Source: a virus (Duplodnaviria > Caudoviricetes). Taken from it: a stretch of DNA of 47,952 nucleotides. The notes beneath the pieces are model-generated. The model was not told the origin of the DNA and searched no databases. It saw nothing but the letters and a program-made list of their open reading frames with translations. This document shows, piece by piece, positions 1 to 47,952 of this stretch. The stretch lies in IMG/VR virus record IMGVR_UViG_3300012971_000009, positions 1 through 47,952 of that record; one strand, 5' to 3'. The position numbers and the translations under genes were made by a program. Position 1 is the stretch's first letter. Each line of letters begins with the position of its first letter.

Positions 1-123
1 CGCCGCTAAGTCCCAGCTGCTCAGTGAGGACATCTCCGACACCACCGATCTCACCGCCAACCAGGCCGTGAGCGGCACCTTCGGCCTCAACGCCGAGGAC
101 CAGGCCGCCCTCCAGGCCCGGTC
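1..123. repeat. Terminal direct repeat, left copy (circular assembly overlap)
   Basis: 1-123 is identical to 47830-47952 and an ORF reads through the junction. Confidence 0.97.
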
Positions 124-208
124 CCAGCGACGGGGGGCACAGCTTGCCGGTGGCGGTGGTGGTATGTTGAACGAAACGGGAGTCCTTTCCCACAGGGAGG
201 CCATCTGA
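2..208 (+). CDS. C-terminal part of the junction-spanning putative internal virion protein that starts at 46769
   Basis: Frame continues AAKSQLLSEDISD...GVLSHREAI to TGA 206-208, which overlaps the next ATG (TGATG). Confidence 0.85.
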   Translation, partial: AAKSQLLSEDISDTTDLTANQAVSGTFGLNAEDQAALQARSQRRGAQLAGGGGGMLNETGVLSHREAI

Positions 209-408
209 TGGGTGAACCCAACATCACCGATCTTCCCCCGACGAGTGCTGGTCCCGGCAACCACGCCCGCGACGACAAGGCTATGTCCGTCATGACCGTG
301 CCGCGCATGGGCGAGCAGGTCAACCCGTGGAACGTGTCTGGTGCCGACGTGCCCAACAAGTACCCGTACGGTCCCGAAGACATCATGTACGCCGCAGGCA
401 TGCGCTAA
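208..408 (+). CDS. Hypothetical protein (66 aa)
   Basis: GGGAGG SD, TGATG coupling to the upstream gene, GC3-rich codons. Confidence 0.7.
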   Translation: MGEPNITDLPPTSAGPGNHARDDKAMSVMTVPRMGEQVNPWNVSGADVPNKYPYGPEDIMYAAGMR

Positions 409-417
409 GGAGAACCG

Positions 418-582
418 ATGGCAGAAGCAGGTTCGCAGACCTACGAAGGCCCGATCACCGTGTCGGCCACCACGGGCGGCACCACCGCCCACGTCCCCCA
501 TTCGGGGAACAACGACCTGGCTCCGGACTCGGCCACCAACGGCTACAACTCCGACAGTCGGGGCGGCTGCACCATGACGTGA
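418..582 (+). CDS. Small hypothetical protein (54 aa, MAEAGSQTYEGPITVS...)
   Basis: AAGGAG SD before ATG 418, typical codon usage; below the ORF-track length cutoff. Confidence 0.65.
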   Translation: MAEAGSQTYEGPITVSATTGGTTAHVPHSGNNDLAPDSATNGYNSDSRGGCTMT

Positions 583-585
583 CAG

Positions 586-610
586 CACGGGAGGGAGCAT
601 CCCTCACGTG
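586..610. terminator. Stem-loop between convergent genes, possible terminator
   Basis: CACG-g-GAGGGA-gca-TCCCTC-a-CGTG; no U-tract. Confidence 0.35.
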
Positions 611-645
611 AGAGACCCGTGAACTGGGCGCAGGAGGGCCAGGGC

Positions 646-909
646 CTAGCTCTGGCCCTCCTGCGTCCCCCCGATGGGGGCGTCCACTTCGAAGACCTGG
701 ATCCAGGTCGAGCAGGTGACGCTGCTGTCGAACACCTCACAGTGCCAATTGCCGTTGTACTGGAACCAACCGTTGGGATGATCCTTGGTGAGGTGTAGTA
801 CCCACTTGGCTTCGACTGCTGTTACGGCTTTCTCCAAACTGGAGTAGATGCCGAAGGGACCGGCGTCATGGTAGGTGTAATCCTTCATCACCACGTAGGC
901 CTTTGACAT
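646..909 (-). CDS. Hypothetical protein (87 aa) lying antisense within the virion operon
   Basis: Globular-looking sequence (YVV..D....PFGIYSSLEKA...IQVFEVD); preceded by AGAGAGAGG like the early genes. Confidence 0.7.
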   Translation of the reverse strand: MSKAYVVMKDYTYHDAGPFGIYSSLEKAVTAVEAKWVLHLTKDHPNGWFQYNGNWHCEVFDSSVTCSTWIQVFEVDAPIGGTQEGQS

Positions 910-1064
910 GGTGACCCTCTCTCTGATTTGATTCGCAAGGTATCAGGAGTGTTGGCCGTGGTGAGCCGTATTCGGCCCATGGAGCTGGCCCTGGCCGCGG
1001 GTGGTCCCCGTACGCCCGTGTCGATGGCAAACGCGGGAGCACGGCCAGGAAACGGAGTTCCTCC

Positions 1065-1652
1065 ATGTCCAACACCGAGAACTACGACGACGTCGACGAC
1101 GCAACCATCGGCAAGCTCCGTGCCCGTGCTGACCAAGCGGCACTGCTGGAGCGTGAGGTGGCCGTGCAGAAGGCTGAGTTGGCCGTCCTGAAGGCCGGTA
1201 TCCCTACCGGCACCAAGGTGGGCCAGGCCTTCCTGCGTGACCTCGCCAGTGCCGAGGGCGTCGACCTCAACGACTCCACCTCCATCCGCAAGGCGGCTGA
1301 GGAGTGGGGTCTGTGGCAGCCCGAGGGTAGCCCCGCCCGTGATGTCCAGCAGTTCGAAGACCAGAGCAACCTGGCCCAGGCCCGTGACGGCCTGGTCGGG
1401 GGGACGGCGCCCGATGCCGCTCCGCCCCCGTCCCCAGATCCTGTGGACGAGGGTTGGGCCAACTTCAAGCGCCGGGTCTACGAAGAGGGGTCACGTCGTG
1501 AGGACGCGTTCGGAGAGGTGTTCGACCGTATCGTGACCGGTGCGGTCAAGGGCGACGAGCGGTGTGTGATCAAGACCACGCCCGGACCTACGGGTGCCAT
1601 CCAGCGCACCTGGCGGGAGCGGGCCATCCCCTACGTCCCGGGCAAGTCGTGA
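1065..1652 (+). CDS. Putative capsid scaffolding protein
   Basis: Acidic N-terminus plus coiled coil; lies upstream of the major capsid gene. Confidence 0.65.
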   Translation: MSNTENYDDVDDATIGKLRARADQAALLEREVAVQKAELAVLKAGIPTGTKVGQAFLRDLASAEGVDLNDSTSIRKAAEEWGLWQPEGSPARDVQQFEDQSNLAQARDGLVGGTAPDAAPPPSPDPVDEGWANFKRRVYEEGSRREDAFGEVFDRIVTGAVKGDERCVIKTTPGPTGAIQRTWRERAIPYVPGKS

Positions 1653-1933
1653 CCGTCTGTGCCATCTCCGGCTGCACCGTGCACTACGGGTGCATCCTGA
1701 AGCGCAAGGGCATCTACCTGTCCGCCGACGCCGTGCCCAACCGCACGAACATGCGCCCGTCGGTCATGAACGAACCGTCGTGGGAGAAGGGGATCTTGAC
1801 CGAGGATCGGGCCGGGTACAAGGTGCCCGTCCTGAACGCCGACCTGTCAGGCCCGGTGGGACTGAAGGAGTACTCCGAGAATCGCCACGCCATTGACGCA
1901 GCGCGCCAGCGCCAGATCGAGATCGGAGCCTGA
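1649..1933 (+). CDS. Hypothetical protein (94 aa) with N-terminal C/H cluster
   Basis: GTGA overlap with the scaffold stop; CAISGCTVHYGC motif; fills the gap to the capsid gene. Confidence 0.7.
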   Translation: MTVCAISGCTVHYGCILKRKGIYLSADAVPNRTNMRPSVMNEPSWEKGILTEDRAGYKVPVLNADLSGPVGLKEYSENRHAIDAARQRQIEIGA

Positions 1934-1936
1934 TAG

Positions 1937-3097
1937 ATGTCCACCATTGTCGGGACCTCGACCTCCTACGACCTGACCACCGGGGTCAAGGTCAACATGG
2001 ACGAGGTCATCTACACCCTCGACCCCATCGACACACCGCTGCTCGGCGGCGTGGGGGCCGACGGTCTGTCCACCATCACCACCTACCCCACCGACGAGAC
2101 CGAGTTCTTCTGGATGCACGAGAACATCCTGCTTCCGAAGAGCATCAACCAGGCCACCCTCACCGCTGGTGACACGGTGGTCACCCTGGCCACGGGCGAC
2201 CGGGCCAAGTTCTCGACTGGTGACGTCCTGGTCTTCAACCGCACGGGTGGCCAGGTCACCCGAGAGCTGGTGCAGGTGGCGTCGTATGGGACCACCGCCG
2301 ACACCCTCGTCATCACCCGAGGCTTCGGTGGCACCTCCGCCGCCGGTCGCAACCAGGGTGAAGTCATCCAGAACCTGGGACCGGCCCTGCCCGAAGGTTC
2401 CGATCCCCAGAACGCCCGCCAGAAGGACCGCAACGCGCTGTCCAACTACACCCAGATCTTCGGTCCCACCAAGGTGTCGATGTCGGGCACCGAGCAGGTG
2501 GTGTCGAAGTACGGTGTGGCCAACGAGTTCAACCGCCAGATGTTCAACCGGACGAACGAGAACGCCATCGAGCGTGAGCAGGCCTTCATCTACGGCGTGA
2601 AGTACCAGTCCACGACGACCAAGGTCCGCACCACGGGTGGCCTCGACTTCCACATCACCACCAACGTGGACACGCTGTCGACGCAGCTGACGGTGGCCAA
2701 GATCCAGTCCATCCAGCAGCTGTGCTACGGCCAGGGCGGACTGCCGGACCGGCTCATCGCCAACCCCGGTGCCCTCGGGGACCTCAACGACATCTCCAAC
2801 TCCTCGATCGTGCGCCAGACCATCATGGACTCCACCCGAGGCCGGGTGCCCGTGATGGAGGCGTGGACGGAGTTCGGACCCATCTCGGTGATCCGTCACC
2901 GCTGGTTGCACGCCTCCATGGCGTTCCTCATCAAGCGGGACGGGGTGGTTCGTCGTGTGATCCGGCCCTTCCAGATGGAGCGACTCGCCAAGACGGGTGA
3001 CTCCGACCATGCCCAGATCCTCATCGAGGAGGGCCTGGAGGTGAAGGGCCAACAGCACATGGCCAAGTTCGTCCTGCTCGGTTACGCCACACCGTAA
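1937..3097 (+). CDS. Major capsid protein (SU10/DUF5309-like, HK97 fold)
   Basis: 386 aa; D.I..LDP.DTPLL, EGSD...R..LSNYTQIF, SGTEQ, R.TGGL and LAKTGDS...I..E.GLEV motifs. Confidence 0.88.
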   Translation: MSTIVGTSTSYDLTTGVKVNMDEVIYTLDPIDTPLLGGVGADGLSTITTYPTDETEFFWMHENILLPKSINQATLTAGDTVVTLATGDRAKFSTGDVLVFNRTGGQVTRELVQVASYGTTADTLVITRGFGGTSAAGRNQGEVIQNLGPALPEGSDPQNARQKDRNALSNYTQIFGPTKVSMSGTEQVVSKYGVANEFNRQMFNRTNENAIEREQAFIYGVKYQSTTTKVRTTGGLDFHITTNVDTLSTQLTVAKIQSIQQLCYGQGGLPDRLIANPGALGDLNDISNSSIVRQTIMDSTRGRVPVMEAWTEFGPISVIRHRWLHASMAFLIKRDGVVRRVIRPFQMERLAKTGDSDHAQILIEEGLEVKGQQHMAKFVLLGYATP

Positions 3098-3116
3098 GCG
3101 AGACAGGGACGGGGAG

Positions 3117-3950
3117 GTGCCTGCCGACACAGGCACCTCCCTCTACACTCCGGCCATGGGCATGCGCGAGCTGGTACAAGGGGCCACCATCAGGGTGATG
3201 CCCAAGATGCACGATGCCTCGGGAATCACCGTGGCATGGTGCTCACCAGGCATCACCGACAACCGGTTCACCGAGTCGCTGTCGGCCATGCACGTGTTCG
3301 ACAAGTTCTACGGTGGGAACCGGATCTGGTCCACGATCTCCATCGAGGGCGGTCCCCGCATCGTGGAGACCAGGACCCAGATCATCGAGAACTTCATCAA
3401 CAAGCTGGACCTCAGCCATCCCGTGTCATGCGAGGCTCCCACCTGGCTCGCCACCGTCGATGCCGACATGGGATTCGAAGGAGACGCCATACACCGTCTG
3501 GTCACCATCGCCGAGGAGGGCGACCCCAACACGGGAGACCCCATCCACATCATCGGGGGGCTGTGCTTTGCGGGTGGTCGGACGCATATGACACCAACGA
3601 TCTATCGGGAGTACGTGGACGAGGACGGGAAGGCCCTGTGCGAGCCGCTACGTGAATACCCGAAGAACGCGCTGCTCAAAGTGGCAGCCACAGGCGCCGC
3701 CTTCATGGTCGTGCATCGAGACGTGCTCATAAAGATGTACGAAGCGTTCAAGACGGCGCCGGATGGATATCCGCACCCCCATCCCTGGTACGTGGAAGGC
3801 CAGTACAAGGGGAAGCAGTTCGGCGAGGACATCGCCTTCTGTCGGCGGGCCGCTGCTATCGGGTACCCAACCTGGGTGCACACTGGAGTCAAAACGGACC
3901 ACATGAAGCGGTTCGCACTCAACGAGGACCTCTATGACGACATTCGGTGA
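3117..3950 (+). CDS. GT-A fold (GT2-like) glycosyltransferase
   Basis: DxD motif (VDADM), ATGAAFMVVHRDV, GEDIAFCRRA, WVHTG..H; start codon uncertain. Confidence 0.75.
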   Translation: MPADTGTSLYTPAMGMRELVQGATIRVMPKMHDASGITVAWCSPGITDNRFTESLSAMHVFDKFYGGNRIWSTISIEGGPRIVETRTQIIENFINKLDLSHPVSCEAPTWLATVDADMGFEGDAIHRLVTIAEEGDPNTGDPIHIIGGLCFAGGRTHMTPTIYREYVDEDGKALCEPLREYPKNALLKVAATGAAFMVVHRDVLIKMYEAFKTAPDGYPHPHPWYVEGQYKGKQFGEDIAFCRRAAAIGYPTWVHTGVKTDHMKRFALNEDLYDDIR

Positions 3951-4854
3951 CCTCGTCGACCGCACCTTGGAAGGGTGGTTGGAACCCAACCGCCGCCACT
4001 CCATGTCGAAGCTGTCCGCTGCCATCGGTGTCTCTGACGTGGCGCTCACCCTCTCCTACCCGCTCAGTGTTTCACGTGGAACACGTCTGTCCCTCGACGA
4101 CGAGGACATCCTGGTGTGGGCCTACGACACCAAGTCGTCCCAGGTGACGGACATGACCCGGGGCTACGGCCTCACCGACGCCTCGGCGCACAACCCCGGC
4201 ACCATCGTGGAGATGGACAGCCGTTTCCCCCGCGGCCGGGTGCTGCGAGCACTGCGCGAGGAGGTCAACTCCTGGGGCACCGACATCTACGGCATCGAGA
4301 TCTTCGACCTGATGGCCTCCACCAACATGTCGTGGCTGGACCTGGCCGGGTTCACGGGCGACGCCAACTCCCTGCTCGGCATCGTGGACGCCCGCATCCG
4401 TCGCTCTGGTGTCGATGTGGCCATGAACCCCTCGACGTACGACCGCTGGCCCCGGCTCGACCATGTCGCTCTGCACCGCAACATGCCGACCGACCAGTTC
4501 CCCTCCGGGATCGCCATCAAGTTGGGTGAGATCAGCCAGGGTGTCTCAGCCGTACGGGTGCACATGGCCACCAGCTTCAACGCCAGTAGTGCCACCGAAA
4601 CGACCGACGTCACCGTCACCGGCCTGATCGAACCCCAGTGCGAGGTGGCGTGCGTGGGTGCGGCGGTACGGCTGATGTACGGCATGGAGCAGGACCGTTC
4701 CGACCGCACTTCGGCCGGTGAGGCCCGCCGTGCCCAGGAGACCCAGGTGGGCCAGACGGCATCGCAGGCATCGTTGCTCCAGCGCGCCTACGACCGGCGC
4801 CTGGACCTGGAGAAGGCGAGGTTGACCAGCCTCTATCCGATTCGGGTCACCTGA
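3934..4854 (+). CDS. Putative head-tail adaptor / tail tubular protein
   Basis: MTTFGDLVDR-type N-terminus, helical C-terminus, position after the capsid gene. Confidence 0.55.
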   Translation: MTTFGDLVDRTLEGWLEPNRRHSMSKLSAAIGVSDVALTLSYPLSVSRGTRLSLDDEDILVWAYDTKSSQVTDMTRGYGLTDASAHNPGTIVEMDSRFPRGRVLRALREEVNSWGTDIYGIEIFDLMASTNMSWLDLAGFTGDANSLLGIVDARIRRSGVDVAMNPSTYDRWPRLDHVALHRNMPTDQFPSGIAIKLGEISQGVSAVRVHMATSFNASSATETTDVTVTGLIEPQCEVACVGAAVRLMYGMEQDRSDRTSAGEARRAQETQVGQTASQASLLQRAYDRRLDLEKARLTSLYPIRVT

Positions 4855-6896
4855 TGCCGGTCGTCAGCTGGCCTCTGGAAGGCGATGTCTACCCGAACCT
4901 CGTCTGGACCGGGCCGTATGGCTCCGTCCCCGACAGCGATGTCCCTGCTCTCATGGGCGTGTCGATCGGTGGCATCGACCTCAAGGTCGAGGTAAACCAG
5001 GTCCGGCGCAAGACGATCGACGCACTCCGCGCTGCGTCGTTCCAAGGCGCCACCCCGTCCGAAGCCAGTCTGTCCACCGAGGCAGCCTGGCTTCGGACAC
5101 AGCGCACGTGGCGCTACGGCTCGGGCCTGGTCATCGCCGATTCCCAAGACGACGGGTTGGACAACATCATCCTGGGCCAGCGCTACGACGACGGCTTCCA
5201 CGCCGGGCCGACCCAGCACGCCGACGGCCTGTCGCTGTTGCGCCGGGCGTCGGGGAACCTGGTGGGTCCCAACACGCTTCAGACGGCGGGCAAGGCGGTG
5301 GCGGCGGGGTCTTACACCTTCGCCCTCCTCACCAATGGCGTGCATCGCATCGACGCCGCCAGTGACGTACTGTGCACCGGCTTCGGGACCGACACGCCTC
5401 GGGCCATCGCCAGCGATGGTTACACGATCTGGGTCCTGTGCTCCGTGGACGCCACGCACGTGCGCATGTACAGCCTCACGGTGGTGGCGGGCACGGCCTT
5501 CACCGCCATGACCGCCGGTTCCCAGCTGCTGCCCACCTCGGGAGCCACGAACTATCTGATGTACGCCAACGGCTTCTTGCTGGCGTTCGCCAACACGACC
5601 ATGTACTCGGTGTCGCCCACGGGGTCGTTCTCGGCTGCCATCGACACCATCTCGACTGTCTCCACATTGACCGGTCCTTACGTCATCGTGGGCACGGCAT
5701 CGCCCACCTTCTTCTACTTCTCCATCGGTGCCAGCAATGCCTTGCCGTACGCCATCTTCAAGATCTCGGTGGACTCCACCGGGATCTTCGGCAAGTTCTC
5801 GGCGGCGGCGCCCGCCTTCGGACCCACCGAGTCCGTCGGTCCCATTCTGGTGGACAACGGGCTGATGCTGGTGGGTACCAACCTCGGCTTCTACTGCGGC
5901 CAGCTCGCCACCGACGGCAATATCAGCTTCGGTCCCCAGATCGCCCTGGTGAACGACGACCCCAACATCGCCGCGGACGCTCCCAACTACGGCGTCACCG
6001 CCTTCGCCCGGTTCCGGGACAAGATCGTGGCCTCCTTCAGCTTCGGCGACTACCTCAACGAGCGTTTTGCCATGGGGGTCAATACCTCGTTCTACGGAAA
6101 CGTGGCGTGGTTGACGGCGGGCACCTTCGTCATCGACACCGGTCGCTTCACCGACATTCTGGTGCCGTCGTGGTCGTTCTGGTGGCGTGATATCACCAAG
6201 ACGGGCAGCACCACCCGCTGTGTCATAGCCGAGAACCGTGACACTCCCGTCGCCTTCTTGGCCGATGGGTACCGGGTCATCGGCAGGACGAACCTCTTCC
6301 CCCAGGGTGTGGCCGTGAGTTCCTGGTACACCTTCGGCCTCGACGCCAAGAAGACCTTCGTCGACGTGGAGATCGCCTTCGACCCCCTCGCCACCGGGGA
6401 CTCCATCGCCGTGTACTTCCAGGGCGACGACGACCCGGCGTGGAACCAGGCCGGTGCCGCCACCATTCCCGGTTCGGTGGAGATGGCAGCGCCTATTCCT
6501 CTGGTGGTGAACGTCCGCAAGCTCCGTTTGGCCTTCGTGCTCACGGCGGGGTCGGTGACCCAGACCACCACGCCGCATCTACGGCGGTTCCAACTGCGGG
6601 CCTACCCGACGCCACGGCGGACCGAGGAGATCATCTACCCGGCCATCGTGCACGACGACATCCGTATCGGTGAGGGTGAGATGGTGGACCGGCGCCTCGA
6701 TACCCGGAGCATCTACGACCAGTTGGCGGCACTGGTCATGAGCGGCGTGGCGGTGCAATGCCAAGAGGGTGATCGGTCGTTCCTGGCCCGGGTGGACTCG
6801 GTGGAGATCCAGCCCGATCATTGGTCCATGGACCGTGAGACGGGCGGTTACCGTTTCTACCAGGGCTACTACATCGTGAGGGTGCTGACGCTATGA
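4854..6896 (+). CDS. Putative tail nozzle / tubular B-like protein
   Basis: 680 aa, beta-rich and propeller-like, follows the adaptor with TGATG coupling. Confidence 0.5.
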   Translation: MPVVSWPLEGDVYPNLVWTGPYGSVPDSDVPALMGVSIGGIDLKVEVNQVRRKTIDALRAASFQGATPSEASLSTEAAWLRTQRTWRYGSGLVIADSQDDGLDNIILGQRYDDGFHAGPTQHADGLSLLRRASGNLVGPNTLQTAGKAVAAGSYTFALLTNGVHRIDAASDVLCTGFGTDTPRAIASDGYTIWVLCSVDATHVRMYSLTVVAGTAFTAMTAGSQLLPTSGATNYLMYANGFLLAFANTTMYSVSPTGSFSAAIDTISTVSTLTGPYVIVGTASPTFFYFSIGASNALPYAIFKISVDSTGIFGKFSAAAPAFGPTESVGPILVDNGLMLVGTNLGFYCGQLATDGNISFGPQIALVNDDPNIAADAPNYGVTAFARFRDKIVASFSFGDYLNERFAMGVNTSFYGNVAWLTAGTFVIDTGRFTDILVPSWSFWWRDITKTGSTTRCVIAENRDTPVAFLADGYRVIGRTNLFPQGVAVSSWYTFGLDAKKTFVDVEIAFDPLATGDSIAVYFQGDDDPAWNQAGAATIPGSVEMAAPIPLVVNVRKLRLAFVLTAGSVTQTTTPHLRRFQLRAYPTPRRTEEIIYPAIVHDDIRIGEGEMVDRRLDTRSIYDQLAALVMSGVAVQCQEGDRSFLARVDSVEIQPDHWSMDRETGGYRFYQGYYIVRVLTL

Positions 6897-7975
6897 CCAC
6901 GACACGAGTTCGTCACTTCGGCGAGGTGCCTCAAACTGCGGTGGCGGGGACCTTCAACACTGGCGATGCCACCATGAGCATCGCCAGTGCTACGGGTTGG
7001 CCCGCCGCCTACCCCATCGACATCGTCATCTCCCGGGGCAACGGAGCGCTGCGGGAACGGTGCCGGGTCGGTGGCCTGGTGGGCACCACGATGACCGGTG
7101 TGCTGCGGGCACGAGACGGGACGACGGCCAAGAAGCACGACGTCGGTGAGACGGTGGAGATCTGCTTGTCGGCGGAGAACCTCGACGAGCTGAACAGCCT
7201 GCTCGGTGGTGCCGCCGGGGACATCAACTACTTCGACGCCTCCGCCAATGCCGCCAAACTGCCCATTGCCCCGGCCAACCAGATCCTGTACTCGACCGGT
7301 GCTTTCCCGCGCTACAGCCCCCTGACCACGTTGGTGGACAGCTTGGGTGGTGGCAGCGTGGATGGGCGCGTGCTGCACCGTGAGGGCGGGAACTGGGTGG
7401 CGGCTCCTGTGACCACGATGTTGGACAGTGTCTCGGGTGGCGGCAACGACGGACGGGTGTTGCACCGGGAGTCGGGGAGCTGGGTGGCCAGCTATCAGGG
7501 TTCTCTGCCCGTGTTCGCCAATGCCGCAGCTCGTGACGCCGCCATCCCCTCGCCCATTGCCGGGCAGGTGTGTTACCTGGACACCAACGACTACACCGAG
7601 GGCACGTACGCCTACAGCGGTTCGGCCTGGTACAGGACCGCCAGCCGCATCGACAGCCGCAACGTCGCCTACCTCGGTGCCGTGTACGACGCGACCAAGC
7701 CGATCGACATCTTCACGAGCCGGTTCACGGCCACGACCGACTCCAACGGGTTGTTCACGCTCACTCTCTCCGCCTTTGCCATGCCCCGTCTGCCCGTGGC
7801 CATCATCGGTAGTCACATCCAGGCCTACCCGACCAGCGCCTACGTCTACTGCCAGCTCTTCATCATCGCCGACACGTCGGGACCGACGACCTTGAACTGC
7901 CGGGCCTTCAACGTGGCGGGTGCTAACCCCGGCGTCGTCAACGTGCAGGGTGGGATCACCCTGCTGTACCAGTGA
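6893..7975 (+). CDS. Tail fibre / fibre-attachment protein
   Basis: Internal 29-aa repeat; FANAAARDAAIPSP..GQVCY...Y.GSAW fibre motif. Confidence 0.6.
   Translation: MTTTRVRHFGEVPQTAVAGTFNTGDATMSIASATGWPAAYPIDIVISRGNGALRERCRVGGLVGTTMTGVLRARDGTTAKKHDVGETVEICLSAENLDELNSLLGGAAGDINYFDASANAAKLPIAPANQILYSTGAFPRYSPLTTLVDSLGGGSVDGRVLHREGGNWVAAPVTTMLDSVSGGGNDGRVLHRESGSWVASYQGSLPVFANAAARDAAIPSPIAGQVCYLDTNDYTEGTYAYSGSAWYRTASRIDSRNVAYLGAVYDATKPIDIFTSRFTATTDSNGLFTLTLSAFAMPRLPVAIIGSHIQAYPTSAYVYCQLFIIADTSGPTTLNCRAFNVAGANPGVVNVQGGITLLYQ
7322..7495 (+). repeat. Two diverged 87-bp in-frame tandem repeats
   Basis: LTTLVDSLGGGSVDGRVLHREGGNWVAAP / VTTMLDSVSGGGNDGRVLHRESGSWVASY. Confidence 0.85.
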
Positions 7976-7987
7976 TCGGAGACTGAC

Positions 7988-8455
7988 ATGGCGACACCGG
8001 CTCAGACCGAGGCGTGGAACGCTCAGCGTCTGTTGAACCAGGACTTCTCGGGCATCGTCACCAACATCGGCAACCAGATCGCCCAGGGCCGCATCCTGCC
8101 CAAGTTCACCTCCGCAGTACAGCGGGACCAGGCCTTGACCCACCCCGCCGAGGGTGACATCTGCTTCCTGAACACCGGCGACGCCACCGAGGGGGTGTAC
8201 GTCTACAGCGGCGGGGTGTGGCAGTTCCTGACGGGGGGTGGCGGCGGTGGTTCCCAGACCCTGGCCTACCGGCACGTGCAGAACACGGCGGCGACGCAGT
8301 GGATCGTCAATCACGGCCTCAGCTTCTATCCCAACGTGGTGGTGGTGGACTCGGTGTACCGGCGCATCATCCCCGACGAGATCGACTTCCCGTCCCAGAC
8401 CAATGTGCAGATCTTCTTCACCGTGGCGGTGGCCGGTGAGGCCTACCTGAGCTGA
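7988..8455 (+). CDS. Minor tail / fibre-associated protein
   Basis: FTSAVQRD...P.EGDICF motif, poly-Gly hinge, H.Q..AAT.W.VNHGL.FYP.V.VVD C-terminal module. Confidence 0.6.
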   Translation: MATPAQTEAWNAQRLLNQDFSGIVTNIGNQIAQGRILPKFTSAVQRDQALTHPAEGDICFLNTGDATEGVYVYSGGVWQFLTGGGGGGSQTLAYRHVQNTAATQWIVNHGLSFYPNVVVVDSVYRRIIPDEIDFPSQTNVQIFFTVAVAGEAYLS

Positions 8456-8464
8456 GGAGCGAGC

Positions 8465-9859
8465 ATGCCCATCCCGTTCTACGGCTCCATCAACCTTCAG
8501 AAGAACGAGCTTCAGAACGCCGTCGTCCAGAACCTGGGATCGGCACCGACACCGGCCGTCAAGGGCCAGATCTACTTCGACTCCACCGCCAACATTCTGT
8601 ACTGGTACAACGGCTCGACCTGGGTGGCGGCGCAGGGTGGCGGTGCCCTTACCCCCGCCTCCACCGTCACCACCCAGGCCGTCGGGGATGCCGCCGTCGT
8701 CGGCACCAGTCTCAACTACGCCCGGGAGGATCACAAGCACGGTCGTGAGGCCTTCGCTGCCCCCACCGCCGAGACCACCTTCGGTACCAGCTCGGCGGCA
8801 GGCTCGGCCACGACACTGCCCCGCTCGGACCACACCCACGGCAACCCTGTCCACGATGACACCGCTCACGCCGCCGTCCACCTCAACGCGCTGGCCCCGC
8901 CCACGGCCGACATCAACCTCAACACCCACAAGATCATCAACCTGGTTGACCCGACCAACCCTCAGGACGCCGCCACCAAGAACTACGCCGACAACCTCGC
9001 CAACGGTCTGGCGTGGAAAGCGCCCGTGCGCGCCTACGGCGCCGCCAACATCACGCTCTCGGGCATCCCGTCATCGGGCCTCACCGACGGCGTGACGCTG
9101 GTGGCGGGCGACCGCGTGCTGCTCAACAACCAGAGCACGCCATCGCAGAACGGTATCTACGTCGTCGCCTCGGGCGCATGGAGCCGAGCCACCGACAATG
9201 ACGCTGCCACCGAGATGGTGAACGCCACGGTGTACATCTCCGAGGGCACCACCTACGCCGACACGCAATGGACGTGCGTGACCAACGCCCCCATCACCAT
9301 CGGTTCGACCACGATCCAGTTCCAGCAGATCGCCGGGGCCGGGACCTACACGTGGGGCAACGGCCTCACCAACGTCGGCAACACCGTCAACGTGAACCCC
9401 GGCGCGGGCATCACCATCGTGAGCGACGCCGTGACGGTTGATACCACCGTCATCGCCAAGACCGTCACCACCATCAGCACCACGGCTCCACTGACGGGTG
9501 GTGGCGACCTCAGTGCCAACCGGACTTTGGCCATCACGTCGTTCGCCGGTTCGGCCGCTGGTGCCGTGCCCACCTCGCCCGGTGGCACCTCGACCTTCCT
9601 GCGTGCCGACGGCACCTGGGCCACGCCCGGTGGTGGCGGCACGGTCAACAAGTACTCGGCCACCCTGGGTGGCACGTCGTCGCCCGAGACGGTGACCCAT
9701 AACCTGAACACGCGGGATGTGGTGGTGGGGTTCTACCAGGCCGCTTCGCCCTACACGGCTGTGATCATGGACTGGGACGCGGCGACGGTGAACACCTTGA
9801 CGGTGCGCTACAGCCCGGCTCCGGGAGCCGGTGCGATCCGTGTGGTGGTCATGGCCTGA
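8465..9859 (+). CDS. Tail fibre protein
   Basis: REDHKH/RSDHTH HxH motifs, KIINL.DP..PQDAATKNY stalk motif, WK..VR...DGV.L..GDRVL..NQ....NGIY module. Confidence 0.75.
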   Translation: MPIPFYGSINLQKNELQNAVVQNLGSAPTPAVKGQIYFDSTANILYWYNGSTWVAAQGGGALTPASTVTTQAVGDAAVVGTSLNYAREDHKHGREAFAAPTAETTFGTSSAAGSATTLPRSDHTHGNPVHDDTAHAAVHLNALAPPTADINLNTHKIINLVDPTNPQDAATKNYADNLANGLAWKAPVRAYGAANITLSGIPSSGLTDGVTLVAGDRVLLNNQSTPSQNGIYVVASGAWSRATDNDAATEMVNATVYISEGTTYADTQWTCVTNAPITIGSTTIQFQQIAGAGTYTWGNGLTNVGNTVNVNPGAGITIVSDAVTVDTTVIAKTVTTISTTAPLTGGGDLSANRTLAITSFAGSAAGAVPTSPGGTSTFLRADGTWATPGGGGTVNKYSATLGGTSSPETVTHNLNTRDVVVGFYQAASPYTAVIMDWDAATVNTLTVRYSPAPGAGAIRVVVMA

Positions 9860-10425
9860 TGCCCCAGAACTACGGCATCAGCAATATCCAGTGCCTCACC
9901 TCGGCGCAGATCAACGCCATGGCCGGGTTCAACGGCCAAATTGTGTACCAGACCGATACCGACGCTCAGGCCGGGTCAAGTCACCCGTGGGCGTCCATGT
10001 TCTACGTCTACGACAGCTCGATCCTGTACTGGCGTCCGTTGCCGGGCACCCGGTTGCAGACCTCGTTGGTTGCCTGCTCGGGCGGTGATGTTACGGGCGC
10101 GGCCACCATCGCCACCGCCGACATGGGCAACTACCCCTACCCCCGCACGGCCTTGGTGAACTACAAGATCAACGGCACGCAGATCACGGCGGCGTCGGTC
10201 ACGTCAGTCACCTTGTCGCTCAACGGCACCGGCATGCTCGGAGCCAACGGCACCAGCATCCCCACCGGAGCGAGCGACAGCGTGGCCATCTCGGGCATGA
10301 TCAGCATTCCCGGCCCTGGCAATGGGGTCATCACCGGTCTGGTCAACCGCGTGTCGGGTACAGGTGCCTACCGTCTTGCCGTCGATGGTCGATTCAGTTA
10401 CCTCCACGTGACGACCTTTGCATGA
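9859..10425 (+). CDS. Minor tail / putative receptor-binding protein
   Basis: GQIVYQTDT fibre motif plus beta-rich C-terminus; TGATG coupling. Confidence 0.55.
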   Translation: MPQNYGISNIQCLTSAQINAMAGFNGQIVYQTDTDAQAGSSHPWASMFYVYDSSILYWRPLPGTRLQTSLVACSGGDVTGAATIATADMGNYPYPRTALVNYKINGTQITAASVTSVTLSLNGTGMLGANGTSIPTGASDSVAISGMISIPGPGNGVITGLVNRVSGTGAYRLAVDGRFSYLHVTTFA

Positions 10426-10525
10426 TCCGCCTACTACTACGATGCCTGGGGTATACATGAACCATGCGGACAGAGTTGGAGGGGCAGTTGGAGCTGCCCT
10501 TCGACGAGCCGGAGGACGATGAGGA

Positions 10526-10699
10526 ATGGCCGATCTCGGAGCTGAGGCGCCTGAACTCGGGGTGGAGTGGAACTGTGACGACGGAGCGATCCACGACTTC
10601 TGGGCCTGGAAGCTCCTGAAGAACCGTCGTCCCGATGACGACGACCACGAGGGGTGGATGGCCTTGATGGTCGACTTCGACGGGGAGCGAGGCCAGTGA
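10526..10699 (+). CDS. Small acidic hypothetical protein (57 aa)
   Basis: MADLGAEAPEL...DFDGERGQ; GGAGG upstream; stop overlaps the endolysin GTG (GTGA). Confidence 0.5.
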   Translation: MADLGAEAPELGVEWNCDDGAIHDFWAWKLLKNRRPDDDDHEGWMALMVDFDGERGQ

Positions 10700-11637
10700 C
10701 CTATCGTTGGCTGACCGATCTGGACCAGGCTCTACGAGCGGGTGGTGTCCCCTACACCGAGGTGCCCGGTCCCAGTTCGTTCGACCCGACGCGAGCCGAG
10801 AGCTGGCGCAATCGAGGTCGACCTCCGTCGATCGGCAACTTCGATCCTTCGGGCATCGTCTGTCACCACACCGCCTCACCAGCGGGGACTACGGCCCAAC
10901 AGGAACTCAACGTGATCCTGCGGGGCAACTCCCAGGCGCCTGGACCCATCGCCCACTTCCTGGTGTCGAGGGACGCCCGGGTGTGGCTCGTGGCCGCCGG
11001 GCGCTGCAACCACGCCGGATCGGGCAAGCGCCCGGGCCTGGACAACAAGTGCACGGACCAGAACGCCCTCAATATCGGGATCGAGGCCTCCAACAATGGT
11101 GTCGGCGAACGATGGACCGACGCCATGTGCGAGATCTACGCCAAGCTGGTGGCCGCACTAGTCCGCTGGTACAAGTTCCCTTTGGAACGGGTCTACCTAC
11201 ATGCCACAACGGGTCCTCCTTCGGGTGGGTGCAACTCCAAGATCGACCCGGCCGGGCCATGGACGCGTCAGCCCAACATCACGACTCAGACCTGGGACCT
11301 GGGAACGTGGCGCGCCTTCGTCAACGACCATCTCAACCGTGTACCACCATCACCGCCGCCCGAGGAGGACACCATGGGCTTGGCCATCTACCAACCCAGT
11401 GACGCCGTCGCTGCCTTCGTGGGCTGGCGTGATGCCCACACCGGTTACTTCATCGACTTCGAATGGCTCGACAGCGAGACCTACACCAGCTTCAAGGCGG
11501 CGGGCGTGCCGATCGTGGCGGGGTCGGTTTATTCGATGCGTAACACCACGCTCATCGGCCCGGTCCCCACCGGGGACGCCAAGCACAACTGGACCGGTGA
11601 GGAGTTCAAGCGATGGGTGCCCAACAAGGTTCCTTGA
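10696..11637 (+). CDS. Endolysin, N-acetylmuramoyl-L-alanine amidase (Amidase_2 type)
   Basis: HHTA, AHFLV, NHAG, IGIEA and H...KIDP zinc-amidase motifs; Pro linker and C-terminal domain; followed by membrane proteins. Confidence 0.88.
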   Translation: MTYRWLTDLDQALRAGGVPYTEVPGPSSFDPTRAESWRNRGRPPSIGNFDPSGIVCHHTASPAGTTAQQELNVILRGNSQAPGPIAHFLVSRDARVWLVAAGRCNHAGSGKRPGLDNKCTDQNALNIGIEASNNGVGERWTDAMCEIYAKLVAALVRWYKFPLERVYLHATTGPPSGGCNSKIDPAGPWTRQPNITTQTWDLGTWRAFVNDHLNRVPPSPPPEEDTMGLAIYQPSDAVAAFVGWRDAHTGYFIDFEWLDSETYTSFKAAGVPIVAGSVYSMRNTTLIGPVPTGDAKHNWTGEEFKRWVPNKVP

Positions 11638-11819
11638 GCCATGGCTGGGTCCGGGTTCGTAACGTTCTGTTCTTCGCGTGCGGGCTGGTGTTGTTCATCG
11701 ACGAGATCTGGCGTGACGAAAGCGGTCCCGGATGGTTGGTGATTCTGATCAACCTGTACCTTATGGGCGCCGTCACCGGCGACTTCGTCATGAAGCTGGT
11801 CAACCGGATCAAGGAATGA
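11634..11819 (+). CDS. Putative holin / membrane protein (2 TM)
   Basis: TTGA overlap with the lysin stop; two hydrophobic segments. Confidence 0.6.
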   Translation: MSHGWVRVRNVLFFACGLVLFIDEIWRDESGPGWLVILINLYLMGAVTGDFVMKLVNRIKE

Positions 11820-12004
11820 ACCGTCCCCGGATGCGGCTGTACCTGGTCCTGTTCGGCGTCATCGCCGTGGCGATCGGTGCCGTCATCCTCATCGGGTGGA
11901 CCAGCGGGCGCGTCACCGAGGACCTGTTGGGCACGGTGGCTGTCCTCGGAGGCCTGGCCATGATCATCGTCGGACTGTGGGGCCTCAAGGGTTTAGACCT
12001 TTAG
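11816..12004 (+). CDS. Putative holin / membrane protein (2 TM)
   Basis: ATGA overlap; basic N-terminus and two strongly hydrophobic helices. Confidence 0.65.
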   Translation: MNRPRMRLYLVLFGVIAVAIGAVILIGWTSGRVTEDLLGTVAVLGGLAMIIVGLWGLKGLDL

Positions 12005-12104
12005 CCACGGGGTGAGCCAGCCAGTACCGGATGCACAGGATGAGGATCGCCAGCCACACCACCAGCACGCCCAGCGTGACAATATGGTGTGGCAGCCACC
12101 TCAC
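11985..12104 (-). CDS. Small single-TM protein (39 aa)
   Basis: GTGA overlap with the upstream stop; MRWLPHHIVTLGVLVVWLAILILCIRYWL... Confidence 0.45.
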   Translation of the reverse strand: MRWLPHHIVTLGVLVVWLAILILCIRYWLAHPVAKGLNP

Positions 12105-12619
12105 TCCGGTTCAACAGAGGAGGGAATATCCCTCTCGCCTCTAGCGATGGCCTCAGCTAGCTCACGGAGCTGCACGTAGAGGCCCTCGACCTCCATGGTC
12201 ACGAACTCCAGGTCCCGGTAGTGCTGCCATGGTTGCTGACCGAGGGTGAACTCGGTGGGCTGAGGGTCCATCTTGGCCACCGCCTCGGTCAGGCGCTTCT
12301 CCAGGAGCGGGGCGAAGTCCCAGGCGTGCTGGGTGTCGAAACCGAACCACCAGACGTTGGCATCCATGTAGCTGATGTGACCGGCGAAGGTCAGGCCACC
12401 GTGGACCTCGACGTCGAGTTCGTCGTAGTCGCAGTGGAACAGCGGGTTGTCGGGCAGCACACCGACGTAACCGTTGAGTGCTCCCGCCGTGTCGTGACGC
12501 CACACGAACAGAGAGTACGGAGGACGGAACCAGATGACCTCGTCAGGTTCGTTTACCCAGGGGCCATCGCCCCAGCTCTCCTTGTCCCACTTCGTCTTGG
12601 TGGCTTTCTGAGGCGTCAT
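12101..12619 (-). CDS. Conserved phage hypothetical protein (HGGLTF / GFD..H type)
   Basis: NGYVGV...VHGGLTF...WWFGFDTQHAWD; start placed at MTPQK. Confidence 0.75.
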   Translation of the reverse strand: MTPQKATKTKWDKESWGDGPWVNEPDEVIWFRPPYSLFVWRHDTAGALNGYVGVLPDNPLFHCDYDELDVEVHGGLTFAGHISYMDANVWWFGFDTQHAWDFAPLLEKRLTEAVAKMDPQPTEFTLGQQPWQHYRDLEFVTMEVEGLYVQLRELAEAIARGERDIPSSVEPE

Positions 12620-12896
12620 CGAGGCGGATAAGCTCCCAGTGGAAGTGGCGGGCGGGACGGTTGGGCAAGCCGTCGGGGCGCATGCGGCGTGCTTTGGGCT
12701 GGATGTTGATGAACAGGGAGGCGGCAGCAGGCGTCCTGAAGGTCTGGGCCTGGTAGGGGTCGGTGGTGAACTCGATGGTGCCCATGCCGTCGTGGGCCTC
12801 GGGGTCGTAGATCCGAAGGTACATGCCCTTGGAGTCAAAGCCGGGGTGATTGATCACCGGCCCGGCCGAGCCGAGCGAACGCAGTACCCAGGTCAT
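12543..12896 (-). CDS. Hypothetical protein (117 aa)
   Basis: GAGGAGG SD, ATGA coupling with the upstream gene. Confidence 0.65.
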   Translation of the reverse strand: MTWVLRSLGSAGPVINHPGFDSKGMYLRIYDPEAHDGMGTIEFTTDPYQAQTFRTPAAASLFINIQPKARRMRPDGLPNRPARHFHWELIRLDDASESHQDEVGQGELGRWPLGKRT

Positions 12897-13186
12897 GTCC
12901 CCTCCTCGATCTCACGGGTGACGAGCGGTAGTGCTTCGAAGGCGTCGAAGGGGATGTCGATCCATCCCGCCTCGGGGGTCATCGTCCCCTTCATCTTCAT
13001 CATCAGTTCCACCCGGATCTCCTGGTCGTTGTGGATCATGGAGAACACCACGACGTGGATGCCGTCAGGGTCGAGGTAGTCGCCAATGTCGTCCACCAGC
13101 GCTCGGTTACGCTTGGTGCGGATGGCTTCGTTGTTCAGAGCGATCAAGGTGATCGTGTCCATCACCTTGGCCGTGGTCGATGTCAT
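12893..13186 (-). CDS. Hypothetical protein (97 aa)
   Basis: GAGGAG SD, ATGA overlap; MTSTTAKV... Confidence 0.7.
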   Translation of the reverse strand: MTSTTAKVMDTITLIALNNEAIRTKRNRALVDDIGDYLDPDGIHVVVFSMIHNDQEIRVELMMKMKGTMTPEAGWIDIPFDAFEALPLVTREIEEGT

Positions 13187-13422
13187 GCGTGGTCTCCTCG
13201 GAAGCAGGCGTACACCGTTCGGTTGGCGTTGGGGACTTGCACTGTGCCCCAGTGAAAGTGCTCGGGGCACAGACCCAACTGCATCTGGGGATCGTAGGTG
13301 TGGCCGGACCCGCACCCGGCCAGGATGAAGGCCAAGAAGACCACGATCAGTGCCGCCACGGTCAGCGCCGCCAGGAGCGACAGCTGCTTGGCGAAACCCT
13401 TGAGTCCGTCGTCGTCGCTCAC
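13183..13422 (-). CDS. Putative lipoprotein (79 aa)
   Basis: Hydrophobic signal followed by an LAGC lipobox; GTGA overlap. Confidence 0.65.
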   Translation of the reverse strand: MSDDDGLKGFAKQLSLLAALTVAALIVVFLAFILAGCGSGHTYDPQMQLGLCPEHFHWGTVQVPNANRTVYACFRGDHA

Positions 13423-13562
13423 GGTGGTAGCTCCAGGTCCGGGAAGTTCATGCGGAGGCATTCGTACACGTAGCGTTGCACCGACCAGCCCGCCGGTCGG
13501 ACCTGCTGTGACACGAGCGCGCCCTCGATGATCTCGGTGATGTTCTTTCTCGTCACTTCCAT
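13419..13562 (-). CDS. Small hypothetical protein (47 aa)
   Basis: MEVTRKNITEIIEGAL...; exactly fills the gap between its neighbours. Confidence 0.55.
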   Translation of the reverse strand: MEVTRKNITEIIEGALVSQQVRPAGWSVQRYVYECLRMNFPDLELPP

Positions 13563-13565
13563 CTC

Positions 13566-13952
13566 TCACCCCAGGGTTTTGATCACGAACTCTCGATCTC
13601 TCGGCCACCATGTGTATGTCTCCACGGCGGGGATCTGCGACAGCAGGCCCAGCACCTGTCGCTGAGCGGGAGAGAGCCTCCCTCCCTCCCGCTTCAGCTC
13701 GGCGAAGACCAGTCTCGGGGGCCGAATCAGGGTCAGGTCGGGGAAGCCTTCCTGGGACCCTTTCGAATAGCGGGTGTGATACACCCACCACCCCTTGGTC
13801 TCGGCGTACTCGGTGACGAAGCTCTGCCAGTCACGCTCGCTTACGAGGCGGCTGTACTCGGCGGCGGGCAGCTGTCTTTGCCTTGCCAAGCGCTCTCGCT
13901 TCGTCTCCAACGCCCTCGGGAATCTCGACCGAGGCGGTGATTCCTGGGGCAT
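13566..13952 (-). CDS. VRR-NUC domain nuclease (putative Holliday junction resolvase)
   Basis: SE..WQ, GFPDL, FAELK...GRLSPAQ; start uncertain. Confidence 0.85.
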   Translation of the reverse strand: MPQESPPRSRFPRALETKRERLARQRQLPAAEYSRLVSERDWQSFVTEYAETKGWWVYHTRYSKGSQEGFPDLTLIRPPRLVFAELKREGGRLSPAQRQVLGLLSQIPAVETYTWWPRDREFVIKTLG

Positions 13953-14073
13953 ATTCGTAGCACCAGTGCTGCTTGTTGAAGACGTCGGAGACGGGGTATC
14001 TCCTGCATCGAACAAAGACATCGTCCCACTCCTCGGAATAGCGGCACGTTCCGCAGGCGCGCTCGATGATCAC
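13831..14073 (-). CDS. Small Cys-rich protein
   Basis: CGTCRY...CRRYP...WCYEY; GTGA coupling to the upstream gene. Confidence 0.6.
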   Translation of the reverse strand: MIIERACGTCRYSEEWDDVFVRCRRYPVSDVFNKQHWCYEYAPGITASVEIPEGVGDEARALGKAKTAARRRVQPPRKRA

Positions 14074-14714
14074 TGCGTGGGGGGCTTGACGTGGAGCTTG
14101 CTGGCGATCTGCTCCAACGTCCGCTCCACCTGCGACAGCCGTCCCGACAGGTTTCGCCGGGTCTCGCCGTCGCCTTTTAAAGCCGCTGCCATCTCCGCCT
14201 GGAAAGTCGTGAGCTTGGCGATGGCGGTCTTCAACTGCTGGTCGTGCACGTTGATGACCTGGGAGTGGGCGTTCACCGCACCCAGCACCTTGGCCAGGCT
14301 GTTAGAGATCTCGGCAGCGATCTCCCGCACACTGGTGTCAAGGCCCACGAAGTACTCGACGATGACACTGAGGCTCTGATCGTCGTCCAGTGCCGGTGCG
14401 CTCTCGGTCTCCACCAACGCCGGACCCTTGCGACGGATGTCAGTGAGGGCGAGAAAGGCGGGGTGCCTGCCCTCGGAGTACTGCACTTCCAACTGCCCAT
14501 CATTCTCCAGGGCCTGGACCGTGGAGCGGATGACGTAGTGGGACAGGATGTTGCCGGTCTCCTTCAGGTACATCTTCTGCATCTGATCCCGAAGGTCCCG
14601 GTTGGACTTGCCTGTAACGTGGCCCCCCTTGCGGTCGAGCCATTCCCAGAAGAGACGGAACCGCTCCACCACCTGGGCCTGGTTGGAGCCGACACTCAGT
14701 TTGTAAGCCGTCAA
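14070..14714 (-). CDS. Hypothetical protein, possible winged-HTH plus coiled coil
   Basis: IRSTVQALENDGQLEV wHTH-like segment and heptad-rich C-terminus; GGGAGG SD, TTG start. Confidence 0.6.
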   Translation of the reverse strand: MTAYKLSVGSNQAQVVERFRLFWEWLDRKGGHVTGKSNRDLRDQMQKMYLKETGNILSHYVIRSTVQALENDGQLEVQYSEGRHPAFLALTDIRRKGPALVETESAPALDDDQSLSVIVEYFVGLDTSVREIAAEISNSLAKVLGAVNAHSQVINVHDQQLKTAIAKLTTFQAEMAAALKGDGETRRNLSGRLSQVERTLEQIASKLHVKPPTQ

Positions 14715-15616
14715 GTTGTCCTCCCTCTGGCGAGACGCAGTGTCCCGTCGGCATTCAGCTGGACGATGCGAGCGACGCCCGACACCAGATCGTCGAGCAC
14801 CATGTCGTAGTCCAACTCCCTGCGGTTGCAGGTTCTGAGCAGCGCCTCTTCGAACGCCTCGTCGGTGAGGTCGAGGTTGCCCTTGGCGTCGGAGAGACGT
14901 GCATCGTGGTCAGGCGGAGCGCTGGGAAGAGCGGCAGGAGCGGCCCCTCCCAGCGCTACACGCTCCCCGGACATGAGCTGGCTGACGGACGCCAACATGC
15001 TGAGCCGGGGAACCACATAGATCTTCTTCTTCCCTCCCCGACGAGTGACTCTCTTCTCCAATGTCAACTTGGCGGGCAGCAACCCGTTGGAACTGGTGAC
15101 CAGTCGCAGCGCCTCCTCCATGGCGGGTAACTCCGCCGCCGCGTTCTTCCCCTTGGTCTCCATGCGCCAGATGCCGCCGAAGGGGATGTCGGGCAGCACC
15201 ACCTTCATGCGCATGTAGGGCTTGCACTCAAGGGCGTTCTGGGCGATGCAGATGCACGGTCGCTCACGCGTGTCGTCGCCTACGTACAACTCGCAGGTGG
15301 TGCCGTCACAGCGCCGCTCGATCCCGCCGCCACCCCACACCTCGTAGGTGATGGAGATGGCGTTGGGCGGCAGCAACACGGTGATCTCGTTGGTCCTGGA
15401 GATCACCTCCCACTGAGCCGACGCGATGGACGCCTTGTCGTTGCGCCATGGTCGTACCGCACCGCCGTGCTGACGAGCCAGAAGTTCAATCGCATCGCGA
15501 TCGGTGGACGTGAACCGGAACGTCTCGATCGACGTCGGTCCTCGCTTCCCATTGGAGAACGTGGTCTCCATCCCGAGTCGGATACGGCCATGCTCTGGCA
15601 TCCGTAGGTCGATCAT
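14711..15616 (-). CDS. Gp3-like / recombination directionality factor-like protein
   Basis: GRIRLG...FRFTS...GG.V.PW...YE.W.GGG..RRCDG...CKP..R..V.LP..P..G.WR.E..G.NAA.EL. Confidence 0.75.
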   Translation of the reverse strand: MIDLRMPEHGRIRLGMETTFSNGKRGPTSIETFRFTSTDRDAIELLARQHGGAVRPWRNDKASIASAQWEVISRTNEITVLLPPNAISITYEVWGGGGIERRCDGTTCELYVGDDTRERPCICIAQNALECKPYMRMKVVLPDIPFGGIWRMETKGKNAAAELPAMEEALRLVTSSNGLLPAKLTLEKRVTRRGGKKKIYVVPRLSMLASVSQLMSGERVALGGAAPAALPSAPPDHDARLSDAKGNLDLTDEAFEEALLRTCNRRELDYDMVLDDLVSGVARIVQLNADGTLRLARGRTT

Positions 15617-15650
15617 TCAGTTGTCCTTCTCTCTCACCTCCTACATTACA

Positions 15651-16061
15651 TCATCCACACGCTCTTCCCGTGACTGGATCACCCCTCAAAACCCAGGGGC
15701 ACCAGCCACTTTGTTGCCACAGGACGAAGGCCTCGTGGAGATTGGACCAGGGATCGAAACAGCCACCGGGCGGGCAGCGCCACCCCAGCAACTGCATCAG
15801 GCCGGTTGCGCCTGATGGGTTGTGGGCATGGGGGTCACAGCCTGATTCCCGATGCATGACGTAGGCGATGGTGTCCCACTGGTCCATGGGCCACCCTGCC
15901 GACATGGCGGTGTCGTACCACTGCGAGCACGCCCCGGAGGGGTGCATGGTGGGTCCGACCTGGCGGGTTTGGACCCTCGCGGCGGGGACCATGGCGTGGA
16001 AGAAGGCGATCATGATCGCTACTCCCAGCCAGCCCCACACCGAGAGGCTGTTGTCGCTCAC
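15651..16061 (-). CDS. Secreted or membrane-anchored lytic transglycosylase (SLT/lysozyme-like)
   Basis: N-terminal hydrophobic segment; RESGCDP.A.N.SGA.GLMQ; DP..NL..A...W...GW.PW. Confidence 0.8.
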   Translation of the reverse strand: MSDNSLSVWGWLGVAIMIAFFHAMVPAARVQTRQVGPTMHPSGACSQWYDTAMSAGWPMDQWDTIAYVMHRESGCDPHAHNPSGATGLMQLLGWRCPPGGCFDPWSNLHEAFVLWQQSGWCPWVLRGDPVTGRACG

Positions 16062-16309
16062 CCAGATGGATCTTGCGGTACGCCCCTGTCTTTGAGATTG
16101 CTCACGTCGTAGCCCTCCTCGGCCTCATCAGCCAACCGGGAGATGTCCTCCTCAGTCAGCACCTTGCCGGTCTTGGTGACCAACGGTCTTTCTCTGAAGT
16201 TGCGGCAGTACGAACAGTACTCGTAGTCCGACCAGGCGTACAGCTGCATGAACATGTCCCGCAGATCGTCGGACGCACCTCGTTGCCACACGTGCTTGCA
16301 CTTACCCAC
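16058..16309 (-). CDS. Hypothetical protein with C.H...CxxC
   Basis: CKHVW...CSYC; TKTGKVLTEEDI..LADEAE.GYD tail. Confidence 0.65.
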   Translation of the reverse strand: MGKCKHVWQRGASDDLRDMFMQLYAWSDYEYCSYCRNFRERPLVTKTGKVLTEEDISRLADEAEEGYDVSNLKDRGVPQDPSG

Positions 16310-16694
16310 GCTCGTCCTCGATCTCTGTCGCGATCCCCATCTGCGCCATCCTCATCTGTGCTTCCACGACAGGGTCGATGCCTCGTTCGATGATGTCGAG
16401 GAGCGAGTTGTTGTAGACCCGCCAGCACTTCTCCCCCACCGGAGTCATCACATACAGCGGACGTCCACCGGGGGTGTTCCCTCTGCCCTCTACCCAGCCG
16501 TTACGGACCAGGAAGTGAGCCAGCAGTTGGTGGGTGCGGTCGGTACCCAACCCTGACTGACGCGTCAGCCAGGCGAGAGTGAACTTCTGTCCTTTGGCTG
16601 AAGCAGCTGCGCGGCCGATAGCCGACTTCTCCCGCTCGGTACGGGCCAGCTGCTCCACACGCTGTCGCCACGTGGCGACACGCTCCTCATCCAT
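16302..16694 (-). CDS. Putative winged-HTH DNA-binding protein
   Basis: TLAWLTRQSGLG.DR.HQLL..LVRNGWV...GGRPLYVMTPVG; GAGGAG SD. Confidence 0.6.
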   Translation of the reverse strand: MDEERVATWRQRVEQLARTEREKSAIGRAAASAKGQKFTLAWLTRQSGLGTDRTHQLLAHFLVRNGWVEGRGNTPGGRPLYVMTPVGEKCWRVYNNSLLDIIERGIDPVVEAQMRMAQMGIATEIEDERG

Positions 16695-16810
16695 GTCTCT
16701 CCTCAGCACGACCTTACGGATCACAACGCGTGAAACGCGAAACGGATGCACCGGCTGTTCGGCCCTATTGGCGACTCGGAAACGAGAAGGTCAACCCCAT
16801 ACTCCAGGTA

Positions 16811-17182
16811 TCACGTGCGGTCCAGTTCGGTGTCGAAGCGCATGTCGACGTCGGAGATGATGGCGTGGCGGTTGCGCTGGTTGATGCCGTTCTTCTCCAG
16901 CACCTTGTCCACGCACAGGCGGTACATACCCACTACCAGCTTGATCTGCATGTTCACCAGGTGCTCGTAGAGCTTGGCGGTGGGCACCGACGGACTGGTG
17001 AGGTAGTCAGCGTGCTCGGTGGTGGCGACCAAGTGGGTGGTGGGGTGGTCGTCGGCATCGGGGTAGGTCTTGGACGACCACGATGTGATGACCCGAGGTC
17101 GGGGCACTCGGTCCTCGACCATCGGGGGCGCGATCTCGGTCTCCTCCACCAAGATGGTGAAGGGATCGTCGTTGTTGCTCAC
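16811..17182 (-). CDS. Hypothetical protein (123 aa)
   Basis: GTGA overlap, GAGGTG SD. Confidence 0.6.
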   Translation of the reverse strand: MSNNDDPFTILVEETEIAPPMVEDRVPRPRVITSWSSKTYPDADDHPTTHLVATTEHADYLTSPSVPTAKLYEHLVNMQIKLVVGMYRLCVDKVLEKNGINQRNRHAIISDVDMRFDTELDRT

Positions 17183-17481
17183 TTCGTCACCTCGATGTAG
17201 TAGCGGGTGTGGGGAAGACGATCCGTAGAAGAACTCATCGGATCGTCGGACGAGTCGTTCGATGGCTTTGTCGATCTCGTCTCGGTGTGCTGTGTCATCT
17301 TCCATCCCCTGCCCCTACATCTCTCCATCCACGTCTTGGGTTCCAGGCCGAGGAGGTTCACGATTTCGACGCGCATCTCCCCGGACCCGGCCAACATGTT
17401 CAGCGCTCCGTCGATGGCGTTCTCCCGACGGGGACGATGAGGGATCACCTCGACGGGACGGAAGACCTCCTCAAACCTCAC
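17179..17481 (-). CDS. Hypothetical protein (100 aa)
   Basis: Fills the operon gap; coupled to both neighbours. Confidence 0.55.
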   Translation of the reverse strand: MRFEEVFRPVEVIPHRPRRENAIDGALNMLAGSGEMRVEIVNLLGLEPKTWMERCRGRGWKMTQHTETRSTKPSNDSSDDPMSSSTDRLPHTRYYIEVTK

Positions 17482-18607
17482 CCTGGCCCTCGGCTCGGAG
17501 TTTGGTGACGATCTCGTCGGTGCCGTACACGCCGTTGCGCGCCAACCACGTGAACACCTCGGTGTCGTGCCAGCTGGCCACCGCCAGCAGTGCCGCCAGC
17601 ACGGCCACGTTGGCCTTGGCGTTCTTGGTACGGTAGTCACGCACCAGGTTGACGGGATCGGTCAGCGACAGGTCCAGCTCCAGCATGGTGGCCACCTTGT
17701 AGGCCACGTCCTTGGTCAGGGACCGCTCCACGAACTGGTTCAGGGCCATGGGCATGACGTCGGCGACCTTGGCCGTGCGCACCGCTCGTTGGATCTGGGC
17801 CTCCTGGAGCTGGCGGGCCTGCTTCTCCAGCTTGGCCTCGATGTTGCGGGTGGCAGTCTGGCGCTCGCCCGGTTCCCAGAAGCCGATGGTCACGCCCGTC
17901 TCCACGTTGGAGTCCACGGTGATCAGGTCGTCGATGCCGATGGGAGGTAGGGACTCGGGGGTGGCGTAGCGGTCGCGCAGTGAGTAGCCCCGGGGCACCG
18001 AGGTGGCCACCGAGATCTCCCGCTCCTTGAGGGCGGCAATGACCTTGGCCTCCTGGTCCAGGCGCTCCTGGAACTCGACGGCCTGGGTGATGCGCCATTC
18101 CGTGGGGTCCTTGGCCAGCTCCTCCTGCACGGTGTGGTCGTCGATGGCGGCGATCTGCTCGGCCACCCGCTCGCCCAGCGTGCCCTTGATCACGGCGTTC
18201 TGGAGCTTGGGCGACAGCTTGAGGAGCTTGAGCTTCTTGGATACGTTGGGCTGGGCGATGCCCACGGTCTGAGCCACCTCGCGCTGGGTCTGCCCGGCGG
18301 TGATCAGGAGCTGGAAGGCCTGAGCCTCCTCGATGGGGTTCAGGTCGAGGCGGGCCATGTTCTCGGTGAGCTGGCTGGTGACGTAGGCGGCGTCGGTCTC
18401 GGCGATGTTGATGGTGTGGACGGGAACCTCGTCCAACCCGGCCAGCTGCGCTGCCGCCAGACGCCGGTACCCGGCGATGAGCGTGCCGTTGAGCGTCACG
18501 GTGAGGGGCACCAGCACACCGTGGGCCTTGATCGAAGAGGCCAAGCCGGTGAGGTCTCCCAGGTCCTCACGGATGTTCACGTAGGTCTTGATGTCAGCGA
18601 TCTTCAT
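17471..18607 (-). CDS. parB: ParB/Spo0J-family protein
   Basis: LASSIKAHGVLVPL, LIAGYRRLAA, TENMARLDLNPIEEA and HTH TQREVAQTVG..QPNVS..L.LL.L. Confidence 0.88.
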   Translation of the reverse strand: MKIADIKTYVNIREDLGDLTGLASSIKAHGVLVPLTVTLNGTLIAGYRRLAAAQLAGLDEVPVHTINIAETDAAYVTSQLTENMARLDLNPIEEAQAFQLLITAGQTQREVAQTVGIAQPNVSKKLKLLKLSPKLQNAVIKGTLGERVAEQIAAIDDHTVQEELAKDPTEWRITQAVEFQERLDQEAKVIAALKEREISVATSVPRGYSLRDRYATPESLPPIGIDDLITVDSNVETGVTIGFWEPGERQTATRNIEAKLEKQARQLQEAQIQRAVRTAKVADVMPMALNQFVERSLTKDVAYKVATMLELDLSLTDPVNLVRDYRTKNAKANVAVLAALLAVASWHDTEVFTWLARNGVYGTDEIVTKLRAEGQGEV

Positions 18608-18860
18608 GGGCGAGCAACCTCTCTATGAGTTCGTGGAACACGGGGGCGGTCCCGATGGCGTTCTGGTAGAGGACGTGGGCGTCACAGTGGTTGCGAATCA
18701 GCACCTTGTTGCCGTGAGCGTCGGTGACCCACGTGTCTCCCTCTCGCTCCGAGGCGAAGAGCCACGCCTTGAGTGCGGCGTCCTTACCCCGGAACTGCTT
18801 CAGCTTAGCACCACCGGACATGGTGATGCGCAGGGCATCGAGGGGTTGGGGCGGCGTCAC
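18594..18860 (-). CDS. Hypothetical protein (88 aa)
   Basis: Coupled ORF in the early operon. Confidence 0.6.
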   Translation of the reverse strand: MTPPQPLDALRITMSGGAKLKQFRGKDAALKAWLFASEREGDTWVTDAHGNKVLIRNHCDAHVLYQNAIGTAPVFHELIERLLAHEDR

Positions 18861-19159
18861 GGGGCCAGTAGCTCCGAGGCGATGATGCCCTCGGCCGACA
18901 GCAACAGGGTGAGGTTATGGATCACGGTCTCGGCATCCTCGGTCTCGGAGAAGCGGGCGATGAGATCGAGGAGCTGGGCGTTCTGGGTCATGAGCAGGCG
19001 CAGACCGCCGGGGTGCTCACCCAGGCCGCACTGCTCCATGAGGTTGGCTAGGCCCCGACGTCCGGCCGTTCGGGCCTTGCCGGTGATGGGCCGGGTGATG
19101 GAGTCCTGGCTACGGCACATCTGCCACAGCTGCTCAGCTTCCTGGACGGTCAGTCCCAC
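18857..19159 (-). CDS. Hypothetical protein (100 aa)
   Basis: Coupled ORF, GGGAG SD. Confidence 0.6.
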   Translation of the reverse strand: MGLTVQEAEQLWQMCRSQDSITRPITGKARTAGRRGLANLMEQCGLGEHPGGLRLLMTQNAQLLDLIARFSETEDAETVIHNLTLLLSAEGIIASELLAP

Positions 19160-19430
19160 GCACCACTCCCTTCAGTTCGTAGCGGTAGTTGTTCTCGCCC
19201 GGCGTGTCGGGCAGGATCTTGGGGTAGTCCTCGTACAGCACTCGGCGGATCAGGGCATGGTTGGAGCCGTAGGAGACCAGCCTCACCGGGCCACCGGGGA
19301 TCTGGTACACGAGCACGTCGTCGCCTCGTAGCATGACTCGGTCCATGAGGACGTGGACGTAGTCGAGTTGAGCCTCGGTGTGGTCGGGGTTGGTCCCTAC
19401 CCACTGAGCCACGGCTTGTTCACGGGACAT
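19134..19430 (-). CDS. Hypothetical protein
   Basis: GGAGGAG SD; typical codon usage. Confidence 0.65.
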   Translation of the reverse strand: MSREQAVAQWVGTNPDHTEAQLDYVHVLMDRVMLRGDDVLVYQIPGGPVRLVSYGSNHALIRRVLYEDYPKILPDTPGENNYRYELKGVVRGTDRPGS

Positions 19431-19902
19431 CTCCTCCACCTGTGTCCTCCTTGGGAAGATCGGGAACGGGTCCTTCGATGAACCTGGCCCCGCCGTCCAG
19501 CCAGACGATGTCGGGAGAGTCGAGAGTGGCTTTGCGGGCCATGGCCACCATCTCCACGATGGGCGTGGGTGGAGACGAAGGCATGTGGTCCTCGTGGTTG
19601 ACGATCTCGCACAGCCGCTGGCCCATGGCCTGCTGGCACATGGCCACCAGGAGCCACGGGTGAAGCTCCTCGGGCACAGCCTTCAGCCACTCGCTGCCGC
19701 CGCCTTCGTGGAACAGCGTCACCAGGTGCTCGGCCATGTGGTCCACCACGTGGCACAGGTTGTGGGCCACCGTCACCTGCTCGGCACTCCAGTGCTCGGC
19801 CAGGGCGTCGGCCTGGCACGTGGCCAGGCGCATGACCATCTCGGGCGCGTCGGACCAGCCCACGTACATGTACTCCTCTTCTTCGTCTTCATCCATCGTC
19901 AT
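19420..19902 (-). CDS. Hypothetical acidic protein (160 aa)
   Basis: Coupled ORF. Confidence 0.65.
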   Translation of the reverse strand: MTMDEDEEEEYMYVGWSDAPEMVMRLATCQADALAEHWSAEQVTVAHNLCHVVDHMAEHLVTLFHEGGGSEWLKAVPEELHPWLLVAMCQQAMGQRLCEIVNHEDHMPSSPPTPIVEMVAMARKATLDSPDIVWLDGGARFIEGPVPDLPKEDTGGGDVP

Positions 19903-20290
19903 CTGACTCCCTGTTCATATCCTCTGCTGTCACTGCGGGGATGTTGACGATGTCCTGTTCCTGATCACCCATCTCCCAGGTGGCGTGGGCGGCGGCGATC
20001 ACGGCCTGGAGGAACATGGAGGGCAGGGCGATGGCCTTCATGGCCAGGATGGGGTTGTTGGTGGCGTGGCCGATGTCGTCCATCATCTCGGTGGAGGTGG
20101 TGAACACCGACGACAGGCTCTTGTCCAGGGCGCGCACGAAGCCCCATACGGTGGGCATGTGGACGTCAGGGACCGAGACGAACACACCGTTCCAGAACAG
20201 GTCGCCCCAGGTCTGCATGATGTCTTCGATGTCTTCGGACTGGACGTGGGCCAGGGTCTCGCCCGGTGTCCAGTTGTCCTCGTTGCTCAC
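19889..20290 (-). CDS. Hypothetical acidic protein (133 aa)
   Basis: GGAGGAG SD, GTGA overlap. Confidence 0.65.
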   Translation of the reverse strand: MSNEDNWTPGETLAHVQSEDIEDIMQTWGDLFWNGVFVSVPDVHMPTVWGFVRALDKSLSSVFTTSTEMMDDIGHATNNPILAMKAIALPSMFLQAVIAAAHATWEMGDQEQDIVNIPAVTAEDMNRESDDDG

Positions 20291-20664
20291 GACTCCTCCT
20301 CCTCCTCCTCATCGGCGAGCATGGCCACGACCACGCCCAAGACGGGCGGGACGCACACCTCTTCACCGTCGAAGGCCTTGTCGATGTCGACGGACAGGTT
20401 CCACACGTACTGGGCCAGGACGCAAGCGAGTTCCTCCAGTGGCATGCCGGGCACGTTGCCGTCGATCCAGGACTCGTGGATCCTCGACACCATGTTGGCA
20501 AAGGTGATGAGGCCACCGATGAATGACGCCTTCTCCTCGGGTGGACAGGCGTCCACCACGGCCTTCAACAGCTTGGTCTGCTCCCGGGAGGCGAGGTCGA
20601 TGACGTCACCGACGGTGACGCCGACGCCCATGCCTACGATGTGGATCCCGTCGTCTTGGCTCAT
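20287..20664 (-). CDS. Hypothetical acidic protein (125 aa)
   Basis: ATGA overlap with the nuclease gene. Confidence 0.65.
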   Translation of the reverse strand: MSQDDGIHIVGMGVGVTVGDVIDLASREQTKLLKAVVDACPPEEKASFIGGLITFANMVSRIHESWIDGNVPGMPLEELACVLAQYVWNLSVDIDKAFDGEEVCVPPVLGVVVAMLADEEEEEES

Positions 20665-21575
20665 GCATTCCCCTCACAGTGGCTCTTATGGCGGCAGTAG
20701 TCACATCCCCACCACTCTCTCTTGACTACCTCCTGGCCCACTCTCACCACTCCTGATGCCTGGGGAATCACCAACCCGGCGCCTGCGATCTCGTTGTCCC
20801 AGATGCGGGGGTCTGTCATCACGCCCGCGTCGGCCTCGGCCAGGATGGTGAGGAACCGGTTGCGGGCCTCCCGGGCCAGCACCTTGATCTCGTCAGGGCC
20901 GTAGTGCCACTCGGCGGTGAACCGACCGATCTGATCCACCCCCATCTTGCGGGCCAGGTCTTCGGAGATCAGCTCGGTGGACAGGTAACCGACCACCATC
21001 TTGTCCACCTTCAATGCCTCGGCGGACAGTGCGGCCTGGTGCACGGCACCCAGTCGAGGACCCATCGGCCCACCCCGGAAGGGTGCGGCCATGATCTTGA
21101 ACTGGTAACCGCCCACCGTCTTCAGCTCGATGAGGGTTCTGCGGACCTCGGTCATGTTCAGATCGGGTTCGCTGAGCAAGATGTCAATGGTGGCGGAGCC
21201 GTCCAGTCCGATGTCGATGAGATCGACCTTGACTTCGAACTGGGAGAGGGGGAACACCTCGGGCAGGTGCTTCTCCATCATGTCGTGCACCAGCGTGCCG
21301 ATCATGAGGCGATACTCGTCGGCGACGGTGTTCGGGTTGGTCTCAGGTACCCCGTCGACGAGATACCTGATGGCGAGATCGCAGGGAATCCCGGCCCAGC
21401 TTGCTCTTACCCTTCTTCCCGGCACCGCCATCTCGCGGTTTCGGCTGTTTGCGACTTCGGGACTTCGCGCCCACGCTCCCACGATCAGGGGCAGGAACTC
21501 GGCGTCGTGGGGCGGGTCCTTGTAGGTCTTGGCGGCTCGACGTTTCGCCTCGGGTAGGTCCAGAGGATTCGGCAT
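20661..21575 (-). CDS. Cas4-like PD-(D/E)XK exonuclease
   Basis: RAS.AG.PC, GT.VH, FE...ATIDIL...IELKT, Q.A, C-terminal CDYC.....C. Confidence 0.8.
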   Translation of the reverse strand: MPNPLDLPEAKRRAAKTYKDPPHDAEFLPLIVGAWARSPEVANSRNREMAVPGRRVRASWAGIPCDLAIRYLVDGVPETNPNTVADEYRLMIGTLVHDMMEKHLPEVFPLSQFEVKVDLIDIGLDGSATIDILLSEPDLNMTEVRRTLIELKTVGGYQFKIMAAPFRGGPMGPRLGAVHQAALSAEALKVDKMVVGYLSTELISEDLARKMGVDQIGRFTAEWHYGPDEIKVLAREARNRFLTILAEADAGVMTDPRIWDNEIAGAGLVIPQASGVVRVGQEVVKREWWGCDYCRHKSHCEGNA

Positions 21576-21729
21576 TCGGTGGCTCCTCTTGTCCGATGGG
21601 GTAGGCCTCGACGAGGTGGTGGTACAGGTACGTACCCCGTCCGTCGGTGGCTATGGCGACGGCGTCGTCGGGAGTGTCGGCGTCCACCTCCACTTCGTTG
21701 ACGTAGATCATCACCACATGGAAGTGCAT
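21343..21729 (-). CDS. Hypothetical protein
   Basis: Plausible N-terminal ~50 aa (EVEVDADTPDDAVAIA); GA-rich RBS; tail overlaps the nuclease gene. Confidence 0.55.
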   Translation of the reverse strand: MHFHVVMIYVNEVEVDADTPDDAVAIATDGRGTYLYHHLVEAYPIGQEEPPNAESSGPTRGETSSRQDLQGPAPRRRVPAPDRGSVGAKSRSRKQPKPRDGGAGKKGKSKLGRDSLRSRHQVSRRRGT

Positions 21730-21808
21730 CTCTCTCTGTCTCCATTCTAGCTTGTTCCGGGGGGACCGTCGTCGATCCCCCCGGTGCCAAGCTCCGAGAG
21801 AGGACCTC

Positions 21809-23290
21809 TCAGGACCCGTTGTTCGCGGCCAGCGTGCCGATGTGCTGACCCTCGTCGATGGCCTCGCCCTCGTCCACGGGGCGGTGCATGTGAGAGCCGT
21901 GGATGGCCTCTTTGATGGCCGTGTTCATGACCTTGTCCAGGCTGGGCACGGGAGCCACGTCGCTGGCGCCGTCCATCAGCGCCTTCTGATCCCGCAGCTG
22001 GTTGGCGGCGTAGATCAGATCGTCGGTGTCGATGAGACCGACCACGCCGTCGTTACGAGCGACCGAGTACCGCAGCGCCCGGTCGAAGGACTCCTTCACG
22101 AAGGCGGGGACGTAGTCGTACACGGCCTGATAGAGCCGGTCCCAGTCCACGTCGGGGTCGAGCTTGTCACGCAGCACCAGCTTGGTGAGGCGCTCGACGC
22201 CGGGGCGGTCCATGCCCTTGATGGAGATGACGGCATCCAGCCTTCCGGGCCGGATCATGCCCTTGTGGATCTGCTCCACGTGGTTGGTGGTCAGCACGAT
22301 CAGCATCTTCAGGTCCTTCACCGTGATGCCATCGAACATGTCCAGGATCTGGCTGACGGTCTCGCCGGTCCCGGCCTCGGTGATGACGTCGAGATCTTCG
22401 AAGAACACCACGCTGGGCTGGTACATCCGTGCCGTCTGGAGCACCGAATAGAGATTGTCCCTCCCGGGGCGGCAGATGAGGAACGTCCAACCGTGCTGGA
22501 CGGCCACCTGAGCGGTGAGATACGCGGCCAGCGACTTGCCGGTGCCGTAGGGACCTTCGAACAGCACGCTGCGCTTGCCGGGCTGACCCAGTTCCTGGAG
22601 CACCTTGGCATGGCGGATGGGCGACCACACATTGGCCTCCAGCTGGGCCTGCACGTCCTCGGTGTAGACGACGGAGTCCCACTCCACGCCACTGGTGTCG
22701 AAGAAGTTGGGATTCTCGGCACCGTCGATGGCCTGGCCCTTGTAGATGGAGTTGGTCTGCAACTCCGCCTCGATGAGCTTGAACAGACCGTCGATGTGAT
22801 GACGGTACTTGCGAGCGCCCTCGGCACTGAGTTGGAAGCACCGACCCAACTCGGGGTGGTGGCTGTCGCCCATGTACAGGGTCACACCCCGCAGGCCGGG
22901 GATGGCCATGGCCCCCCACGGCACCTGCTCGGTGCGGCCCACGCCGATGGGGATGTCGATGAACTGGGGCGGGCTGGAACCGAACATCGACTCGATGCTG
23001 CGACCCACGGTGAAGCCGAAGGCCTTGCGGATGGCGTTGGCGGTGGCCCGGGCACCATCCCAGGGCCGGTACAGGAACTGCTTGTTGATCTGGTACTGCT
23101 GCTCCTCATCACGCATCCGCTGGGTGAGGAAGGCGATGGCGTCCTCCAGGCCCCGGCATGTGATCGGAATCACAAAGCGGTTGCCTTCGAAGACGATGTC
23201 CTCCTCCGTGTTCAGCTGTCCACCCAGGATGGCGAGCTGATGGAGTGCATCGGCTCGCACCTCGTCCTGGGTGCGGGTTGCTCTGGGCAT
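21809..23290 (-). CDS. AAA+ ATPase (classical AAA clade)
   Basis: Walker A GPYGTGKS, Walker B VVFFEDLD, sensor TTNH, SRH IRPGRLD. Confidence 0.9.
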   Translation of the reverse strand: MPRATRTQDEVRADALHQLAILGGQLNTEEDIVFEGNRFVIPITCRGLEDAIAFLTQRMRDEEQQYQINKQFLYRPWDGARATANAIRKAFGFTVGRSIESMFGSSPPQFIDIPIGVGRTEQVPWGAMAIPGLRGVTLYMGDSHHPELGRCFQLSAEGARKYRHHIDGLFKLIEAELQTNSIYKGQAIDGAENPNFFDTSGVEWDSVVYTEDVQAQLEANVWSPIRHAKVLQELGQPGKRSVLFEGPYGTGKSLAAYLTAQVAVQHGWTFLICRPGRDNLYSVLQTARMYQPSVVFFEDLDVITEAGTGETVSQILDMFDGITVKDLKMLIVLTTNHVEQIHKGMIRPGRLDAVISIKGMDRPGVERLTKLVLRDKLDPDVDWDRLYQAVYDYVPAFVKESFDRALRYSVARNDGVVGLIDTDDLIYAANQLRDQKALMDGASDVAPVPSLDKVMNTAIKEAIHGSHMHRPVDEGEAIDEGQHIGTLAANNGS

Positions 23291-23316
23291 GAGTTGTCCT
23301 CTCTCTTTTCTCTGAC

Positions 23317-23976
23317 TCATGGCTGATATGCCACTCTCAGTTCTTCCATGAGTTCCTGACGGGGCTTACGTCCCGGGCGGTTGGCCTTCAGGGTGGCCGT
23401 CATCTCTAGCACCATGTTGCGTCCCGCCTGGGCGTGTTTATGGGCCAGGTCGGCCCACGCCTGGGGCGTTTCGGCCTTGAGGCTGGCGAGGTACGGGCTG
23501 ACCTTGCACACCACCTCGTCCAGCACCCAGTCACCGCGGTAGCCGTAGTCGGAGCGCCAGTAGTAGGGCTGGCCGAAGGTGAGGAACGATGACGGGAACA
23601 TCCTTCTCACGTGCGTAGGATCCTCGTCGGCATCATCGGAGGCACCATGGGGGCAACGCACCGTCATCACGCAGCCGGTAGCGGCCATGATGTAGAGGTT
23701 GTCCATCGCCACCAGCACGTCCGGCAGGTGCTCGATCACGTGGCACAGTTCCATCTCCGTGAAGTGCTTCTCAAAGTCATGGGGCCGCACCATGCGGTGA
23801 CCCTGGTCCCACACCGCAACGGTGGGCGGCTCGCAGATGTCCCCCACGATGTCGAAGCGGTCCATGCCCTGCTGGCGGACATGGTCCAGGTTGACCCAGT
23901 CACCACGTACGTCGCGGCCGCACCCGACGTTGAGGCGGGTGGGTAGATCAGTAGTACGGGACGCGGGCTTTGTCAC
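23317..23976 (-). CDS. Class I SAM-dependent methyltransferase (Methyltransf_11-like)
   Basis: LNVGCG...WVNLD, GDI, HVIEHL, DPTHVR. Confidence 0.82.
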   Translation of the reverse strand: MTKPASRTTDLPTRLNVGCGRDVRGDWVNLDHVRQQGMDRFDIVGDICEPPTVAVWDQGHRMVRPHDFEKHFTEMELCHVIEHLPDVLVAMDNLYIMAATGCVMTVRCPHGASDDADEDPTHVRRMFPSSFLTFGQPYYWRSDYGYRGDWVLDEVVCKVSPYLASLKAETPQAWADLAHKHAQAGRNMVLEMTATLKANRPGRKPRQELMEELRVAYQP

Positions 23977-24133
23977 GATGCAGCTCCAGTTTCGGGGACC
24001 AGTGGGGAGTGGGTTCTCCATCCCCTTCTATCCCACAGCCGCATGCCCACCACGTGATCATTCCCGAGGTATCAATCAGCATCTTCCAGCTGAAGCCCCG
24101 ACACCAGCGTCGGAAGTACTCACCCTCACCCAT
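23948..24133 (-). CDS. Hypothetical protein (61 aa)
   Basis: Fills the operon gap. Confidence 0.4.
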   Translation of the reverse strand: MGEGEYFRRWCRGFSWKMLIDTSGMITWWACGCGIEGDGEPTPHWSPKLELHRDKARVPYY

Positions 24134-24371
24134 TGATGGGTAGTGGCGCGGGCGTGCCGCGGTCGTCGAGGGTGGGCCGGGGCACCACGTTGAATCTGAC
24201 GATCATGACGTAGTCGTTGGTCCCCACCTGGATCTCCTCAAGCACCCCGTCGGGGGCCGTCACCTCGTGGTAGTCCAGGTCCATCTCCGCTGCTCCTCTC
24301 ATGGCTTCGTGACGAAGGATGCGTGCCTCGTTGGTGAGGCCGTCGGATCGGATGTGGGCGAACAGTCTCAC
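24126..24371 (-). CDS. Hypothetical protein (81 aa)
   Basis: AGGAGG SD, typical codon usage. Confidence 0.6.
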   Translation of the reverse strand: MRLFAHIRSDGLTNEARILRHEAMRGAAEMDLDYHEVTAPDGVLEEIQVGTNDYVMIVRFNVVPRPTLDDRGTPAPLPING

Positions 24372-24718
24372 TCATGCCCTCCTTCAGGGCGTCGATCAAG
24401 GACGTGAACAGGCGGGGTTGAATCGGCCTGAACCATTGCGCTCGTTGCGCTGCGGGGCAGGAGCAGGGTCCGGTGATCCTGCTCCTGCACCACAGACATA
24501 CGACGGTGGCACGCACCGACGCATCGTAGACATCACTGCCTACGGCCACCGCCACACCAGCGAGTAAGACGGCATGGCCAATGGGGGCGATCCCAGATCG
24601 GCGCCATCAGCGTTCGCTGTAGCGGGGCAGTGGACTTCCGCAGTCGTCGGCACCGGGTACTGATAGCCCCGATTGTGGGAAGTGACGGGGCGGCGTGGTG
24701 ATACGACGACGGCGATGT

Positions 24719-25117
24719 TCAGGCGAAGGCACCGAGTTCGGCTCGGGCCTTGCCCAGGATGGTCTTGACCTCTTCGAAGGTGGTCCGGGGGCAGTCGTTG
24801 AAGTAGGTGATCACACCCATAGACGACACCGAGTCCTTGCGCACATAGCTGAGCTGGGTGAACTGGGCGCCCATGATGACGCGCTTGAGGAAGTCGCACG
24901 TGTCGAGCCAGACCCTCGGCTCGCACGCCAGGATGTGGCGGAAGCTCACCGGCTCCCCCAGCAGCAGGGCGATGGCGTGCGCCATCCCTCCGACCAGGCA
25001 GAACTTTTTGTCGCCGGGGTGGTAGAAGTTTCCCTTGCCCCAGAAGCTGTCGGTGGCGAACACGTCCTCGTCCATTTTCGTGAGGACGTCGCCCACCGTG
25101 ATCTCGTTCAGGTTCAT
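24719..25117 (-). CDS. DUF6197-like hypothetical protein
   Basis: W.KG.F.....FCLVGG...I..FND.P.TT.EEV...L..A. Confidence 0.7.
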   Translation of the reverse strand: MNLNEITVGDVLTKMDEDVFATDSFWGKGNFYHPGDKKFCLVGGMAHAIALLLGEPVSFRHILACEPRVWLDTCDFLKRVIMGAQFTQLSYVRKDSVSSMGVITYFNDCPRTTFEEVKTILGKARAELGAFA

Positions 25118-25130
25118 CTTGTCTCCTCTC

Positions 25131-25220
25131 TCATCGACTTCCGTCGAAGAATCCGATCATGTACCAGATCAACCCCCATATGGTGAGGACTGTCACGAAC
25201 AGCCACCAGGGGATGTCCAT
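25131..25220 (-). CDS. Single-TM microprotein (29 aa)
   Basis: TGATG coupling; MDIPWWLFVTVLTIWGLIWYMIGFFDGSR. Confidence 0.55.
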   Translation of the reverse strand: MDIPWWLFVTVLTIWGLIWYMIGFFDGSR

Positions 25221-25582
25221 CAGTACGAGTTGTGCACCGTGCAGGGCTGGTGGGTGGCGTTCTCCTTGTCGTACATGAGCTGCACGAACTCGATCCAGGA
25301 CTTCATGGCCAGCAGGCACAGCTGGGGGTCCGACTCGTAGCGCTCGTAGCACTCGGCCAGGGCCTTGGGCAGGCGAGGCATGAGGTCATTGGCGAAGTAG
25401 GTGTGCGTGGCCTCGGGCGAGGCCCACGTCTCGGGGAACATGGTGTGGGTGGCGTACGGCTCGCCGTGGTAGGCCTCCCGGAGGTAGCCGAAGCGACCGC
25501 AGGTGATGTCGAAGCCCGTCACCTGGGCCTCTTTGTCCTCCTCGGTCATGCCCTCCCACGTCAGGTAGATGTCGATGCCCAT
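25220..25582 (-). CDS. Conserved phage hypothetical protein (MGIDIYL...GYLREAYHG)
   Basis: Typical codon usage; AGAGAGAGGA RBS. Confidence 0.75.
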   Translation of the reverse strand: MGIDIYLTWEGMTEEDKEAQVTGFDITCGRFGYLREAYHGEPYATHTMFPETWASPEATHTYFANDLMPRLPKALAECYERYESDPQLCLLAMKSWIEFVQLMYDKENATHQPCTVHNSY

Positions 25583-25623
25583 CTCTTGTCCTCTCTCTAG
25601 TTGGGGATACTCCCTCTTGCCCT

Positions 25624-25701
25624 CTAATCAAGCACTGTGATGAGGTAGAGCACCACGGCGCAGACCAGGATGACAAGGGGGAGCAGTAGGTAGACGGGCA
25701 T
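25624..25701 (-). CDS. Single-TM microprotein (25 aa)
   Basis: GGAGG SD; MPVYLLLPLVILVCAVVLYLITVLD. Confidence 0.55.
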   Translation of the reverse strand: MPVYLLLPLVILVCAVVLYLITVLD

Positions 25702-25712
25702 TTTCCTCCGCA

Positions 25713-25758
25713 GCCACGAGTGATCTGATTCTGGCCCGCCCGCCACGAGTGATCTGAT
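25713..25758. repeat. Two perfect 17-bp direct repeats GCCACGAGTGATCTGAT
   Basis: Copies at 25713-25729 and 25742-25758, 29-bp period, intergenic. Confidence 0.9.
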
Positions 25759-25767
25759 CCCGATCGA

Positions 25768-26006
25768 CCCCCGGTCCTGTCCGGTTGGAATCGTGGTCCT
25801 GGGCCAGGACCGGGGGGGTTGGTTTCCCCACCCTGGCGACCACAGGGGATTGCGATCAGCACCAGGGTGGGGAGATCAGTAGGCGGTGGCCGGTTAGGGG
25901 TGAGCACGCACCCCCGGCCACCGCCATCCTCGCTCCTAAGTGACGTGCTCGCGGCTACGGAGCGAGTGACCTGAGTACCACCAGGAGGGTTTCCCCTCCT
26001 GGTGGT
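25768..26006. other. Array of five consecutive hairpins (structured non-coding element)
   Basis: Stems 25768-79/25805-16, 25820-36/25862-78, 25882-93/25914-25, 25929-36/25959-66, 25977-89/25994-26006. Confidence 0.75.
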
Positions 26007-26014
26007 GAGCGAGA

Positions 26015-26539
26015 CTAGCTCGCCGGGACTTCCGCCGGGGCCTCCTCGGCGTCGAGGTACGACTTGTCGTCGGCCTTGGGGGCCTCCTCGGCGTCGTTGG
26101 CCCGATAGGCCTGCGATCCCGAGGCGTCGTCGACGTAGGTGCCGCCGTTGGACTTGGTGATGGTGCCGTCCACGAAGGCGAAGACCAGCGAGGGGCCGAG
26201 GTCACGCACCAGCAGGCTGGCGTCGGTGAACATGGCGGTCTCGCCGTCTCGGGTGGTGCCCTCACGGGTCACGACCTCCAGGTCACCGGTGGCGATGACC
26301 CGCATGCCCTTCTTGAGGGACTTGGCGGCGTTGGCCTGGAGACCACCCTCGGCCCGGGCACGAGGGGGGAAGCAACGGCACCGGTAGAAGGTGGTGTTGC
26401 CGTCCTCCCAGTTGCCATCGGCCGACTGACGCCTGGACGTCTCGGCGATGGTGAAGGTGGTCATGGAGTTGCCCGCCTTGGTCTGGACGACCTGCGGATC
26501 GGCAGTGAGGTTGCCGACAACCGTGATGCTGGTGCTCAC
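26015..26539 (-). CDS. ssb: Single-stranded DNA-binding protein
   Basis: ITVVGNLTADP, FTIA...R....G.WEDG.TTFYRC, N.A.SLKKGMRVI.TG.L, acidic tail; AAGGAGG SD, GTG start. Confidence 0.93.
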   Translation of the reverse strand: MSTSITVVGNLTADPQVVQTKAGNSMTTFTIAETSRRQSADGNWEDGNTTFYRCRCFPPRARAEGGLQANAAKSLKKGMRVIATGDLEVVTREGTTRDGETAMFTDASLLVRDLGPSLVFAFVDGTITKSNGGTYVDDASGSQAYRANDAEEAPKADDKSYLDAEEAPAEVPAS

Positions 26540-26585
26540 AAGGAGCCTCCTTTGTGTTGCTTCGCCCCTCCGTCGGGGCCAGCTG

Positions 26586-26637
26586 TGGTGGCGGCAGGAC
26601 TCGAACCTGCTCCTGGTCGTACCCACGGGTCGCCACC
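26586..26637 (-). ncRNA. tRNA-like mini-element (acceptor stem plus T-arm, no anticodon arm)
   Basis: GGTGGCG-N20-GCAGG TTCGAGT CCTGC-CGCCACC-A. Confidence 0.6.
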
Positions 26638-26760
26638 GGGTCGCTCACGAACGACCGTTTGCACTTCATCACCGCCCGCCTTGCCTGCTCTCCCTACGCT
26701 CATGAGCACGTAGGGGATACGCGGGGACAACCTTCGTCTGTTTCGGTGATTCCTCGGGCA

Positions 26761-26880
26761 TCAGAACGGCTCGTTGGCTTTCAGGCCGTTCATGATGTCC
26801 CAGAACTCCTTGAGTTGTTCCTCTGTCGGCTCCAACTCGATGATGATCACTCCATCATCTTGATCTTCCTTCTTCGCCAT
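26761..26880 (-). CDS. Small acidic protein (39 aa)
   Basis: AGGAG SD; MAKKEDQDDGVIIIELEP... Confidence 0.55.
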   Translation of the reverse strand: MAKKEDQDDGVIIIELEPTEEQLKEFWDIMNGLKANEPF

Positions 26881-27056
26881 CTTCTCCTGCCTCCTCCCTG
26901 TCTTATGCCTGGGTCTTTCCACCCTCTGGCGTCGATCTCGTCGATCCATCGGTCATGGAGCGGACCCATTCCGGCATCTTCGGCTTCTTGGCAAAGTGCC
27001 ACTCTGATTCCCTGTTCGGTGATGGTGATGCTCCCGAACAGTCTCGGATCGTGCAT
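26847..27056 (-). CDS. Hypothetical protein (69 aa)
   Basis: AAGGAGAGAG RBS; MHDPRLFGSITIT... Confidence 0.5.
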   Translation of the reverse strand: MHDPRLFGSITITEQGIRVALCQEAEDAGMGPLHDRWIDEIDARGWKDPGIRQGGGRRRWRRRKIKMME

Positions 27057-27158
27057 CTCTCTCCTTTCGTGGCCATCACGCCACGTTTCATCTGAACCTC
27101 TCCAACCCCTGGCCCCGGCCCCCACCGCGGGGGGAGAGACCCCGCGGCGGGAGCGATC

Positions 27159-27203
27159 AAAAGGGGGGGAGGCGCACCAGCTTGCGCTGGCACGCCTCCC
27201 TCC
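27159..27203 (-). terminator. Intrinsic terminator
   Basis: GGGAGGCG..CCAGC GCAA GCTGG..CGCCTCCC followed by TTTT, directly after the stop at 27209. Confidence 0.65.
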
Positions 27204-27208
27204 GAGTC

Positions 27209-28147
27209 CTACAGTGTGTAGTCCTGGATCTCCTCGGGCGTTGGCTTGCGAGGCGCCTGCACCTCCGGTGCATACTCCTCGCTCGATGCCGCCCGCCTCG
27301 CCCTCAAGCACGCTCGTACCTCCTCGATCTCGGTCATGCATTCGGAGATCGAGGTGTACAGCTTGCGGCGCTTGAGGTCGTTCGCCCAGGTCTTGGGTTG
27401 ACCGGTCTGGGTGTCGGTGTGGGGACACGTGATCACCAGCACGGCGGTGATCCGCTGCCCCCACCACGCCAGCAGACAGTTGATCATGCCCTGGACGCCG
27501 CCTGGTCGGCAGTAGGTCTGCGCCCAGGCGGTGGCCGCTTCGTAGCGGTCCTTGTCGTGGTGGTCGGGCAGCTTCAACCAGATGAACTGCTCGACACCAG
27601 CAGCACCACGACCGTCACTGGAGTCGGAGTCCCAATCCGACGCCAGTTGGTAGCGGCGCTGCTTCCACGCCCGGCGGTGCTCGGGGCAATCTTGCCCCCA
27701 CGGCACCAGCCGGTTGCACATGGAGCACTCCCACACCCCGAGGATGTTCATGAGCGCCCACTGCTGAGGCGTGGGGCGCTCTTCCACCTCGGGGTGGCCG
27801 AGGATCTTCATGTCCAACTCCAGCCGTTGCAGCACGGCGGTCCACTCCAGCTCGGCTGCTTCCAGCCGAGTGGTGAGGACCTGTGCCCGGTTGTCCTCGT
27901 GCACGTTGCGCTCCGAGTTCACATACGTGATCTCGTCGCCGTCGTGCACGTAGGTGGACGAGTCCGTGGGAGGCAATGACTCCTCCTCACGGATGAGGTC
28001 CAACCAGTCCTCGTGCGGATCCCAGTTGCGATCTCGCCCTCGGATGATCATCGAGCCGACTTCGTCCCCGAAGTGCTCGATGATCTCGTCTTCGGGGTCA
28101 CCGATGTCGTCGGGTACCCCGTTGTCTCCTGCACTGGCGTGACTCAT
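27209..28147 (-). CDS. Hypothetical protein (312 aa) with CxxC...CxxH motif
   Basis: CSMC...CPEH; acidic N-terminus; AGAGAGAGGAG RBS. Confidence 0.75.
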   Translation of the reverse strand: MSHASAGDNGVPDDIGDPEDEIIEHFGDEVGSMIIRGRDRNWDPHEDWLDLIREEESLPPTDSSTYVHDGDEITYVNSERNVHEDNRAQVLTTRLEAAELEWTAVLQRLELDMKILGHPEVEERPTPQQWALMNILGVWECSMCNRLVPWGQDCPEHRRAWKQRRYQLASDWDSDSSDGRGAAGVEQFIWLKLPDHHDKDRYEAATAWAQTYCRPGGVQGMINCLLAWWGQRITAVLVITCPHTDTQTGQPKTWANDLKRRKLYTSISECMTEIEEVRACLRARRAASSEEYAPEVQAPRKPTPEEIQDYTL

Positions 28148-28176
28148 TTCGCTCTCCTCTCTCTGAGTCACTTGTC

Positions 28177-28371
28177 TTACCTTTCTTCTCTCTCATCCTC
28201 ACGGTGAGGAATCGAGCACCAGGACCCGTCCGGTAACAGCACGTACGTGCTGCGCGGGGTGAATCGCGGGCCGGGGTGTTCGTAGCGCCAGGCGCACACG
28301 CCCAAGCGCTCCAACTCGGGCACGGTGACCAGCACCATGCCCGAGAACTGCGACTTGCGGATAGCGGCCAT
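28177..28371 (-). CDS. Hypothetical protein (64 aa)
   Basis: GAGGAGG SD. Confidence 0.55.
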   Translation of the reverse strand: MAAIRKSQFSGMVLVTVPELERLGVCAWRYEHPGPRFTPRSTYVLLPDGSWCSIPHREDEREER

Positions 28372-28372
28372 G

Positions 28373-28492
28373 TCAGGCCTCCTCGGTGATGTAGAGGGAT
28401 GCGAGGTGGATCTGCATGAGCGCCATCACCTGAGGCCCGCTGAGCGGGCACTCGGTGAACTGCTCAAGCAGCCAGATGGTGGAAAACAGCAT
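28373..28492 (-). CDS. Small hypothetical protein (39 aa)
   Basis: AAGGAGG SD; MLFSTIWLLEQF... Confidence 0.5.
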   Translation of the reverse strand: MLFSTIWLLEQFTECPLSGPQVMALMQIHLASLYITEEA

Positions 28493-28494
28493 GG

Positions 28495-28776
28495 TCACGC
28501 CTCCTTGTTGGCATGGTGGATGAGCACGTCTGCGTGGCACGCCTCGGGGGCGCACCAACAGACGAGGTCGCGGCCCTTGAGCGCGGGCAGCAGGCGCATG
28601 AGACGAGGTTGGCCCAAGAGCCACGCCTCGTATTGGGCGATCACGTCCTCGCGTGTGCCGTCGCGTCCGATGACGAACGGGTTACCGAAGACGCTCGGTC
28701 GTCCGACGTACACCGCGGATGCGGGCACGCCGGACTGACGCTTGTTGTATACCTTGGGCATGATGAGCGCTGTCAC
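28495..28776 (-). CDS. DUF4326 domain protein
   Basis: VYVGRPS.FGNPF...L.GRDL.CWCAP..CHADVL. Confidence 0.88.
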   Translation of the reverse strand: MTALIMPKVYNKRQSGVPASAVYVGRPSVFGNPFVIGRDGTREDVIAQYEAWLLGQPRLMRLLPALKGRDLVCWCAPEACHADVLIHHANKEA

Positions 28777-29243
28777 CAGATGTAGATCCCCGCGCCCGTC
28801 TCCAGCGGGTAACCCGCCTGACGTGCGCGCTGGATCATGTCGTTGGTACCGCGGGCGGCGCCACGTGGGAATGCGATGATCGAGACGTACTCGTGGGCCT
28901 CAAGCATTCGCTGGTTGCGCTCGAACCCCGCCCGCACGTTGTAGGTGCTGCCGTCGGGGCGCGTGCGAATGGCGCTGGGATCGGTGTTGTCGTCCACCTT
29001 CCAGATGGCCGGGTGGACCTCATCGCGCACGCCATTGCGCTTGCACCACAGAGCCGCCAACTGATCGGCACCGCGAGCGCCACCATGCACGATGACGAAC
29101 GCATCTCTGTCGCCCCAATAGTCCCACACGCGGCACAGAGCTTCGTCAACCTCCTTGTAAGCGACGCCCGCCCGAGAACCCGTCACCAGGATGTAAACCG
29201 GCTCCTCGGACGCAACAACCTCAGTCGTAACCATCTCTTCCAT
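28773..29243 (-). CDS. SLOG-family (DUF2493/YspA-like) protein
   Basis: ILVTGSR, IVHGGARGAD.LA, AG..RNQRM, AFP....GT.DMI.RA. Confidence 0.85.
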   Translation of the reverse strand: MEEMVTTEVVASEEPVYILVTGSRAGVAYKEVDEALCRVWDYWGDRDAFVIVHGGARGADQLAALWCKRNGVRDEVHPAIWKVDDNTDPSAIRTRPDGSTYNVRAGFERNQRMLEAHEYVSIIAFPRGAARGTNDMIQRARQAGYPLETGAGIYIW

Positions 29244-29250
29244 CGTTCAA

Positions 29251-29575
29251 TCTCCAATCTCTCTGGGGCGTGCGATTCACACCCGACGCTCAAGTACCAC
29301 GCCTCGTCAACCCCCGAAGAGCAGGCCCTAGTCACTCGCTCCACCGGCGCTGGAGCGTGGTTTGTGGTGACCGGAGCGAGGCCACCCAATCGGCCCCACC
29401 GACTCACCAAGCAGGCTCGTGGGCCGATGGGTAGCCGAGCGGGTGTTGTCGGTGACGGCAGCCTTGAGCCAGCCAACTACCAACCGTGCAGCGAGGGCGT
29501 GGGCCTGCGTGGGGTTGACGTGTGTGGTACGCCGAGCGCCGAGGTGTGGAGCGCACAAACCCTAGAGAGAGGAGA
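29251..29575. ncRNA. Candidate ~325-nt rod-like structured element (RNA or ssDNA)
   Basis: Nine nested helices between the two arms (see findings); no credible ORF. Confidence 0.55.
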
Positions 29576-29775
29576 TAACTCTCGGCCAGGCCCGCCGCTC
29601 GCCCAGCCGACCGTCCCCCGGGTCGCGTCGCAGGGAGGCGGGCGAGCGCTTGGCGGGCCGGGACCAACGCCAGGGTACGCACCGAGCCGCGTCGCCAGCC
29701 GCCGCCGTGGTGAACCGGCAGCAGCGGCTGGTACATCGCCACGCTAGGGCGGCGGTCCACCCGCAGTGCTTACGT

Positions 29776-29803
29776 CCTACTACTCGGAGGCCCGAGTAGT
29801 AGG
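29776..29803. promoter_or_regulatory. Perfect 12-bp inverted repeat
   Basis: CCTACTACTCGG-aggc-CCGAGTAGTAGG. Confidence 0.6.
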
Positions 29804-30208
29804 TCAGAGTCGCCAGTACTGACGTGTGTTGGCGCGTTTTCTGGATCGCCCGCGTTCCGCGTGCACCGTTTTCAGCACCGATAGCGCCCTATCGACGGCT
29901 CTGAGTGGCGCAGGGAGGTGCAGGCGTGCCCGTTTCCTCGGGATGTGTACCGCGCCCCCGGTGTATCGGAACGTCCTACCCTGCCAATATGCCGGTATGA
30001 AGACCACGGCACCTGAGCACAGCATAACACCAGGCAGACGGGTATCTACCCCCCCACCCGGCTGCCACACTCGGGTACCCGGCCGTTCTTCGCACGGCTC
30101 ACACGGTTCCTGGACATAGCTGCGCTGATTGCTTGCCCACCCGATGGGATCCCGTGGGATCACCCCGTCCGTGCGACACCGGGATCTTCCACCCGGCAGC
30201 GGATCAGT

Positions 30209-30445
30209 TCAGCGTCGGGTGGCCTCGGCCGTCGTACCAGGGCCGCATGGTAGAGCGCAGGTGGCGTGCCTCCAGTGGCGCACGCCGTCGAGACGGATCA
30301 TGGAGATCGGGTCTCCGCGAGAAATCGTTTTGCGGCACGTCACGCACCGAGTGGCGAAACGGGCCAGGGTGGTGGACGTGGGAATGGCGCCGGGGCGAAG
30401 GTCTCGGGCGGCTTGGTTGATCAGCCCCTGCTTGCGCCAGTTCAT
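30209..30445 (-). CDS. Small zinc-finger protein (CxxC...HxxC)
   Basis: ARF.TRCVTC...I.RGDPI...WRHATCA, PARP-finger-like spacing. Confidence 0.65.
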   Translation of the reverse strand: MNWRKQGLINQAARDLRPGAIPTSTTLARFATRCVTCRKTISRGDPISMIRLDGVRHWRHATCALPCGPGTTAEATRR

Positions 30446-30665
30446 ATCGAGCACGTAGACTACCCCTGGTTGTAGGAGACCGCCAGCTTACATCCCCCCA
30501 GATGTGGACGCAAGTTCCCTGGGGGGATGGAGCAGCTGCTGAGACCTGGGGTATAGTCCACGCATGGGTACCCTCGGGGCGGAAAGAACCCCACGTACAG
30601 CGGGACACGCCCCGGGATAGCGCCCCGGGGCGTGTCTGCGCCTCGGGCAGATTAAGGGAGGAACC

Positions 30666-30866
30666 ATGGCCGAGAAAACTGCCCAAGCCACCGAGGAAGC
30701 ACCGCCTCCGGCACCCGAGGCACCTCCGGAGCCGACCCCCGAAGAGGACCAGGCCACGGTGGTCGACTTCGCCCTGCGCCAGGGCAATGCCACCGAGGAG
30801 GTCAAGGCGGCTGCCAACCGCCTCGTGGCCAAGGCTGCCGAGAAGGCTGACGCCAAGAAGGGCTGA
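30666..30866 (+). CDS. Hypothetical protein (66 aa)
   Basis: GGGAGGA SD; first rightward gene. Confidence 0.7.
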   Translation: MAEKTAQATEEAPPPAPEAPPEPTPEEDQATVVDFALRQGNATEEVKAAANRLVAKAAEKADAKKG

Positions 30867-31057
30867 TGGCCACCGGCAAGAAGAACTGGATGGCCAGTGC
30901 CGTCAAGCGCCCCGGCGCCCTGACACAGAAAGCGAAGGCGGCCGGGGCCTATCACAACGGCAAGATCGACGCCTCCTTCCTCCAGCCGAAGAAGGGCGAC
31001 TCCACGCGCACCAAACGCCAGAAGGCCCTGGCCCGGACCTTCAGGAAGAGCCGATGA
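30866..31057 (+). CDS. Small basic protein (KNW...AVKRPGAL...LARTF type)
   Basis: TGATG coupling; Lys/Arg-rich motif of a type seen near phage head genes. Confidence 0.75.
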   Translation: MATGKKNWMASAVKRPGALTQKAKAAGAYHNGKIDASFLQPKKGDSTRTKRQKALARTFRKSR

Positions 31058-31155
31058 CAGGATTCCTGGACAATGTGTCCGTCGGTGATGTCCTGCTCCT
31101 GCTGCTCATCCTGCTGGCCATCATCTGCGCCGTCATCTTCATCGCCCGCCGCTGA
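31054..31155 (+). CDS. Single-TM microprotein (33 aa)
   Basis: ATGA overlap; MTGFLDNVSVGDVLLLLLILLAIICAVIFIARR. Confidence 0.65.
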   Translation: MTGFLDNVSVGDVLLLLLILLAIICAVIFIARR

Positions 31156-31239
31156 GCGGGCTGCACGTTCTCGGGTACGTCGTGATCACGGGGCTAGCGC
31201 TAGCGGTGGCGCTGGCTGTCATAGCGGCCCGGACCCGTG

Positions 31240-31290
31240 GTCAGGGCTAGGCTCGGTTCTCATCCTCTCTCTCCCGAGCCTGGTCCTGGC
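31240..31290 (+). promoter_or_regulatory. 17-bp stem / 17-nt pyrimidine-rich loop hairpin abutting the terminase start
   Basis: GTCAGGGCTAGGCTCGG-TTCTCATCCTCTCTCTC-CCGAGCCTGGTCCTGGC; three G-U pairs on the + strand. Confidence 0.7.
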
Positions 31291-31292
31291 GA

Positions 31293-33056
31293 ATGAGTAA
31301 GTTCAACGACATGCGCCGGGAGGCATCCCTGCGCAAGCGCAAGGCCTTCGTCGAGCTGATGCGCACCGGGTCGTCCATCAAGGAGGCGTGCACCGAGGTC
31401 GGCATCAGCCGCTCCAACTATGAGTTCTGGCGCACCTCGGACAAGCGCTTCGTCGGGGCCGTGGACCGTGCCCGGCTGGAGTGGCTGACCTCCATCGGCA
31501 TGACGCTGCCCGACCGGCCCGTAAGTGCAGGCTTCGACTTCGCGGCGGAGCGCCTGTACTGGTTCGGTCACGAGTCGCCGTGGTTCCAGCTGGAGATCAT
31601 CTCCGCCATCGAGCACCTCCCTCCCGGCCACATCCTGTTGGTCCTGCTCCCTCCCGGCCACGGCAAGACCACCCTCTACGAAGACTTCGTCACGCTCCGC
31701 CTCGGCCACAACCCTTCTCTGCGAAATCATGTCGGCTCCGAGTCACAGAGCCTGTCCAAGAAGATCCTGCACAGAGTGCGGTCGAGGCTGGACCCCATCC
31801 CCGGGTGGACCAAGATGGAGGAGTTCGTCATGGCCTACGGGCCGTTCGCTCCTCCCAAAGACGAGACCCGCCGCCAGGGCCAGGCCTGGACCGGGACCCA
31901 CTTCGACATCTGGCGCAAGCGGGAGTTCGACGAGCGGGACTTCTCCATGGCGGCGTTGGGCTTCGGCTCCCAGATCATCGGCAGTAGATCCGACCACCTC
32001 CACGTGGACGACGTGCAGTCCATGAAGACGCTGGCCCAGACCGAGTCCTACGTGGACCAGTTCACCCAGGACTGGCTCAGTAGGCCGCTCGATCAGGGCA
32101 TCACCGACATCATGGGCAACCGCATCGACGAGGGCGACTTCTACGAGGGCGTGATGGACTCCATCCCCTCCGACATCCTCCACGTGATCCGCTACCCGGC
32201 CCTGTACGACTACGGCACCCCGCAAAGCCCCGATGTGCGACCGCTGTGGGAGGAGCGCTTCAGTGCCGAGGGCATCGAGCAGATGCGGGCCAAGGTGGGC
32301 GATGTGCGCTTCGCCCGGAACTGGCAGCAACGGCCCCGGGCCGTGCGCATGAAGACCTTCGACGAGGACACCGTCACCAAGACTTTCCTACCCTTGCGCT
32401 CCCTGGGCACGGTGCAGGAAGGCAAGGCCCACGTGGTCGGCCTCGACCCCGGCTTCGGCACCTCGGCAATCGCAGCCTGTCAGCTCGACGACAACGGCAT
32501 GACCGTCACGCAGCTGCGCGAGGACCGAGGGTTCTACAACAACGAGCAGGTGCTCAACGCCGTGCGTGACGTAATGGCCGACATCGTGCGCCGGGGCGGC
32601 ATCGTCACCGATCTGGTCATCGAATCCAACGCCTACCAGAAGGGTCTGATGCGCGATCCCCAGACCCTACGCCTCCAGGACCACTACGGCTGTGCCATAA
32701 GACCACATCAGACCAGCGGGGACCGCAACGACGAGAACATCGGCATCCCCTCCATGGTCCACACCATGAACCGGGGCGAGCTGCACATCCCCTACGCCGA
32801 TGACGACCACACCCGGTTCTGGGTCGACGAGCTGAAGGCCCAGCTGCTGGCGTGGAAGCCCAAGGTCCCCGGCTCGCGGTTGAGGATGGACCTGCTCATG
32901 GCGCTGTACTTCTGCTGGGTGCTGTGGCGTAATCGGGGCGGTGTGTTCACCCCTTCGCCCATGGACTGGACCACCGCCAACAAGTCCCCCTACAACTCGG
33001 GGCGGGGCCTGGTCCTTCCCCGTGGTTACAATCCCGTCCTAACGCGCTCACGGTGA
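31293..33056 (+). CDS. terL: Terminase large subunit with N-terminal HTH extension
   Basis: Walker A PPGHGKT, G.R.D..HVDD Walker B, coupling MGNR, YPA..LWEERFS, nuclease VGLDPG, IESNAYQ. Confidence 0.9.
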   Translation: MSKFNDMRREASLRKRKAFVELMRTGSSIKEACTEVGISRSNYEFWRTSDKRFVGAVDRARLEWLTSIGMTLPDRPVSAGFDFAAERLYWFGHESPWFQLEIISAIEHLPPGHILLVLLPPGHGKTTLYEDFVTLRLGHNPSLRNHVGSESQSLSKKILHRVRSRLDPIPGWTKMEEFVMAYGPFAPPKDETRRQGQAWTGTHFDIWRKREFDERDFSMAALGFGSQIIGSRSDHLHVDDVQSMKTLAQTESYVDQFTQDWLSRPLDQGITDIMGNRIDEGDFYEGVMDSIPSDILHVIRYPALYDYGTPQSPDVRPLWEERFSAEGIEQMRAKVGDVRFARNWQQRPRAVRMKTFDEDTVTKTFLPLRSLGTVQEGKAHVVGLDPGFGTSAIAACQLDDNGMTVTQLREDRGFYNNEQVLNAVRDVMADIVRRGGIVTDLVIESNAYQKGLMRDPQTLRLQDHYGCAIRPHQTSGDRNDENIGIPSMVHTMNRGELHIPYADDDHTRFWVDELKAQLLAWKPKVPGSRLRMDLLMALYFCWVLWRNRGGVFTPSPMDWTTANKSPYNSGRGLVLPRGYNPVLTRSR

Positions 33057-33063
33057 GGTCCGG

Positions 33064-34944
33064 ATGCTGACTTTCGATCAGGTCGTGCGGTTGATGCTCC
33101 AGCGCATGGAGCAGCGCAATCCCATGTTGCGACTCATGAACGAGGTCAAGCGCCGCTACAACGGTGACTGGGTCATTCCTCTCCCCGACCTGGAGGCGGA
33201 GCCGACCCTTCCTCCCGTCACCCCCTTCCTGGTGGCCCAGGCCATCGACAACCTGGGCATGCGGGCCGGGAGCGTCCTGCCGTTCTGGACTTTCCCGGCC
33301 ATGGCGGCGACCGACGCCGCCATGAACCGGGCGGCACGGCGCAAGCGGTGCTGGGGCGCCGTGTGCCACAAGTCCTACTTCCAGTTCGTGCAGCGCCGGG
33401 CCTTCAACCACCTCTCGGGCTATGCCTTCGCCAACCTCCGGGTCGTCCCCGACATGAAACTGGAGATGCCCCGTCTTCTCTGCGAAGACCCGCTCTCGGC
33501 CTTCCCCGAACCCAAGCGGCCCGAGGACGCCACCCCTCCGTCCAACTGCGGGTATGTCTACGAGATGCCCACGGGGATGATCCGGGCCATGTACCCCAAG
33601 GCCCGCACCGAGTACGGCGGCATCCTCCAGCCCGAGCCGGAGGGCTTCAACGAGCTGTGGACCATGGTGGACTGGATGGACGACGACCAGAACATCGTGG
33701 GCATCTGCGGTCCCAAGTACGTCGACCAGCCCTACCGCTCCTACGACCCCCGCTACGGCGAACCGTGGCTGGAGCTGGCCAACGGACCCCAGATCGCCGG
33801 TCGCTGCCCGGTGGTGGCGCCGGGCAAGATCGGCCTCGACGCCGTGGCCTCCCAGGTCGCCAACGCCATCGGCCTGGCCGACTTTCAGGCGAGGTTGATG
33901 GGCCTGGCCGTCACCGCCCAGGAGAAGGCGGCATGGCCCGACATGTACGTCATCGGGTCCCAGGCCGGTCCGCCCCGCATCATCACCGGCAAGTGGCGTG
34001 ACGGGCGTGAGGGCGAGATCAACGTCATCGAGAACGCCGGTCAGGTCGGCACCCTGCGCAACACCCCCGACCCGGCCCTGCTCCAGATGATCAACCAGCT
34101 GGAGCGCAACTTCAAGACCTCCACCAACCAGAACGCCGCCATGGTGGGCGAGACCAACCTCTCCATGAGAAGCGCCCGAGGCATCGACCGCAGCCTGGAC
34201 GCCTCCGTCGACCCCCTCATCTACGACATGCACAAGATCGTGGAGGCCTACATCCCGCACCTGGTGGACTTCGCCTTCTCCACCTTCGAAGGCATGGAGG
34301 CATGGAACCGCAAGCGCTACACCGTCTTTTCCGGCTGGCCTACCGACTCGGGCATGGTGGAGTTCACTCCGGCGACCGATCTCAAAGAGACCCACGAGAT
34401 GATCGCCGAGTACTCCATCGCCGGGGCCGACGTGCAGGAGACCACCATCGGCCTGGGCCAGTTGCGGGCCACCAAGGCCATCTCCATGCGCTACTACCGC
34501 AGCCGTCACCCCTGGGTCGGTGACTCCGACGCCCAGGAGCGCGAGGTCGGCACCGAGGATCTGGAGAACGCCCAGTTCACCGGCATCCTCCAGAAGATCG
34601 CCTCGGGGGAGCTGGATCCCCAGATCACCAAGCTCATCTACGACTCGTGGCGGGCCGGGGCCAACATCTTCGACGCCTGGGACCACGCCCAGAAGGAGGC
34701 CCAGCGCATCCAGGCCATGGCGCCCCCGCCGACGCCGCCGGGCATGACCGGGCCACCACCCATGATGCCGGGGGTATCGGCTCCGGCCCAGCCCCTCGGC
34801 CTCCCGCCCGGGCAGACCAACATGGGTCCCAACGAGGATCAGATGAAGCAGCAGATGCTGCTCAGCGCACTGAAGGCTCACCCCCAGCTTCCCGCCGTGG
34901 CGCAGGGGCCGATCCCCACCGAGCAGGTGCCAGTTGCCTCGTAA
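33064..34944 (+). CDS. Portal protein
   Basis: 626 aa directly after TerL; helical; Pro/Gln-rich C-terminal tail as in podoviral portals. Confidence 0.75.
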   Translation: MLTFDQVVRLMLQRMEQRNPMLRLMNEVKRRYNGDWVIPLPDLEAEPTLPPVTPFLVAQAIDNLGMRAGSVLPFWTFPAMAATDAAMNRAARRKRCWGAVCHKSYFQFVQRRAFNHLSGYAFANLRVVPDMKLEMPRLLCEDPLSAFPEPKRPEDATPPSNCGYVYEMPTGMIRAMYPKARTEYGGILQPEPEGFNELWTMVDWMDDDQNIVGICGPKYVDQPYRSYDPRYGEPWLELANGPQIAGRCPVVAPGKIGLDAVASQVANAIGLADFQARLMGLAVTAQEKAAWPDMYVIGSQAGPPRIITGKWRDGREGEINVIENAGQVGTLRNTPDPALLQMINQLERNFKTSTNQNAAMVGETNLSMRSARGIDRSLDASVDPLIYDMHKIVEAYIPHLVDFAFSTFEGMEAWNRKRYTVFSGWPTDSGMVEFTPATDLKETHEMIAEYSIAGADVQETTIGLGQLRATKAISMRYYRSRHPWVGDSDAQEREVGTEDLENAQFTGILQKIASGELDPQITKLIYDSWRAGANIFDAWDHAQKEAQRIQAMAPPPTPPGMTGPPPMMPGVSAPAQPLGLPPGQTNMGPNEDQMKQQMLLSALKAHPQLPAVAQGPIPTEQVPVAS

Positions 34945-35401
34945 GCGCAAGACCAACCTCCCCGCCATCCCGTTCCCGGGCGCCCAGTACGGGCAGGGCC
35001 AGCAGCAGATCGCCGCCCAGCAGGCCATGCCCCTACCCAACGTGGTCAACGCTCAGCAGAACATGCTGGACGCCGCCGCTCAGGGTGGCGGCCCTCCGGC
35101 GCTGCCCCCCGGTGCTCCCGCTCCCGGAGCGCCCGGGCCTCCGGCCATGCCCCCGCCGCCGCAAGGACCGACCAACTTCCAGGGCGCCCTGGACGAGGCC
35201 ACCGCCGAGCCGCCCGGCAGCGCCCTCGACAACTTCAGCGGCCAGGACCACATCACGGCGGGCATGGATATGGGACCGGGACCGGGATCGGAGGTGCTCG
35301 ACCTGCCCAACCAGGCCAACGTGTTCCGCGTCCTGGCCGACACCTCCGGTGATCCGAACTATCTGCGTCTGGCCATGATGGCCAAGATGGGTACCCAGTG
35401 A
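34934..35401 (+). CDS. Pro-rich hypothetical virion-associated protein
   Basis: GAQYGQ...QQAMPLP and ITAGMD.GPGPGSEVL; follows the portal. Confidence 0.7.
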   Translation: MPRKRKTNLPAIPFPGAQYGQGQQQIAAQQAMPLPNVVNAQQNMLDAAAQGGGPPALPPGAPAPGAPGPPAMPPPPQGPTNFQGALDEATAEPPGSALDNFSGQDHITAGMDMGPGPGSEVLDLPNQANVFRVLADTSGDPNYLRLAMMAKMGTQ

Positions 35402-38400
35402 CTGATCTGCCGGGTGCGGCCATTGCCCCCGGCGACACTCCGGCGGACCCCTACGGGATGAACCTGTCGGCGCAGCCGACGCCGGACCAGACCAGCCGCT
35501 ACTACGTGCGCCAGGCGGCGCGGGTCAAGCTCCTCACCTCCATCGACCCCACCCTGACGCAGTTGCCTAACAGCGTGCAGGACCTGGCCAACCTGAACGT
35601 GGACGCCAACAACCTGTACGGGCAGATGTCGGCCTACAAGGGCACGCAGTTGGCGTCCATGAACAAGGATCAACTGGAGCAGTACTCACCGGGGGTCCAG
35701 CGGGCCTTCTTCTCCGAGATGGACACGGTGCAGCAGCAGGCGCTGTCAGCCGCCGGGTACACACCGCCCAAAGCCGACGCCCAGGGTTCCTCGGGATGGT
35801 TGGGCAGCATCCTCGGTGACGTCTCCGACGCCGCCGGGACCGCCTTCGGTGCCATCAAGCCCGTCACCGATTACACCTTGCGTCCGGTCTTGCAGGGCCT
35901 GGGTGAGGTGGGCCAGGTCACCGCCGACATGTACCGCGCCATCCGCACCCAACCGGCCTGGGTGCAGGAGCTGGCGGCGGCGGGAGCCGTGGCTGCCACC
36001 ATAGCCACCGGTGGTGCTGCCGCCGGGGTGTTCGGGGAAGGAGCCTTGGCCACGGCGGCAGGAGCGCTGCCCATGGGTGCTTCCGCCATGGGCGGCGCCT
36101 TCGCCACGGCGGGGATCGTCAACTCCCTCCAGGGCAACTGGGACTACTGGGGCCAGGCGTGGCAGCTGGGCAACGCCGGGGAGCGGGTGTGGACGCCCCA
36201 CACCCTGAGTCAGGCCGGGTATATCATCGGCTCCGACGGGAACCTCTTGGAGCTGGCCAAGACCATGGCCTACGACGATCCCATGGAGATCGCCAAGGAC
36301 TTCGGCGAGGACCCGGCGTCGTTGGGCCAACACCGCCTCGGTCTGGTGGCCCGTCTCGCCACCCGTTCGGGCCAGTTCGGGACGCCCGAGTACCAGGCTG
36401 CCTATCAGGCCATCGAGCAGATGTCGATGGACCCCCAGTTCCAGAAGGCGGTGCAGTTGCTGCACGACTCCAAGATCTCACCCGGGCGTGACCTGGCCCG
36501 GTTGGTGGGCCTTCGGCCCGGGACGACGGCCTACAACCTCACCTCGGGCCTGGGCGACGCCGCCTTCCAGATCACCACCGACCCCATCCTGGCGGCGGGT
36601 TCGGAGCTGAAGGCGGCTCGGGCCATTCGTTACGGTTTCAACGCCGACCTCATGGCTTCCAACATGGCCTCGGCCGGTTACAAGAGCTGGGAGGCCTATG
36701 CCGACGCCATGGCCAGCCGTTCCGCCATGGTGAACCAGTACCAGGAGCTGGCTGACCTGATGGGGACCGACGGGGGCATGGAGACCCTCTACCGGCGGCG
36801 CAAGAATCTGCGGGGGATCCTCGGGGTCATGAACGATTGGCAGCAGGCTGAGCGCCCAAACTCGGCGTGGGACCTGGACCTGGTCAAGGACTTCTTCCGG
36901 TCCCAGCAGGCGGGGCAGGCACTGGTCTCGGGCAAGGGCATGACGGCGGTGCACGGGTTGATCGAGATGCCCCACCTCAACCCCTTCAGCGACGCCGCCG
37001 GGCGCATCCGGGAACAGCTGTCACGGGCCATCGACTTCACCGCCGATCACGCCCAAGACGGTCGTTTCGAGCTGACCGGGGCCGTCAACCCCGCCTACGA
37101 CCAGTACGCCAACATGAACGGCCTCACCAAGTCCATCGTGACCATCGTCAACGGTGTGCCCTTCGTCAACAAGATTCCTCAGATGGGAGCGGCCGCACTC
37201 AAGCTCCTCACCACACCCGTGCCCCGGTATGGGTTCCTGGCGCTGGACGAGGCCGGGATCCTGGGAGCCGACGCCATGCGCGAGTCCCGGGCCTTCACCG
37301 AGACGCTGCGGGCGGTGGGGGTGCCGTCGTGGTTGCGCAACGACGTCTTCAGTCAGTTCGTGACGGCGCCTAATGCCGGTGCCCGGCGCATGATCCTGGA
37401 GTCCTTCTACCGCACCAGTTTCGAAGGGGCGGGTCTGGCCTCCACCACCGAGGGCCGGGAGTTGATGGAGAACTTCATCGACCACATCAACCAGGCCTAC
37501 ATCGGCGGTGCCCACACGGCCACCGTCGCTCAGGACGCCTCGCGGCTCCTCGCCATCCCCGACATCCGGGAGATGCGCCGAGCCATCTCCCAGACCACGA
37601 TCCTCAACAAGATGCTGAACGTGGCCGACAACCACATCCTCACCGCCGCCACGTCACGGTTCTGGAAGCCTGCCACCTTGTTGCGGATCGGGTTCATCCC
37701 CCGCATCGTCACTGACGAGTTGCTGTCGTACTTGGCCCGCTTCGGACTGGTCGGGTACCTCACACCTTTCCAGTCCCGTCTCGCCGCCACCGCCGAGGGT
37801 GATCTTCCTCTCCACGCCCAGTACATCGAGAACGCTGCCAACACCCTGACGTCGGGTTTCCAGAAGCTGAGCTTCGGCAAGCTCAACACCTCAGGCGTGG
37901 ATGACATGACCAACGCCATGTTGCAGTACTACACCCGGGGTGTCCGCAAGCTCGCCACCGACGGCCTCTTCGGTCTGAACCAGACCAGCGGTCTGGGCAA
38001 GGTGTTGGCCCCTGAGAACTCGCTGCGGGGTCTGGTCCTGGCCGGAGTGCCCGACGACTTCGTGCGCTACGCCCGTGAGGCCATGCAGGAGGACGGTCCC
38101 TTCCGCCAGGCTTTTCTGAGCCGCATCTCGGCTCGGCACGTGTCCCAGATCGGCGACGTCATGTCGAACCAGGACATCCAGCAGCAGTTGGCCCGCAAGA
38201 CCTCCGACGGGGACATCGAACCCATCGCCGCCCACAACTACGGCAACCAGCGCGAGCACGTGAACGCGTTGTCCCCCTCGGGTCGGGAAGCTCAGGTCAA
38301 CAACCAGCACGTGAGCCTGAAGACCCGGCTGCCGTCCCAGCAGCTTTACGACTGGGCCATGTCCCGGCCCGGGCCTCTGGTCGACAACCCCCTGTCGCGG

Positions 38401-41400
38401 TTGGGTTTGGACACCGAGGGTCTGGCCCGCAGGCTTCAGACCCACGGCTTGGAGAACCTGACCGAGACCGAGCGCTACGCCGTCAGCCAGCTCGTCACCG
38501 ACGCCCCCAATGCCATACCCGGGGTATCCGCCAAGCTCCAAGGTCACGCCGAATGGCTCCAGGACCAGGCCGATCGGATGGCCGAGACCATCTCTACGCC
38601 CGAGGACGAGGCAAGGTGGGCGGGGTTGCAGCGCAAGGCTGACCAGGTGAAGGCGTGGGCCAGGGAAGTCGGCACCGCTGCGAACCGCGGTGAGGCCCTC
38701 AATGCGCTTTCCTACACCCTCGACGGCGAGGATTCTGAGCTGGTGCCGTGGGACGTCCTCGGCCACGCCATGGGCCTGAACCGGACGCTGGACTCCTGGA
38801 TGGGCGGCGTCATGGCCTATCCCAAGCAGTTAGGAGTCTTTGAACGGTTCGCCTCCGAGCAGGAGATGAACGACTCCCTGCTCAAGTACCTGCGCGACCA
38901 GTCTTACACGCCGGAGTCCCAGCACTGGTTCGACAACCTGGAGCACTCCAGCCGGGGTGCTATCTCCGGCGTCCCTGCCGCCCAGGCGCCTCAGCGGGGG
39001 ACGACACGGTTGTGGTCGCCCAACCTCTCCCATGGTGCTCGCACGGCCATGGACGACATGCTGGCCGAGAACGGGCGTCTCGGCGTGGACGACATCGCTT
39101 CGTACCTGGCATCCCATAACGTCCCGGTCGACCGTCAGACCGTCGAGGCGCTGACGGAGATGGCCCGATGGGAACGGACCTACCGGGCCGGTGGTCCCTC
39201 CATCTGGAACGAGGGACCGGCGACGGCCATGGTGGTGGAGAACCCCCAGATGGCTCGCAACGTGTCCAAGGCACTGCACACCTTGGCCGGAGAACCCGAG
39301 GCCGATGCCATTGCGGAGCTTCAGTCCTCGGTTACCGGCATGGGTCGGTTCCGTGTCAACCACGGTGTGCCGGGGGTGTCCAACCCCATTAGCTTTGGTC
39401 CCTATCGGGGCTACGCCGTGAACCCCACGTTCGTGTCCAAGGACGCCTACCAGGTGTTCGGGGCCGGGTACCCCGCCATCCCGGCCGGTGCCCGTCAGGA
39501 GTTCATCGACAACTACCACGCTCTGGAGCAGCGGGTGTTGGGGGCCGAGAAGCGCTCCGTGCCCGAGGACTGGAACCCCGCCGAGTGGGCTGCCTACAAA
39601 CGGGGTGACTACGCCGAGTTCTCCCGACTGCGGGGGTACACGCCCGCCGAGATCGCCGATTGGGAGAAGCTCCAGAGCTACCAGCACGGCATGGAGCCGG
39701 ACGTCACGGTGCCTTACCCCGAAGGCTCCGCGTACGCCGGGGAGCAGGCGGCGTCTACCACTCCTGAGGCCATCCTCCAAGCCAAACCACATCTATTGGC
39801 GCCGGAGGGTACGCCGGGTCTGACCTACGAGCAGCTCATCGAGGAGCACCTTCAGGCTGAGCTGGGGTACCTACGGGCGCTTCACGTCGGCCACTACGAG
39901 AACATCCCGATGACCGGTCCGGCCACCATCAAGCCCTACGTGGCGTGGAACGGACCGCAGTTCACCAACGTGATCTCCGACGGGATTCTGGACCGCACTT
40001 CGCCGTCCATGGTCGACGACAGTGGCCATGTAGTGGTCGACCCAGGTCTGGCCACCGCCGACTTGAATGCTGGGCTGCCCTACTTCCGGGGTCAGGCCAC
40101 GCTCAAGGAGCACAACCCCATCAAGTTCTCCGAGTACGCCCCCCGGCCTGGGAACCACGTTGGTGTAACCACCGATCTCCCCACCTTCAATGCCCATCAG
40201 CCGATTTCCGACGAGATGGCCATGGCCCTGAACGGTATGGCGGGTGGCTTCGACGCCAGTGGCAAGCCCCTGGGTGAAGGAGCGCAGCGCATCGTCATCA
40301 ACGCCAACCAGCGCAACGCCCGCCACGCCAGCGACTGGTTGGAGGCCATCGGGGCTGATTACGAGTTCTACACCAAGCCCGGCACCAAGATGCCCAAGTG
40401 GGCAACGGATCGGTTGAAGCCCGCCGACATCCATGTCGGTGACATCCCCATCGAGTACACCAACCTCCCCGACGAGGTGGCGCACGCCACCCTCGACCAG
40501 CACGGCAACCGGATCATTCGCATCGACCAGAACAAGGTCGACTTCATGAACGGGCGGATGGAGGAGCGCAGCTACCTCACCGGGGCCAAGACCTCAGCCG
40601 GTGATCCCCGTCTCAGCCAGGAGATGCTGCCGGGATGGGGCGACCATCCCACCTTTCAGTTCATGCGGCCCGAGGACCTGAACAAGGCTCTCAACGACAG
40701 CGGTCACACCTTCAACGACTGGGTCTTGGCCCACGAGATGGGTCACCATGCCATGGGCCACATTTACTACGGCAACGCCGTCGACGATTCGGCTAGTGAG
40801 TTGTGGAAGCAGGAACGTCAGGCCGATCGGTGGGCGGCACAGTTCCTTGGCATTGACCTGCCTCTGACGGACCCTCGCAGTTACCGGCTGAGTCGGGCCG
40901 TGGGCAAGACCGGTGTCGACATGGACAAGCTGTCGGTGCTGATGCAGAAGATGGGTCCCGACGCCTACCGCCAGTTCCTCGGCAACCTGGAGTCGGCCCG
41001 GCTCCTGTACGGGGACAACGTGCAGGGTGACATCGAGGCTCTGCGCCACATGCAGGCCATGTGGGACATTCCCGTGACCGGCGACGGCACCCTCATGGTG
41101 CCCGGGGCCGATCTCAGCCAGGCTCCTCAGCCGCTGTGGCCGGTGATGTCGCCGTACATGAACGATCTCAACATGCACGCTCGTGGTTACGTGGCTTCGG
41201 GGGCCGACTCCAACGGCATCCCCGAGGAGATCCTGCCTCGTGAAGCGGTGGCCAAGAAGCTGGCCGTCGATCCCGAGACGTCCCGGCCCCGAGCCTTTGT
41301 GGACTGGTCGTTCAACAAGATCGGCACCGTCATCGACAAGACCTTCCGGGAACCCGCCGCCTTCTACCAGTACATGCGCAATCGCCGGGCCATGGACGCT

Positions 41401-43434
41401 CTGTACCAGTCATGGCGGGACCCGGCGCTGTTCGACTTGGAGAAGGGCACCTTCGCCAAGATCGCTCAGAAGCAGATGGCCTCGGACACGCGTACTGCCG
41501 TCGGTTCCATGACCCCGGACCAGCGCTCCCAGCTGATCAACGCCGGGCAGTTGCTGGGGATGGAGGCGCCCACCGCCCAGCAGGTGGCCCGGACCCAGGC
41601 CCAGAACTCGGTCGACTACCTCCGCAACGCCGGTCACGACGCCCTGGCCGACACGCTGGCCCAGGCCAAGCCCATGCAGACCGTCGAGGAGAAGATGCAG
41701 GAACTGTTGGGCCGGGCCAAGCAGGGTGACTACTCCTGGGTGGATCCCGGTGATGTGGCCACGGTGAAGGCGGCGGTGGCCAACGACGCCATCCATGCCA
41801 AGTCCGCCCAGGACATGGCCGTGGTGCGCACGGTGCAGGACATGACGCCCTTCATCCACGACCATCGGGTGCGGACCCAGTTCCAGCAGTACGTCAACAA
41901 CATCATGCCGTTCTGGTATGCCGAGGATCAGTTCATGCGGCGGTGGTGGCGCACGTTCGTGTTCGACCCCACCGTCATCCGCAAGGCCCAGCTCCTGCAC
42001 ATGGGCCTGAAGTCCTCCGGTGTGGTGAGTACTGATCCCTCCGGCAATGACGTCTTCACCTACCCCGGCTCCGCCGCGTTCATGGCAGTGCTGTCCAAGA
42101 TCCCCTTCCTCCACGACAAGATCCCCGTCCTGAACACGATGACGGGTCAGCTGTCCATGACCATGCCGGGGATGGAGAACTTCGGCGACCCCAGTCTGTC
42201 GCCGTGGGCGTCCATCCCCCTCAAGCAGATCGCCTCGGTGTTCCCCGAGATGCAGGGCGGGGTGTCGCAGCTGACCGGTGGCTACGACCGCGGTGTTCTC
42301 CGTTCCTTCATCCCTCCTCAGTTCATGCGTTTCTACGACGCCATCTCCCCCTCTGATTCGGACCGTGCTCTGGCGTCGGCCATGATGACGGCGATGCAGA
42401 TCATGGAGGCCAACGGTCAGGGGCTGAAAGACGACGCCACCGCCGCCGAGCGTGAGACCTACATGGACAACGTCCGTAACCACGCCCGCACCGTGTTGTT
42501 GGCCCAGGCCATGTGGGGGTTCCTGGTCCCGGCTCCGCCCACGCCCCGCCAGGTCGGTGTCGATACCTCGGGCCTCAGCTTCGACAAGAACTTCCTCAAC
42601 GCTCCCGAGGAGACGCTGCGCCCCGACTACCTGGAGTTGGTGCGCAACCTCGGTGTGGAGAAGGGCACGCAACGGTTCCTGGAGGAGCATCCCGACAACA
42701 CCCCCGAGGACCTCGTCAACCGCAACATCGCCTACTCCAAGGGCTTCACGGAGCGGGAGTCGGGAGCACCACTGCCGCCGGTGGCTTCGGCCGAAGCGTT
42801 CATGCAGAAGAACTCCAAGTGGATCTCCCAGTACCGCTTCGCCGGGCCGTGGCTGATCCCTGCCCCCGCGGCCGACGAACAGGGCAACGTCATCAACCAG
42901 ACCGCGTACAAGGACCAGATGGCGGTGGGCTTCCGACGCTTGGAGGCACCTCAGGACTTCCTGGAGGGATTGAAGTTCGCCACTGGGTCCTCGACGTACT
43001 TTGACACCATGGACAAGTTCCAGCAGCTGTTGGCATCGGCACAGTCAGCGGCGGGACGTGCTCAGGTGAATGAGATGCAGACCGAGTTCCAGACGCAGTA
43101 CTTCGCCTCCCATCCCCTCTTCGCCGATCAGCTCCAGTCCTCCCAGGGACGGGAACGGCGCCAGAACATCCTGGCGGAAATGCGCCTGGCCCTACAGGAT
43201 CCGGCCACCCCACCGTCACCCCAGACGACGCTGTACGCCGACATGCTCGACGTTTGGGACCGCTACCAGGCGTACCTCCTCCAGTTCGCCGGGCGTTCGG
43301 GGACCAGCGTCACCAAGCGCAAGGCCAATGCCCACACCGTGTTGACGAACTGGATGGCTGACTACACCGCCCAGCACCCCGATGCGGCCACGTTCTGGAC
43401 GGCCGTGCTCAAGCCGGAGATCGGCAATGGCTAA
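35398..43434 (+). CDS. Giant putative internal virion / ejection protein (2678 aa) with an embedded zinc-metallopeptidase motif
   Basis: Uninterrupted 8-kb ORF in the virion operon; Gly/Ala hydrophobic N-terminal segment; LAHEMGHHAMGH...ERQADRWA. Confidence 0.75.
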   Translation: MTDLPGAAIAPGDTPADPYGMNLSAQPTPDQTSRYYVRQAARVKLLTSIDPTLTQLPNSVQDLANLNVDANNLYGQMSAYKGTQLASMNKDQLEQYSPGVQRAFFSEMDTVQQQALSAAGYTPPKADAQGSSGWLGSILGDVSDAAGTAFGAIKPVTDYTLRPVLQGLGEVGQVTADMYRAIRTQPAWVQELAAAGAVAATIATGGAAAGVFGEGALATAAGALPMGASAMGGAFATAGIVNSLQGNWDYWGQAWQLGNAGERVWTPHTLSQAGYIIGSDGNLLELAKTMAYDDPMEIAKDFGEDPASLGQHRLGLVARLATRSGQFGTPEYQAAYQAIEQMSMDPQFQKAVQLLHDSKISPGRDLARLVGLRPGTTAYNLTSGLGDAAFQITTDPILAAGSELKAARAIRYGFNADLMASNMASAGYKSWEAYADAMASRSAMVNQYQELADLMGTDGGMETLYRRRKNLRGILGVMNDWQQAERPNSAWDLDLVKDFFRSQQAGQALVSGKGMTAVHGLIEMPHLNPFSDAAGRIREQLSRAIDFTADHAQDGRFELTGAVNPAYDQYANMNGLTKSIVTIVNGVPFVNKIPQMGAAALKLLTTPVPRYGFLALDEAGILGADAMRESRAFTETLRAVGVPSWLRNDVFSQFVTAPNAGARRMILESFYRTSFEGAGLASTTEGRELMENFIDHINQAYIGGAHTATVAQDASRLLAIPDIREMRRAISQTTILNKMLNVADNHILTAATSRFWKPATLLRIGFIPRIVTDELLSYLARFGLVGYLTPFQSRLAATAEGDLPLHAQYIENAANTLTSGFQKLSFGKLNTSGVDDMTNAMLQYYTRGVRKLATDGLFGLNQTSGLGKVLAPENSLRGLVLAGVPDDFVRYAREAMQEDGPFRQAFLSRISARHVSQIGDVMSNQDIQQQLARKTSDGDIEPIAAHNYGNQREHVNALSPSGREAQVNNQHVSLKTRLPSQQLYDWAMSRPGPLVDNPLSRLGLDTEGLARRLQTHGLENLTETERYAVSQLVTDAPNAIPGVSAKLQGHAEWLQDQADRMAETISTPEDEARWAGLQRKADQVKAWAREVGTAANRGEALNALSYTLDGEDSELVPWDVLGHAMGLNRTLDSWMGGVMAYPKQLGVFERFASEQEMNDSLLKYLRDQSYTPESQHWFDNLEHSSRGAISGVPAAQAPQRGTTRLWSPNLSHGARTAMDDMLAENGRLGVDDIASYLASHNVPVDRQTVEALTEMARWERTYRAGGPSIWNEGPATAMVVENPQMARNVSKALHTLAGEPEADAIAELQSSVTGMGRFRVNHGVPGVSNPISFGPYRGYAVNPTFVSKDAYQVFGAGYPAIPAGARQEFIDNYHALEQRVLGAEKRSVPEDWNPAEWAAYKRGDYAEFSRLRGYTPAEIADWEKLQSYQHGMEPDVTVPYPEGSAYAGEQAASTTPEAILQAKPHLLAPEGTPGLTYEQLIEEHLQAELGYLRALHVGHYENIPMTGPATIKPYVAWNGPQFTNVISDGILDRTSPSMVDDSGHVVVDPGLATADLNAGLPYFRGQATLKEHNPIKFSEYAPRPGNHVGVTTDLPTFNAHQPISDEMAMALNGMAGGFDASGKPLGEGAQRIVINANQRNARHASDWLEAIGADYEFYTKPGTKMPKWATDRLKPADIHVGDIPIEYTNLPDEVAHATLDQHGNRIIRIDQNKVDFMNGRMEERSYLTGAKTSAGDPRLSQEMLPGWGDHPTFQFMRPEDLNKALNDSGHTFNDWVLAHEMGHHAMGHIYYGNAVDDSASELWKQERQADRWAAQFLGIDLPLTDPRSYRLSRAVGKTGVDMDKLSVLMQKMGPDAYRQFLGNLESARLLYGDNVQGDIEALRHMQAMWDIPVTGDGTLMVPGADLSQAPQPLWPVMSPYMNDLNMHARGYVASGADSNGIPEEILPREAVAKKLAVDPETSRPRAFVDWSFNKIGTVIDKTFREPAAFYQYMRNRRAMDALYQSWRDPALFDLEKGTFAKIAQKQMASDTRTAVGSMTPDQRSQLINAGQLLGMEAPTAQQVARTQAQNSVDYLRNAGHDALADTLAQAKPMQTVEEKMQELLGRAKQGDYSWVDPGDVATVKAAVANDAIHAKSAQDMAVVRTVQDMTPFIHDHRVRTQFQQYVNNIMPFWYAEDQFMRRWWRTFVFDPTVIRKAQLLHMGLKSSGVVSTDPSGNDVFTYPGSAAFMAVLSKIPFLHDKIPVLNTMTGQLSMTMPGMENFGDPSLSPWASIPLKQIASVFPEMQGGVSQLTGGYDRGVLRSFIPPQFMRFYDAISPSDSDRALASAMMTAMQIMEANGQGLKDDATAAERETYMDNVRNHARTVLLAQAMWGFLVPAPPTPRQVGVDTSGLSFDKNFLNAPEETLRPDYLELVRNLGVEKGTQRFLEEHPDNTPEDLVNRNIAYSKGFTERESGAPLPPVASAEAFMQKNSKWISQYRFAGPWLIPAPAADEQGNVINQTAYKDQMAVGFRRLEAPQDFLEGLKFATGSSTYFDTMDKFQQLLASAQSAAGRAQVNEMQTEFQTQYFASHPLFADQLQSSQGRERRQNILAEMRLALQDPATPPSPQTTLYADMLDVWDRYQAYLLQFAGRSGTSVTKRKANAHTVLTNWMADYTAQHPDAATFWTAVLKPEIGNG

Positions 43435-45082
43435 GGACAACACCACCGTCGACGTCAAGAGCCTGAGTGGCACGGAGTTGGGGACCGAGCAGGCCCGCAT
43501 CGCCGCCCGGTTGAAGGTCATCGCCGACATCCTCATGCGGTCGGACTCCTTCGCCGGGGGCGTCAGTCTGGAGAACCGGATCGGAGCGCTCACCGTCACG
43601 CACAAGGCGGGTAGTGGGCTGGGGGAACTGAACCTGAACCCCTTCGCCGAGGGTGGCTACAACCATCCCGAGCTGCGCAAGACGACCATCCAGGGCAGTG
43701 ACTCCAAAGGTCAGGCGGCGTCCATCCAGTTGGGTGACCTGGCCGATGAGTACAAGAACCTGGAGAAGCGGGCCAACCAGATCACCGACCGTCTGAACGC
43801 CGAGCCGTCGCTGAAGACCGACGCCGGGCAAGCGGCGGCGAATGCGTCCAAGCCCACCTTTGGTAGCGGCGACAACCAGGGCAACCCCTTGTCGGGGTGG
43901 GCGCCGGTCTTCATCAACGACGCCCAGATCCAGGACCTGGCCCGCACCGGGGAGTTCGACATCACTCCCACGGCGATTGCCAACATGTTCCCTGACATCG
44001 CCAAGCAGCGTCTGGGGGCTGAGCAGACGGCGGCGGCTCAGGCCGGAGAATCCTACGCACCCTCGATCGGTGAGGCGCAGCAGACGGCGGTGTCGAATAT
44101 CGCCCCCGAGCAGTACAACGCTCCCGGCTTCGTCGACGTGGGCAAGGACTTCCCCTACCTACCTGATCCCACCCAGGAGGCCATCAACCGCATCAAGGCG
44201 CAGGGCCTCCCGGCGTGGGAGGAGGAGCGCATGATCCAGCTGGTGCTCCAGAACAAGACCACCGGCTACATGACCGAGGATGAGTACAACGCCCAGAAGC
44301 AGAAGATCCTGGACCAGGGCCTCCCCCACGCCCTGGAGGGGCAGCGCTTGCAGGAGCTGGCCCAGCAGTACAACCAGCAGAAGAAGCCGGATGTGCTCAG
44401 CCAGGCTCAGGACTACGTAGGGTCGGGACGTTCTTCGCTGCGCGACATCGTGGGCCGTCCCTACTCCTGGAACGCCGACCAGGTGGCGGCGACAGCGGTA
44501 GAGCTGTTCAAGGCCGGGTACCTCCAGATCCCCAACTACGATCCCACCAAGGCCCTGAGCCAGCAGATGCACATCACCTCGGCCTTCGACCCCGACTTCC
44601 AGAAGGCCTACCTCCAATGGGTGGACGACTCCTTCAAGGACCGCTCCAAGTCCATGATGGACATCCTCCACAACCGCCAGGAGTCCTTCCTGCCTCAGCT
44701 CAAGCAGATGGCCGATGCCATCGCCGCCAAGAACAAGCCACCGCCCCTGGTGGTGAAGCTCACCGACGCCGCCGGGATTCGTCAACAGGCCGAGGCCCTG
44801 GCCAAGAACGTGGCCGGGTTCACCCTGGGCGATGACGAGTACTCGCAACTGATCTCCTACATCCACGGTCTGGAGACCCAGTCCCAGACCGCCGCCTACA
44901 ACGCCACCTACCAGGGACCCGACTACCACGGTCCCGGCGGGACGGTGCAGGACGTGGACGTCTCCGGCGAGCTGGAGGCGGCCATCAAGGCCCGCCATCC
45001 CGTGGAGGCCAGTGCCAAGGACATCGCGGACGAGGCCGACATCATGCGGTCGCTGTTCGCCGGGCCGGGAGCGGCGATGTGA
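43427..45082 (+). CDS. Putative internal virion protein (551 aa)
   Basis: GGAG SD, MAKDN start, Gln/Ala-rich helical composition. Confidence 0.65.
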   Translation: MAKDNTTVDVKSLSGTELGTEQARIAARLKVIADILMRSDSFAGGVSLENRIGALTVTHKAGSGLGELNLNPFAEGGYNHPELRKTTIQGSDSKGQAASIQLGDLADEYKNLEKRANQITDRLNAEPSLKTDAGQAAANASKPTFGSGDNQGNPLSGWAPVFINDAQIQDLARTGEFDITPTAIANMFPDIAKQRLGAEQTAAAQAGESYAPSIGEAQQTAVSNIAPEQYNAPGFVDVGKDFPYLPDPTQEAINRIKAQGLPAWEEERMIQLVLQNKTTGYMTEDEYNAQKQKILDQGLPHALEGQRLQELAQQYNQQKKPDVLSQAQDYVGSGRSSLRDIVGRPYSWNADQVAATAVELFKAGYLQIPNYDPTKALSQQMHITSAFDPDFQKAYLQWVDDSFKDRSKSMMDILHNRQESFLPQLKQMADAIAAKNKPPPLVVKLTDAAGIRQQAEALAKNVAGFTLGDDEYSQLISYIHGLETQSQTAAYNATYQGPDYHGPGGTVQDVDVSGELEAAIKARHPVEASAKDIADEADIMRSLFAGPGAAM

Positions 45083-45231
45083 GCGACTGTCCCGGCCCCG
45101 TACTCTGGTACCAGGTGGACCGTATCGAGGGCCTGGACATGATTCTGTACTGTGAGCACTGCGGGCAGATCGGCTGCTCCGCCAACTGTCTGAGCGAGCA
45201 CTGGGGAGTGCAGATCGTGAGGGTGGACTGA
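45079..45231 (+). CDS. Cys-rich microprotein (50 aa)
   Basis: GTGA and TGATG overlaps on both sides; CEHCGQIGCSANCLSEH. Confidence 0.65.
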   Translation: MSDCPGPVLWYQVDRIEGLDMILYCEHCGQIGCSANCLSEHWGVQIVRVD

Positions 45232-46772
45232 TGGCCCAGATCACCCAGGACGAGCTTGCCGCCATGATCGTGCTGGTCGCCCAGCAGATGAAGATGAACA
45301 TCCCCACGCAGGACCTGATCGACATGGTGTCGATCCCCTCGCGTGAGTCGAGCTACGACCCCTTCGCCTACAACCCCAACCGCTCCACGGGCGACGACAG
45401 CTACGGCCTGTACCAGATCAACATGCTGGGCAACATGGGCACGGCCCGGGCCAATGCCCTGGGCATCACCAACTACAAGGCCCTGTTCGACCCGTGGATC
45501 AACGTGCGGGCCATGCTCCAGCTGTACGTAGCGGGTGGGCACACCCTCAACGCCTGGGGCGGCTACAAGGGGATGTCCAACACCTACGGCGTGAGCGCCG
45601 GGGCCAAGGCCTCCGCCGCCCAGGCCGTGAACCGCATCATGTCGGCGGCAGCCTACGGCCAGGTGATGGCGCCCGACATCTCCCGCTTCTCGGGGCAGTA
45701 CTCCAACGAGACGGGCATGACGCTCCAGACGGGGCCGGGCGCTCCCGTCACCCAGTACCCCGGTTCGGCCTCGGGTGGTGGTGGCCAGGGTGGCTACGGC
45801 TCCGACGTCCCGCCCCAGGGTGGGGCCGGAGCTAGCGGCGGTACCGGTGGCCCGACGTCCTACACCAATCCCAACCCGACGCCACCGCCCGTCACCGACC
45901 AGCAGGTGGCCGACTACGTCAGGGACAACTATGGCTACCTGGTCGCCTATCTCAACGATCCGGAGCTGGGTCCGATCCTCAAGTCGGCGGCGAAGAGCCA
46001 GCTCTCCAAGGACCTCCTCTACGGCAAGCTCTCCAACACCCAGTGGTGGAAGACGACCTCCGACACCGCCCGGCTCTGGCAGCAGCTCCGCATCGAGGAC
46101 CCCGCCACCGCGGCTGGGCGGTTGGCCAGCCAACGGGCCAAGATCGTCAACCAGCTGGGCAAGCTCGGCATCTACATGGACGGCGGGACCCTCGGCTCGA
46201 TTACGGAGGATTCGCTCAAGTTCGGGTGGTCTGACGATCAGCTCACCGATGCCGTTCTGGCCTACGCCAAGCCCGGACAGGCGGGATACACACAGGGGGA
46301 TCTGGGCGCCTACCAGCAGCAGATCCAGCAGGTCTCGGCCTCCTACCTCCTGCCCATCGCCCCCTCCGAAGCCGCCGACTACGCCAAGCGTGTCGCCGGA
46401 GGCGAGATGACCATGGACGGCGTCAAGGCCCTGGCCCAGTCGAAGGCCAAGAACATGTTCACGCACAACCCTGACATGCAGAAGCTGATCGACGAGGGAG
46501 TCACGCCCAACGACTACTTCTCCGCCCATCGCCAGGCCATGGCTCAGATCCTGGAGGTGTCGCCGGACTCCATCGACTTCGTGAACAACCCGGCCTACCG
46601 CCAGGTGCTCGACACCGTGGACCCGACGACGGGCAAGCACCGCACTATGACGGCCACCGAGGCGGAGCAGGTCGCCCGTGACCAGCCCCAGTACAAGAAC
46701 ACCGTGAACGCTCGGCGGGCCTTCCTGTCGGCCGGGTCGACGATGGCCACGGCCATGGGGATACCGCAATGA
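45231..46772 (+). CDS. Virion-associated lytic transglycosylase / ejection protein
   Basis: RESSYDP.AYN.N..TGD.SYGLYQINM...LFDP..N...AW motif, Gly-rich linker, helical C-terminus. Confidence 0.8.
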   Translation: MAQITQDELAAMIVLVAQQMKMNIPTQDLIDMVSIPSRESSYDPFAYNPNRSTGDDSYGLYQINMLGNMGTARANALGITNYKALFDPWINVRAMLQLYVAGGHTLNAWGGYKGMSNTYGVSAGAKASAAQAVNRIMSAAAYGQVMAPDISRFSGQYSNETGMTLQTGPGAPVTQYPGSASGGGGQGGYGSDVPPQGGAGASGGTGGPTSYTNPNPTPPPVTDQQVADYVRDNYGYLVAYLNDPELGPILKSAAKSQLSKDLLYGKLSNTQWWKTTSDTARLWQQLRIEDPATAAGRLASQRAKIVNQLGKLGIYMDGGTLGSITEDSLKFGWSDDQLTDAVLAYAKPGQAGYTQGDLGAYQQQIQQVSASYLLPIAPSEAADYAKRVAGGEMTMDGVKALAQSKAKNMFTHNPDMQKLIDEGVTPNDYFSAHRQAMAQILEVSPDSIDFVNNPAYRQVLDTVDPTTGKHRTMTATEAEQVARDQPQYKNTVNARRAFLSAGSTMATAMGIPQ

Positions 46773-47952
46773 CCATCGGCTACGACGCCAACGGCATCTA
46801 CGTCATCGGTCAGCAGGAGTACCAGAACATCGTCAACAATTGGCAGGCGACAGGGAACTCCTCCAACCTCCAGGGCTTCCTGTGGGACATGCTGACCCAG
46901 GGTGGTCGGGCCATTGCCGGGGCCAACAACAAGGGCTACTCGTCCTACCCCGAGATCGTGGCCAACCTGATGTCCAAGGGCATCGACGTCACCCACTGGG
47001 GTCTGCCCACGGTGCAGCAGGTGCAGGCCAACGCTCACGCCTACCCCGGCCTCACGCCGGGACCGATGTATCCCCAGGCCATTCCCGGGCCGACACCGCC
47101 CAAGCCCGCCTCCACCCAGGCGGCGGCTCCGGCCGGTCATCCCACCACCGGGACTGTCACGGTCAACCCGGACCAGGTGACCGCCTTTCGATCCGTGAAG
47201 CGGTTCCTGGACGAGATCGGCTTCGGCAACATGGCCACCCTCGACTCCAAGGGCAACCCCGGCGGGTGGTTGTGGGACCAGGTGGTGAAGAAGGGCTACA
47301 CCACCCAGGACGAGATCATGTCGGCTCTCGACGCCAACGCCGCCTGGCACAAGCGGTTCCAGGTCCACTACGACCAGATGGCTCAGGTCGGCAAGGGCAT
47401 CCCGACCCAGGTGATGAGCTTCGCCGAGATCCGCCAGTACGAGAAGTCCGCTGCTGACGTTATGCGGGCCTACGGCATGCCCACCCAGCTCTACGACAAC
47501 TACACCGACTTCCAGAACCTCATGCGCCGGGGCGTGTCCATCGACTCGCTCAACAAGGCGGTGTCGGTGTCGTGGAACCGGGTGGCCAACGCCGGAGCGA
47601 ACGTCAAGCAGGCCTTCACCGACCTGTACGGTCCGGCCGGGAACTCGATGCTGGCCAGTTGGTTCCTGGACAACGCCCAGTACGAACAGAAGCTCGACCT
47701 CATGAGCCGTGCCGCTTCCATCAAGGGCACGGCCGGAGCGTTGGGTCTTGACATCGGCAGATCGGTGTCGGAGTCGCTGGGCCAGGCCGGGTACGAGGGC
47801 ACCACCGCTCGCACCCAACTGGCTGATCTCGCCGCTAAGTCCCAGCTGCTCAGTGAGGACATCTCCGACACCACCGATCTCACCGCCAACCAGGCCGTGA
47901 GCGGCACCTTCGGCCTCAACGCCGAGGACCAGGCCGCCCTCCAGGCCCGGTC
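46769..47952 (+). CDS. Putative internal virion protein (422 aa including the part across the junction to 208)
   Basis: ATGA overlap; MTIGYDANGIYVIG... open to the contig end and continuing at the contig start; missed by the ORF track. Confidence 0.8.
   Translation, partial: MTIGYDANGIYVIGQQEYQNIVNNWQATGNSSNLQGFLWDMLTQGGRAIAGANNKGYSSYPEIVANLMSKGIDVTHWGLPTVQQVQANAHAYPGLTPGPMYPQAIPGPTPPKPASTQAAAPAGHPTTGTVTVNPDQVTAFRSVKRFLDEIGFGNMATLDSKGNPGGWLWDQVVKKGYTTQDEIMSALDANAAWHKRFQVHYDQMAQVGKGIPTQVMSFAEIRQYEKSAADVMRAYGMPTQLYDNYTDFQNLMRRGVSIDSLNKAVSVSWNRVANAGANVKQAFTDLYGPAGNSMLASWFLDNAQYEQKLDLMSRAASIKGTAGALGLDIGRSVSESLGQAGYEGTTARTQLADLAAKSQLLSEDISDTTDLTANQAVSGTFGLNAEDQAALQAR
47830..47952. repeat. Terminal direct repeat, right copy
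   Basis: Identical to 1-123. Confidence 0.97.

Follow-up and report, generated by a model that had tools for sequence, protein, structure and literature searches.

A hairpin loop before the terminase gene of an uncultured phage complements the ribosome-binding sites of five early genes and is a candidate antisense element

A tag repeated at the ribosome-binding sites (RBSs) of a phage's own genes was described in Cluster K mycobacteriophages by Pope et al. in 2011: the 13-nt SAS sits at the RBS of non-structural genes, and a single opposite-orientation copy occurs in four phages (PMC3203893). The function of SAS was left open in 2011, either a protein or an RNA being allowed as its ligand, and in the available text of that paper no function is given to it and no hairpin is described. 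Host small RNAs offer a second precedent. According to the available texts, open C/U-rich loops, as in 6C of Actinomycetota (PMC6486639) and in LhrC, RNAIII and RsaE (PMC4132741), are directed at G/A-rich Shine-Dalgarno (SD) regions, and neither 6C nor LhrC needs Hfq. These are free-standing host RNAs with UCCC or C-run loops. In cis, the f1 VII/IX and MS2 coat/lysis pairs have a long hairpin just before the downstream start that is opened by an upstream stop lying within it; the available text describes no anti-RBS loop for them (PMC12548453). Lastly, RNA structure at the start times expression of the T4 genes e, soc, 49 and I-TevI, whose leader hairpins sequester the SD or AUG of the gene itself and are circumvented by transcription from an internal late promoter; in its available text, the 2010 review of T4 treats such cis hairpins as known and reports no trans-acting small RNA in this phage (PMC3014915).

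We analysed the 47,952-nt record IMGVR_UViG_3300012971_000009, whose whole length is hereafter called the window. This phage record, which has direct terminal repeats, is complete; its GC content is ~64%, and it is present in soil metagenomes. Positions 1-123 are a copy of 47830-47952 (123 nt, an assembly overlap), hence a genome size of ~47.8 kb. Structural genes lie on the + strand, from terL at 31293 around to ~12 kb, and early genes on the - strand. The terminase large subunit encoded by terL (31293..33056, +) shares 24-27% identity with that of Streptomyces Beephvirinae-type phages, which have the same gene order, and relatives at 38-42% identity were found in MAGs of Ilumatobacteraceae and Actinomycetes. 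By these affinities, the host of this soil phage is probably an actinobacterium. Some further features were recorded in passing. The 5' part of terL (31293-31500) encodes an HTH-like segment with weak matches to terminase-small-subunit profiles, possibly a fused terS. Just upstream of ssb, a tRNA-like minihelix (26633-26584, - strand) has a 7-bp acceptor-type stem, a canonical T-arm and ~20 nt replacing the D and anticodon arms; ARAGORN and Rfam returned no match for it. Directly after ssb, positions 25700-26010 contain four long hairpins (12-19 bp) and two 17-nt direct repeats, making this region a candidate replication origin or structured RNA.

A 17-bp hairpin (31240..31290, +) ends 2 nt before the terL ATG. 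As the initial annotation had stated, the stem runs from G31240-C31290 through 17 uninterrupted pairs, three of which are G·U on the + strand only, and the terL start is SD-less (SD energy -3.1 kcal/mol). The fold of 31238-31292 reached -33.1 kcal/mol, with a z-score of -5.1 on the + strand versus -2.5 on the - strand. For the 140-nt region 31156-31295, which includes a second long hairpin (31170..31233, +), the corresponding values were -4.0 and -0.6. The stem was the third-longest among 54 uninterrupted stems of at least 12 bp and was equalled in none of six Markov genomes. Strong hairpins are many in this genome, and in a z-scan the element ranked 15th of 1597 windows. It was recovered without variants in 4/4 runs, read as contigs, which drop rare alleles. 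Neither a sigma-70-type promoter nor a U-tailed terminator was found at the element, and Rfam and tRNA searches of the window were negative, with 0 Rfam hits at gathering. Membership in the 6C family was considered and rejected: no 6C appeared among the 7 weak Rfam hits (E up to 10) in 29250-31400, and where 6C has two C-rich loops, only one of the two hairpins here has a C/U loop.

The 17-nt C/U loop (31257..31273, +) has a predicted opening cost of about 0, and positions 31263-31272 are the exact complement of an early RBS 10-mer. This 10-mer was counted five times versus 0.09 expected: in the loop, at 29564, and at the RBSs of the AAA ATPase gene (start 23290; 23297..23306), of gene 25582 (25589..25598) and of gene 28147 (28155..28164). 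Matches of 9 nt were found at genes 25117 (25124..25132) and 909 (916..924). All five of these - strand sites, which had been proposed as partners of the loop, were confirmed by sequence match; in the pairing predictions, gene 25582 had the best net energy and gene 909 was poorly accessible. At 9 nt, the loop complemented 5/29 early versus 0/18 late RBS regions, a level reached by 0.9% of 20,000 loop shuffles (P≈0.009). It was the sole such site within the 29 kb of late sense strand, and four other G-free sense 17-mers matched no RBS at 9 nt. Gene 909 (646-909) is a lone - strand gene within the late arm, with an early-type RBS; late + transcription would be antisense to it, and the 20-bp hairpin at its end (626-668) has the longest stem in this genome. 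Two 15-bp hairpins, one with a short C/U loop, follow gene 28147 (27118-27200, -).

Two more reverse copies of the motif lie on the - strand. The first, also reported in the initial annotation at 29562-29575, is real at 29564..29575, upstream of the first early gene and half buried in a local stem. The other, at 21796..21805, was absent from that annotation. It lies on the sense strand 3 nt past the AAA-ATPase stop, is half engaged in a local stem that includes this stop, and is a 10-nt complement of the ATPase's own RBS. Intergenic sense-strand reverse copies numbered three versus 0.05 expected (P about 2e-5, computed post hoc); a single such copy would have P 0.05. Pairing of the ATPase tail with its own RBS was discarded as a lineage trait, 9 nt being reached in 0/75 relatives (of 80 ATPase-relative loci, 4 were skipped and 1 was a duplicate). 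Around the 29564 copy, we also noticed a divergent motif pair (29283-29320, -, and 29500-29540, +; TTGACG...GTGGTAC...GAGCG) with a non-sigma-70 spacing, and a + strand terminator-like site at 29811-29840 with strong inverted repeats between, so that a + RNA of ~300 nt carrying the purine tag is possible.

In the folding predictions, the loop was fully open and four targets cost 1-3 kcal/mol to open. Net pairing energies were -11.6 to -15.2 kcal/mol for these four, -7.4 for gene 909 and -7.6 for the best late RBS. Duplex energy separated the loop from its shuffles less well (P 0.04 for the mean, 0.10 for the top five), and the pairing spanned 9-11 nt, without extending into target-specific flanks. 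The tag amounts to a wobble-extended SD, which makes the loop in part a generic anti-SD: counting one G·U, 8-9 of the 10 tag nucleotides can pair with the 16S tail, which was identical at 30/30 actinobacterial loci (one class). A variant host 16S tail exactly matching the tag was sought and found in 0/401 Actinomycetota genomes. Since the tag serves the usual actinobacterial 16S tail as an extended SD, the loop should also target strong SDs of the host and of late genes, if less well. Loop and 16S tail ordered RBSs alike (Spearman 0.67 over 47 hand-picked starts), early SDs being stronger than late ones for both. The predicted accessible loop complementary to target SD regions is what this element shares with the C/U-loop anti-SD small RNAs. 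It differs from the 6C/LhrC type in being phage-borne, in lying in the terL leader, in having one loop aimed at the phage's own tag, and in its lack of an Rfam hit.

The stem is predicted to act on terL separately. The predicted opening cost of the terL start was 24.1 kcal/mol, the third-highest among 30 genes, and fell to 10.1 kcal/mol when 31233-31262 was held open, which mimics a ribosome at the TAG (31248). This TAG, 43 nt ahead of terL and inside the hairpin's 5' arm, terminates a probable small membrane ORF (31152..31250, +) with a CTG or an internal SD-less GTG start, inside which the second long hairpin is found. The hydrophobicity of this ORF (2.61) exceeded that of all 1793 null windows (1475 off-frame, 318 intergenic). 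Its codon score was weak, and homolog searches with the small ORFs of this region gave none, the sole hit being a repeat artefact. The stop of the preceding gene, which encodes a 33-aa membrane protein (31054..31155, +), overlaps the CTG. A probable upstream ORF ending in an inhibitory stem, before a downstream start that is closed and SD-poor, is the arrangement expected of translational coupling. It resembles f1 and MS2, and f1, according to the available text, is still coupled at +62 nt, compared with +43 for terL (PMC12548453). Among terL relatives, an upstream stop was found within -16..+11 of terL in 86/90 loci (table reading) and within -15..+10 in 45/90, and an SD of -7 or better in only 14/90. 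These 90 loci are the distinct ones out of 163 (4 skipped), with heuristic starts and many of them closely related. The frequent upstream stops and rare strong SDs suggest that an SD-less, coupled terL is normal for the lineage. Entry into terL by a -1 frameshift or by reading through the TAG, which shares the terL frame, was set aside, no slippery site being seen, as was a leaderless terL, no sigma-70-type promoter being found.

Other reading frames and one other hairpin deserve mention here. In frame 2 of the + strand, a mildly hydrophobic open stretch with no start codon (31235-31300) runs across the hairpin, and its stop overlaps the terL start by 8 nt; it may be what is left of a second helix once belonging to the upstream membrane ORF. 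Hydrophobicity of this frame across the loop was 1.55, and 1.5 was reached in 22/1475 off-frame windows. A 19-codon GTG ORF (31237-31296) also bridges to the terL ATG. Elsewhere, a 13-bp hairpin (3111-3142, +) located 14 nt past the stop of the capsid gene sequesters both the SD and the GTG of the gene that follows, whose start-opening cost of 40 kcal/mol was the highest of the 30 genes.

The reading that we favour, to which we give just short of an even chance, joins both functions. It builds on the sequence, the complementarity, the strand-biased fold and the recurrence of the layout in other phages (see below). As late (+) RNA accumulates, the open loop would pair with the extended SD tags of the five early genes, and this pairing would damp their translation. 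Separately, the stem would keep ribosomes from initiating on their own at the SD-less terL start; terL would be translated once the stem is melted by a ribosome that terminates at the TAG in the 5' arm. That the element is transcribed, that it pairs in vivo, that its effect has this direction and that the small ORF is translated is what we infer. Shut-off aimed at early SDs has a parallel in T4, where RegB cleaves early SDs; unlike the element proposed here, RegB is a protein. Regarding the earlier proposal of silencing in trans, a match exceeding composition, predicted accessibility on both sides and the independent recurrence of the layout in unrelated phages make it plausible, and the missing homolog deprives it of covariation support. 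The wording "early-to-late switch" was an overstatement, given that loop and tagged genes share a strand in the other phages.

We looked for relatives of the hairpin itself. A single-protein terL scan of viral contigs returned no relatives, and profile scans returned terL relatives at 38-43% identity only; terL proteins with 47-66% identity are known. Viral contigs contained no exact copy of the 20-nt loop pattern, and a scan with the 63-aa gene gave 5 contexts, all unrelated. A C/U run of at least 10 before terL was found in 0/90 terL relatives (24-43% identity, mostly marine), and a long stem at this place in 1/90 (L083), of 14 bp and with an unrelated loop lacking C/U. Among 11 further terminase-proximal loci, 0/8 readable starts had such a hairpin before terL. 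Absence among relatives at 24-43% identity is weak evidence that the element is truly absent there. The check for covariation of loop and tag yielded no hairpin homolog among the 90 terL relatives.

By scanning ATPase-relative loci, we found long hairpins with loops complementing the phage's own repeated RBS. Four whole records of other uncultured phages, picked because such a hairpin had been seen (G722, G703, G697 and G723), each have one on the sense strand, matching 7, 3, 6 and 4 of their own RBSs, respectively; G715, Abafar and Immanuel3 had no such hairpin at 9 nt. In G723 the tag is different and the loop correspondingly different. In the other three, the loops are conserved and the stems are not, and a conserved purine loop ~60 nt upstream of the C/U loop is a possible in-cis partner. 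A conserved three-hairpin RNA (L233:7085-7240, L284:7020-7180, L239:7055-7240) has, on divergent stems, a purine loop and a C/U loop complementary to each other; it is possibly a kissing-loop RNA and had no Rfam match. We then permuted locus labels over 74 loci (6 near-duplicates dropped) with 152 hairpins, in which 25/33 C/U loops versus 8/19 A/G loops were on the ATPase strand. At 9 nt, the score was 15 versus 1.5 expected (0/5000 permutations), 9 versus 1.2 with one clade collapsed and 4 versus 1.1 (P 0.047) once the AG-repeat clade was removed; no comparison reached significance at 7 nt. Owing to the mirror symmetry of the runs, a complement-without-reversal control did as well, and energy placed only 3/19 loops in the top 5%. 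Triplex formation with duplex DNA, which the mirror symmetry brought to mind, was set aside on its pH requirements. Judged from these sequences, the recurring layout of a hairpin loop facing its own tag looks like a real class, with few lineages behind the signal.

Cluster K phages gave a related picture. In Anaya and Angelica, we located the reverse SAS in a hairpin of roughly 20 bp, whose 10-nt loop it constitutes; the hairpin lies on the transcribed strand, ~1 kb short of the right end, and precedes an HNH gene and, after end joining, the terminase genes. The hairpin region is present in 150 records. Among 14 Cluster K phages, the loop was exact in 7, a drifted C/U loop in 2 (Ekdilam and Amgine) and absent in 5. 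In the two drifted cases SAS was unchanged, that is, there was no loop-tag covariation. The reverse SAS loop was invariant in 7/9 Anayavirus records, and over the 16 pairs of the stem one-sided changes were seen at 8 and a two-sided change at 1, a modest covariation. Both systems have a repeated, asymmetric extended RBS tag on non-structural genes only and a reverse copy off gene starts, held in the loop of a long sense-strand hairpin. They differ in that the sequences are unrelated, the 13-nt SAS not occurring in this phage, and in extent, with 9-10 nt on 5 genes here versus 13 nt on 11-19 in the available text on Cluster K (PMC3203893). Moreover, this phage has three reverse copies, and its loop lies on the opposite (late) strand from the tagged genes. 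In our literature search, conducted largely outside subscription papers, we found no published case of a phage's own RBS tag complemented in a hairpin loop.

A simpler explanation is that the stem merely throttles terL in cis, through coupling, a ribosome-termination structure or a U-less attenuator, and that the RBS match arises incidentally, since GC-rich RNA can keep a long loop open only if that loop is free of G and hence C/U-rich. We regard this as unlikely, though the most serious of the alternatives. It would be in keeping with a hairpin-rich genome in which the 13-bp stem after the capsid gene buries an SD and a GTG, with the TAG in the 5' arm, with the 14-bp stem before terL of L083, which has no C/U loop, and with the like ranking of RBSs by loop and 16S tail; the mild hydrophobicity of frame 2 would even allow the loop to be relic Leu/Ile/Ser codons. 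The match, however, exceeds that of shuffles with the same composition, the four other G-free sense 17-mers match no RBS at 9 nt, and the layout recurs with other tags.

We hold it to be improbable that the loop has another partner, whether a purine copy in cis (the + strand of 29564, if co-transcribed), a protein or a nuclease, or that the 10-mer is an orientation-free DNA site. The purine loop ~60 nt upstream of the C/U loop in G722, G703 and G697 suits a partner in cis; a protein or RNA ligand was left possible for SAS in the available text of Pope et al. (PMC3203893), and the presence of the motif on both DNA strands here suits a DNA site. Yet the 140-nt element contains no purine partner, and 29564 is 1.7 kb away, probably across the genome ends if the Beephvirinae gene order is followed. 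Nor would a DNA site have a reason to occupy an RNA loop whose stem contains G·U pairs on one strand only.

Still less probable is a micro-inversion, by which the loop would be a former translation start flipped between inverted repeats. On the - strand, the loop reads as an SD (-6.2 to -7.4 kcal/mol), 7 nt and an ATG inside the loop, and the inner 8 bp of the arms form a perfect inverted repeat; by hand arithmetic on the coordinates, the unflipped loop would supply an SD and an AUG, together with a 9-codon ORF whose stop overlaps the terL start, a coincidence estimated at about 5%. Against this, the 4 runs showed no strand-changing joint or replaced letters (in contigs, which drop rare alleles), the tag would have zero spacing, unlike real RBSs, a start within a -33 kcal/mol hairpin would stay closed, and the other phages would be left unexplained. 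Finally, we give very little credence to the proposal that early mRNAs bind the loop, open the stem and switch on terL translation, which has only geometry in its favour (a stem ending 2 nt before the ATG), whereas holding the loop paired did not lower the opening cost of the terL start (24.3 versus 24.1 kcal/mol, helix strain lying outside the model) and the flanks of the targets show no complementarity reaching into the arms.

Returning to loop-RBS pairing with a separate terL gate, the case for this genome alone is moderate. A broader proposal, which we put forward tentatively and consider possible rather than probable, is that a lytic phage silences in trans a set of early genes, privately tagged with an extended RBS, through the loop of its late packaging mRNA, as a chaperone-free antisense, and that the Cluster K SAS with its lone reverse copy is the same device. 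The idea offers a cheap and concrete test of Cluster K SAS function in cultured M. smegmatis phages. If it is true, a whole early regulon would be under the control of mRNA-mRNA pairing, without repressor, nuclease or chaperone.
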